DNA of 46,873 nt from a virus (Duplodnaviria > Caudoviricetes). The notes beneath the pieces are model-generated. The model made no database searches. It was not told the origin of the DNA and saw only the letters and a list, made by a program, of their open reading frames with translations. How positions within the stretch are numbered: position 1 is the first letter of the stretch; the number at the start of each line of letters is the position of its first letter. The stretch covers positions 1 through 46,873 of the IMG/VR virus record IMGVR_UViG_3300031949_000067. The stretch is one strand, 5' to 3'. Position numbers and translations under genes: made by a program. Shown here piece by piece: positions 1 to 46,873 of this stretch.

Positions 1-1
1 T

Positions 2-127
2 AAGAACGGCGGCGCTCCGCTTCGGGCGCAGGTGCAACTCATTCTCGGTCTGGCGATTACCGGATTGCGGTTCGGCGACCTGTTTGCCCTAATCGGCAAC
101 CGCTCGCTGGAGCTGCGACCCATCGAC
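2..127. repeat. Terminal direct overlap (126 bp), left copy
   Basis: Bases 2-127 are identical to 46748-46873; base 1 (t) differs from 46747 (g). Indicates a circular or circularly permuted complete genome. Confidence 0.97.
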
Positions 128-529
128 GCCCAGTCGCCGGCGGTTGTGGAGTTGTGTGCCGAGATCATCCCGGCCCTGCGTCTGTTCTGGCGGCGAGTGG
201 AGATGCGCGACCCGCCGCCCGTGGATGCGAGCCTGTCGACGCGGGCCACCTTGAAGCGGCTCTACGGCACGATCGATGAGGGCAAAGAGGCCGTCATTCC
301 CGAAGAACTCTACGACAAGTATCGCAGGCTGTCCGAAGCCACAAAGAGCGCCGAGACCGCCCACGACATCGTTTACAACCAGGTGCTCGCCGCAATGGGC
401 GATGCGAAGCGGGGCGTGCTGCCCAACGGGCGGAAGTGCTTCACGGCGTACGAGGTGGCCGAACACTGGGTCGAGCGATACCACTGCGCGGCCTACAAGG
501 CGGTCAGACAACTCAAAGTGAAGGATTGA
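2..529 (+). CDS. YqaJ-like viral recombinase exonuclease, C-terminal part (gene starts at 46343 and crosses the contig join)
   Basis: In frame with the ORF running off the right end through the terminal overlap; contains AQVQ..L.ITG and a C-terminal coiled segment typical of YqaJ/lambda-exonuclease family proteins. Confidence 0.85.
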   Translation, partial: KNGGAPLRAQVQLILGLAITGLRFGDLFALIGNRSLELRPIDAQSPAVVELCAEIIPALRLFWRRVEMRDPPPVDASLSTRATLKRLYGTIDEGKEAVIPEELYDKYRRLSEATKSAETAHDIVYNQVLAAMGDAKRGVLPNGRKCFTAYEVAEHWVERYHCAAYKAVRQLKVKD

Positions 530-532
530 ACC

Positions 533-1732
533 ATGCGAATCATTGAACTGCGAAGCGAGAACGTGAAGCGGCTCAAGGCCGTGAGGATCAAGCCCGACGG
601 GTTGGTCGTGCAAATCACCGGCAAAAACGGGGCGGGCAAGACGTGCGTGCTCGATTCGATCTGGTACGCACTTGGCGGCAAGGGCGGGCATTGCGCCGAG
701 CCGATCCGCAAGGGCGCCAAGAGTGCCGAAATCGTCCTGGACTTGGGAGAGATCAAGGTCACGCGGTCATGGACGGCGGCCGGTACATCGCTGATCCTGC
801 AGTCCGCGGACGGTGCCAAGCTCGCGACCCCGCAGGCGATCCTCGACAAGCTCATCGGCAAGATGACGTTTGACCCGCTGGCTTTTGTCCGCATGGACGC
901 CAAGCAACAGGTGGCCACGCTCCGCGACACGCTGGGCCTGGACTTCGCCGATCTGGACCGCAAACGGCAAGTCGCCTACGACCGGCGTACCGAGACCAAC
1001 CGGGAGTTGAAGCGCGTCGAGGCCGCTGCCAAGAGCATCACGCCGACACCAGGCGTCGTCGAAGTCGATGCGGCGAAGTTGTTGTTGGACTTGCGGGCGG
1101 CGCAGCACACGAAGCGCAACACCGACAAGCTCGACGACGACGTACGGCGTACGCAGGCGGAACTAGAGGAAACCGCCAAGCGCTACGAGGCCCTAGAGGC
1201 GCAGTTGGCGCAGTACGAGAACGTCCGCAAGTCCATCACCGTCATTGACGCGGCCCCGATCGAAGCCCAACTCCGCAACGCCGAATCGACCAACGCCAAA
1301 GTCCGGGCCAACCGAGAGCGAGACAAGTATCTGGCGGAAGCGGATCGCCTGTCAGTGACGGCGGACCGTCTAACCGCCGAACTGGACGCCATCGAAGAAG
1401 AGCGCACGAAACGAATCGCGGCGGTGAAGATTCCGGTGGCCGGGCTGACGTTCGACGACGAGGGGGTCAAGCTAGACGGCGTGCCGTTCGAGCAGGCGGC
1501 GTCGTCGCAATGCCTTCGTGCGGCCATCGGCATGGCCATCGCGGCGAATCCCAAACTGAGAATCTGCCTCGTTCGCGACGGATCGCTACTGGACGCCGAA
1601 TCGCTGGCGCTATTGGAGTCAATGGCGGAGGAACACGACATGCAAATCTGGATCGAGCGGACCACGAACGGCGAGCCGATCGGCGTGGTGATCGAGGACG
1701 GCATGAGCCACACACAGGAGCAAGGCGAATGA
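533..1732 (+). CDS. SMC/Rad50-like ABC-type ATPase with central coiled coil (399 aa)
   Basis: N-terminal ENVKRLK, Walker A ITGKNGAGKT, long coiled coil, ABC signature-like ASSSQ, Walker B/D-loop-like CLVRDGSLLD; sits in a recombination cluster. Confidence 0.85.
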   Translation: MRIIELRSENVKRLKAVRIKPDGLVVQITGKNGAGKTCVLDSIWYALGGKGGHCAEPIRKGAKSAEIVLDLGEIKVTRSWTAAGTSLILQSADGAKLATPQAILDKLIGKMTFDPLAFVRMDAKQQVATLRDTLGLDFADLDRKRQVAYDRRTETNRELKRVEAAAKSITPTPGVVEVDAAKLLLDLRAAQHTKRNTDKLDDDVRRTQAELEETAKRYEALEAQLAQYENVRKSITVIDAAPIEAQLRNAESTNAKVRANRERDKYLAEADRLSVTADRLTAELDAIEEERTKRIAAVKIPVAGLTFDDEGVKLDGVPFEQAASSQCLRAAIGMAIAANPKLRICLVRDGSLLDAESLALLESMAEEHDMQIWIERTTNGEPIGVVIEDGMSHTQEQGE

Positions 1733-2871
1733 GCACACAGCCACAGATACAGCAAGAACCGCAAATGCTCGACCGCGACATGGCGGTCATCAAGATGGAG
1801 AACGAGGTCGTCATGGCTGAGGCCCGAAGCCGGGGCCGCGACCTGCCGAAGATTCTGGCGGAGGTGATGGCCCAAGTCGTGAACTTCCGTACGTTCGCCG
1901 AGAACGCCATCTACGTTAAGCCATGCGGAAAAGACCCGGATACTGGCAAGGAAAAGTTCGCGCGCGGGCTGAGTATCCGGGTGGCCCAAACCCTCAAGGC
2001 CGCGTACGGATGGAGCAAGGTGCGCTGTGACATGCTCGTTCTGGATCATTTTCGCGTGAAGATGATCGCCGTCTTCACAGACTACATCACCGGAAGCGTG
2101 TTCGAGATGTCGTCCATTATCAGTCGCTCCTACCGGGCGAAGGGCGGAAAGGTTATGGAGCACGGCGATGATCGTTTTTACAATGTCGTCGTCAAGGCCG
2201 AGCAGAGCAAACTGATTCGTGAGGTCATCCTACGCTCCATACCAGAAGGCCTGAAGTCTGAGCTTTGGGAGTGCATCGAAAATCAGCAACGGAATCTGTT
2301 GACCCCAGAAGTATCCAAGCAGATCGTCGCCAAATTCTCGGCCAAGAGCGTCAGCCAACAGCAGATCGAACGATTCCTCGGGAAGCGGATTGAGGTGCTG
2401 ACCCGCGACGATCGACAACGGCTGCTGGAAATCTGGAACGCGATCGAGCAAGACGAGGCGACGATAGCTGAGGTGTTCGGGGAAACGGACGATGACGGCA
2501 CACCGGCGCCGACGGATAAACTTGCGGCCCTAACCGCAAGAACCAAAGCCTCTCGGCAGGCGATGGAGGCCCCAACCGCCGCATCCCCGACCCCGGTCGC
2601 CGAACCGGAACCACCGCCGGCGGACGTGACTCAGCCCATTCCGCCGACACCTGAATCGCCGCCGGAGCCGACGGTAGATCGTGCCGAATTGCAGACTGCG
2701 ATCCGCGAACTCGGTACATCGCTCCTCGACCACCCTGGTGTGGTGAAGATCAGGAAGGACTACCGGATCAGCGGATTCGACGGATTGAGCTTGCGGAAAC
2801 TAACGGTGCCCAGCCTCACGGCGTTGCACGACGCCCTGACGCAACTCTCGCGGGGAGCCGCCGATGACTAA
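1729..2871 (+). CDS. Putative single-strand annealing / recombination protein
   Basis: ATGA overlap with the ATPase stop and a GGAG upstream give a start at 1729; globular N-domain (GLSIRVA, IREVILRSIP) followed by a Pro-rich linker and small C-domain. Function inferred from position next to YqaJ. Confidence 0.5.
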   Translation: MSTQPQIQQEPQMLDRDMAVIKMENEVVMAEARSRGRDLPKILAEVMAQVVNFRTFAENAIYVKPCGKDPDTGKEKFARGLSIRVAQTLKAAYGWSKVRCDMLVLDHFRVKMIAVFTDYITGSVFEMSSIISRSYRAKGGKVMEHGDDRFYNVVVKAEQSKLIREVILRSIPEGLKSELWECIENQQRNLLTPEVSKQIVAKFSAKSVSQQQIERFLGKRIEVLTRDDRQRLLEIWNAIEQDEATIAEVFGETDDDGTPAPTDKLAALTARTKASRQAMEAPTAASPTPVAEPEPPPADVTQPIPPTPESPPEPTVDRAELQTAIRELGTSLLDHPGVVKIRKDYRISGFDGLSLRKLTVPSLTALHDALTQLSRGAADD

Positions 2872-3061
2872 TGGCCACTGTGACCTGTGCGGATACGCTC
2901 CGGTCGACGTCGATCAGTGTCCCGATTGCGGGGAATTCTACTGTGATGATTGCGCAGGCCGCCACGCGCGAGAACACCGGCTCGAACCGCCGGATCGTGA
3001 GGGCCGCATAGCGGATACACGAGACCGATCATACGATCGGAGATTGGATCACCACCCATGA
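2864..3061 (+). CDS. Small Cys-rich (zinc-binding) protein
   Basis: CDLC..CPDC..CDDC..H pattern; overlaps both neighbours. Confidence 0.65.
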   Translation: MTNGHCDLCGYAPVDVDQCPDCGEFYCDDCAGRHAREHRLEPPDREGRIADTRDRSYDRRLDHHP

Positions 3062-3882
3062 CGGACCCCCGGTTCCACCGCGTCTGGTTCTCCTACGTCG
3101 GATCGCGCGACGTGCCCTCGACTATCGCCCACATGCTCGCGTCGAAGGTCATCACCGGCGTGTTTCTCCAAGTTGGGCAGCGGGAGATCAGCGATACGTT
3201 CGCCCAACAGAACATCCAGGACGCAATCGGCCTGTGCCATCAATACCACGCCGAGATCGCCCTGATTCGCATCATGTGGCGTGACCAGAACGATCTGCTC
3301 GACATTAGCTATTGGCGTTCGGAGATCGACGCCGTCCGAGCGGAGCGCGAAACCGTGGGGGCGCACTGTGTCGGATTCGACTCAGAAGCCTACGTCAATC
3401 CACTCAAGATGATTTTCCTGTCGGCCATGAGTCCGGCAGATTGGGCCACGCTCGCCGGCATCGTTGATACCTTGCGGGCCGAGGGGCGATTCGTGGACTA
3501 CATCTACCCGGCGGGGTCGGTATCGTTCCAGCGCCCGATTACCGGCATTGCCCGCATCGGGGAAAAGCGCGGCTCGGAGCACACGTACTTCAGGCATGTG
3601 GCGACAACGGACGACATCAACTACCCGTTCGAGATGCCTGGTTGCTGGTTTCACGTCACCACGGACAATCCGAGCGATCCTCAGCAGCGTCCGTTTTTCA
3701 TCCCGGCGAACTTCTTCGATCAGGCGAAATCGACGTTTGACGGAGGCGCCGCAATCGACCCGTGGGATGAGTTGTGGATGTACCAGGAGATCGGTCTGCC
3801 ACTGGCCGTACAATTCCGGCGTGAGGCCCGAGCGCGCCAATATCCGCACAAGGAGCGCCGACGCGCGATCAGGATATCCTGA
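3058..3882 (+). CDS. Hypothetical protein, possibly TIM-barrel glycoside-hydrolase-like (274 aa)
   Basis: ATGA-coupled ORF; alternating beta/alpha pattern and a VGFDSEAY motif resembling the DxE catalytic strand of GH18-like barrels. Fold call is weak. Confidence 0.35.
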   Translation: MTDPRFHRVWFSYVGSRDVPSTIAHMLASKVITGVFLQVGQREISDTFAQQNIQDAIGLCHQYHAEIALIRIMWRDQNDLLDISYWRSEIDAVRAERETVGAHCVGFDSEAYVNPLKMIFLSAMSPADWATLAGIVDTLRAEGRFVDYIYPAGSVSFQRPITGIARIGEKRGSEHTYFRHVATTDDINYPFEMPGCWFHVTTDNPSDPQQRPFFIPANFFDQAKSTFDGGAAIDPWDELWMYQEIGLPLAVQFRREARARQYPHKERRRAIRIS

Positions 3883-3966
3883 GTGGTAGTTCACAGGCCG
3901 GGCGGCGGACGGAATCGCTAAAACGCGCAGGGAGGCGCCGCCCGGTTCCGTGAAAGGGAGACGACG

Positions 3967-4356
3967 ATGATCGACGAAATTCGAGAAGAGATCGGACCTG
4001 ACGGCAAGCAGTATCCGGTCCCGCCGGACCCGCGGGCGGATACGATCAAAGAGTTGCTGGCGGTCATTCAAAGGGTGCGCGCTCAATACGCGCTCCAAAC
4101 TATTTGTTGCAAGTGCGAATGCACGGCCTGTCTTGATTTCCTGAATTTCATGCGACGAGAACTTGGCAACTCGCGATTCGGTGAAGTTCCGTCGGATGTG
4201 CTGTTTCCACCGGACCCACGGGCGGCGGTCGAGTCCCTGACCGAGCGTGAGGCGGCGAAGCAGATCATGCACGACCACCCCGACATCGCGTTCTACCTGC
4301 CGCACACTCTAGTCAGCGTGCTGAAACGGATTAACGACGTGAGGAACGGGGAATGA
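3967..4356 (+). CDS. Hypothetical protein with a Cys cluster
   Basis: GGGAG RBS; CCKCECTAC motif; coupled to the next ORF. Confidence 0.6.
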   Translation: MIDEIREEIGPDGKQYPVPPDPRADTIKELLAVIQRVRAQYALQTICCKCECTACLDFLNFMRRELGNSRFGEVPSDVLFPPDPRAAVESLTEREAAKQIMHDHPDIAFYLPHTLVSVLKRINDVRNGE

Positions 4357-4586
4357 GCAAACCCATAAATTGGCAGGACATCGAGAACGCGATCAGGCCG
4401 ATGGTAACACGAGGGCCGAAACCGACAACGATCGCGGAATGCGATGAGGATATGGAGGACTACGGATACGCGATTTCCTCTGCCTACAAGCTGCTCGGAC
4501 TTCTGCTCGAAAAGCGTTGTGTCGTGCAGGGTAGATACAAGATGGCGGTTGCAATGCGTAACCAAGCGAGGAATGGGGATTCGTAG
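4353..4586 (+). CDS. Hypothetical protein
   Basis: ATGA overlap with the previous ORF. Confidence 0.55.
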   Translation: MSKPINWQDIENAIRPMVTRGPKPTTIAECDEDMEDYGYAISSAYKLLGLLLEKRCVVQGRYKMAVAMRNQARNGDS

Positions 4587-4597
4587 GAGGACAAACC

Positions 4598-5200
4598 ATG
4601 AAACGAGTTACGTTGCTTGTGGGTAACACGCGAGAAGTGGCCAACGGAATACGTATAACTCTCGGCGATAAAGGCCCGCACTGGGTGCCGATGGACTGGG
4701 TTGAGTCCATCGACGACGTGTCGGACGAGGTGACGCCCGCGAAGCAGGAATGGTTGCAGAGGGTAGATGACCTCGAGCGAGAGCTAGACGGAATCTGTGT
4801 TGCATTTCGTGCGCGATTGGTTAGCCACTTTGAGCGGATTGTGGATTTGGAGGATCATCGAAAGGATGAACCGATTGCGGACCCTGAACTCGCTCGCCCC
4901 GTCATGTCGATACCGGACGAAGTTCGTAAATCGTGTGGTGTGTCAGACCCAGACATTGAGAGGCACGTACTCAAGTTGGCGCTGCATAACGCTAACGGTA
5001 AGATTGCCGCCTATGCACAGCGCATCGCCGATTTGCAAAAAGGGCCGGACCCCGAACTCGCCCGCCTCGACGCTGCGGTGATTGAGGCGGCGAAGCTCGC
5101 ATATCCAGAGAACCATCCGACCGACGATAATTTATTGTGGGGGGCGCTGTGGAATGCGGTTGTGACCCGAAACGAATACCTCGCAAAACAAAAGGCGTGA
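4598..5200 (+). CDS. Hypothetical coiled-coil protein
   Basis: Strong AGGAGG RBS; internal DPELAR duplication. Confidence 0.7.
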   Translation: MKRVTLLVGNTREVANGIRITLGDKGPHWVPMDWVESIDDVSDEVTPAKQEWLQRVDDLERELDGICVAFRARLVSHFERIVDLEDHRKDEPIADPELARPVMSIPDEVRKSCGVSDPDIERHVLKLALHNANGKIAAYAQRIADLQKGPDPELARLDAAVIEAAKLAYPENHPTDDNLLWGALWNAVVTRNEYLAKQKA

Positions 5201-5202
5201 TC

Positions 5203-5436
5203 GTGAAAATCGAATGGCTGGGCGACGAAGAATACGCGGTGTTGGACGGTTCAGGGGAACGTGACCTGTGTCTGGCGGAGATCATGTGCGTAACGCATGG
5301 TTTTTCCGTGTGGGTCTTAGGGAAAAAGGTCAGCGCATATTATGCCACCATGTCTGGTGCCAAGCGTGCGGCGATACGCGAGCTACGCAAGATTCACGCG
5401 GCGATCGGGCGGCACGTGGTGGGGTACGGCAAATGA
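5203..5436 (+). CDS. Hypothetical protein
   Basis: GTG start just after the previous stop; ends in an ATGA overlap. Shares a 'G/V.xYAxxSxAKRA' motif with 8734..8949. Confidence 0.55.
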   Translation: MKIEWLGDEEYAVLDGSGERDLCLAEIMCVTHGFSVWVLGKKVSAYYATMSGAKRAAIRELRKIHAAIGRHVVGYGK

Positions 5437-5723
5437 GCACCGTGAACGTTAATGGTGTCGAGTACGACAGGCAGGAGTATTCGCGAAAGATCATGGCCCA
5501 GTGCGGTACGATCATTGTCTACAGTGATAATGGCACGATATATAGAGGAACTGGGTATTGCGTTTGCGGAGAGCCGCATCGTGGTGGACCAATAGAATTG
5601 AATCCCGAAGACGCCATGTGCAGCGCAGATTTACAGTTAAGGCTTGACGGTTGGGAGGTATCACCCGTTACCTGCCCGGAGTGTTTGGCGAATCGACTGG
5701 CGGGCGGCGGCGCGCGACCGTGA
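5433..5723 (+). CDS. Hypothetical Cys-containing protein
   Basis: ATGA-coupled; CVC and CPEC motifs. Confidence 0.55.
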   Translation: MSTVNVNGVEYDRQEYSRKIMAQCGTIIVYSDNGTIYRGTGYCVCGEPHRGGPIELNPEDAMCSADLQLRLDGWEVSPVTCPECLANRLAGGGARP

Positions 5724-5756
5724 CGCCGGGGCGTACCCGGCGCCGCTCGCCATTGA

Positions 5757-5831
5757 TGCGGGGTAGCTCAGTTGGATCAGAGCACCGGATTTCTAACCCG
5801 AAGGTCGCCGGTTCGAATCCGGCCCCCGCAA
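5757..5831 (+). tRNA. tRNA-Arg (anticodon UCU), CCA not encoded
   Basis: Acceptor TGCGGGG/CCCCGCA, D arm GCTC/GAGC with GGAT loop, anticodon loop TTTCTAA, T arm GCCGG-TTCGAAT-CCGGC. Anticodon stem has only 3 of 5 canonical pairs. Confidence 0.88.
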
Positions 5832-5832
5832 A

Positions 5833-5919
5833 TGGGCGGATGTTGTCCGTTGTCCCTTGGCATAGGGGCTTTGCGAAGAATGTCCAATGTTGGAGCAACG
5901 GCTTATGCCCATCCGTCCA
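5833..5919 (+). ncRNA. Structured RNA-like element A (multibranch)
   Basis: Outer stem TGGGCGGATG/CATCCGTCCA, inner stem CCGTTG/CAACGG enclosing three short hairpins; begins 2 nt after the tRNA. Confidence 0.45.
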
Positions 5920-5988
5920 AAATGTCACAGATGCGAAGCTGTGAGTTTGCACCTCTTGCAAACGCGAATTGCCGCCTCGCCCGCCGGG

Positions 5989-6140
5989 GTCTTCGCAAGC
6001 GGGCGATTTATGCCGCCCCGAAAAGTCACGTGTCCCTCCCACAGGACTGATGGGGCCCCGTAGACCCATGCGGAGCGTGACGAGGGTAAGGGGCGGCACC
6101 TTGAATTCAACGCCGAGCGGCGTCTTCGCAAGCGGGCGAT
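5989..6140 (+). repeat. 19-bp direct repeat GTCTTCGCAAGCGGGCGAT (5989-6007 and 6122-6140)
   Basis: Exact match; each copy lies 3 nt upstream of a structured element. ATTCAACGCCGA also repeats at 6105-6116 and 6268-6279. Confidence 0.9.
6011..6098 (+). ncRNA. Structured RNA-like element B (multibranch)
   Basis: Outer stem TGCCGCCCC/GGGGCGGCA, inner stem GTCACG/CGTGAC enclosing GTCC/GGAC and ATGGG/CCCAT hairpins. Confidence 0.45.
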
Positions 6141-6143
6141 ATT

Positions 6144-6261
6144 ACTGGGGTAGTACAAGAAGCGGTGCAGCCCCCACGGGGGGTTGAAATCCGTGGGCTA
6201 GTACGCCTCAATGGCCGTCTGGCTCGTTGAGGAAATGTGGGTTCAATTCCCACCCCTCGTG
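6144..6261 (+). ncRNA. Expanded tRNA-like element C
   Basis: Acceptor-like ACTGGGG/CCCTCGT, TA, D stem GTAC/GTAC around a 44-nt loop, CCTCA/TGAGG stem with a 17-nt insert, perfect T arm GTGGG-TTCAATT-CCCAC. Confidence 0.55.
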
Positions 6262-6304
6262 TTCTGGATTCAACGCCGATCGACCCGGACTTTGGATACT
6301 GACG

Positions 6305-6559
6305 ATGGCACACGATGACGCGGCAGAGCTTAATGATTTGCGGGTCCAGCACGTGAAGCTGTATAGGCTTGTCCAGGAACTGGACGCCGAAATTGCCAAG
6401 TTGGAGACGCAACTGGGCGAGCGCGACAACCTGCTCCGCGAGGCCCGCGATCAGTACGCCGATCATCGCCCCGATAAATGCCTGGCCGACCAGGGCAGGG
6501 TGTGCAAGTGCGGTTATGGCAAATGGTGCGCCAAGGTGACGGAGATTCTGGGGGACTGA
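6305..6559 (+). CDS. Hypothetical coiled-coil protein with C-terminal Cys motif
   Basis: ATG at 6305 within the 6227..6559 frame; ends 4 nt before the next gene. Confidence 0.6.
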   Translation: MAHDDAAELNDLRVQHVKLYRLVQELDAEIAKLETQLGERDNLLREARDQYADHRPDKCLADQGRVCKCGYGKWCAKVTEILGD

Positions 6560-6563
6560 GGCT

Positions 6564-7460
6564 ATGGGCACCAAGAGCACGATCGAATGGACTGGGGCGA
6601 CGTGGAACCCGGTTACGGGCTGCGCCGCGGTCAGCGAGGGCTGCCGGCACTGCTACGCCGCCCGCCTCACCCACGGGCGATTGCGGCACAATCCACGCTA
6701 TGCCGGCCTGACCAACACCGCCGGCCACTTCAACGGCGTAGTTAAGTGCCACGAGGACTTACTCGACGTGCCCCTGCACTGGCGTAAGCCCAGAATGATT
6801 TTCGTCAACTCCATGAGCGACCTGTTTCACGTCGGCGTGCCCTTCGACTTTATCGTGGGCGTGTACGCGACGATGATCATGGCCAGGCAGCACACTTATC
6901 AGATTCTTACCAAGCGGCCGGAGCGCGCTGCGGAAATCCTGTCGATGATGGCCACGACGGACAACCTGGACGAGGAACTCTCGCGGCGTTGGGAGGATCG
7001 AAAGATCAAACGCTCCGATCGAAGGCTCTATGACATTTACACCGCCGGGTTGTGGCCGCCGCCTAACGTCTGGCTGGGCACCTCCTGCGAGGATCAGGCG
7101 ACGTTCGACGCCCGTGTGCCGCATCTAACCCATTGCCCGACGGCGGTACGCTTCGTCAGCCTGGAGCCGCTGCTGGGACCGATTGTATTAAGATTCACAC
7201 ATCTACTCAACTGGGTAATCGTCAGCGGGGAGTCCGGTCCCGGCGCCCGGCCGATGCAACCCGACTGGGTGCGGTCGATTCGCGATCAATGCGTGGCCGC
7301 CGGCGTGCCATTTTTCTGGAAACAGTTTGGGAAACTATCGAATAACCCGGACCCCAAAGACCACACGGCAAAGGAAAACGGAGGACACGCCAAGGGCGGG
7401 CGGCTGCTCGACGGGCGGACGTGGGACGAAATGCCAGAGGTGAATCATGTCGGACGTTGA
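6564..7460 (+). CDS. Phage Gp37/Gp68 family (DUF5131) protein, radical-SAM-like three-Cys motif
   Basis: IEWT..TWNPVTGC..VSEGC.HCYA, IFVNSMSDLFH, YQILTKRPER, NVWLGTS.EDQ, RFVSLEPLLGPI, WVIVSGESG, PFFWKQ.G hallmark motifs. Confidence 0.93.
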   Translation: MGTKSTIEWTGATWNPVTGCAAVSEGCRHCYAARLTHGRLRHNPRYAGLTNTAGHFNGVVKCHEDLLDVPLHWRKPRMIFVNSMSDLFHVGVPFDFIVGVYATMIMARQHTYQILTKRPERAAEILSMMATTDNLDEELSRRWEDRKIKRSDRRLYDIYTAGLWPPPNVWLGTSCEDQATFDARVPHLTHCPTAVRFVSLEPLLGPIVLRFTHLLNWVIVSGESGPGARPMQPDWVRSIRDQCVAAGVPFFWKQFGKLSNNPDPKDHTAKENGGHAKGGRLLDGRTWDEMPEVNHVGR

Positions 7461-7532
7461 GCAATATGTATGCGATCAGTGCGGAGCTTGCTGTAAACAC
7501 CTAATCATCGAGGCTGAACGCGTGGTGAATAC

Positions 7533-7784
7533 GTGAGCCACCGCCAATTTGAATTGCTCGATTCTCCGCCCAGCGTTGGCCAGTCGGTTCACGTGGCGGG
7601 CTGGAACATTGGATGCTGGTTTCGCGTGGAGTCGATAGACGGAGAGACTGTTCACTTGCGAACCCCAAAGACCAATAGGCCATATAGCGTACACATAAGT
7701 CTTCTTCGGCGTACGAGAAAAAATGAACGCGGGGCGGACGCCGTAACCGAGGCCGAGCGGTGGGCGAAGGAGAAGCGGGAATGA
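7533..7784 (+). CDS. Hypothetical protein (small beta-barrel-like)
   Basis: ORF ending in a GGAATGA overlap with the next gene. Confidence 0.5.
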   Translation: MSHRQFELLDSPPSVGQSVHVAGWNIGCWFRVESIDGETVHLRTPKTNRPYSVHISLLRRTRKNERGADAVTEAERWAKEKRE

Positions 7785-7984
7785 GTCCTTGGTGGTTACT
7801 GCCAATTGGAATCGTTATGGCCGCGTTTGCGATCATCGCGTACCTTTGGGGACGACTAGTGGGAGAAGTTCGTGGCGAGTGTATCGGACAAAAAGATGCC
7901 CTAGAAGCAGGGTACGCCGAAGGGTATATATCCGGCGAGGACAAGGCGGAGCGGGAGGCGGAAGAGAAGGAGGAGCGGGAATGA
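7781..7984 (+). CDS. Small membrane protein
   Basis: N-terminal hydrophobic helix followed by GYAEGYISG repeats; ATGA-coupled. Confidence 0.6.
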   Translation: MSPWWLLPIGIVMAAFAIIAYLWGRLVGEVRGECIGQKDALEAGYAEGYISGEDKAEREAEEKEERE

Positions 7985-8211
7985 GTAGACGCAAGGGTAA
8001 ACGGTGGTGGCTGTGGCGCCCCCGGGGCGGTGGACTGTTGGGGTCCGCGGAAGAGCCGACATGGAATGGGCATCTAGATAATTGGGACGTATTTGGATCT
8101 CCGTGGGCCTGTACTATTGTCCTGCGCTGGATGTTGGGTGATCTTCCAGAATCGGGTGAGCTATGGGAAATGCGAGGCTGCGATGTCGTGCAGATATGGG
8201 TGTGGGAATGA
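7981..8211 (+). CDS. Hypothetical Trp-rich protein
   Basis: ATGA-coupled on both sides. Confidence 0.5.
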   Translation: MSRRKGKRWWLWRPRGGGLLGSAEEPTWNGHLDNWDVFGSPWACTIVLRWMLGDLPESGELWEMRGCDVVQIWVWE

Positions 8212-8519
8212 CCGAGCAAGAGTTGGCGGCGATTGAGGCGCGGTGCAATGCGGCGACGCCGGGGCCGTGGAACCGAGCATATCATGGTAACATGATTATT
8301 GTCGAGTCGCCAAACAGTATCGTCGTCAACGCGGATGACAAAGAGTTTGGAACCGGGCTTCAATATGGAGGGATAAAAGGAGAGACAGATGGTGATTTTA
8401 TCGCCAACTCCCGCACCGACGTTCCCGCCCTTCTCGCCGAGGTGCGGAGACTGATGGCAGAAGTTGAACACTTGCGGACGCCCGGACCTTGGTTAGCGAC
8501 TGTACTTCCGCGAGATTGA
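8208..8519 (+). CDS. Ead/Ea22-like phage protein
   Basis: LAAIEARCNAATPGPW ... DFIANSRTDVPALLAEVRRL, the characteristic ATPGPW / FIA..R.DVP.LL.EV motifs. Confidence 0.75.
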   Translation: MTEQELAAIEARCNAATPGPWNRAYHGNMIIVESPNSIVVNADDKEFGTGLQYGGIKGETDGDFIANSRTDVPALLAEVRRLMAEVEHLRTPGPWLATVLPRD

Positions 8520-8521
8520 CC

Positions 8522-8737
8522 ATGCCAAAGGAAACGAGAATACCGTTCAGCGACCAGATGATCCGGGCGGCGTTCGGATACCGCAATGGAGAAAAGTATT
8601 CGGTACTAAACTCGCCTATCGCGCATTACGCGGCGACAAGCGCGGGTTTTCCAACGTGGAGAAACGAGCACTGCGAAAAATCCGACGAAAGCGCATGGCT
8701 CCGCGAGTTGGCCGACGCGCTGGAGCGGACGGAATGA
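8522..8737 (+). CDS. Hypothetical protein
   Basis: Starts 2 nt after the previous stop; ends WLRELADALE with an ATGA overlap. Confidence 0.55.
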   Translation: MPKETRIPFSDQMIRAAFGYRNGEKYSVLNSPIAHYAATSAGFPTWRNEHCEKSDESAWLRELADALERTE

Positions 8738-8949
8738 GCGATACAAAGTTTTTGTGGACCGATTACTACGACTATTCTGAATGTCGAAATGCAACAGACA
8801 ACGCAACCGTGGCGAGCATTAAGGTTTGGGGGATTTTTAAGGACGTGTGGCACGCTCACGTACGCGGAGAGAAAATCGGCAAGTACGCCAGCAGGTCAAA
8901 TGCGAAGCGCGCCTGTAAACAGAGACTAGCGAAAGATCACAAGGAATGA
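8734..8949 (+). CDS. Hypothetical protein
   Basis: ATGA-coupled on both sides. Confidence 0.55.
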   Translation: MSDTKFLWTDYYDYSECRNATDNATVASIKVWGIFKDVWHAHVRGEKIGKYASRSNAKRACKQRLAKDHKE

Positions 8950-9104
8950 ACGATGCCCTCGAACGATTAGAGGCGTGGGGCAAGCCAGCGACGAAACCGT
9001 TCTCGCTGACGTGCCTGTCGTGTGGCGCCGGAGATTCGATCAAATCGGCTCAGCAAGCGATCGACTTGGGATGGACCGAGCTGACCCCCGATGTGCCTGG
9101 GTGA
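8946..9104 (+). CDS. Small hypothetical protein with CxxC (52 aa; below the ORF-track cutoff)
   Basis: Translated by hand: MNDALERLEAWGKPATKPFSLTCLSCGAGD...; ATGA-coupled. Confidence 0.5.
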   Translation: MNDALERLEAWGKPATKPFSLTCLSCGAGDSIKSAQQAIDLGWTELTPDVPG

Positions 9105-9113
9105 AAAACTGAT

Positions 9114-9308
9114 TTGAAGACCTGGAACGTCACGCTCGAAGTGAATGGCCACGTTGTGACCTCGCGGACACATGCGGCTACACCGGATGAGGCCGGGTCG
9201 ATAGCGTTGACCGCGGCCATGCTAGACGAGTGGGCCAGGATCAAGGCCGCGGCGATGGTGGTCGAATGCGTGGAGGCGAAGGCGGCAGATGGCAACGGCT
9301 CATCTTGA
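9114..9308 (+). CDS. Hypothetical protein (last gene of the rightward block)
   Basis: TTG start; stop abuts the convergent terminator hairpin. Confidence 0.45.
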   Translation: MKTWNVTLEVNGHVVTSRTHAATPDEAGSIALTAAMLDEWARIKAAAMVVECVEAKAADGNGSS

Positions 9309-9352
9309 AACAAATGCCGGGACCGGCTGGCAACGCACCAACCGGCCCCGGC
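9307..9352 (-). terminator. Intrinsic terminator closing the leftward operon after the periodic array
   Basis: 15-bp stem GCCGGGGCCGGTTGG/CCAGCCGGTCCCGGC, 7-nt loop, followed by ATTTGTTTC on the minus strand; lies at the convergence of two gene blocks. Confidence 0.75.
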
Positions 9353-9364
9353 GGGGGTGAACTA

Positions 9365-9580
9365 CTCGACTCAGGTCGTACAAATACACGCCGCGTTCGG
9401 GACACCACGCCTGAACACGTCTCTCGTTCGCGGCGACGCACTCAACCTCAATCCTCGCTCGCGACGCAGCGCCTCACGGCGCGTCTCGTCCATCGCAGAT
9501 CGTAGCACGCGTCGTCCACGACACCCCGGCTCGCTTCGTCACCCGTCCGCCTCGCAACGATCCACTTCGTCTCTCGTTCA
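9365..9580 (-). ncRNA. Periodic noncoding array: seven ~31-nt units, consensus YGRR-CG(N5)-(YG-NNN)x4; candidate guide RNA(s) for the adjacent RAMP protein
   Basis: Minus-strand units start at 9580, 9549, 9518, 9492, 9461, 9430 and 9399; 24 of 27 pentamers begin YG and all 27 begin with a pyrimidine; GAACGAGAGACG occurs twice. The periodicity is directly visible; RNA function is inferred. Confidence 0.7.
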
Positions 9581-10435
9581 TTCCTCGAATGCGCCCGGGC
9601 CCCGCCGCATGTCCCAGCGCGCGTACTGGCCGTACTGCATCGACCGGTCGCCGTTGAAGCCCTGGACGCCGCCGTAGTCGAGCATGGCCGCCAGGTGCTT
9701 CGGTTTGATCGTGCCGTCACGAAAAACCCCGACCCAGAACACGACCATCACGTTGTTGTATTGTTCAACAGCCTTGAGTGAGTGTCGCGGTCCCTGGGGC
9801 GTCTGCCCGTGGACGACGCATTGCGGAACCTCATCGGGCGGCCCGACGAGTACTCCGTCTGGGCGGCGGATGAACACTTCATCGCGCCAGAATACCTTGT
9901 CCTCGTAGGCGTCGCCGAAAATGTAAAGCCGCTCCTTGGACTTTCCGCCAAACTGCTTCATGGAGAAATTCTGCTCGGCGTATACTCGCAACACGCCACT
10001 GCACGATTTCAAGTGCGCGCGGCACGACGACGACTGCACGTAGGGGGCGCCGACGTTCTGATCCCCGGTAGCGATCCGCAGAAACCCCAAGCTCGATTGA
10101 TCTACCACGTCCTCGGCTTCCGGCCAGTCGTCTACGATCCGATCGACGGCCCGGTCGGTCAGGGCCTCATCGTTTCCGGCCTGTTCGTTGAGCACGCCGA
10201 CCGCCGTTTGCTCCTGGACCCCGACGTGCTTCGCCTTCATTTTCATTTCGCCGAAGTCTTTGATCTTCGCCGCCTTGGCCGCTCTCGCCGTCTTGGCGTC
10301 CGCGTGGGCGTCGAGCACCTTGGGCAGCTTCGGCTTCGTGCCACGCACGTTGCGCAGCATCAGCCGCACCTTGAAAAGCTCCCAACAGGGAGCAACCGGC
10401 CCGTCGTCACTTCTCCACACATTCTGTTCGCTCAT
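9578..10435 (-). CDS. Stand-alone Cas7/RAMP-like (Csm3-group-like) RNA-binding protein (285 aa)
   Basis: N-terminal strand FKVRLMLRNVRG, PYVQSSSCRAHLK (RAMP P.i.gss.kG.lr-like), thumb-like VHGQTPQGPRHSLKAVE, C-terminal Gly-rich loop LDYGGVQGFNGDRSMQYGQY; GGAG RBS and ATGA coupling give a start at 10435. Confidence 0.75.
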   Translation of the reverse strand: MSEQNVWRSDDGPVAPCWELFKVRLMLRNVRGTKPKLPKVLDAHADAKTARAAKAAKIKDFGEMKMKAKHVGVQEQTAVGVLNEQAGNDEALTDRAVDRIVDDWPEAEDVVDQSSLGFLRIATGDQNVGAPYVQSSSCRAHLKSCSGVLRVYAEQNFSMKQFGGKSKERLYIFGDAYEDKVFWRDEVFIRRPDGVLVGPPDEVPQCVVHGQTPQGPRHSLKAVEQYNNVMVVFWVGVFRDGTIKPKHLAAMLDYGGVQGFNGDRSMQYGQYARWDMRRGPGAFEE

Positions 10436-10647
10436 TCGTTTCTTTTCTCCACTTCCGCAGCGACGCCCCCGGCACAACACGGGTAATATCCGACGTATCC
10501 AGGATCATCTGCACCTAGCCCCTTGGGGCACGGACACATTGGCTGTCCACACCGCAAACAAACTAGCTCCCCCATCCTGACCCAAGCGTCATACGTGCGA
10601 GAGGTAAAATTACGCCTTGCAATGTCAGCCGGCTTCTCAGTTCCCAT
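10432..10647 (-). CDS. Small Cys-rich protein translationally coupled to the RAMP gene
   Basis: GGAGGAGG RBS, ATG at 10647; CLRC..CPC..CC; its stop overlaps the RAMP start. Confidence 0.6.
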   Translation of the reverse strand: MGTEKPADIARRNFTSRTYDAWVRMGELVCLRCGQPMCPCPKGLGADDPGYVGYYPCCAGGVAAEVEKRNE

Positions 10648-10648
10648 T

Positions 10649-10846
10649 TTAATGGACTTCCTCCTCCACTTCCGCCGCCACCGTTCCGACCGCGCGGGCC
10701 GTCGCACACATTGCCTCGCCCTGGGATTCGACCTGACGGGCAAGTTCCTCGACGACTGCCCAGAGAACCATGAGTTGTGCCCGTTCACTCGTTGGCTTTG
10801 TTTCAAATCTCCTGCGGAGCCGTGCAATTTCTTCGCTGGGCTTCAT
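10649..10846 (-). CDS. Hypothetical protein
   Basis: ATGA-coupled with the upstream ORF. Confidence 0.6.
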   Translation of the reverse strand: MKPSEEIARLRRRFETKPTSERAQLMVLWAVVEELARQVESQGEAMCATARAVGTVAAEVEEEVH

Positions 10847-11133
10847 TTCGCCCCCCCCTTCGCCTCAAAGAGTTCGCACAGCCCGTCCGGGTTCACGTCC
10901 CGGCAATACGGATGTTTGTCGAGCGATGGGACCGTTCTTCCGAGATCGTTTTTCGCCCAAAATACCTGTCCGCCGGTCGTGGGGTCGATGCCCGCCGGAC
11001 GTTCAAGTTCGGGGTGAGCGCATAGTTGATAGTACCAAGTGTTGGGGGGTGGCCCAGCACCCATTATGCCGTGGTGGGTGTTGCGGTGATGCCTACAGTA
11101 AACGCAAATGTGGATTTTTGCGGCAAGCGTCAT
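10843..11133 (-). CDS. Hypothetical Cys-containing protein
   Basis: CVYCRH..C.HP...C..VNPDG.C.LFE pattern; start at 11133 from the ATGA overlap. Confidence 0.65.
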   Translation of the reverse strand: MTLAAKIHICVYCRHHRNTHHGIMGAGPPPNTWYYQLCAHPELERPAGIDPTTGGQVFWAKNDLGRTVPSLDKHPYCRDVNPDGLCELFEAKGGAK

Positions 11134-11498
11134 TCCGCACCTTCTTCCGGGAACACCAGCGCCCCCGTCTCCCGCGAGTAGGGCACGCCGGGGTACTCCT
11201 CGTCGAGACGATCGAACAGCGGGACCATAGCGGTGGCACAGGCTTCCTCGTACGCCTTCCACGCGGTGGCACGGGCTTCCTTGTACGCCTTCAACGCGGT
11301 GGCGGCCCAAGACTGATCCTTCGCCGGCCTGAATGCCAGGAGCCTTACCTCGCGCTCATGCGGGGGCTTCTCCGCGTAGATGTAGTCCACCCGCACGCGG
11401 CCAGGCTCGGTCAACTGCTCCAGCGGTTCGGCGTGATGGCACCACCATACCCAGGCGCCCACAGGTAGGTCGTCGCAAGGATGAGGCGGACGAGTCAT
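11130..11498 (-). CDS. Hypothetical protein with 11-aa Ala-rich repeats
   Basis: WVWWCHH N-terminus; ATALKAYKEAR/ATAWKAYEEAC repeats. Confidence 0.7.
   Translation of the reverse strand: MTRPPHPCDDLPVGAWVWWCHHAEPLEQLTEPGRVRVDYIYAEKPPHEREVRLLAFRPAKDQSWAATALKAYKEARATAWKAYEEACATAMVPLFDRLDEEYPGVPYSRETGALVFPEEGAE
11230..11303. repeat. 33-bp tandem repeat (about 2.2 copies), coding
   Basis: GCGGTGGC recurs at 11230, 11263 and 11296. Confidence 0.85.
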
Positions 11499-11752
11499 TC
11501 CGCACCCCCTTTCGCCAAGGCGAGCGCGGACATGATCGTACGGTGCGCTTCACGCCCCATCTTGTTTGTCGGGGTCAGCCACTGATTAGCATTCTCGCAC
11601 GCGGCCACCAGGGCATCGTAGGAGTTGACCGAACTGAGAATGCACTCCATCACATCCGGCGACAAATCCAACAGCCCCACCGGAGCGCCGCGGGCATCGC
11701 GGAGCATCTTATAATCCATCCTCCACGGCTTCGGGTGTTTATCTTCACTCAT
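11495..11752 (-). CDS. Hypothetical phage protein
   Basis: HPKPW...I...VNSYDALVAAC...ALALAKG pattern seen in small phage early proteins; coupled starts and stops. Confidence 0.7.
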   Translation of the reverse strand: MSEDKHPKPWRMDYKMLRDARGAPVGLLDLSPDVMECILSSVNSYDALVAACENANQWLTPTNKMGREAHRTIMSALALAKGGAE

Positions 11753-11804
11753 TTCCGCACCTTGCGGATATACGCATTCACGCCCACGATTTCAGCTTTG
11801 ATAC

Positions 11805-12119
11805 TCATGCCGTCGCTACCTCCGAGATGGGCTTGCCGAACCGCCTGAACCATCGGCGACCGTCGGGGATGTCCAGGGCGTCCAAGGATTGCAGTCGAGC
11901 AAGTTCGAGTTGTATTTCTTCGGCATCGTATCTCGATAGAGGCTTGACGTGCTCTGCCGAGGTCCATCCGCACAGGGCAATCGCGTGCCCAAGTTCCTCG
12001 ATTGGAAACTCCAGGTCGTAGCCTTGGTCAAGTTGAACCCAGTGCCGCAACATACATCGGATTGATCGCTCTTGCGTTGTCATGCTACTGTGCTCCATTG
12101 CCTTGCCCTTGTTTGTCAT
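11805..12119 (-). CDS. Hypothetical protein
   Basis: GGAG RBS; in operon orientation. Confidence 0.55.
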   Translation of the reverse strand: MTNKGKAMEHSSMTTQERSIRCMLRHWVQLDQGYDLEFPIEELGHAIALCGWTSAEHVKPLSRYDAEEIQLELARLQSLDALDIPDGRRWFRRFGKPISEVATA

Positions 12120-12212
12120 GTTCGTTCACTCCCCGCCCGTCGGTGGGCTTGCCCCTGCGCCATCGTGGCCCAGGCCGTCAGGCCCGCCCCATGACGGGCC
12201 GAACAGCGCGGG

Positions 12213-12395
12213 TCAACGCCTGTATGTGCCCACCTTGTTCCCGTTCACGTCGTACAGATTGCACACTTCGCCCCGTGCAGGGTATGGGCGCCGGCCCTCC
12301 GTCAGGTCGTCGGCCAGCACGCGCAGGATACGGGCGCACTCCGCCGCCGGGTGCGGTTTGAACGCCTCATTCTCTGTTCGGATGTTGATTTTCAT
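12213..12395 (-). CDS. Small hypothetical phage protein
   Basis: GGGAG RBS; I.TENEAF...E.ARILR.LAD.L....L.DVNGNKVG pattern. Confidence 0.7.
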   Translation of the reverse strand: MKINIRTENEAFKPHPAAECARILRVLADDLTEGRRPYPARGEVCNLYDVNGNKVGTYRR

Positions 12396-12415
12396 GTTTC
12401 GTCACTCCCTGCGGC

Positions 12416-13087
12416 CTAAGCCGCTGCCTTGCTTTTGCCCTTGCTCGCCGACGCGCGACGCAGCGCGTCCGGTAGCTGGTCGATACAGTCGCGTACGTTA
12501 TTGCCCACAAGTTCCTGGACGTACGCCAGCCACTTGAACGCCGGCGGGATCGGCAGGGACACTTCCCGCGCGATGCGCTCCAGCAATTCCGCCACTGCCG
12601 GCGCGCTCGGCTTGCGGAATCGGAACCGACGCCAACGCGAATACAGGCCGTCCACTTCGTCGGCCCACGTCACCGAAGTCGTCGTGCCGATGATGATGAC
12701 GTGCGTGGGCAAGTTCTCCAGCAAGCCCAACAGCATCCGCAGGCAGTCCCGATTGAGGTGCTGAATTTCGTCCACGATGTAGCAACGGCGGGTGCTCCCG
12801 CCCCAGCCGTAGCTTCCCATCGAATTCGCAAGCTGGCGAAGGTCTTGGATGGATACCATTCGCGAGTCGATGCGCTCGATCGAGAATTCGTCACACCCCA
12901 GCGCACGCGCCGTCACGTAGGCCGCCGAGGTCTTCCCGCAACCGGCAATCCCATCCGATTCAAACAACCACCGCTCCCCGCAACCGTCGAAAAGCCATTC
13001 GTCGGCGCAGGCTGCCTTGATCTCGTCGATGACCGGCTGGCCGACAAAATCGGCCCACGACTTCGGTCGGTATCGTTCGCTTAGCAT
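12416..13087 (-). CDS. Clamp-loader-clade AAA+ ATPase (DnaX/RFC-like N-terminal module only, 223 aa)
   Basis: LSERYRPKSWADFVGQ, Walker A GIAGCGKT, Walker B YIVDEIQHL, sensor IIGTTT, SRW in place of SRC. Confidence 0.88.
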   Translation of the reverse strand: MLSERYRPKSWADFVGQPVIDEIKAACADEWLFDGCGERWLFESDGIAGCGKTSAAYVTARALGCDEFSIERIDSRMVSIQDLRQLANSMGSYGWGGSTRRCYIVDEIQHLNRDCLRMLLGLLENLPTHVIIIGTTTSVTWADEVDGLYSRWRRFRFRKPSAPAVAELLERIAREVSLPIPPAFKWLAYVQELVGNNVRDCIDQLPDALRRASASKGKSKAAA

Positions 13088-13344
13088 CCTGCGCCGTCAC
13101 TTTCTACTTTGCGACCGATACGATACCCGCAGAATCGCCAGTCCGTGTCCGCTTGCCATTCGCAACGGTACGTTGAGTTGCCGCCCACCAGCGTAAACTC
13201 CACCGCGCAATCACCGGATACCGGCCTAATGTTGTTTGCTTTACGACCACGGGCTTCAGTGTATTCTTGCACGGCCTGTTGTGGTGTGTAGTCTGCATGG
13301 CGGACCCATCCGATGTCGTCAAGATCGTAATTCAACATCGTCAT
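13081..13344 (-). CDS. Hypothetical protein (first gene of the leftward operon)
   Basis: AAGGAG RBS directly downstream of the leftward promoter. Confidence 0.65.
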   Translation of the reverse strand: MTMLNYDLDDIGWVRHADYTPQQAVQEYTEARGRKANNIRPVSGDCAVEFTLVGGNSTYRCEWQADTDWRFCGYRIGRKVESDGAGC

Positions 13345-13390
13345 TCACTCCCTTTATTAGTCGCCCTTGTCAGCACCCGCCGACACATGC

Positions 13391-13418
13391 AATATACGCC
13401 ATGTATCACGCGTGTCAA
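13391..13418 (-). promoter_or_regulatory. Sigma70-type leftward promoter
   Basis: Minus strand TTGACA-16 nt-TATATT in an AT-rich divergent gap. Confidence 0.65.
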
Positions 13419-13467
13419 ATGAAATCTTGGGAAATCTTTCGGGACACTTTCGGCCAGAATTCGGACC

Positions 13468-13496
13468 TTGATCCGGCGCAAAGAGAGGCTTAGTAT
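13468..13496 (+). promoter_or_regulatory. Possible sigma70-type rightward promoter
   Basis: TTGATC-17 nt-TAGTAT upstream of the 13555 ORF. Confidence 0.4.
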
Positions 13497-13554
13497 CAAC
13501 TTGTGAAAAACGAAAAAACTGGCGTTGAGTTAAAGTAAAGGTTCGCTGAATCTA

Positions 13555-14130
13555 ATGGTCTTTCATCAGGAAACCTGGCGCGACCTTCCAAGGCCCGGAT
13601 CCAAGCCCGGACCTAAGGTCCAGCACCATAGACACTTAGGGCGCGCGCATCGCGAAGATGCCGTCAATCCGCTCATGGCCGAAGCAATCGTGGATGGCCT
13701 GACGCCGGAGCAATTCGCCGCCAAGTTCGACCTATCGACCGCAATGGCGTATCTGGTCTATCGTGGTGAACGTCGCCCCGGTGTAGCAGAGCGCGTGCAG
13801 GAGATTCGCGCCAACCTGCGCGACCGGACGCTTGCCCATATCGAGGTGGTCCAGCGCGAGGCCCTGGAGCGCGTCCGTAAGGCACTCGGCAATCTGGACG
13901 ACCGAATCGCCCTCAAGGCTGCCCGTCAGGCCATACGTGACTGGACCGGCCCGTACGCAGCAACCAAGGGCGCCGTCGTCACTGTCAACAATCAGAGTCT
14001 CACAATCACGCAGGCAATCCGCATCGCATCGGGAGTGGCCGACGAATTACCAGTAATCGAGCAAGATTTGCAGCACGTGCGCATAGGGCCGCCCACAACG
14101 TCCGATAACCCGCCACCGGACGCAACATAA
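13555..14130 (+). CDS. HTH protein, putative terminase small subunit
   Basis: HTH-like GLTPEQFAAKFDLSTAMAY, then helical EALERVRKALGNLDDRIALKAARQAIRD and a TVNNQ tail, matching TerS architecture; not adjacent to TerL. Confidence 0.5.
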   Translation: MVFHQETWRDLPRPGSKPGPKVQHHRHLGRAHREDAVNPLMAEAIVDGLTPEQFAAKFDLSTAMAYLVYRGERRPGVAERVQEIRANLRDRTLAHIEVVQREALERVRKALGNLDDRIALKAARQAIRDWTGPYAATKGAVVTVNNQSLTITQAIRIASGVADELPVIEQDLQHVRIGPPTTSDNPPPDAT

Positions 14131-14454
14131 CCCCCGTTATAGGACGTTGACCTGGACATCGGCAGGGTATCCGGCGCGTATCCGTCAACGTGCAGCAGGC
14201 CGCTCACAACGACCGCCAGCACGTATCGCAGGCCCGCTACGCGAACGCACGCCGAAAGCTGGCCGAATCCACGCCGAAAGACAGCAGAAGGTGGGAGCAA
14301 CGGACGGAGACGAACGTCCGATAACCACAGTCGGCACGTCCGATAACACCCCCCACCCCCCCCTACCTGCCAAGACCCACCCGTCCGGCCGATTGATAGT
14401 ACCTCTCTCCCCCCGCGGGTTTGCCGTTTTTGGGTCCCCCTCGTTGTACTGAAG

Positions 14455-14760
14455 CTAAAATGTATAATTTTACCATCAATATGCGGATTTTGCCGGTTGG
14501 GGTATAGTTGGGGTAGGGTTTTGGGGTAGGGTTTGTAGGCGAAAGGAGGCATTCTAGAGGGTGCTAGGGTATAGTAGGGCATAGTAGGGTATAGTTTTGC
14601 GCACCTATCGCGTTATGTGCGCGCGCATTAGAGTACTTACCGGAAATCGCTACCCTACCCTACCCCATTTTAACGAATCTTCGTTTTTGGGCCAATAACG
14701 CGGTTTTTGGGCCATTTTTTTGGGGTATAGTTTCAACCAAACCCTACCCCATTTTGGGAG
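14455..14760. repeat. Iteron-rich noncoding region, candidate replication origin
   Basis: GGG(T/C)ATAGT at 14500, 14567, 14577, 14587 and 14723; GGGGTAGGGT twice with inverted ACCCTACCCC copies near 14657 and 14741; AT-rich; directly downstream of the helicase gene. Confidence 0.65.
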
Positions 14761-14781
14761 GCGACTTGGGTGCTCGCTGGG

Positions 14782-16173
14782 CTAGAAGGTGGTTTGGGCG
14801 CCCACCTGGGAGTCGTTGGCGAGTCCGAGTCCGACGCGGATGAGCCGGCCGCCGGTTTTCCGTTTGACGAATCCGCGTTCTTCGAGGCGTCGTCCGAATG
14901 CGGTTTGGGACATGGTGTGTCCTTTGCCGGCCCAGGCGACATAGGCGTCGTAGAGTCTGGCGGGCTGGACGGCCATGTTTGGGCTTACCGTGCAGCAGTC
15001 TGCGATGAAAATGGCCAGGGTGTCCTGTTCTTCGCGGTATTGCCCGGTGGCGGCCATGACGGATTCCGGGGGGTTGAGTCCGTCGCGTTGCCAGAGGCGG
15101 CAGCCCTCGAGCGCCCAGTTGAGGATTCCGGGGAGTTCGTCGCGGAGTTTGGCGGGCAGTTGGAGGTCCCGGTCCTCTTCGGGGATGGTGACGGTGAAGG
15201 GGATCAGGCGGATGCGTCGCCAGATGGCGTGGTCGGTTCCGCGAATCTGCGGGAGGTGATTCCCTGAGAGCCAGAGTTTGAACTGGGGGGTGTACTCGAA
15301 GTCCTCGTGGAAGAGGAAGCGGGCGACGATGCGGTCGCCGCCGGTCATAGATTTCACGAGCGATTCGGCGAGTCGTTGTCCGTCTTCGAGTTCTGTGACC
15401 CCGACGAAGCGGACCCCGGCGAGGCGGGCGACGTCGTTGCGGATTTTGTCGTCGCGTTTGAGCATGATGGTCCCGGCGTCGGCTTGGGTGGCGTAGTCGC
15501 CGAGCATGGCCAGGATGGTGTTAACGAAGGTGCTCTTGCCGTTGGCCCCGTGGCCGTACATGACGTGTAGGCATTGCTCGCGGGTGATGCCCGTCAGGCA
15601 ATAGCCCACGGCGATTTGCAGGTAGGGCACGACTTCCGGGTTCTCGCCCATCCAGGTGTTCATGCAGGAGAGCCACGTCGGCGCCTTGGCCGCCGGGTCG
15701 TAGGCGACGCCCGCACACCGAGTGATGAGGTCGGACTGGGTGGCCTTGCGGGTTTCCCCGGTGCGGAGGTCGGTGGTCCCGTTGGTGCAGTTGAACACCC
15801 AGGGGTCGGAGTCGAGCTGATCGTGGGCGATGCGTAGCGGCTTCTCGCACTCGGCCATGTCCAGGATGCCCCGAACGCGGCTGGCGGCTTCGGCTTTCAC
15901 GATTTCCTTGTAGCACTTTTTGCGGAACTCGTCGTTTTTGATGTTGGCGAGGTCGCGATAGGCCCGGCGGACGATGGTTTTGGCCGCCTCTTTGGCCGAC
16001 CCGGTCTCGTCGCGTTTCCAGTGTGAGCCGGTCCAATGGAGCCAACCGGTCTGTAGGCAGTAGCGCAGGAGTTCGCCCTGTTCGCGGGCGAGCCGCTGGC
16101 CGAAGCCTATGTCGGTGTACAGGGGAAATTTGCAGGCTATGGCTTCCCGCGGGATTTTCGGTTCATCGGCCAT
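14782..16173 (-). CDS. D5/P4-family SF3 helicase (phage/plasmid primase-helicase C-terminal part, 463 aa)
   Basis: D5_N-like TDIGFGQRL..W..WTGSHW..FNCTNGTTDLRTG, Walker A YGHGANGKST, VKSMTGGDRIVAR.L, KLWLSGNHLP, AIWRRIRLIPF, C-terminal winged helix. Confidence 0.93.
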   Translation of the reverse strand: MADEPKIPREAIACKFPLYTDIGFGQRLAREQGELLRYCLQTGWLHWTGSHWKRDETGSAKEAAKTIVRRAYRDLANIKNDEFRKKCYKEIVKAEAASRVRGILDMAECEKPLRIAHDQLDSDPWVFNCTNGTTDLRTGETRKATQSDLITRCAGVAYDPAAKAPTWLSCMNTWMGENPEVVPYLQIAVGYCLTGITREQCLHVMYGHGANGKSTFVNTILAMLGDYATQADAGTIMLKRDDKIRNDVARLAGVRFVGVTELEDGQRLAESLVKSMTGGDRIVARFLFHEDFEYTPQFKLWLSGNHLPQIRGTDHAIWRRIRLIPFTVTIPEEDRDLQLPAKLRDELPGILNWALEGCRLWQRDGLNPPESVMAATGQYREEQDTLAIFIADCCTVSPNMAVQPARLYDAYVAWAGKGHTMSQTAFGRRLEERGFVKRKTGGRLIRVGLGLANDSQVGAQTTF

Positions 16174-16417
16174 GTTCGCGAAGCTCTTTCACGCGCGGGT
16201 GATTAAGGAGCCGGCCGACGCACTCATTGCAGGTATCGACGATTCGGTGTCCGTCTACCGATTGATCCGCGAACGCCTGCTGCCGCTGGGCGAAAATCGC
16301 CTCCAACGGACGCTCTGCCTTGAAGGGGCAATTTCCGGGGAATCGGTCAACAATCCGAACCTCATAGAGATTGCAGTACGGAAACTCAAACGGCGATTTT
16401 TCAATAACTATGCTCAT
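16163..16417 (-). CDS. Small hypothetical protein between the nuclease and helicase
   Basis: GGAGG RBS, ATG at 16417; overlaps both neighbours. Confidence 0.55.
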   Translation of the reverse strand: MSIVIEKSPFEFPYCNLYEVRIVDRFPGNCPFKAERPLEAIFAQRQQAFADQSVDGHRIVDTCNECVGRLLNHPRVKELREHGR

Positions 16418-16895
16418 CGGGGGTTTCCTCCACGACCGCGTTGGCCACTTGCAGGGTTTCGGTAATATGCCGGGCGGCCTGATAAAGCCATCGTTCGACG
16501 AATCGGGCCGATGCCTCGTGCGAGCCGCCCAGCCAGACGGGGAGTCCATAAAAGGCCGTCCAGGAGGCCAGTGCCCCCAAAACGTGGGCCGGTTGAAGTT
16601 TCCCGATCCAGTCGCCGGCCTCGAGCGCCGCGGCATCGGTCTCGACAATCAACAGGCGGTAACGATATGCGGCCAATCGTTGGAGTTCGCGTTTGAATCG
16701 GTCGCGTTCCCGCCCGATGCAGGCGAGCAGGTCCGACAGGGTTTTACGTTCTCCGGCGATCAGGTGGGTCAGCCCGGAAATCGAGTAGTCCCCGGCGTCC
16801 AGGACGTCGACCCGAGTTGGAAGGTTGGTGAAGGTGAATGGCGTTTGCTCGCGGCTGTCGATGATGATGACGGGTTTCGGGGCGTTTGTAGGCAT
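16401..16895 (-). CDS. ERCC4/XPF-family nuclease (putative resolvase)
   Basis: IIIDSREQ, LDAGDYS, ERKTLSDL, RFKRELQRL, LLIVE motifs. Confidence 0.9.
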   Translation of the reverse strand: MPTNAPKPVIIIDSREQTPFTFTNLPTRVDVLDAGDYSISGLTHLIAGERKTLSDLLACIGRERDRFKRELQRLAAYRYRLLIVETDAAALEAGDWIGKLQPAHVLGALASWTAFYGLPVWLGGSHEASARFVERWLYQAARHITETLQVANAVVEETPDEHSY

Positions 16896-17058
16896 ATCCG
16901 CGCCAAAAGCGGGTCAGGCCCCCTCGGTTGTGGTAGCAACGACCGAGAGAGGTTGCGGCCGAGGGAGGCCCGCCCGCGTCGCCGTTTTGTTACGTTGGAA
17001 GCGTCATTACTACCACGCTGGTAAGATTGACCGGGCGAACACGAAAGTCAAGAACAAA

Positions 17059-18732
17059 ATGCCGACCGCACTAAAACCGATCGAACTCACCGAGGGCCAG
17101 TTCCGAGAAGTCGTAAAGTGCCGAAATAGCTTTTACTATTGGCTGAAAACCTACACCACGGTCGTAGAGGTCGGAAAGGGCACACCTCAGCGCGTGGCCT
17201 GGAACCTTTGGCCGTCAGAGATCACGCTCGTCGATACCCTGTTGGCCGGAAAGTGGCCGATCGGCCCGAAGGCCCGACAGCTTGGTGTTACGACCATCAA
17301 CCTATACTTCGGGTTGTGGTACATCCAGTTTCACCCGCTGTCCCAGGGCGTCGTGATTTCCGAGAAAGAACAGAAGGCGTTCGAGCTACTCGACTGGATT
17401 CGGGCCATCGCCCAGACCCAGCCCGAATGGATGCAGCAGCCCAGAACCAAAGACTCCGCTAGTATTCTGCAATTCGAGAGTGAAGCTCAGATCATGGCCC
17501 TGGTCGGAAACGAGGGGGCCGGGCGCATGAAGGCCCTCAACTGGGCGTTTATCGACGAAGCATCCTACGTGCCTTCGCTTGAGGCGATCCTGCGTGGAGT
17601 CGAGCCGGCGGCCGAGTCGGCCCGCGGAATCGTCTCCGTGTGTTCGACGACGAAACGTGAGGGCACGAACCCGGTCTCCTACGAGGAGTTCCGCAACGAG
17701 TGCTACGCCGCCGCCGAGGGGAAATCCAAGTTCACGCTCTGTTTCCTGCCCTGGAACATGCGACCGGATCGTACCCAGGAGTGGTACGAACGCGAGGCGG
17801 CCGCCCACGCGCACATCCCCGGATACATGCAGCGCGAGTACCCCGGCACGATGGAAGAGGCGTTCGGCACCGTCGGCGGATCGGTCTTCCCGACCCTACG
17901 CAAAGAGACCCACTGGAAACACTTCGACCCGCCGCCCGGCGCCGAGTTCTACCGAGCCATCGACTTCGGAAACACCGCCGATCACCCGTTCGTCTGCCTC
18001 TGGCTCTGGAACGATGCGTCCGCCGCCCCGACGTTGACCTTCGAATCCGACGAATCCGCCGAGATCGTCATCGCTTCCGAACAGGCACAGGTAAAGTATG
18101 TTAATGGTACCGAGCAACTGCTCTCCTATCGCCGCAACCCCAAAACCGGCAGGTTGAACAAGCTCCACGACGACGTTGCCGACGCCCTGCGCTACGCGGT
18201 CACGATGTTTCGGCTCCGGGGCCACGTGCACGTTTACCGCTGCCTGTTCATCCGTTGCGACACCGATCTTCAGGTCAATCCGCTCCGCATGTTCGAGGGG
18301 ATCATGGAACTAAGCGGATATGAATGCCGCGACCCATTGGCCGGAACCTGGACGAGGGGACCCAACGCGGAGAGCTACGAAGCCACCGTTTGCGACCGCA
18401 GCGGAACAGGATGGATCAGGGTCTTGATTGAAAAGGGAGGAATCATGGGCTTTGGCATCGACGCCGTGGCCTACGAAAAGCCGGATACCTTCACCCGCGA
18501 CGAGCGGGAGCAGGGAATCGTTTGGCTCAACGCCATGATTATCGGGGGCACGACGTTCGAGACTTCGGAGCATAAAACCAGAAGACAGGCGAACCTCGAG
18601 GAACTGACGTCCGGCGAACGACCGCTCCTATTTGAAGAAAAACTGTTGCTTTTTAGGATGGGCCTGTCAGAATCGACCGGTCGAAAAACCATCTGGGGAT
18701 ACGAACCCACGGAGAACGCACATGCACGTTGA
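17059..18732 (+). CDS. terL: Terminase large subunit
   Basis: Walker A PKARQLGVTT, Walker B AFIDEA, coupling motif STT, QREYP..EEAF, nuclease motifs AIDFG and HDDVADALRY. Start at 17059 preferred over 16825, which overlaps the divergent gene. Confidence 0.9.
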   Translation: MPTALKPIELTEGQFREVVKCRNSFYYWLKTYTTVVEVGKGTPQRVAWNLWPSEITLVDTLLAGKWPIGPKARQLGVTTINLYFGLWYIQFHPLSQGVVISEKEQKAFELLDWIRAIAQTQPEWMQQPRTKDSASILQFESEAQIMALVGNEGAGRMKALNWAFIDEASYVPSLEAILRGVEPAAESARGIVSVCSTTKREGTNPVSYEEFRNECYAAAEGKSKFTLCFLPWNMRPDRTQEWYEREAAAHAHIPGYMQREYPGTMEEAFGTVGGSVFPTLRKETHWKHFDPPPGAEFYRAIDFGNTADHPFVCLWLWNDASAAPTLTFESDESAEIVIASEQAQVKYVNGTEQLLSYRRNPKTGRLNKLHDDVADALRYAVTMFRLRGHVHVYRCLFIRCDTDLQVNPLRMFEGIMELSGYECRDPLAGTWTRGPNAESYEATVCDRSGTGWIRVLIEKGGIMGFGIDAVAYEKPDTFTRDEREQGIVWLNAMIIGGTTFETSEHKTRRQANLEELTSGERPLLFEEKLLLFRMGLSESTGRKTIWGYEPTENAHAR

Positions 18733-19003
18733 ACCCGGACTACTCAGCCAGGCGCGCCTCGACGAGATCGAAGCCCATCACTGCGGACCCCAAACGCCGA
18801 GTTCACAAGTCGCCGCATCGCTCCTCGGCCACATCAAGGCGCTGGTCATCGAACACGACAAGCTCATCGCCAAAATGTTAGCCGCAGGACGAGAGGCGTT
18901 GCGCGACGAACCGAACGCCATCCCACCATCTTTGCCGCCGTCACTATCGCGGGCGACCTTGAGGAAGACGCCCCCGGAAGGACAGCCCCATGAAAAAGCG
19001 TAA
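18722..19003 (+). CDS. Hypothetical protein
   Basis: GGAG RBS, ATG at 18722. Confidence 0.55.
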   Translation: MHVEPGLLSQARLDEIEAHHCGPQTPSSQVAASLLGHIKALVIEHDKLIAKMLAAGREALRDEPNAIPPSLPPSLSRATLRKTPPEGQPHEKA

Positions 19004-19193
19004 GCAAAAAGCAACCACGGACGTAGTGCCGGAGGTGACGAGCGACGAGCAGAGGAAGTACCAGGCCGAGGACGACTTGCGCACGATAATGCGGGCCGCC
19101 GAGATTGAGTCGGATAAGGTTCGCGCCGACGCCGCGAGAAAGCTGGCCCAAGAGCAGGCCGAAACGATGATGAAGATCGCCAAGAAAGGATGA
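18990..19193 (+). CDS. Hypothetical phage protein
   Basis: QAEDDLRTIMRAAEI..DK.R..AA pattern; overlaps the previous gene. Confidence 0.7.
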   Translation: MKKRKQKATTDVVPEVTSDEQRKYQAEDDLRTIMRAAEIESDKVRADAARKLAQEQAETMMKIAKKG

Positions 19194-19196
19194 CTC

Positions 19197-19334
19197 ATGC
19201 CCGCGAAACTGAAACGCTGCGTCAAGAAGGTGATGGCCAAGGGGACCCCCAAGGATTCCGCCTGGCCGATTTGCGTGAAAGCCACGGGGGAGAAACCGCA
19301 CGGGAAGAAGAAGGCCCCGAAGCGCAAAAAGTGA
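19197..19334 (+). CDS. Small basic protein (45 aa; below the ORF-track cutoff)
   Basis: MPAKLKRCVKKVMAKGTPKDSAWPICVKATGEKPHGKKKAPKRKK with an AAGGA RBS. Confidence 0.65.
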   Translation: MPAKLKRCVKKVMAKGTPKDSAWPICVKATGEKPHGKKKAPKRKK

Positions 19335-19374
19335 GGCAAGTTCATGTAGGTCGGTTCGGCCAAGAAAACCAAAA

Positions 19375-19623
19375 ATGTACGAGTCGATTGAATTAAATCC
19401 CTGGAAATATGCGGTTCTTGGACCGCAACCGCTGACGAGAAACGATCTTTCTGATTTTGTGAACGAGGCGTGCCACAACGACGAAGAACTTAAACGTCAG
19501 AAGCATGAAGCCATGATGGTCTTTGTGGAGCTTCGCAAGACGCTTGACGATTCGGCCCAAAAAGAACTGGATGCGGTTATGTTGGACGCCTGGACTAAGG
19601 GGATCGAGGGATCGTTCACGTAG
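19375..19623 (+). CDS. Hypothetical protein
   Basis: ORF in operon orientation. Confidence 0.5.
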   Translation: MYESIELNPWKYAVLGPQPLTRNDLSDFVNEACHNDEELKRQKHEAMMVFVELRKTLDDSAQKELDAVMLDAWTKGIEGSFT

Positions 19624-19647
19624 TTCGGTGCGGCCCGGGGAAGCGGA

Positions 19648-19962
19648 ATGCCAGAAACCAAAATCACCGAGCACGCCACCTTGCCGCTCAAATCGGTTGT
19701 GGCGATTGTCTTTTTTTTCTGCGCGGTGACGGCTTCCTACATCGAAACACGGTTAGCGGTAGCGGACGTTGGTAGGCGAGTAGACGCGGTCCCCACGGAA
19801 ATTAAGATGATGGTGGACGCTCGATTCACTCAGGAGTGGGGCAGATTCGCGAGCTACATGGCCGCGTTTTCGCAACTCAATCACTTGCCGCTCCCGCCGC
19901 TTCCCGCGACGCTCTACTCCTCATCGGCCAATGAACACACAAATACAGGAGGTTCACCATGA
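19648..19962 (+). CDS. Membrane protein (possible holin or lysis accessory)
   Basis: One hydrophobic helix VVAIVFFFCAVTA; function by inference only. Confidence 0.5.
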   Translation: MPETKITEHATLPLKSVVAIVFFFCAVTASYIETRLAVADVGRRVDAVPTEIKMMVDARFTQEWGRFASYMAAFSQLNHLPLPPLPATLYSSSANEHTNTGGSP

Positions 19963-20789
19963 GACGACTTGCGACGGTGTTGCTGGCGGTGCTGGGCGGG
20001 TGTCTGTCGGGGTGTGCTTCGCAGGAAATGGCGAACGCGCTGCGGGGAATGGGTCAGGCGGTCGCCGACACGACGGAGCGGCTTGAGGCTCAGGGTATTG
20101 ACTATCGCGTGGAGGCGCAATTCCCGACCGAGCTTGCCTGCAACTGGACCCCGTTCGGGTTCAAGTGCGAGGTGCAACAAGGCTTCATTCACGTGATGAT
20201 TCAACGCGGTCGCGGACTCGGCCCACGACCGATCGGCACGGATATTCCCGACCAGGCGGCGCCGCTTACTGACGGAACGCGCGGCGGCGCCGCTGTTGAC
20301 ATGCTTCTTTCCCCTCCGGCGAGTGAGGCGCCCGGACCGCTTGACGAAGTCTCGGGCGCCTCCGCTTTTGCAATACGCTTCGCCCCCGACCGCAAGGTGA
20401 CGGAGCAGCTTATCTGCACCGGTGCCGGCGACACGGTGACGTGTGATCTCGTGGCGACGGTGCTACCCAGCGGCTCGCAGACGGTGCAATGCACGTCGTT
20501 TACGGTCGGTCCGAAGTTCCCCGCGGCGCCGGTTACGGTCACGTCTCCGTTCAAGATGCAGCGTATGGACTTCGGGCGCGTCAACCTGGACGCCCTATTC
20601 TACTCGATGACGCCGATCGTCGTTGCCGAGTCTGGTACGATCATGGCGACGTACACGTACGCCGATCCGGGCGACGGGTCGTTGCCGACGTTGGAGAAGG
20701 CCCCTTGGAACAACCCAGCAATCCGGGGTCCGAACTTCACGTACTGGCCGGTGTTCTTCCTGCCGTCCGCGTGGAGTAGCGAGCCGTGA
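19959..20789 (+). CDS. Predicted lipoprotein with a beta-rich C-terminal domain
   Basis: MRR + hydrophobic core + LSGC lipobox; AGGAGG RBS. Confidence 0.65.
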   Translation: MRRLATVLLAVLGGCLSGCASQEMANALRGMGQAVADTTERLEAQGIDYRVEAQFPTELACNWTPFGFKCEVQQGFIHVMIQRGRGLGPRPIGTDIPDQAAPLTDGTRGGAAVDMLLSPPASEAPGPLDEVSGASAFAIRFAPDRKVTEQLICTGAGDTVTCDLVATVLPSGSQTVQCTSFTVGPKFPAAPVTVTSPFKMQRMDFGRVNLDALFYSMTPIVVAESGTIMATYTYADPGDGSLPTLEKAPWNNPAIRGPNFTYWPVFFLPSAWSSEP

Positions 20790-21019
20790 GTCGCCCATAC
20801 ATCTGTCCTCTTTGTGGTGGCACCGAAAAAACGGCGGCGTATCCGGAAAGTACGTCGGCCTGCGGAGTAACGTGCCGCGCGTGCGGCAGCACGGGGGTTC
20901 TGTGGGAGCCTGATGATTTGGCGAACGTTCCGCGGACAATAATGGAGTCGCAAACAATCAGACCGCCCACAACGACGAACCCGACTCTTCCCATAACTGA
21001 CGTGGATAGCGATCCGTGA
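20786..21019 (+). CDS. Small zinc-finger protein
   Basis: CPLCGG ... CRACGSTG. Confidence 0.6.
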   Translation: MSRPYICPLCGGTEKTAAYPESTSACGVTCRACGSTGVLWEPDDLANVPRTIMESQTIRPPTTTNPTLPITDVDSDP

Positions 21020-21240
21020 GCAAGGTGGAGCGGTGTAGCGGTTGTTGGGGCGTCGGATGTATACCAGTTACCGCCGCCACCATGAGTACACCATGTCGGA
21101 AGTGTCCGACGTGCAAAGGGAAAGGCTGGATGCGGCAATTTGGCGAAAGAATGATTCCAGATTGGACTCGCCCCACCATTGATCCAGAATTGGCTTTTGA
21201 GATGCAATCGCAGTGCGGGGGGTTTCTTAGTGTCTCTTAG
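21016..21240 (+). CDS. Small zinc-finger protein (CxxCxGxG repeats)
   Basis: CSGCWGVG ... CPTCKGKG. Confidence 0.6.
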   Translation: MSKVERCSGCWGVGCIPVTAATMSTPCRKCPTCKGKGWMRQFGERMIPDWTRPTIDPELAFEMQSQCGGFLSVS

Positions 21241-21724
21241 ATCAGCGGCGTGGGCGTTTAGGTGGCCCCTGTTGGTGCTGGTTGTGCTCGCCGGAGCGGC
21301 GGGCGTGCTTGTTGGTAAGTGTCTTATATGAAAGGAACGAACGACACCATTCGATACCTGGCTCGTGTTGGTCGGTGCTGTTATTTGCACTGGCGGCTGT
21401 TTGGGTATGAACCGGGGCGATTTCACGTAGCCTTGCGGCTGGCACGATTGCTTCCGCGAGAAGGATTCAGTATCCGAGATTCGCGTCCTGGGTTTGGTTA
21501 TATTCGTTATACGTTTTTTGAAAGGAACGAACGATGTTGAGTCTTTTGATCGGACTGGCGTTTCTGTTTGTTACGGGCATCCTGGGTCCGCTCGTGCAGT
21601 TCTTCGTGGACCTGTCGCCGACGGCGGCGAAGTTAAGCAGCTTTATTGATACGATCCCCGCGATGATCCTGATGTTGGCCGCGTGAGGTGTTCCGTGCCG
21701 ATGGTCGAAGTCATCAAGGTGTGA

Positions 21725-22114
21725 ATGTTCCGCCAGGTCGATAGCTTTTGGGGGCTGACCGGCGCGGTCATCGTGCTGCTCGCTATCATTATGGTCATGT
21801 CGGCGCTGAACTGCGCCGTCGCCGACAAGCAGGGCCTCGTCAACTTCGACGCCGATCGTATCGAGCGGGTGGAAGCGGCGTTAGCGAAGATCGAGGCCCA
21901 CCTGCGCGTTGGAGACGATGTGCAGGCTGGTCACGACGCTACGGTGAATGAACCGTGGACGGCGCGGATACTGGCCATCGGTCAGGCGTTGATGGCGCCC
22001 CTGTCGATCGTGTTGTACCTGTGGCTGCACCGTTGGCCGACTATTGAGGCGGCGTGCGACGCGATCAAAGGCAAGCCGCGGCAGAGGCGGACGCGGGTGG
22101 AGGATAAGCGATGA
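21725..22114 (+). CDS. Two-TM membrane protein (holin candidate)
   Basis: Two hydrophobic segments and a basic C-terminus. Confidence 0.5.
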   Translation: MFRQVDSFWGLTGAVIVLLAIIMVMSALNCAVADKQGLVNFDADRIERVEAALAKIEAHLRVGDDVQAGHDATVNEPWTARILAIGQALMAPLSIVLYLWLHRWPTIEAACDAIKGKPRQRRTRVEDKR

Positions 22115-22329
22115 CCGCATTGAAACTCGTTGAGCCGTTGCCCTGGTGGGATCGCAATCTGGACGCCTACCCAATGATGACAGAAGAGCTCCAGAAACAG
22201 TCTGCGCTTATGGCGAGGGTGGTAGTGGCACAGAAACAGAGGAATGCAGAATCTCCTCTGCCAGAACCCAAAAGCATGAGGGCGATTATGCTTCTCCGAG
22301 AACGCGAGTTCGCGCAGGGGGACAAGTAA
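22111..22329 (+). CDS. Hypothetical protein
   Basis: GGAGG RBS, ATGA-coupled. Confidence 0.5.
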   Translation: MTALKLVEPLPWWDRNLDAYPMMTEELQKQSALMARVVVAQKQRNAESPLPEPKSMRAIMLLREREFAQGDK

Positions 22330-22610
22330 TGGAAGTTTGGCAGTTCGCCATCTTGGTAGCGGGCGGAAACTGGCTTACGATCTGCGGCTCCAAAGAGAAC
22401 ATGAAGGGGGCGTCCGATGCCGTCGAAGAGGCCGTCACCCAGGGACTCAGAATGGTGACGCTCTATGGAGAGGCGGGAGACGCGGCGATGAGTACCAGGT
22501 GTGAAACGGTGGTCGTGGAGCACATCCTGGCATGGCAGTTGACCTACGCGGCGACCCGTTCCGCTCCACGAGCCAAGACCCCCGAAACGACCGAGAGAAA
22601 TCAGCCATGA
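22329..22610 (+). CDS. Hypothetical protein
   Basis: TAATG overlap with the previous ORF. Confidence 0.55.
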   Translation: MEVWQFAILVAGGNWLTICGSKENMKGASDAVEEAVTQGLRMVTLYGEAGDAAMSTRCETVVVEHILAWQLTYAATRSAPRAKTPETTERNQP

Positions 22611-22930
22611 AAAACAACGGACGCGGACTCATCATTCCCCAGGGCGCCGCCCAGGCCGCCGCGATGGAGCAAATCAACCGCATGACCGGGGCGCCGAAGA
22701 AGGTGGCCATCTTCAAGATGCCGGTCTGTGATTGTGGCGGCGAACTACAGACCAACCCGATGCTGGAAGGACTCTGGTACTGCCCGGCGTGCAATCACCG
22801 TGTGGACGTCGTTTCTCCCGAAGGCAAACGCTGGATGACGGCGATTGTCCTCAGCACAATGGCGTCGTCCAAGGCGATCATGCAACAGAGACTTCACGAG
22901 ATGTTCAGCGGCCTGTTTCAGGGATGGTAA
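22607..22930 (+). CDS. Zinc-ribbon protein
   Basis: CDCGG ... WYCPACNH; ATGA-coupled. Confidence 0.6.
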   Translation: MKNNGRGLIIPQGAAQAAAMEQINRMTGAPKKVAIFKMPVCDCGGELQTNPMLEGLWYCPACNHRVDVVSPEGKRWMTAIVLSTMASSKAIMQQRLHEMFSGLFQGW

Positions 22931-22931
22931 C

Positions 22932-23267
22932 GTGAATCACCTACTTACTGGTCTTGGGATCGCGGCCTTGCTTTTGCTGGCGGGCACGATGGGCCTATGT
23001 GCCTTGATCTTTTGTGCCGTGCTGACGGAGATTCGAGAACTCAGGATCGTCACCGGCCATCGGGCCGGAATCCTGTCAAAACTTTTGAGGCACACGAATC
23101 AACGGGAATCGTCCGCCGGGACGGCGCAGGAATCTCACCACCCGTGGGCCGACGATTTGCCGCCCCCTCTTCGTCTAGACCCCGAAGGCATCGAAACCCG
23201 CAAGGCTGAACTTGCCGCAGAACGTGAACGCTTGGCCCGTGAGCGCGTGGCTCGGGGAGAGGTATAA
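22932..23267 (+). CDS. Membrane-anchored protein preceding the portal
   Basis: GTG start; long N-terminal hydrophobic helix. Confidence 0.55.
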   Translation: MNHLLTGLGIAALLLLAGTMGLCALIFCAVLTEIRELRIVTGHRAGILSKLLRHTNQRESSAGTAQESHHPWADDLPPPLRLDPEGIETRKAELAAERERLARERVARGEV

Positions 23268-23269
23268 CC

Positions 23270-25513
23270 ATGCCTGAGTTCAACCTTGCCGAGCATCGCG
23301 CCAAGATGCAGGATGCCCACCGCGGTAAACTCTCACACGATCTCGACCTGACGAATGATGACGACGCCCTAGAGTTCATCCGCCGCGCCCGCCTGGAAAT
23401 CACCCAGGCCCTCGATCCGTGGTATCGCCGGACCTTGGTCAAGCGGGCGTGGTTCTCCGGCGACCAATACGTGCGCTGGGAAAAGGGTGACAAGAAGATG
23501 GGCGTCGACCCCCGCCTTTATGCTCAGGATTTCCGGGCCATGCCGCTCTGGGAAGACCACCTGGGCATGTTCGTCCGCCGGCAGATCGCCCGAATCGAGG
23601 CGTCAAACTATCAGTTCATGTCCGCCGAATCACGGACGAGGCAACTCGCCGACGTGGAATCCGCCATTCCCGCAGACCGTGTCCTGGAACACTATTGGGA
23701 ACGGACGATCGAAATGGCCGGCGCCGACGATTGGCACCGAGCGCTACACACGTTCGTCACCGATGAGGTGATTTTCGCCTACCCTCGCTACGTGGAAGAC
23801 CCCCTGGGAAACGAAACATTCACCGCGAGCGAGGTCGTCAGCGCCGTTCGAGAATTTGAGCGCCAACGCGAAGAGGGGCGAAACGGAGAACCGCGTCGCG
23901 GTTTCGATGATGGTCGGCAGGCGATCAACACCTGGCTGTTAGAGTCGGTCGGGGTGCCGCCGGAAAAGGTGACGTTCAACGACGACGGGTCCCTGACGGT
24001 CAATCGTGGTCGGCTGGTCGTCGATTGGCTTTCGGGCCTTGAAGTGCTCGAAGATATCAGCGCCGAACGATGGGACGAAAAGGAGTTTGTCATCGTCCGG
24101 CAGCGCAAGTCCATCGGCAGCCTGTTGGAGCAATACCCGCGACTCAAGAACGAAATTCTCAAGTCGCCGGAATATCCGGCCAGCCTTGGTACGGAAACCA
24201 TCCGCGACCAGTGGGCGGCCAATCGGTCAGCCGACATCATGGAATCCACCTGGGTTGACACCCTGTGGCGCAGGCCGTGCAAGAAGTACCCCAAGGGATA
24301 CTTCGTCGTGGCGATTAATGACCTTGCCGTGGCCGAATCAGGAAAGATTCCCTACGACTACCAGGACATCCCCATCATCCCGATTACGAGCAATCCTGAC
24401 TCCTACGACTTCAGGCCGCGCGGAGTTTCGGACTCGGCGTTCATACTCCAACGATTCATCAATCGGCTTTTGGTTCAGATCCAATCGAACATCGACAAGA
24501 CCGTGGACCCCCGGATATTGGCCGAAGAGCAAAGCGTTAAGCCCGACTTCATGGTTGATGCACAGCACGTCGATTGGGTCAAACGCGGAACCATCGAGTG
24601 GCCCCGCCCCCTGATTCAAACGCCGCTCCCGCCGCATGTTTTCGCGCTGTTACAACACCTTGTCGCCGCGATCAAGGAGATTACCGGGACAACGAATCCG
24701 GCCCTCGGCACACCGGACCCGGCGGCGCGGAGCGGCCGGGCGCTCTACGCTCTAATCGGTTCGGCCGATCAGGGGGCCGTCGTTCCCATCAAGGCACTCG
24801 CCTTGGGACTCAAAAAACTGGGTGAACGCATGTTACAACTGGTGGCCCAGTTCGTTCCCGAAGAGACCACGATTCTCATCGCCGGGGAACGCGGACAGCG
24901 CGAATACTTGACGTTCAGCGGCAAGAGCCTCATCGCCCAAAGCCAGAATGACGGTCGGCCGGCCAGCCTGCTCTACGACATCCGCGTGGAAATCAAGCCC
25001 AAGCCGGACGAGGCGACGATCATGGAAATGATTGACTTCCTGACTGCCCGCCGTTTCCTGGACCCCCAGCGGGACCGCAGCGCGGTCATGCGGGCCTTGA
25101 GGACGTTGGACATCAGCGAACTCGACACCACCCATCAGCACCGAACGAGAGCGGAACAAGAAAACGCCTTCTTGTGGAAGGTTTCACAAGAGCTTCAGGC
25201 GGGAACGAGAGACACCCAATCGGCCCGAATCGCGATGGGCGAACTCGTGAAGATCGAAAAAACTCAGGACCACGGCGTCCACCTCGATGAACACGGCCGC
25301 TTGCAGAATTTGTTTGGAGAACAGTTGCATTTCGTCGTCGGCGACTATTTAATCCAGCACAACGAGGAGCACATGGCGGCAGAGCAAGAGACGATGATGC
25401 GTCAGTTGTCGAACATCCAGGCCGCAGCGCGGACCACGCCGCTCGGTCGTTCATCGACCAAGCCGGCCGTATCCGGCGTTCCGCGCCAAGAATCCCAGGT
25501 CGCGGGAGGGTAG
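23270..25513 (+). CDS. Portal protein (747 aa)
   Basis: Size and position; FSGDQY, IPIIP, LQRFINRLL.QI..NI, AARSGRAL, ERMLQLVAQF, A.QEN and QDHGVHLDEH motifs of P22-like portals. Confidence 0.85.
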   Translation: MPEFNLAEHRAKMQDAHRGKLSHDLDLTNDDDALEFIRRARLEITQALDPWYRRTLVKRAWFSGDQYVRWEKGDKKMGVDPRLYAQDFRAMPLWEDHLGMFVRRQIARIEASNYQFMSAESRTRQLADVESAIPADRVLEHYWERTIEMAGADDWHRALHTFVTDEVIFAYPRYVEDPLGNETFTASEVVSAVREFERQREEGRNGEPRRGFDDGRQAINTWLLESVGVPPEKVTFNDDGSLTVNRGRLVVDWLSGLEVLEDISAERWDEKEFVIVRQRKSIGSLLEQYPRLKNEILKSPEYPASLGTETIRDQWAANRSADIMESTWVDTLWRRPCKKYPKGYFVVAINDLAVAESGKIPYDYQDIPIIPITSNPDSYDFRPRGVSDSAFILQRFINRLLVQIQSNIDKTVDPRILAEEQSVKPDFMVDAQHVDWVKRGTIEWPRPLIQTPLPPHVFALLQHLVAAIKEITGTTNPALGTPDPAARSGRALYALIGSADQGAVVPIKALALGLKKLGERMLQLVAQFVPEETTILIAGERGQREYLTFSGKSLIAQSQNDGRPASLLYDIRVEIKPKPDEATIMEMIDFLTARRFLDPQRDRSAVMRALRTLDISELDTTHQHRTRAEQENAFLWKVSQELQAGTRDTQSARIAMGELVKIEKTQDHGVHLDEHGRLQNLFGEQLHFVVGDYLIQHNEEHMAAEQETMMRQLSNIQAAARTTPLGRSSTKPAVSGVPRQESQVAGG

Positions 25514-25514
25514 C

Positions 25515-26282
25515 ATGGGAGAACCTGAAAACACAACCCAAGACCAACCCAATCCAGACCAGACGACTCCCCCGTCGGGGGCGGAGACTCCGGCCATCTC
25601 GCCGGAAGTGATGGCCGAACTGCTCGAACTTCACGAGGCGGCAAAGAGGGCGGGCATGAGTCCCGCAGAAGTGCACAACGCGGCCGCCCTATGGACGCAA
25701 AACAAGGACCGAATCATCGCCCGCCAAGAGGAGCAGATGTTCAGCGAGCACGGTACCCAGACCAACGGGAAAACGAAACCGGCCGCCGCCGCCCCGGAAA
25801 CCAACACAGGAGAACCCGACTCCGAGGACTACGTGACCGTTTCCAGAGCGACGGAACTTGCGGCCGAGGCCGCTACCCGCGTCGTTACCCGCTGGGGACG
25901 ACAACAGGTTGAGCACCAACAGCAAGAGGCCCTTTATGACGCACTAGCCAAGCAACACGGAATCACCGACCCGATCATGAAGGAAGCGGTAAAGGCGTAC
26001 GCCGAGAAAGCGCAGCAACAAGGATTGACTCCCCCGCAGGCATACGCCCAGTTCGCGGCAAGCCAGAGAAACACCACGACCAACCAGCGATCGGTGGCTT
26101 CCGCCGTGAAAAACACCGCCGCCATGCGTACCGTCGGAACCGTATCAGGTTCCTCCGGCGGGACGGTAGTACCCACAAACACAGCCAGGGAACCAGCAGA
26201 TAAGCGTTTCACCCCGGACGATGCCCGAAAAATGAAACCGGAAGAGGCCATGAGTAAGCTGTTTTCCGGGGTGCGCCTCTAG
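25515..26282 (+). CDS. Putative capsid scaffolding protein
   Basis: Between portal and capsid; low-complexity N-terminus, helical, acidic/Ala-rich. Confidence 0.65.
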   Translation: MGEPENTTQDQPNPDQTTPPSGAETPAISPEVMAELLELHEAAKRAGMSPAEVHNAAALWTQNKDRIIARQEEQMFSEHGTQTNGKTKPAAAAPETNTGEPDSEDYVTVSRATELAAEAATRVVTRWGRQQVEHQQQEALYDALAKQHGITDPIMKEAVKAYAEKAQQQGLTPPQAYAQFAASQRNTTTNQRSVASAVKNTAAMRTVGTVSGSSGGTVVPTNTAREPADKRFTPDDARKMKPEEAMSKLFSGVRL

Positions 26283-26373
26283 TCACCGTTTTGTAGGAAA
26301 CGTCTCAACTTAACAATCAGGCCCCGACGAACCGACTAGCTATCGGGTCGTCGTTCCTCTGTGAAAACAGAAG

Positions 26374-26418
26374 CCGCGGCAGTACGGACCGTACCCGTAC
26401 TGCGCGCGGTTTTTTGTT
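26374..26418 (+). terminator. Terminator-like hairpin just upstream of the capsid RBS
   Basis: CCGCG-GCAGTACGG/CCGTACTGC-G-CGCGG stem followed by TTTTTTGTT. Confidence 0.5.
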
Positions 26419-26435
26419 GGGCCCAGGAGAAAACA

Positions 26436-27752
26436 ATGACTCTCATGCTGTTTACCGCACTCATAGTTCTTGCCTTTTGCCTAATCGCGTTCGCCGCCCC
26501 CGTCGGGGCCGATCGGACGACGATGGAGAACCTTCTCCAAGAGCAGTTTCGTGACGACAAGATCACGCTGGCCATCAATACGATGGACCTCTTCAACGAG
26601 ACCCTCATGCGAACCCCACGATCAGTCACCGAGGGGCTGAAGTACACGACCTACACTACGACGGCCCTACCGGACAACGACCGCCACTCCAAGGAATGGG
26701 ATGATGTGTCAACGCCCTATCCGTCCGAAGAGGGACTGGCCCACTGGAACATGACGACCGGCGGATTCACCATCCGGGTCTCATACCAGTTGATGCAGGA
26801 CAACGACGGCAGCGCCGTCAATCACTTCAATCACCAGATGAAGCTTAGCCTTGAGGGCCAGAAGCTCACCAAAGAGCGCATCTGGTTCATGGAGTCCACC
26901 GGGAAAATGGCGGGCATCGTATCCGCCGCCTCGGCCACCTCGATCGTCGTGGACAACTACCGCCTGCTCTTGAACAAGATGCACATCGACGTGTGCGTTG
27001 GCACGACAGGCGTCGAGGGCAACGGCATCTACGGGGCACAAATCACGGCGATTACCCCCAATCGAGACAACGGCCAGGGAACGGTAACACTGGCCGCGCC
27101 GGGGCTGAAGAACTTTGCCGGCGTGGACACGACCTACATCCTCGTCCGGTCCGGCGAGTACAACAAGTTGCCCTGGGGCCTGCCGGACATCATTACGTCC
27201 ACCACCAACCCCACCGGCGGGAACTTCGGCACCATCGACCGCACGAGCGCCACGAACGATTGGTGGAGGGCCAACACCTGGGACATGGCCGGCGCCCCGC
27301 CGACGCCAGAAATGATCGAGCTTGGAATGCTCGAAATCGCCGCTCGATTCGGTGCCATGCCCAATCAAATCTGGATGGGCCTGTACGCCCACAAGAACCT
27401 CACTACCGGACGGCTCGGCGACATTCGCCGGACGGCCGACCAGAAGCAGGTCGAAATCTGGCTTGGGGAACTCGTTCACCAGGGCGTGGAGATTCGGGCA
27501 CACCGATTCATCACCGACAGTGACATCTGGTTCATCAACACCAAGGTCATTCACGAGGACTACAAGGCGTCGCTAGGCGAAGGCGGCGAATGGGTGAAGA
27601 ACGACGCCGGCGGCCGGCTGCACAACATGCTCTCTAGCGGCAAGTTGGGCGTCCAGGCGGCTTACGTGCGCATGTGCCAGCACTCGTGCGACGACCCGCG
27701 GGCGCTGGGGCGAATGACTAACGTGGCCTGGTCGCGATTGGGCACGCCGTAA
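26436..27752 (+). CDS. Major capsid protein
   Basis: Follows the scaffold gene; AGGAG RBS; GLPDII...GNFGTIDRT..NDWWRAN and C-terminal CDDPRALGRMTNV resemble HK97-fold podovirus capsids. Confidence 0.78.
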   Translation: MTLMLFTALIVLAFCLIAFAAPVGADRTTMENLLQEQFRDDKITLAINTMDLFNETLMRTPRSVTEGLKYTTYTTTALPDNDRHSKEWDDVSTPYPSEEGLAHWNMTTGGFTIRVSYQLMQDNDGSAVNHFNHQMKLSLEGQKLTKERIWFMESTGKMAGIVSAASATSIVVDNYRLLLNKMHIDVCVGTTGVEGNGIYGAQITAITPNRDNGQGTVTLAAPGLKNFAGVDTTYILVRSGEYNKLPWGLPDIITSTTNPTGGNFGTIDRTSATNDWWRANTWDMAGAPPTPEMIELGMLEIAARFGAMPNQIWMGLYAHKNLTTGRLGDIRRTADQKQVEIWLGELVHQGVEIRAHRFITDSDIWFINTKVIHEDYKASLGEGGEWVKNDAGGRLHNMLSSGKLGVQAAYVRMCQHSCDDPRALGRMTNVAWSRLGTP

Positions 27753-27771
27753 GGCGGGAAAGGAGGCTACC

Positions 27772-28752
27772 ATGAGTTTTGGTGGAATTAGCTCACGACA
27801 CATGGCCCCGAACGCGGGGATTCTTCCCCAGCAGTTGTTCGGCTTCGGGGCCGGGATTCCGGCGGGTCAAATCCCGCTGACCTTCAAGCCGCTCCTGTTC
27901 GTGGACTCCAACAGTTCCTCGAAAAAGGATGCGGGGGGCACCGGATCGTTCGACGCCCCGTTCGCGACGTTGGCCTATGCCGTGACCCAGGCCGAAGCCG
28001 ATCAGGTCATCATATGCCGCGCGGGACACGCAGAGACGATCTCCAGCGCCACGGGCATCGTGTTCGCCAATCCCGGCGTCACGGTCATCGGCGAGGGCGC
28101 CGGCGGAGGCGGAAGCAGCAGTACCCGTCGGCCACTGTTCACGATTGCGACTTCAGTTGACGCCACGTTCGCTATGAATCAGGTGGCGACGAGCATCGTG
28201 AACCTGGAATTTCAGCCGTCCCTGGCGTCGATCGTCGGCGGAATCACCATTTCCGCAAACGAATGCGTCGTACGCGACTGCATGATCGCCGTGTGCAGGA
28301 GCACCCCGGAATTCCTGAGTGGGATCAACCTCGGAGATTCAGCGGATTATGCGAAGATCGTGAACAACAAGTTCGTCGCCTCCGCGCTCGGCGGAAATCA
28401 GGCCATCGACTTCACCGGCGATGCCGGACACTGCGAGGTAGTCAACAACTGGATTTACGGAGACTATGCCGTTGCCGGAATCGTCGCTGAAGACGGGGCC
28501 GCGGCCACTTGGCTGAGGATCCTCGGAAACGCGATCTTTAATAACAACGCCGGTGAGCCGGCGATCGAGCTTCATGCGACATCGGGCGCTACGGGGATCA
28601 TCGCGCACAACTACGGATCGGCTCCGGCTGGAGTTTTTTCTAGCAGGGCGGCTCTGGTTTATCCGGCCGCGGGATTCACCTGTATCGAGAACTACTTCCT
28701 CGATGTGAATGCGAACTCGGCGGTCGTTCAGCCGATCCCGGATGCGGCGTAG
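27772..28752 (+). CDS. Right-handed beta-helix (pectin-lyase-like) virion protein
   Basis: FVDS...GSFDAPFATLAYAV..IICRAGHAETI..GVTVIGEG, then I.NN.F / I.GN.I repeats; AAGGAGG RBS. Confidence 0.75.
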   Translation: MSFGGISSRHMAPNAGILPQQLFGFGAGIPAGQIPLTFKPLLFVDSNSSSKKDAGGTGSFDAPFATLAYAVTQAEADQVIICRAGHAETISSATGIVFANPGVTVIGEGAGGGGSSSTRRPLFTIATSVDATFAMNQVATSIVNLEFQPSLASIVGGITISANECVVRDCMIAVCRSTPEFLSGINLGDSADYAKIVNNKFVASALGGNQAIDFTGDAGHCEVVNNWIYGDYAVAGIVAEDGAAATWLRILGNAIFNNNAGEPAIELHATSGATGIIAHNYGSAPAGVFSSRAALVYPAAGFTCIENYFLDVNANSAVVQPIPDAA

Positions 28753-28782
28753 TCTGGTTTGCGGCTTGCTCATCGTTGCCCG

Positions 28783-28822
28783 GTTGCGGCGCGGGGGACC
28801 ATACTCCACCCCGCGCCGCGAC
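28783..28822 (+). other. Strong intergenic hairpin (no U-tract)
   Basis: GTTGCGGCGCGGGG/CCCCGCGCCGCGAC 14-bp stem after the capsid and beta-helix genes. Confidence 0.55.
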
Positions 28823-28847
28823 GGGCGGATGAGACGAGGATGGGCCT

Positions 28848-29942
28848 ATGGCCACAACGCTTCTCGACCTGCGGAACCTGACCTACGACATCGCCGGGGA
28901 CCGCCGTGCCCGAGACGGAAGCCCGACGATCGCTAGTACGACCGTCGCCAATCTGGCGGTCAACGAATCCATCAAGCATCACGTGTTCGACGCCGAGGGC
29001 ATGAGCTACTACCCACTTTGGGCCGTGGCCGACATCCCCATCGCCAAGTCCGACTACCCCAGCCAACAGATCGACCTGACGGGATCGCCCACCGGCGGGA
29101 CGTTCACGTCGACGTTGTTCGGGCGCACGACGGCGGCGATTGCCTACAACGCTGCGGCATCGGCGGTTCAAACCGCGCTGCGGGCGGTTCGCTTCGCCCA
29201 GGGTGTTCTTACCGTTACCGGAGCCACGCCGACCTGGACCGCCGTGTGGTCGGGAAGCACCCCGGCGGACCGATCCAAGATTCCCCTGATGACCGCCAGC
29301 GGCGCCGGCCTAACCGGCGGGACGAACCCCACGGCGACGATCACCGCCAGTGATTCCGGTTCGACCTACGACCGCGAGTACAGCCTGGATCAGTACCTTC
29401 AGGACTCGGCGTATCGTCCTAACTACCGTTCCAGAATAGACTTACGGATGGTAAGCGGAGACGACGAATTTCCGCTACTCGCCGTTCCGAACGCCGATTT
29501 TCGACTGAAGGATTCCCTGTCTGTGCTGCCGTTCGGGAGAAACTTCCCGTCGGAGTTCGTCTACGACTACAAGATCGGCGACACCGAGATCGGCGGCCAT
29601 TACATCGGCGGGCCGAGCGGAACCGGCTTGTACTATCTACGCGGTGCGTTTTTAGGTTTTGCCGATGTACCCGGCAGCGACTACACCGTTCGCGCCCGAT
29701 ACGTCCCGACCGTAACGCCGCTAGCGTCGGACACGGACACCCTGGACGACGTTGGGCTGTCGTTCCTGAGCGACTTCGGCACCCTGATCGCATCCTACGC
29801 GGCCATGCGACTACGCTCGGACCGCAACGTCGGCAGCGCCGTCGGCAACCAGTACGCCCTGTGTCTTGAGGAGTTTCGCAATGCCGTCTGGCAGCGTATG
29901 ACGCCGGTACTCTCCGGCGGCGCTTCCCGTTGGAGGGTGTAG
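28848..29942 (+). CDS. Putative head-tail adaptor with an inserted domain
   Basis: TLLDLRN..N..VNESI N-terminus and P....TVRARY.P...L..DTD...LIASYAA C-terminus typical of adaptors; internal TGSPTGGTF..TTAAIAYNA.ASAVQTAL module. Confidence 0.6.
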   Translation: MATTLLDLRNLTYDIAGDRRARDGSPTIASTTVANLAVNESIKHHVFDAEGMSYYPLWAVADIPIAKSDYPSQQIDLTGSPTGGTFTSTLFGRTTAAIAYNAAASAVQTALRAVRFAQGVLTVTGATPTWTAVWSGSTPADRSKIPLMTASGAGLTGGTNPTATITASDSGSTYDREYSLDQYLQDSAYRPNYRSRIDLRMVSGDDEFPLLAVPNADFRLKDSLSVLPFGRNFPSEFVYDYKIGDTEIGGHYIGGPSGTGLYYLRGAFLGFADVPGSDYTVRARYVPTVTPLASDTDTLDDVGLSFLSDFGTLIASYAAMRLRSDRNVGSAVGNQYALCLEEFRNAVWQRMTPVLSGGASRWRV

Positions 29943-29948
29943 CATCCC

Positions 29949-32117
29949 ATGCCCCGCAGTCCGGCGCGAGTTCAGCGGTTCATCGGCCCGCTCGGCGGGC
30001 TGGTAACTCATGTCGATGCCCACGCCGTACCCATCACGTCCGCCCAGGATTGCGAGAACGTCGTCCTCATGGAACGGAGTATTCGCGCCCGCAACGGGCT
30101 TCGGCGGCTGGAGTCGGCGACGATCGCGGACTGCCGGATTGAAGGATTGTGGGGTGGCTTGACCGCCCCGGCGTCCGGGGCCGCGGCAGAGATCATCGTC
30201 ATCAAGACGTCGGCCATGTCCGGCGATTACGTCAACGGGGCGCTCTACTTCTCGTTCGCCGTCTCCGGGGCCTACCAGGCACAGGCCGGAACGGCGATCA
30301 CCATCAACGGGAACGTGCCGACGTTCGTTCAACACGGTCAGCGCGACGCCAACGCCGAGTCTCAGGTCTACATGCTGGACGGGTCTGCCCGGGCGCACCG
30401 CATTCCGCTCTCGACGGGCAAGGCGGCGTACCCCGTGGGTCTGACGGCCCCGACGATTTCGGCGAGCACGTTCATCACGAGCGGGCTGACTCATCCGACC
30501 TTTGGGGATAACGAATATCGGGTGACTTTGGTGAATCGTGCCAACCGCCCCGCGGACGACGAATCCGGCAGGCCCGGCCTGGAATCCAGCGCCAGCCCCA
30601 TCAAGACGCAGAACGTAAGTGCCGCATCGGAGGCTCAACTGACCGTAAGCACCGTCGATCCGGCAATTGAACCTTGGACGCATATTCGCGTGTACCGCAA
30701 GGGGCCATCCCAGGCGCATCACCTATTCATCGGCGAGTGGGCTAGACCCATCAACCCTTCTGGACTCCAAGAAAGCGGAGATGGTTTGCTTCTTTGGCTT
30801 TCGGACACAAGCTACAAGCTCGACGAGGCCGGACCGTTCGAGGACGGCCCCGCCGGCGGCGAGTTCCTTGCCCAACCCAACGGCAACGACCCGTGGGACT
30901 TCGCCCCGACGCGCAACGGCGTGCCCGCGAACATGCGCTATCTCGCGTTCTGGGGGGCTAGGTCGTTCTGGGGCCGCCCCAATGAGCCGGGCGTGTTCTA
31001 CTCCGATGTGTTCGACTCCCAGTCCGGCGGGCATTTCGAGGCGATTTCGGGAGAGAAACTGCCGATTCTCGACGCTCCGACGACGCTCTTGGCAGTCATG
31101 GGCGAAGGACTCATCATCGGCACGACGATCGGCCTCCACGCCATCCTCGGCACATTGGTCAGTCACGACAACAACTCGGCCGCCCAGGGCCTAAAACTGC
31201 CCGTCATCTCTCCCACGATTCGCCGCTTTCCAGGCGCTACCCCGCCCGTTGCCCAAGGGACCGGGAGCTACGTCATCGCCGCCGGAAACCTTTACTACAT
31301 AAGTGCTTACGGTCTTGAGCGTTTTAACGGCCAGATCTCCGAAAATGTCTCGGACGGCATCGAAGGGCTGCTCGGAACCAGCAACAACCTGTCTGTGTTG
31401 CAAACGGCGACTCTGGCCCACGATTCGATCGAGCGGCGAATCTACATGCTCGTTCGCACGCCCGTAAGTGGCGGGAAATACACCGAGGACATTGCGGGGA
31501 CGACGGGACAGCTCGAGTCCGTCATCTACGTTTACCACTACGCCCGCCCCAACCCGGAAACGGGACGCGGCGACTGGACGAAGATTGAACGGGTCGGCGT
31601 GTGTTCGGAATCGAGCGCCCACGATCAACGCTACTCGGCGATCGGGGTGCGGCAGACCGGGGCTGCCCGCCCGCTGCTCATGGTCGGCATGCGCATCTAC
31701 GATGCCACCGATACCCGCTTCGACGACGCCCAGGTTTACACGGAATCGCTAACCGAAGCCCGCGACGAGAAGGCGATCGAAACGTCCCCGACAAACGTGA
31801 CCGTTCCGTGGTCTTGGAAGTCGGGCAGTTGGGACTTTGGATACCCGGACATTCAAAAACAGGTACACCACGTCGTCGCCAAAACCAAAGCGATCACCGG
31901 GGGTACGGCCGAGAACTACACCGTCGCCGCCCATTTGGACGCAGACCCGACGCCCACCCAGGACGACTTTGCCGAAACCCTTGACCGCGCGGACCTGTCA
32001 GTTGGCGCGTTCGTCGACTCGATTGCCGTGGAGCTGTCCGGCGATTCTGGGGCGAACGGAACACCATCCGAAACGCTGGGGTTCACCGTGGAGGCCGAAG
32101 CTGCCGATGCCTATTGA
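29949..32117 (+). CDS. Putative tail nozzle / packaged-DNA stabilisation protein (722 aa)
   Basis: GGL...CENV..R.G start, beta-rich propeller-like body, WKSGSWDFGYPDIQK C-terminal motif; follows the adaptor. Confidence 0.65.
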   Translation: MPRSPARVQRFIGPLGGLVTHVDAHAVPITSAQDCENVVLMERSIRARNGLRRLESATIADCRIEGLWGGLTAPASGAAAEIIVIKTSAMSGDYVNGALYFSFAVSGAYQAQAGTAITINGNVPTFVQHGQRDANAESQVYMLDGSARAHRIPLSTGKAAYPVGLTAPTISASTFITSGLTHPTFGDNEYRVTLVNRANRPADDESGRPGLESSASPIKTQNVSAASEAQLTVSTVDPAIEPWTHIRVYRKGPSQAHHLFIGEWARPINPSGLQESGDGLLLWLSDTSYKLDEAGPFEDGPAGGEFLAQPNGNDPWDFAPTRNGVPANMRYLAFWGARSFWGRPNEPGVFYSDVFDSQSGGHFEAISGEKLPILDAPTTLLAVMGEGLIIGTTIGLHAILGTLVSHDNNSAAQGLKLPVISPTIRRFPGATPPVAQGTGSYVIAAGNLYYISAYGLERFNGQISENVSDGIEGLLGTSNNLSVLQTATLAHDSIERRIYMLVRTPVSGGKYTEDIAGTTGQLESVIYVYHYARPNPETGRGDWTKIERVGVCSESSAHDQRYSAIGVRQTGAARPLLMVGMRIYDATDTRFDDAQVYTESLTEARDEKAIETSPTNVTVPWSWKSGSWDFGYPDIQKQVHHVVAKTKAITGGTAENYTVAAHLDADPTPTQDDFAETLDRADLSVGAFVDSIAVELSGDSGANGTPSETLGFTVEAEAADAY

Positions 32118-33960
32118 TCCCGTGGTCCTTGAATCCAGGATACAGAACCTTGAGCGGGTCACAGCTGCGTTCCTACGCCCAGGGTTCGCGTCCGTCATGG
32201 ACTCTTTTGCTGTCGGCGGGACATACAAACAGGTTCACACCCGCACCAACACAGTTGATCCCCCAGTTTTTGGGTGGATTGACCAAGATGCCAGCGGTCC
32301 CGGACCAACCAATCCGGACACCCAATCCGTTCCGTTCATCACCAACATCACCGGCGGGAACGTCACGCTGGGATATGTCGCGGGCACCAGCCCAGCCAAC
32401 AAGGTCGTGTCGTCGAGTTCATCCGATCAGGACGCGGTGACGGTCTTCATTGAGGTCGACGGCGGCTCCGACGGGTGGCAGCCGACGGTGACCATCAATG
32501 CCGTCGCAGTGACGAACCTGACCCGCATGGGGTCCGATACCCGGCGGTTCAGTGGATCGGCGGCGATCACGATGGCGGCTTCCGGGTCGATCGAAGTGAA
32601 TTGCGCCGACGGCGGCTTCTACACGATCGACCACGTTCGCGAGACCGGCCCGGCGATCTTGACGGCGACGTTCGGGGCCTATCCCGGCAGTCAGACCGCC
32701 GTGAAGTCTGGGGACACGATTCACATCACCGGCACGTGCGACGCCGACGCGACCACGATCTACGTGACCGACTTCGAGGCGTCGTCCGCCCTACAGGAAT
32801 TCACGGGCATCACTGGCGGGGTCTTCGACATCACCGTGACCATCGGGTCACGTTCCGGGTCAGACCAGCATTGCCGCCTCTACGCCAAGGACTCCGGCGG
32901 GTTCCAGGGAGCGAATTTCGACACCACGAACACGATCATCCTCGATCAGACGACTCCGACGTTCGGCACCCTGAGCGTCACGTACCCCGCCGGCCCGCCG
33001 CAACAGGAAGCGATCAAGTCTGGCGAGGACGCTGCGGTCGCATGTACCGTGACCAACTGGGACGCCGGGACGATGAGCATTGTCTACAGCAGTCCGAACA
33101 GCCAAGTGACGATCGTGGATGACGAAATGTACGCGGCGTCGAAGACGGCGACCTATCTGGCGGGCAGCTACAACATCTCGACGACGAACTACCGGATGAC
33201 GGTGACGTACGCGCCGACGGCAAAGGTTGCCACCAAAGACGGTGTGGTCTGGATCGCCAACAGCGCCGCGAACGTCAGCGTCAATTCGGGGAATCTATCG
33301 TCGTCCTCGTCGGGCAGCGTCTTGCCCCGGCTCGGAACAGATAACGGGACCGTCGGATATCGGGACCATTCGGTCTACTTGAACGGGGATCAACGCCTAC
33401 TAGCTGCCGGCGGGGCTGTTTTGACAGCTTCTAAGGGAGCGTGGCAAGGGTCGTGGACGGCGACGGACACAAACACGTGGAGTCGCAGTCTTAGGATCGC
33501 TGATGCCGCCATTCTCGCGGGCGGACAGGCGGCCAACAACGGAACTTTCTCGGCCCTTTCGGTGAGGAATCTGGCCAACGTCGAGACGACGGCGATTCAG
33601 TACAACGCGAGCTACGCCATCGGCGGCTTCCAGACGCGGACGCTCAACATGGGTCCAATCACTGGGGGCGACCCCCCGTACACGCACACGGCGGATATCG
33701 GCGTTCCCGTCGTCAACACGACGAAATGCACCGTGGTCAATACGAGCAAAGGAGGCACTCCGGCGCAGACTTACGAGGGCAACGTAACCGAACACAACGA
33801 TGCCGACTCGTCGTTGAACAACTTCTGGACCACGGTTGCGGCATTGGCGGGTGAAAGCTTCGACGACTACACGCGGTATTTCCACTGTTCGGACAAGAAG
33901 TTCTACGACTCAGTAACGGCCCCTGGCGGCTTTAACGTTACGATTGCGGAGAGCGCCTAA
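32107..33960 (+). CDS. Virion structural protein, Thr/Gly/Ser-rich beta-sandwich repeats
   Basis: ATG at 32107 overlapping the previous gene; composition and position. Confidence 0.6.
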   Translation: MPIDPVVLESRIQNLERVTAAFLRPGFASVMDSFAVGGTYKQVHTRTNTVDPPVFGWIDQDASGPGPTNPDTQSVPFITNITGGNVTLGYVAGTSPANKVVSSSSSDQDAVTVFIEVDGGSDGWQPTVTINAVAVTNLTRMGSDTRRFSGSAAITMAASGSIEVNCADGGFYTIDHVRETGPAILTATFGAYPGSQTAVKSGDTIHITGTCDADATTIYVTDFEASSALQEFTGITGGVFDITVTIGSRSGSDQHCRLYAKDSGGFQGANFDTTNTIILDQTTPTFGTLSVTYPAGPPQQEAIKSGEDAAVACTVTNWDAGTMSIVYSSPNSQVTIVDDEMYAASKTATYLAGSYNISTTNYRMTVTYAPTAKVATKDGVVWIANSAANVSVNSGNLSSSSSGSVLPRLGTDNGTVGYRDHSVYLNGDQRLLAAGGAVLTASKGAWQGSWTATDTNTWSRSLRIADAAILAGGQAANNGTFSALSVRNLANVETTAIQYNASYAIGGFQTRTLNMGPITGGDPPYTHTADIGVPVVNTTKCTVVNTSKGGTPAQTYEGNVTEHNDADSSLNNFWTTVAALAGESFDDYTRYFHCSDKKFYDSVTAPGGFNVTIAESA

Positions 33961-35147
33961 TGCCCACCGCATTCGAGACTTTCGTTAACGACGAACTCCC
34001 GAACCGGTTGGCGTCCACCGAAGCTGCACCCACGGCGGGGAACTACCCGCGCTACACGGGTACGGCAAAACTCACGACCCAGCGTACCCCGACCCAGGTG
34101 CTCAGCGACATCGCCGCCGCAGCGGCATCGCATACCCACTCACACACCGTTCTGACGGACATCGGGACGAACACGCACGCGCAGATCGACATCCACATCG
34201 TCAACATGTCGAACCCACACGCGGTAACGGCGGCACAGGCCGGAGCGGCGACAGCAACCCATGCCGCCCAGCACACCAATGGGACCGACGACGTTCAGAG
34301 CGCTACAGCATCCGTGAAGGGCCTTATGACGGCGGCCTATGCTGCCAAACTCGACGGGATTGAGGCTTCTGCCGTTGCTTTGCCCGTGGTCGATACGACG
34401 GCGTTGGCGAAAGACCCGGCGGACGGCACGCGGAAAGCGCGGCTGGACGTTGGTGCGGTGGCGACGGCGACAACGCGCACGATCACCATGCCCAATCAAG
34501 ACGTGGACCTGACGCCGAACACGGGGACTTTCCCGGCGGCGGCACACGCGGCCCGGCATACGAACGGCTCAGACGACGTTCAGGATGCAACAACGTCGGT
34601 CAAAGGTCTAATGACGGCGGCTCAAGCGACGACGCTGTCCACCGCAATTCTCGACGGGGACTACTCCGCAAATGGCCTACAGACGCGCACGGCGGCGGGG
34701 ACCTACACGAGTCGCAGCGTGGCGGCGGGCACGGGGGGCGTTACCGTCAGCAACGGAGATGGTGTTGCGGGAAACCCGACGATTAACGTGCCGAAACGGA
34801 CGTTTCCTTTTCACTGGCAGATCGAAGACCCGGTAGCGGGCGACCATAACTTGTATATCTCGTTTCGTTGCCCATTCGCTTGCACGATCAAAGAGATCGA
34901 GCATCAAGTCAGCGGCGGAACGTCAGTAATCTGGAATATCGGCTTGCGAACGACACCGTTCGGAACTACCTCCGCAACAAAAGTGATGACCGCGGATCAA
35001 GAAGCGACCACTGCTGCGGCGACGATTGCGGCAGGGTCAATCAACAACCCGAACTTCGCCGCCGGCGACGTTGCTGTATTGCAGATAGGCACGGTTACGG
35101 GAGCCGTAGATTGGCTTTTCGTTGGCGGCTATCTTGAGGAAACCTAA
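33960..35147 (+). CDS. Tail fibre-like protein
   Basis: His-pair motifs (SHTHSH, THAQID.HI, NPHAVT), duplicated HAA.HTNG.DDVQ.AT.SVKGLMTAA, VSNGDGVAGNPTI. Confidence 0.7.
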   Translation: MPTAFETFVNDELPNRLASTEAAPTAGNYPRYTGTAKLTTQRTPTQVLSDIAAAAASHTHSHTVLTDIGTNTHAQIDIHIVNMSNPHAVTAAQAGAATATHAAQHTNGTDDVQSATASVKGLMTAAYAAKLDGIEASAVALPVVDTTALAKDPADGTRKARLDVGAVATATTRTITMPNQDVDLTPNTGTFPAAAHAARHTNGSDDVQDATTSVKGLMTAAQATTLSTAILDGDYSANGLQTRTAAGTYTSRSVAAGTGGVTVSNGDGVAGNPTINVPKRTFPFHWQIEDPVAGDHNLYISFRCPFACTIKEIEHQVSGGTSVIWNIGLRTTPFGTTSATKVMTADQEATTAAATIAAGSINNPNFAAGDVAVLQIGTVTGAVDWLFVGGYLEET

Positions 35148-36319
35148 TGGCAACCGCGACAAACTCAACCGAAGGCATCCTCGGGCTTGAAAGCCAAACG
35201 CTCGCGGACGAGGTGGGCAACTCCGTCGGCACGGTCGCGCTGGACAACGCCCTCGACGGGGCGGGGACCAAGTCGGCCAAAGTGTCATGCACCTCAAGTC
35301 TCAATAGTTACTTCATTGTCTTAGGGTTTGGGATTAACGGCGATAAAGTTCCGATCCTCGTTACCTCTACCGGGTTCGGCATGTCCTTCGCCTTCCACAT
35401 GACTAACCTGCCATCTACAGGCGTCCGTGAAATTATGCGCTTGGAACATGCGGGGGTGTGGACCGGAGGGCTGGGAATCGACTTTAACGGCGCTCTTAGG
35501 TTTATATATCCAGGAGAATACGGCATTGCCGCCGTCAGTCCGTTGTCCGCGAACACGGTGTATCGCATTCGATTCTGGATGCCGTTCGGGACGAACGTCG
35601 ATATGACCGTGTGGGTTGACGGAGTGGAATACACCGAAGCGACGGCCAATGACCCAACCGGAGTATCCTCGTGTTATCTCGGAAGAACTCAGCCGGCAAC
35701 TCCAACTGACACTACGTCATTTGACATGACCTACGATTCAATTTGTTGGTCCCAGGGTTCTACCGCCCCGCCGGATTGCGACGTGACTATGCTCATGCCT
35801 TCGGGGGTGGGCAATTACACGGCCTGGTCGAACGACTACCAGAACATCGACGAACGCCCGCACGACGGGGAGACTACATTCGTCGGGGCGAGTTTCGTCA
35901 ATCAGGTGGAAACCTCGGCCCTGCCCGACGATGACGCGGGCATTCAACAGAATATCTGGGCTGTTGCCACGTGGAACATGCACGCCCGTTTGATCGGCTT
36001 CAATCCTAAGATCGCCACTAGGCTGAGAAGCGGTAGCACAGACAATGATACGGGGGGCGTTGTTTCGACGGCGGTCTACTATCCGAACGGCAAAGTGTAT
36101 TTTGTGGACCCGGCGGACGCGGCGGCCTGGACGGCGGCAAAGATCAATGCCTGCGAGGTGGGAAGTGTAGCGACTTACCTATTCAATCTTGGAACAGATT
36201 ATCTGCATTGCACGCAGGTGGGTCTGAACGTGGCGAGTTACGGCGGGTTCCCCAGCGCGGGTAAGATCGTGACCACCGGCGGGGTGGTCGCAAAGTCGAA
36301 GGTGGTCTTGACGGGGTGA
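35147..36319 (+). CDS. Virion protein, possible lectin/LamG-like receptor-binding domain
   Basis: Beta-rich; LSANTVYRI..MTVWVDG pattern; TAATG-coupled to the fibre gene. Confidence 0.5.
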   Translation: MATATNSTEGILGLESQTLADEVGNSVGTVALDNALDGAGTKSAKVSCTSSLNSYFIVLGFGINGDKVPILVTSTGFGMSFAFHMTNLPSTGVREIMRLEHAGVWTGGLGIDFNGALRFIYPGEYGIAAVSPLSANTVYRIRFWMPFGTNVDMTVWVDGVEYTEATANDPTGVSSCYLGRTQPATPTDTTSFDMTYDSICWSQGSTAPPDCDVTMLMPSGVGNYTAWSNDYQNIDERPHDGETTFVGASFVNQVETSALPDDDAGIQQNIWAVATWNMHARLIGFNPKIATRLRSGSTDNDTGGVVSTAVYYPNGKVYFVDPADAAAWTAAKINACEVGSVATYLFNLGTDYLHCTQVGLNVASYGGFPSAGKIVTTGGVVAKSKVVLTG

Positions 36320-36323
36320 TAAC

Positions 36324-36665
36324 ATGGCGGGCGTAGCGAATTGGGTATGGGCGGCGAGCGAGCTGATTGAGGCAGAGATGACGGCCCAGATGCGCATGAC
36401 GGGCGGCAATCCAGTCGATGCCGTGGTGCGGGCCAACGTCATCGCCATAGGGCGATCATGGAAAGATCGGCGCGAAGTGCGCTGGGGACGTGTCGAGGGC
36501 GACGGTATCGGTGTGGACTGGCGCGACCTTCAGTCCCTTCGCGTTTTACGGGGCGTGCTCGCCGGGAACTACGGCGCGGCACGCACGGAGGCGTGGACGG
36601 CAGTAGTGAATCGGTGCATGGACGCCGCCGAGGCGATCGTGGCCGAACTGCCGTGGGAAGCGTAA
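36324..36665 (+). CDS. Hypothetical protein
   Basis: ORF in operon orientation with a GGGGTG RBS-like motif. Confidence 0.55.
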   Translation: MAGVANWVWAASELIEAEMTAQMRMTGGNPVDAVVRANVIAIGRSWKDRREVRWGRVEGDGIGVDWRDLQSLRVLRGVLAGNYGAARTEAWTAVVNRCMDAAEAIVAELPWEA

Positions 36666-36757
36666 TGATGGACGCCGTGGACGGCGTTTTTGCAGATATC
36701 AAGGCGGAGCGATAGAATCCGCCGGTTGGACGAACAAACTTGTAAGGAGATGAAGAA

Positions 36758-37195
36758 ATGACGATTTCGACTGGAAGTCTGGGACGAGAACGGGACGAAC
36801 GGATACTCACGTTCCTTGGTGCGGCACAGGTAATGACCACGGGAACAACGGTGGTTTTCCCATTTTTCGCCGACCTTGCGGATTGGATTCTGCTGGCGGC
36901 GGGGTGGATCGTCGGGGTCGCCGGAACCGGGGCGGCATCCGCAGTCAGCAATGACATCGGAATCATATCGACGTTCACTTCTGGGGCGCCGACGGGGACG
37001 GCCGATACCGATTACTTTGTGGAGACGTGTGCTTTACCGGCTGGGGCCAGCCTGACGGTCGGGCAGAACGTTCCTGGTGTTTTGGCCAAGACGATCATTC
37101 CGCAGGGAGCCGTTTTGACCTCGACGACGACAACCTTAGCGAACGGCCCCACGGTGTACCCGTACATCACGGTTTGCGTCCCGAACCAGAAGTAG
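36758..37195 (+). CDS. Small virion/decoration-like protein
   Basis: AAGGAG RBS; Thr/Gly-rich. Confidence 0.6.
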   Translation: MTISTGSLGRERDERILTFLGAAQVMTTGTTVVFPFFADLADWILLAAGWIVGVAGTGAASAVSNDIGIISTFTSGAPTGTADTDYFVETCALPAGASLTVGQNVPGVLAKTIIPQGAVLTSTTTTLANGPTVYPYITVCVPNQK

Positions 37196-37205
37196 GAGGT
37201 GTCCG

Positions 37206-37670
37206 ATGGCCAAGGGATACTCTTGGTGGGGCAACGCGGTCACGGTCATCAACAAGGCCGGACTCACCAACGACGCGGGGACGTTCCCGACCGGCAACGG
37301 ATGGGGCGAACTCGTCATGCTCGCCCACGGGTTCACGGAGGTGCTGTTCGAGTTCGTGGTGACGTGCAGCGGCACGACCAACGCCCTCGACATCAATCTG
37401 TACCCGTCGCTCGCCAATGGGGCCGGCGCGCTGCTTCCTGACGCCGTTCTGGAAATCAACAATCTGGCGGCGGGCAAGCACACGAATCAGTACGCGGCGG
37501 TCGCAAGTGCCAAGCGCTACTTCTGGTTCGTGGATCAGCTTTTCGCCCCGTACTTCTACATGAAGGCCCTCAGTGCCGGGGCGACGGACACGTGGACCGT
37601 GGTGTGCACCGCCTATCGGATACGTGAATCGGAGAATCCAAGCGTCAAGGCGCCCGCACTGGTGAATTAG
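37206..37670 (+). CDS. Small virion-like beta protein
   Basis: AGGAGG RBS; jelly-roll-like composition. Confidence 0.6.
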   Translation: MAKGYSWWGNAVTVINKAGLTNDAGTFPTGNGWGELVMLAHGFTEVLFEFVVTCSGTTNALDINLYPSLANGAGALLPDAVLEINNLAAGKHTNQYAAVASAKRYFWFVDQLFAPYFYMKALSAGATDTWTVVCTAYRIRESENPSVKAPALVN

Positions 37671-37681
37671 GAGTCGGTTCG

Positions 37682-39190
37682 ATGCCGGGACTACTGAATC
37701 GTCCGGGACTCGTGCCGCCGAAGCTGTACGTTCCGCCGGTCAACCCGGAGACGTACAACAAGCCGATCGGCACGGTTCCGCGTCCGCCGCTGACTGGGCC
37801 GAAACCGACCGGTCCGGGCTATACCGCAGGGCAGGCCGGGACCTTCGGGACCACCACAACTCCGATCCCGTTTCCACCGGCGCCTGCGCCGGCCAGGTTC
37901 GCGCCGGAGAAGGTACAACGACCTGGTGCGACGACGACACCGCGCCCAACGACGGGGGTCGGCGCGCAGGCCCAGCCGGATTTCTCGTTCGAGCTTCCCG
38001 CCGGTTACGACTGGGCATCATTGCTCGGCAACTTGGGAGGCGGAACCATTCAGGGGAACCTTCTGACGTTCCCTGCCTCCGGCGCACCGATTTCCCGCAC
38101 GGCAAACGCGATGATCGCGGCCCTACAAACCGGCATTCAAAACACACCGGAATTTGAAGACCTGATGCGCGCCGGGGGCATGTTGCCCGAACAGAGGGCA
38201 GATCGGCTGATCGACCTCATCAACGCGGGCCAACGCCGAACAGAGTTTATCGCCGCCGATCCGTCTCAGGCCGGCGTGTATGGCCAAATGCCCCTAGACC
38301 TGTTCTCGCCGGGCGGGATTTTCGGCGGGGAACCGACGGACCTTCAGCGCGACTTATTCAATCAGTACGGCGCCGAGTTGGGCTACCTGAATGGCACAGA
38401 ATGGGGACAGCTTCAGGCGTTCTACGAGCAGACCCAAGTGCCGGAAGGCGCCGAACCGGGCACGGATCCGCTGATCGACCCGGTGAGTTTTACTGGGATG
38501 GTGGGCGAGCTCGTGCAGAATGCCCGCTTCCGAAATGAACAGCAAGCGGGCCTTGCGGCGGGCGAACAAACGCTCCGCGGAAGCAGGGCGGCGATTCCTG
38601 TGCCGCAGCCGTCGACCGAGTTGATCGCCCGGCTCGAAGAGCAGATGCAGGGACTTTTCATCGACGACACGGACCTGCAAAACATGATCGAGGAGTCCGA
38701 CCGTCTGATCCGGCGCACGTTCGGCGAGGAGCGCTTGCGGGAAGTGGCCGCCCTGTCCGGCACGGGATTTTCGTCGAGCGATTTCTCCCAGCAACTCGCC
38801 GAGCAGCGGCGGGCCCGATCGTTGGAGGCGTCGCTGGGGGCGCGCACGGAGCTTCGCGGTCTGCAAATCTCACAGAACCGGGAGACCTCGTTGCGGTTCA
38901 ACTCGCTGCTGGCGCAAATCGGGAACGCGGATCAGGCGGCGGCGTTGACCTACGCGGGCATGGTGAATGACTTGGATAAGGCGATCGCCAACATCCAGAT
39001 GGGCAATGCGTTCGTGCCCCAGGGGTTCGGCGACATGCTGGCCTACGTGCAGTCATTGAAGTCGGACCTCGAAACGTCGGAGTTTTGGCAATCGGCCCTG
39101 AACCCCGACCTGAACGATTGGATTCAGGACATCATCAGCGGCATCGTCACGGCTGGTACTCAGATTGTAGCCGGGCAAGCTTTGGGTTAG
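37682..39190 (+). CDS. Putative internal virion / DNA ejection protein (502 aa)
   Basis: Pro-rich N-terminus, Gln/Ala-rich helices, LSGTGFSSS motif; position. Confidence 0.55.
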   Translation: MPGLLNRPGLVPPKLYVPPVNPETYNKPIGTVPRPPLTGPKPTGPGYTAGQAGTFGTTTTPIPFPPAPAPARFAPEKVQRPGATTTPRPTTGVGAQAQPDFSFELPAGYDWASLLGNLGGGTIQGNLLTFPASGAPISRTANAMIAALQTGIQNTPEFEDLMRAGGMLPEQRADRLIDLINAGQRRTEFIAADPSQAGVYGQMPLDLFSPGGIFGGEPTDLQRDLFNQYGAELGYLNGTEWGQLQAFYEQTQVPEGAEPGTDPLIDPVSFTGMVGELVQNARFRNEQQAGLAAGEQTLRGSRAAIPVPQPSTELIARLEEQMQGLFIDDTDLQNMIEESDRLIRRTFGEERLREVAALSGTGFSSSDFSQQLAEQRRARSLEASLGARTELRGLQISQNRETSLRFNSLLAQIGNADQAAALTYAGMVNDLDKAIANIQMGNAFVPQGFGDMLAYVQSLKSDLETSEFWQSALNPDLNDWIQDIISGIVTAGTQIVAGQALG

Positions 39191-39197
39191 GTGCAAC

Positions 39198-39935
39198 ATG
39201 GCCAACGGATTCGCGAATGCCGCACAGATCATCGAAGCCCGATCGTCACAGCGCCGCGGGATAGCGGCCCAGATCATCGGCGGCCGACGCGACGCGATCG
39301 ACCTGGCGATCATGCGGGCGTGGGAACGAGAGAAGCAAAAAGAGGCCGAATCGTCGGCGCGGACCAAGCGGCAACAGCAAAACACGTGGATAGCCGGTGC
39401 GGCCGCTGGCGGAGCGTTACTCGGTGGATTCGCACTGCCCGCACTGGCTCCGGCAGCGGCTGGTGGTGCAATCGCCGCCGGTGGGGCAACTGCGCTCGGT
39501 AGCTTCGGTACGGCTGTCGGAACGGCAGCCCCGGCGTTCAGTTTGGGAGGCGCCGCTCTCGGCGCCGGGTTAGGTTCCACCGTCGGCGGCGCGGTCGGAA
39601 GCGCCGTCACCGGAGAACCCGGCCCGAATCTCGCCACCGCGATCCCGCAGACGATCAGCGCGTTTCAGGACATCCAACAACAGCCGCTCCGCGACCGACT
39701 CCTGACGGCCCAGGCCGCCGGCGTCGAGCAACAGACGGCCCAGGGGGTACTCGCGGCGCCCGGCATAAACCGACTGCATGAGGCTCAAGCGGCGAACCAA
39801 GAACTTGAGAATCAGGGGTACATTAAGGCTCGCGATTTCAATCCCCAGGTTTGGAGCACCGAAGACACACAGGGGCGTCCGATGACCCCAATCGCAGCCA
39901 GCTTGGAGTCGGCACGCAATCCGGGACGGGAGTAG
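39198..39935 (+). CDS. Putative ejection (pilot) protein with a Gly/Ala hydrophobic segment
   Basis: Long Gly-zipper-like stretch (GAAAGGALLGG ... GAALGAGLGSTVGGAVG). Confidence 0.6.
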   Translation: MANGFANAAQIIEARSSQRRGIAAQIIGGRRDAIDLAIMRAWEREKQKEAESSARTKRQQQNTWIAGAAAGGALLGGFALPALAPAAAGGAIAAGGATALGSFGTAVGTAAPAFSLGGAALGAGLGSTVGGAVGSAVTGEPGPNLATAIPQTISAFQDIQQQPLRDRLLTAQAAGVEQQTAQGVLAAPGINRLHEAQAANQELENQGYIKARDFNPQVWSTEDTQGRPMTPIAASLESARNPGRE

Positions 39936-39940
39936 AGACC

Positions 39941-40822
39941 ATGAGCGACGCGCCCGAAACAGTCCTCGACGAAATGCCCGCGGAAGACATGAGGCCGTCA
40001 GAGGAAGAAGAATGGTCTATGTCTGCCGAAGAGGCGGTGAAGATTCTCGAAGAGCGCCCGCTAAGCGGAACAGAATGGCTCCAGTCCGTTGGTGTTGGAC
40101 CGGACACCATCATTCACGAGCCCACAATGAGGCAACGCTATATCCAGTACGTGGCCCCGTTCGTTCACGCCCAGCAGCGGGCGAAGCTCAGTGTAGCTGT
40201 CGATCGGATCAAGAAAGAGACGGGCGACTTGGCGGGCATGACCCCGGACGAGAAATGGGCGGCCAAGGTCTTCAAAAACGGCGGCGAAATTGCGGGGATG
40301 CTCCAGAAAGTAGGAGTTAATGGCGACCAAGAACTGATAGAAACACTACTGGCAGCGCAACGCCAGATGGTACCGGACTTCAAGTTGGCACTCATGGTTC
40401 GGAGCGGCAAGACTCTCAAGCAACTGGCGAAGGAGCGGGCAGGGCAGGCAGCACGAAACCGGGCAGGCACGTGGGAAGCCCTGCCGGGAGGGCAGAGAGC
40501 ATTCAGAAATCTTGGGACCGAACAAGTTATCGCCCATGACCCGATGACGAGTGGCTGGGATCAGGTTTCACCGGCACAAACAACCGGAGCCACGGGACAA
40601 CAACCTCAGCGACAACTTGCGTCGCCCGCTGCGACCAACTGGTTGGGACAACAACGACCACAAGCGGCGGCAGTGCCGCTTACCCAGCCGATGACCCCGC
40701 CGCCGACACAGCAGGCACAACCGGCCCAGGGTGGGGCCGATCAATACGTGAATCCACAGACGGGCGAGGTAATCGAGTTCAATCCGGCCACCGGCCAATG
40801 GGAACCCGTCAGACAGAACTAG
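39941..40822 (+). CDS. Putative ejection protein
   Basis: ATG at 39941; Gln/Pro-rich tail ending YVNPQTGEVIEFNPATGQWEPV. Confidence 0.55.
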   Translation: MSDAPETVLDEMPAEDMRPSEEEEWSMSAEEAVKILEERPLSGTEWLQSVGVGPDTIIHEPTMRQRYIQYVAPFVHAQQRAKLSVAVDRIKKETGDLAGMTPDEKWAAKVFKNGGEIAGMLQKVGVNGDQELIETLLAAQRQMVPDFKLALMVRSGKTLKQLAKERAGQAARNRAGTWEALPGGQRAFRNLGTEQVIAHDPMTSGWDQVSPAQTTGATGQQPQRQLASPAATNWLGQQRPQAAAVPLTQPMTPPPTQQAQPAQGGADQYVNPQTGEVIEFNPATGQWEPVRQN

Positions 40823-40840
40823 AGCGGGCGGAACAGAAAC

Positions 40841-43800
40841 ATGGCTATCGCGGAACCTATCATCCCGCCGCCCCCGCCGGGATTCGTTCCCCTACGTAAG
40901 AACCCATCCGGCAATCGACCGCCCCCGCCTCCGGGCTTTATCCCGATGGATAGTCGGCGATCCCCGCCGCCGGGGTTCGTTCCGGTAAACGGTTCACGGT
41001 CCACCCCGCGCACCTCGACGGCCGGGGAATTGCCGCCCGACGTCACGTTCGGCAACTGGCAGCCGTCGCCCGAACAGCAACGCCAGACCGCCACGGGCCA
41101 AGTCCTGCGCCCCGAATTCCAGGTCGATCCGAGCACGTTCACCGAGACCGGCCAGCAACTCGACGAGCAATTCCGCTTCGACCCGAAGACCGACAAGGAC
41201 ATCCGGGCCGCCTTGCAGTACATGATCGACCACGAGCCGGGCACGAAGTTCGAGAAGGCGGCGAACACGGTCATTCAATCGGCGGCTGACGGGCTGTTGG
41301 GCGTCACGGCCCGCCCGGTGGCGCGCTTGTTCAAGGCCGCGGCGCTTCAAAATCCAAAACTCTACGATTCGGAAATGATGCGCGACTGGATCAACCTACT
41401 CGCCGACGATTTGGATGTTGTAGAGCCGTCGGGACTTTCGGATGCACAACGTCGGGTACTCGGCGGGGTCCGCGGGGCGGCGAAGATCGGCGGCATGGCC
41501 GCCGGGCTGTTCGGTCCGCTGTCGATCTTATCGCCCCCCGCGCTTCTGGGCCGGGTCGGAGCTGCCGCCGGCGGGGCCGTCGCCGGGACCGCCGGGCGTT
41601 TCGTCGGGATGGGTGCCGGATTCACCGCGGGCGAAGCGGTCCCGGAAGCGTTGGCCGGCGGGAAACTCGGCCAGGCCGGGAAGGCCGGGAGTGCCGTCGG
41701 CGCCGCGGCGCGCTCCCCGGTGGACTTCGCGCTCGAGGTCGTCAAGGCACCGATCACCGTCGGCAAGCTCCTGACCCAATGGTCGGAACTTACCCCGGAC
41801 GAGATTCGCGAGAGCGTCGAATCGCTGGGCACTCCGGCACTCGCCGGGTTCGGGGCGTTCGTTTCGCGGTTCCGAGCTAAGCAATTCGGAAAATCGCTCG
41901 AAATCAAGCCCATCCCGCGTGAAGCCTACGCGAAGCTCTCGGCGGAAAAATACTACTGGCGGCTCATCAATGGCGGTCCGGCGGACGTGAACGCCCTGCG
42001 GACCTACCTGCGGGATGCCCCGCCGAAGCAGCAGGCCGCATTGCGGGACATGATTGCGACAGCGGCGATCGAGGGGAGCTCCGCCGTCCGGGACGCCATC
42101 ACCCGCGGACTGATCGGCGTTCGCGAGGGGCGGGTAATGATCGGGGAACCGCCGGCGAGGCCGGGAGCCGAAGTTCGTCAACCCGCTCGCGGCGTAAGGG
42201 TAAGTGTTGCCCCAGGAGCCGCAGAGCCGACCAAACCAACGGGCGTCGAGGGCCTACTTGGAGCGCTTGACCGTGCGATCAGCCCGAAGCGAATCGCTGA
42301 AGTCGAGGTACTCGCTCGCGATGCCAAGCTAACGCCAGAGGAGCGCTACGTCGTCGAGGGCGAGATTCGGACGGCGCGCGAAGCATTCGGGCTAGAACCG
42401 GAGGCTGCCAAGCCAGCACAGCCGCAAATGCTCGGCTTCCCGGAACCGTTGGGACCACCTACATCGGCCCGAACCCCGGAACAGGCCCCGGCCACTACGG
42501 CGAAACTTGCCCCGCGCGTCGAGAAGCTGATCCGCTATATGTCCAGCCTGCCAGCCAAGGATGTTTCACTTGGCGATCGTAAGTCGCTATTTGGGGCCGT
42601 CCGAGAAAACCCACAGGGAGCCGCCGAGCGCGCCGAGTTTTGGGCGGCGGATGAGTCGGCTACCCCGGCGGCGCGCAGAGGCGCGTTCCGTATAGCAAAG
42701 ATGATCCGCAAGGAGTTCGGCCTACCGGAAACGGTGGCCGCACCACCGGAGGCTGCATCCAAGAAACTCGCCCCGCCCCGCCAGAAGCCCGCTCCAATTG
42801 CGCCCGTGACCGCTGGCGAACGCGCCGGCGCGCCCAAGGCTTCCGAGACTACCAGAGTACCCGTGAGCCAGGTTGAGGCCCTGAGGGCACGTGCTGCTGC
42901 TGGGCAGACGGAATTAAAGCCACAAGCCACCAAGGAAGTTTCACGTGAAACGCCAGTGTCCGATAAAATGCTGGCGGAGTCGCCAGGATTCATCCCACCG
43001 GAGCCGTCTCCGGAGGCCCTTGGGTTCATGGCGGGGCCGCGGATTCGACCGCCAAAGCCAAAGGTCGGTGGCAAGCCGGTCGCGCCGCCGCGTGACGTTG
43101 GCGTAGCTCCGGGCCAGTCGGTTTGGAATGCGGCCAAGGACGTTGGCGGGCGGCTACTGGGCGGAATCAAGGAATCGCGGAAGCTGGGGGCGCGGATCGA
43201 ACGGGCCACGTCCAAGTTCCTCGGCCGCAAGGGAATCGGCGAACTCGACACTGCGACCATGATGCGGTGGTTCAAGAAACTCAAAGAGGGAACCGAATCC
43301 CCGCGAGAACTCTACAACATCCACCAGGCCGTCGTCGGACGATTCCCGATGGAGGAACTACCGCAGGGCGTGCGTTTGTGGGCCGAGCGCGCCCGCATCA
43401 TGATGGACGACGCCAGCCGGGTGTACGCCGCCGAACTTCGGTATGCTTTCGGGGCGGAATCCGAGGCCACCCAGGGCGTCGAACGCCGCATCGGGACCTA
43501 CCTACAAGAGGTGAAGGTCCCCGAACGGCCCCTCAAGCAACTTCAACGCTGGGCCACCAAGCAGATCAAGGCGGACCCGAAGCGTCTCAAGCTACGCCGC
43601 GGAACGGAAGGCGAACCCGGCGCGTGGCAGGTGCGGATCAAACGAACGCCGTATCGGTTCGACACCAAAGCCGAGGCGCGGGCGTTTATGAAGGAACTTA
43701 TCTACCAGAAAAAAGACACCCTCATCAAGAAGCAGGCCAAAGAGAAGGGCGTCACCCCTGACGACATCAAGAACGCCGCCCTCCGCTATCCGCCGCGACT

Positions 43801-45676
43801 CAAGAGGCCCTTGACCGAGGCCGAGCGAATCGAGCAGCGATTCTCCCGCGACCCGCGTTTCGTGCTGGGCAAGAGCTACCTGGACACGGTCCACAACGCC
43901 GCCGTCCTACGCATGGCCCGCGAACTAGGACGCACGTACATCCGCGAAATCCCCGCCGACGTGAAGGCCGGGGGAGAATCGGCCATTGCCGAGTGGGCAA
44001 AAACCAACGGCCTCGAGCGCATTACCGGCAGGCCCGATAAAATCGGCGTGCTCTCAGAAAAGTACGTTCCGAAGCGGCTGGCCCGTAACATCAACTCGAT
44101 GTACCTGCCCAAAACCGTCATTGGGGCCATCTGGCGGAACTACATCAGCGTGTGGAAGTTCTCCAAAGTCGTCGCCAACCCGGCCACGTGGATGACGAAC
44201 ATCTTGGGCAATGTCATGTTCGCACATTTCGCCGGCATATTACCACCCCCTTTTGCCCCCTGGAACTCGAAATACTACATCCGGGCGGCTCAGGATATTC
44301 TCAACAAGGGGCCCGCCTACCGAGCACTTCTGCGCCGTCACGAAATCGGCGGGGAGTTCTACGGCCAAGAGATCAAGGCCAACATCATCGACCCGGTGCT
44401 GCGCGGCGAGTCGTTCGACACGGTTCTATTCAAGCGTGTCGGCGGCGGGGCACGGGCGATGGGCCGATCCTACAATGCCATCGACCAGGTGTTCAAGGTG
44501 GCGGCCTACTTGAAGTACATCGACAAGGGCATGAAGCCGCTCAAGGCCCTCCGCGAAGTGGCTTTCTGGTTTCCGAACTACTCGAAGATCACGCGCTTCA
44601 CGAAGGCCGTCGGGCAGACCCCGCTTGGCGGGCCGTTCTTGGCGTTCACCGATCAGGCCATCCAGATTCAGATGCGGGCGATGACCCGACCCGGCAGCGC
44701 GGCGAAGCTGCTTGGCTGGTGGGCGTTGCCGGGCGTTTTGACCCAGTTCTCTCGGTGGGCGACCGGGATGGGCGACGACGAATACGAGATGGCGAACCGG
44801 AAACGGGGCTACTTCGAGCCGCTGTTGCCGTGGCGAGACGCCGACGGGTCGTTGCCGACGTTGGGACTCGGCTACATCATCCCGCTTGGGAGCGAGGCGT
44901 CGCGAATCGGAGAATTGCTCGCAGGCGAGCACGGCGGCGGCATCAATCTGCCGTTCGCGCTAGCGAACCCCGTGGCCGGCGACATTTTGGAGGTCTTCTT
45001 CAACAAGGACTTGTTCACTGGGAAACCGCTTTCCAAGCCCACCGACAGTCTCGGAACCCGCGTCAAGAACGGTGTCTTCCATATTCTCAGGGGCGCGGCC
45101 CCGCTGCCCAACATCCTCATGGGCGGTCAGGAGCGGATTCGCCGAGCGTTCGGACCGGAGCCGAAGGAGTCCGTCGTCCGGGCCATCGGCGGCGCGCTGT
45201 TCGGAATCAACGTCCGCAAGCCCTACGTCGGATCCCGCGAGGCGTACGACTCGCTGGTCAAGCTCGCCGAGCAGAACCCGGAAGTCGCGAAAGTCATGCA
45301 GCAGATCGTCGGCGGGAATATTGGCGACATCCCGTACGGTCGGCTCATGCGTAACCTCGATGCGTTCGACCGATTCCAGGAGTTGCTGCAAGTCTACAAC
45401 GAGGCGTGGCGGCAGGCCCACGACCCGCGAATTACGCCGCGATCGGTGTTGGAATCCGCGGTTCGCCGGGTTAAGGCCCCACGGGCGCCGTTCGTCGATG
45501 CGTTCTGGGATGCCGTCGACGCGGGCAATGAGTCCGCCATGCAAAAGAACGCCGACGAATTGCGTAGCGCTGGTTATCGGACTTCAGACCTCATCCGGTC
45601 GGCACAAAACCGCGGTCATCAGCGAGACATCCCGCGACTGCGGAAATTTTTCGACAAGCCGCAAAATAAACCATAG
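40841..45676 (+). CDS. Large (1611 aa) internal virion / ejection protein
   Basis: PPPPGF(V/I)P x3 N-terminus, Gly/Ala-rich segment, helical C-half with NPATWMTNILGN, FPNY, PFLAF, NKDLFTGKP motifs of large podovirus ejectosome-like proteins. Confidence 0.7.
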   Translation: MAIAEPIIPPPPPGFVPLRKNPSGNRPPPPPGFIPMDSRRSPPPGFVPVNGSRSTPRTSTAGELPPDVTFGNWQPSPEQQRQTATGQVLRPEFQVDPSTFTETGQQLDEQFRFDPKTDKDIRAALQYMIDHEPGTKFEKAANTVIQSAADGLLGVTARPVARLFKAAALQNPKLYDSEMMRDWINLLADDLDVVEPSGLSDAQRRVLGGVRGAAKIGGMAAGLFGPLSILSPPALLGRVGAAAGGAVAGTAGRFVGMGAGFTAGEAVPEALAGGKLGQAGKAGSAVGAAARSPVDFALEVVKAPITVGKLLTQWSELTPDEIRESVESLGTPALAGFGAFVSRFRAKQFGKSLEIKPIPREAYAKLSAEKYYWRLINGGPADVNALRTYLRDAPPKQQAALRDMIATAAIEGSSAVRDAITRGLIGVREGRVMIGEPPARPGAEVRQPARGVRVSVAPGAAEPTKPTGVEGLLGALDRAISPKRIAEVEVLARDAKLTPEERYVVEGEIRTAREAFGLEPEAAKPAQPQMLGFPEPLGPPTSARTPEQAPATTAKLAPRVEKLIRYMSSLPAKDVSLGDRKSLFGAVRENPQGAAERAEFWAADESATPAARRGAFRIAKMIRKEFGLPETVAAPPEAASKKLAPPRQKPAPIAPVTAGERAGAPKASETTRVPVSQVEALRARAAAGQTELKPQATKEVSRETPVSDKMLAESPGFIPPEPSPEALGFMAGPRIRPPKPKVGGKPVAPPRDVGVAPGQSVWNAAKDVGGRLLGGIKESRKLGARIERATSKFLGRKGIGELDTATMMRWFKKLKEGTESPRELYNIHQAVVGRFPMEELPQGVRLWAERARIMMDDASRVYAAELRYAFGAESEATQGVERRIGTYLQEVKVPERPLKQLQRWATKQIKADPKRLKLRRGTEGEPGAWQVRIKRTPYRFDTKAEARAFMKELIYQKKDTLIKKQAKEKGVTPDDIKNAALRYPPRLKRPLTEAERIEQRFSRDPRFVLGKSYLDTVHNAAVLRMARELGRTYIREIPADVKAGGESAIAEWAKTNGLERITGRPDKIGVLSEKYVPKRLARNINSMYLPKTVIGAIWRNYISVWKFSKVVANPATWMTNILGNVMFAHFAGILPPPFAPWNSKYYIRAAQDILNKGPAYRALLRRHEIGGEFYGQEIKANIIDPVLRGESFDTVLFKRVGGGARAMGRSYNAIDQVFKVAAYLKYIDKGMKPLKALREVAFWFPNYSKITRFTKAVGQTPLGGPFLAFTDQAIQIQMRAMTRPGSAAKLLGWWALPGVLTQFSRWATGMGDDEYEMANRKRGYFEPLLPWRDADGSLPTLGLGYIIPLGSEASRIGELLAGEHGGGINLPFALANPVAGDILEVFFNKDLFTGKPLSKPTDSLGTRVKNGVFHILRGAAPLPNILMGGQERIRRAFGPEPKESVVRAIGGALFGINVRKPYVGSREAYDSLVKLAEQNPEVAKVMQQIVGGNIGDIPYGRLMRNLDAFDRFQELLQVYNEAWRQAHDPRITPRSVLESAVRRVKAPRAPFVDAFWDAVDAGNESAMQKNADELRSAGYRTSDLIRSAQNRGHQRDIPRLRKFFDKPQNKP

Positions 45677-45684
45677 GATTTCCC

Positions 45685-45712
45685 TTGCATTTCATTTCCC
45701 GTGGTGTATAGT
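45685..45712 (+). promoter_or_regulatory. Sigma70-type promoter for the early rightward block
   Basis: TTGCAT-16 nt-TATAGT in an AT-rich gap. Confidence 0.55.
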
Positions 45713-45718
45713 GCTTGT

Positions 45719-45922
45719 GTGCGCGAACCAAAACGAAGAAATACGTTCTTGTACGTAAGGCCCGACGACAAAGAGAAGATGATGCGGGTCGCCGAGGCCA
45801 ATGATCGGTCGATCGCCGCTCAGTTCGCGATTATGCTTCGCGAATACACCATGCGGAACGGCAATGGCGAAGACGGCAAAAACCGATCCAAGGCCAAGGC
45901 GAACGCCGTGGACGATACCTAA
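45719..45922 (+). CDS. Ribbon-helix-helix (Arc/CopG-like) regulator
   Basis: TFLYVRPDDKEKMMRVAEANDRSIAAQFAIMLREY matches the beta-alpha-alpha pattern; GTG start 7 nt after the -10 box (start uncertain). Confidence 0.7.
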   Translation: MREPKRRNTFLYVRPDDKEKMMRVAEANDRSIAAQFAIMLREYTMRNGNGEDGKNRSKAKANAVDDT

Positions 45923-46342
45923 GTCTCTGTTCCATCCTCGCCGCGGCGATCGTGGCGCCGCGGCTGCCCTTAGATTCTACTCCGGGAGACCGGGGAGCCA
46001 GGCCGGCGCGGCGGTTGCGCCATCGCTGCGCCGGTCAATTTTCTCGCTGCGGTTCCGGGCGGCGTTCCGCCGCGAACGAGAGACGCCGTCCGGGCCGCAC
46101 TTTGTGAGGTAAACGACTGTGGCCAAACTGAAGACTCCACCCCGTGACCACACGGGGATTCTACTGAAGCTCACCGCCGACTGCCGCGCTAAGTTCTGGC
46201 CGTTCGGTGTTCCGGGTGAGGATCGCTGGGGCGGCGGCGAGTCACCGAAGGAAACCAAGCCGCGACTCGACCGGCACTGTAAGTCGAACTCGGTGGCCTG
46301 CGGGCGGTCAGCGAACGCGCCCGAATCATGGATAGGTGACTA

Positions 46343-46873
46343 ATGGGCAACCTTCACGGAATCGAACTACCCGCGTGCGACGTGATCCAGTGCCGCGACC
46401 GAGAGGACTGGCTGGACAAACACGGCAGGGTAATGACCACATCCGATGCGATGGCAGCGCTCGGAGAGGACGACTACAAGTCCTACTTTTCCCTCTACTT
46501 CGAAAAGACCGATGGCGCCGCCGACGTCGACAACCTGCCCATGAAGCTGGGCCGCTACCTCGAACCGTTCATGGCCGACGAGTACGTGCTCGCGACGCAA
46601 CGCACCGTCCGGTTGACGCCCTACACGCTTTGCGTGTCGCGAGAACACCCTTGGTTGGCCTGCACGCCGGACGCCCTAGCGCTACCCGCCGACGATCCCC
46701 GGCAGTGCGAGTTCAAGACCACGAGCGCCTATGCCGCAGACGCGTGGAAGAACGGCGGCGCTCCGCTTCGGGCGCAGGTGCAACTCATTCTCGGTCTGGC
46801 GATTACCGGATTGCGGTTCGGCGACCTGTTTGCCCTAATCGGCAACCGCTCGCTGGAGCTGCGACCCATCGAC
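46343..46873 (+). CDS. YqaJ-like viral recombinase exonuclease, N-terminal part (continues at 128..529)
   Basis: Hand translation: REDWL..HGRVMTTSDAMAALG..YKS..SLYFEKT..MKLGRYLEP..HPWLACTPDAL..CEFKT; PD-(D/E)xK motif of the lambda-exonuclease family. Absent from the ORF track because it runs off the end. Confidence 0.9.
   Translation, partial: MGNLHGIELPACDVIQCRDREDWLDKHGRVMTTSDAMAALGEDDYKSYFSLYFEKTDGAADVDNLPMKLGRYLEPFMADEYVLATQRTVRLTPYTLCVSREHPWLACTPDALALPADDPRQCEFKTTSAYAADAWKNGGAPLRAQVQLILGLAITGLRFGDLFALIGNRSLELRPID
46748..46873. repeat. Terminal direct overlap (126 bp), right copy
   Basis: Identical to 2-127. Confidence 0.97.

What the first reader, a model, noticed from the sequence alone, without database searches (positions are those of the whole stretch)
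9365..9580. Two-level periodicity (5 nt inside 31 nt) in the noncoding array
Seen on the minus strand: U1 9580 TGAA CGAGAGA CGAAG TGGAT CGTTG CGAGG; U2 9549 CGGA CGGGTGA CGAAG CGAGC CGGGG TGTCG; U3 9518 TGGA CGACGCG TGCTA CGATC TGCGA (26 nt, exactly one pentamer short); U4 9492 TGGA CGAGACG CGCCG TGAGG CGCTG CGTCG; U5 9461 CGAG CGAGGAT TGAGG TTGAG TGCGT CGCCG; U6 9430 CGAA CGAGAGA CGTGT TCAGG CGTGG TGTCC; U7 9399 CGAA CGCGGCG TGTAT TTGTA CGACC TGAGT; terminal CGAG at 9368. All 7 headers are YG-RR-CG, and 24 of 27 pentamers begin YG. The intervening bases differ between units, so this is a conserved scaffold with a variable payload, not a decaying tandem repeat. Periods of 5 and 31 do not fit a codon explanation. 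Inference: the headers mark processing or unit boundaries, giving up to seven short guides.
Basis: seen in the sequence. Interest (0 to 1): 0.9.

Follow-up and report, generated by a model that had tools for sequence, protein, structure and literature searches.

The report
Punctuated VIPR-type phage guide array
This 216-base repeat sits directly behind a lone CRISPR-like (Cas7-fold) gene in a phage and likely encodes seven very short guide RNAs of a VIPR-type DNA-silencing system, with an unusual five-base scaffold and CRISPR-like punctuation; in related phages such units match rival phages' capsid and Vipr genes, but this phage's own targets were not found.

Summary
The 5-in-31 pattern is real: 7 of 7 headers are YG-RR-CG, 24 of 27 pentamers begin YG, and lag 31 was reached by 0 of 5,000 shuffles. 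The array starts in the stop codon of a lone 285-aa gene whose predicted fold is a CRISPR RAMP (Csm3, Z 12.7) and ends before a terminator-like hairpin. Homologous genes in 33 of 38 loci carry the same grammar on the gene's strand: YG-NNN pentamers broken by a register-shifting header. The shift is +1 here, +2 (TGATCGG) or +3 (N-CGAG) in relatives, so 31 nt is locus-specific. In the +3 sister clade the code could be read: pentamer positions 3-4 specify the target with a one-base skip at codon wobble positions. One unit matches rival vipr genes 22/22, others match capsid genes, and position 5 matches only at chance. That is the VIPR code on an N-Y-G scaffold instead of G-G-Y. This window's units specify only 10-12 bases, and no target, transcript or processing site is shown. 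Verdict: a new variant of a known kind (VIPR). The pentamer motif may already be in print; I did not find the header punctuation described.

The parts
9578..10435 (-). Stand-alone RAMP/Cas7-fold gene, 285 aa (Vipr-like); its TGA stop codon is the first TG of the array
   Evidence: ORF; 64 homologues; AlphaFold model pLDDT 83.5; RAMP fold; conserved G-loop residues G259, R264, G269
9365..9580 (-). Array of seven header-punctuated YG-NNN pentamer units plus terminal CGAG (inferred guide array)
   Evidence: same grammar beside homologues
9546..9576 (-). Inferred guide 1 if units run from CGAG to CGAG (31 nt)
   Evidence: inference from unit boundary in sister clade
9515..9545 (-). Inferred guide 2 (31 nt)
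   Evidence: inference, as guide 1
9489..9514 (-). Inferred guide 3 (26 nt, one pentamer short)
   Evidence: inference, as guide 1
9458..9488 (-). Inferred guide 4 (31 nt)
   Evidence: inference, as guide 1
9427..9457 (-). Inferred guide 5 (31 nt)
   Evidence: inference, as guide 1
9396..9426 (-). Inferred guide 6 (31 nt)
   Evidence: inference, as guide 1
9369..9395 (-). Inferred guide 7 (27 nt), followed by terminal CGAG at 9368-9365
   Evidence: inference, as guide 1
9316..9352 (-). 17-bp terminator-like hairpin with T-rich tail closing the gene + array transcript, at the junction with convergent + strand genes
   Evidence: consensus scan only; 5 such sites vs 4.0 expected in the region, but this one has 17 pairs
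10432..10647 (-). 71-aa Cys-rich ORF overlapping the RAMP start codon; possible accessory (vap-like) gene, untested
   Evidence: ORF frame; no Pfam, PHROG or PADLOC match for the in-frame stretch 10435-10701

Best explanation
The tract is likely the guide-RNA array of a phage VIPR-type system: the adjacent gene has a predicted RAMP fold and would polymerise on the co-transcribed RNA, one subunit per five bases, and is inferred to bind and silence DNA of competing phages. Each subunit would hold three bases (N-Y-G) out of the duplex and present two (pentamer positions 3-4) for pairing, skipping one target base each step. The YGRR-CGAG header shifts the five-base register and is inferred to mark where the transcript is cut or loading restarts, giving 26-31-nt guides that specify 10-12 bases each. 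Shown: the pattern, the gene linkage, the family-wide grammar, and the NN + 1-skip reading in the sister clade. Predicted by model: the fold. Inferred: the same register in this window, expression, processing, guide strand, silencing.
For: Fold: AlphaFold model from 58 sequences, pLDDT 83.5. The top 34 VIA-align rows are CRISPR effector/RAMP entries, best Csm3 Z 12.7, rmsd 3.1, 161 aligned; all listed Foldseek PDB rows are CRISPR effector chains. No other cas gene or CRISPR array was seen among the window ORFs scanned. Linkage: 33 of 38 homologous loci have at least 2 header+pentamer units within about 1.5 kb on the gene's strand, 0 of 38 on the other strand. Grammar: positions 1-2 fixed, positions 3-5 at 1.89-1.99 bits (307 pentamers; 936 pentamers). 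Code, in the +3 clade: an L064 unit matches the G-loop codons of vipr genes in L054, L058 and L063 at 22/22 and its own vipr at 19/22; E 3.5e-7 against a best of 4.7e-4 in 34 shuffles; peptide-level score 37.4 vs null maxima 18-24. At E<0.06 there were 9 hits vs a null mean of 3.3, and the skip fell on the wobble position of the longest ORF in 6, vs null mean 1.2 and maximum 4 in 133 shuffles. After checking the real gene, 8 of 9 are in wobble phase: 1 vipr, 6 in major head or protease-head genes, 1 in an unknown 394-aa ORF. Position 5 matched 17 of 56 (30%) vs 27% in shuffles.
Against: No significant target for any of the window's seven units in its own genome or in 2.56 Mb of related sequence. 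No signal for the nearer TGATCGG clade either, so the register here is carried over from a clade at about 25-30% protein identity. Only 1 of 311 guides is individually significant; the other 8 hits count only in aggregate, 3 of them lie in the guide's own or a near-identical genome with 2-3 mismatches, and the aggregate excess fades at looser thresholds (E<1: 21 wobble vs null mean 18.9). Ten to twelve specified bases is low specificity (published vrRNAs have 9-16 repeats). Sequence likeness to SUSP1 Vipr is weak: G-loop region only, hhalign probability 17%, E 0.0015. The fixed bases are not GGY, and there is no conserved structured tail per unit.
Confidence: 0.8

Rival explanations
1. Same system, but the headers are not cut sites: the array works as one long RNA or as multi-unit guides in which the header bulges out, so that two or more units address one longer or bipartite target.
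For: Single units here specify only 10-12 bases. No processing nuclease is evident, and no RNA data exist. Two-unit tests gave a few 17/18 matches, one of them (L005 units 6+7, gap 7) inside the window's own RAMP gene.
Against: The best two-unit E values (0.012, 0.023 among 96 pairs) are at chance level. In the sister clade the 22/22 match stops at the headers on both sides. Arrays usually begin and often end with a header, like CRISPR repeats.
Confidence: 0.2
2. The window's clade reads its pentamers differently from the sister clade, for example three paired bases per step, or it uses the opposite (C-R-N) strand as guide, supplied by read-through from the convergent + strand operon.
For: Three positions are fully variable. 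The window protein is a long branch (1.75) in the tree. The terminator-like hairpin has its T-rich tail only on the minus strand. Target matches cannot tell the guide strand.
Against: Three-base rules with 1-3 skips gave nothing beyond chance. Under the contiguous three-base rule all mismatches of the best hit fall on position 5. YG is on the gene's strand in 33 of 38 loci and on the other in none, including L007 and L010, where the array is the leader of the gene.
Confidence: 0.12
3. The array is a decaying or non-guide element: a degenerate minisatellite, a protein-binding or autoregulatory RNA, or a relic of a VIPR that no longer targets anything.
For: No targets and no RNA evidence for this locus; three pentamers and two headers depart from consensus; nearby arrays contain duplicated units.
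Against: The scaffold is fixed while the payload is near maximum entropy across more than 30 loci; the gene is intact; header type follows the protein tree; sister-clade units match conserved phage genes in codon register.
Confidence: 0.07

Closest known systems
VIPR systems, type II (Escherichia phage SUSP1, Pseudomonas fulva prophage); bioRxiv 10.64898/2026.04.26.720920 and .720927
   Same: Lone phage RAMP gene with adjacent 5-nt-periodic non-coding tract; NN + one-base skip falling on codon wobble positions (shown here in the sister clade); targets include rival vipr genes and other phage genes, with lower match to self.
   Different: Scaffold N-Y-G instead of G-G-Y. Units of 4-5 pentamers here (3-12 in relatives) instead of 9-16. 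Units are separated by a 4-9-nt header that shifts the register, not by a structured 3' tail or pseudoknot. Protein likeness to SUSP1 Vipr is limited to the G-loop region.
Non-canonical and 'staggered' VIPR arrays (NNNGG, YNNNG, NNNNG repeats and 1-nt staggered arrays in 10.64898/2026.04.26.720920; GAC/NN, CAC/NN, WGT/NN, TGH/NN clusters in 10.64898/2026.10.21.760802)
   Same: Five-base period with non-GGY fixed bases; contiguous arrays with register shifts at unit boundaries. This family's majority pentamer reads GTG/NN, whose reverse complement is CAC/NN, and it also fits NNNNG, so it may be among the published clusters.
   Different: The passages and legends read describe a 1-nt overlap, not a conserved header adding +1, +2 or +3 bases, and give no target reading for a YG scaffold. 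The figures, data files and the seed protein X1U2U4 could not be seen, so overlap with a published type is open.
Class 1 CRISPR-Cas (Cas7/Csm3 backbone with repeat-spacer array)
   Same: RAMP fold; alternating conserved and variable segments with a header at each end, like n+1 repeats.
   Different: No other cas genes; 'repeat' is 6-13 nt and not a hairpin; 'spacers' are gapped pentamer tracts, not contiguous copies of a target.
TIGR-Tas (PMC12045711; search listing only, details recalled)
   Same: Phage-borne tandem array of short fixed-length guide units with a conserved scaffold and no CRISPR repeats.
   Different: TIGR uses a Nop-domain protein and dual contiguous spacers in about 36-nt units (recalled); here the protein is a RAMP and the code is gapped in 5-nt steps.

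Membership tests
VIPR | Stand-alone RAMP-fold protein with G-loop and thumb, outside any CRISPR locus | tested here: met
   Predicted model and fold searches; G-loop residues invariant in 58 sequences; long beta hairpin at 205-223 in the model; no cas hits among scanned ORFs
VIPR | Protein falls in the Vipr clade (PSI-BLAST family of X1U2U4, seven types) | tested here: inconclusive
   Only SUSP1 Vipr could be fetched; hhalign E 0.0015, probability 17%, 52 columns at the G-loop. Seed proteins and type alignments were not available
VIPR | Adjacent 5-nt tandem repeat with fixed and hypervariable positions | tested here: met
VIPR | Canonical GGY/NN motif | tested here: not met
   Fixed bases are Y-G with a free third base; the paper allows 'a related consensus' such as NNNNG
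VIPR | NN + 1-nt skip code with skip at codon wobble | tested here: inconclusive
   Met in the +3 sister clade; no signal for the window's units or the TGATCGG clade
VIPR | Targets in competing mobile elements, low self-match | tested here: inconclusive
   Sister clade: vipr and head genes of related phages, own vipr 19/22 vs 22/22; window: none found
VIPR type II | 9-16 repeats followed by a conserved structured 3' tail | tested here: not met
   4-5 pentamers per unit, no per-unit tail, fold z +0.55
VIPR | Accessory vap gene | tested here: inconclusive
   71-aa ORF upstream has no family match; several sister loci have a small conserved ORF between gene and array
VIPR | Guide RNA expressed and bound by the protein; transcriptional repression | not testable with these tools
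   Needs RNA data and bench work
CRISPR-Cas class 1 | CRISPR repeats with contiguous spacers and a cas operon | tested here: not met
   No Rfam CRISPR match, no repeat family at the locus, no cas genes found
TIGR-Tas | Nop-domain Tas protein with dual-spacer units (recalled) | tested here: not met
   Adjacent protein has a RAMP fold and no Pfam match

The most novel reading that the evidence does not exclude
This family is a VIPR lineage that has evolved a true repeat-spacer architecture: a short conserved header (CGAG core, +1/+2/+3 register shift) acts as the cutting and loading signal, possibly read by the RAMP itself, and releases many 26-60-nt gapped guides from one transcript. That would be a living structural intermediate between VIPR tracts and CRISPR arrays, with this phage holding the shortest guides known for a RAMP (10-12 specifying bases) on a rewired N-Y-G scaffold.
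Probability: 0.3. Interest if true: 0.8.

Novelty: new variant of a known kind. Interest (0 to 1): 0.55.

Why it matters
How multi-guide VIPR arrays are cut into guides, and how RAMP systems came to use repeat-spacer arrays, are open questions. This family offers a testable answer: a conserved header whose length follows the protein tree. The sister-clade result gives the reading frame for a non-GGY scaffold, so guides can be designed and tested directly. If 31-nt guides with 10-12 specifying bases work, they set a lower limit for RAMP-guided DNA recognition and suggest a compact multiplex silencing format.

Tried and rejected
Coding explanation: rejected. Two minus-strand frames contain stops, the open frames are not conserved, and periods 5 and 31 do not fit codons. 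Structured RNA or known family: none. Self-targets in the window under 16 rules: the best, 14/15, was equalled in 10.7% of shuffles. Window units against 2.56 Mb: perfect 10/10 matches at chance level, none 12/12. Two-unit guides: chance level. TGATCGG-clade aggregate test on 207 called genes: no excess. A neutral position inferred from near-duplicate units: no position stood out. Rules 4-5/skip 1 and 3-5/skip 0 gave 3 hits each at E<0.01, within the null maximum of 4. Close relatives: none by terminase, by P0002, by the exact 31-nt pattern in viral contigs, by tblastn in GenBank phages or by word-indexed protein search. Planctomycetota samples: 2 of 401 and 1 of 401 genomes matched. No RNA holder listed; the one DNA run is probably the source and showed no variants. 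The single-sequence fold failed (pLDDT 30.7). UniProt accessions for homologues were not available. Earlier-findings look-ups by place, by sequence and by three word sets returned nothing.

Full report
Observation. The tract is as described. All 7 headers read YG-RR-CG and 24 of 27 pentamers begin YG. Against 5,000 dinucleotide-preserving shuffles, YG autocorrelation is 27 at lag 5 (null 14.7±3.2; 1 of 5,000 as high) and 35 at lag 31 (12.8±3.0; 0 of 5,000). Nowhere else in the window, on either strand, does a 216-nt stretch exceed 17 and 21. The unit parses as 6x5+1. The RNA would be unstructured (z +0.55) and has no Rfam match.

Surroundings. The window is a tailed phage genome. The first TG of the array is the stop codon of a 285-aa gene at 10435-9578, and a 17-bp terminator-like hairpin follows the array at 9352-9316. 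The protein has no Pfam, PHROG or PADLOC match but has 64 homologues, the best at 40% identity. A model built from 58 of these 65 sequences (7 short fragments left out) has pLDDT 83.5. It matches CRISPR RAMPs: Csm3 at Z 12.7, rmsd 3.1 over 161 residues, with the top 34 rows all CRISPR effector entries, and all listed Foldseek rows are CRISPR effector chains. A lone phage RAMP beside a 5-nt-periodic tract is the definition of a VIPR locus (10.64898/2026.04.26.720920; I read parts 1-3 of 6, selected passages and supplement legends). Likeness to SUSP1 Vipr, identified as agp039 by the residues named in 10.64898/2026.04.26.720927 (part 1 of 6 read), is weak and confined to the G-loop region (E 0.0015, probability 17%).

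The family grammar. Homologous loci carry the same design. In 33 of 38 loci examined, at least two header+pentamer units lie near the gene on its own strand, and in 0 of 38 on the other strand. Of the five misses, three show one unit by the strict pattern, one contig starts inside the gene, and one shows no array. Ten loci of the nearer clade use a 7-nt header, mostly TGATCGG (register +2), followed by 3-8 pentamers. A larger clade uses YG-N-C-G-N then CGAG-NNN (register +3): 168 units in 23 loci, 160 with that spacing. The window uses YG-RR then CGAG-NNN (+1). In both sets positions 1-2 are fixed and positions 3-5 carry 1.89-1.99 bits; units whose length did not fit the register were dropped before counting. 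The +2 and +3 groups each form one side of a branch in a protein tree (support 92/83 and 94/100; labels were assigned by search group, not re-verified for every row), and the window protein is a long branch beside P0002, whose DNA could not be fetched. So the header and the pentamer are conserved, and the 31-nt period is not.

Reading the code. I tested units against fetched phage and prophage DNA with arrays masked: 257 guides on 1.47 Mb under ten rules, then 311 guides on 2.56 Mb under eight rules. One hit stands alone. A unit of L064 matches the G-loop codons of vipr genes in L054, L058 and L063 at 22 of 22 when pentamer positions 3-4 are read with a one-base skip; its own gene matches 19 of 22. 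E was 3.5e-7 against a best of 4.7e-4 in 34 shuffles, and the peptide-level score was 37.4 against null maxima of 18-24. The match spans one header-to-header unit and stops there. Among the 180 guides of seven or more pentamers, 9 hits had E<0.06 (null mean 3.3). By a blind longest-ORF rule the skip fell on the wobble position in 6 (null mean 1.2, maximum 4 in 133 shuffles). With the real gene checked by hand it is 8 of 9: one vipr, six in major head or protease-head genes, one unknown ORF. Position 5 matched in 17 of 56 cases, as in shuffles (27%), so it is variable but uninformative. The displaced triplet is therefore N-Y-G. Limits: the eight weaker hits count only together, three are in the guide's own or a near-identical genome with 2-3 mismatches, the excess vanishes at E<1, and the two other rules with a three-base step gave 3 hits each at E<0.01, within their null range.

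What is not shown for this window. Its units specify 10 bases, or 12 if the header RR pairs. No significant target was found in its own genome or in the fetched set, and the +2 clade gave no signal. Two-unit guides scored at chance. There is no RNA data. The register, the guide strand, cutting at headers and silencing are therefore inferred.

Mechanism. Most likely (0.8) the gene and array are co-transcribed leftwards to the hairpin, the RAMP polymerises one subunit per pentamer, holds N-Y-G out and presents two bases, and the complex binds DNA of competing phages with a one-base skip, repressing genes without cutting, since the protein has no nuclease domain and none is adjacent. The header shifts the register and most likely sets guide ends. 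The main doubts are whether units act singly (0.2 that they do not), whether this clade uses the same register and strand (0.12 that it does not), and whether the array is still active (0.07).

Comparison with what is known. It works like VIPR. It fails the canonical GGY motif and the type II tail, and clade membership could not be tested. The discovery paper mentions NNNGG, YNNNG and NNNNG repeats and staggered arrays with 1-nt overlap. A later preprint (10.64898/2026.10.21.760802; passages and section 4.22 read) lists CAC/NN and TGH/NN clusters, and CAC/NN is the reverse complement of this family's majority GTG/NN. Targeting of rival vipr genes with lower self-match is already reported (10.64898/2026.10.15.759431; part 1 and passages read). 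I found no description of a conserved register-shifting header or of target reading on a YG scaffold in these texts or in searches, but figures, data files and bioRxiv supplements could not be seen and may contain it. Earlier notes of this scan describe other punctuated or non-canonical VIPR arrays; I did not check them.

Verdict. Real feature, a new variant of a known kind, interest 0.55. The boldest reading left open, a repeat-spacer VIPR lineage that bridges to CRISPR arrays and uses 31-nt guides, has probability about 0.3 and would merit 0.8.

Noticed in passing
window 46068-46085 (+): Exact 18-nt copy of array bases 9435-9418 (last pentamer of U5 plus header of U6), inside a long intergenic hairpin (46048-46099) upstream of the 46343 ORF. 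Scaffold-preserving shuffles reached 18 nt in 1 of 1,500. No such copy from inside the array in four related genomes. Chance, decoy or loading site; unexplained.
   Followed up: partly
window 10516-10502 (-): Unit 6 has a perfect 10/10 gapped match 67-81 bases upstream of the RAMP start codon, in the small ORF; not in wobble phase, and about 0.1 such matches per unit are expected by chance. Autoregulation is possible but unsupported.
   Followed up: partly
window 45922-46343: Intergenic region with several strong hairpins between the 1,611-aa gene and the early operon; possible origin or non-coding RNA.
   Followed up: no
L064:3990-4047: Guide aimed at the G-loop codons of rival vipr genes; its own gene escapes by using different Arg and Ser codon families (19/22 vs 22/22).
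   Followed up: yes
L051-L056, L058-L060, L063, L070, just downstream of the RAMP gene: A conserved small ORF of about 55-100 codons lies between gene and array, and its stop codon often starts the first header; candidate accessory gene.
   Followed up: no
L100, L101, L102 (records G424, G425): Short header+pentamer arrays far from the RAMP gene, possibly orphan guide cassettes; one matches a 394-aa gene of a near-identical phage at 18/20.
   Followed up: partly
L022:1-570 and L023:2085-2400: More distant RAMP homologues have G-rich 5-nt-rhythm tracts with other scaffolds.
   Followed up: no
window 5757-5831 (+): One tRNA gene (Rfam).
   Followed up: no
window 14782-16173, 16825-18732, 23270-25513, 26361-27752, 31837-33960: D5-like primase, large terminase, portal, major head and tail sheath genes: the window is a tailed phage genome with no close relative found; the only cellular locus of the nearer clade is in a Phycisphaerales genome.
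   Followed up: partly
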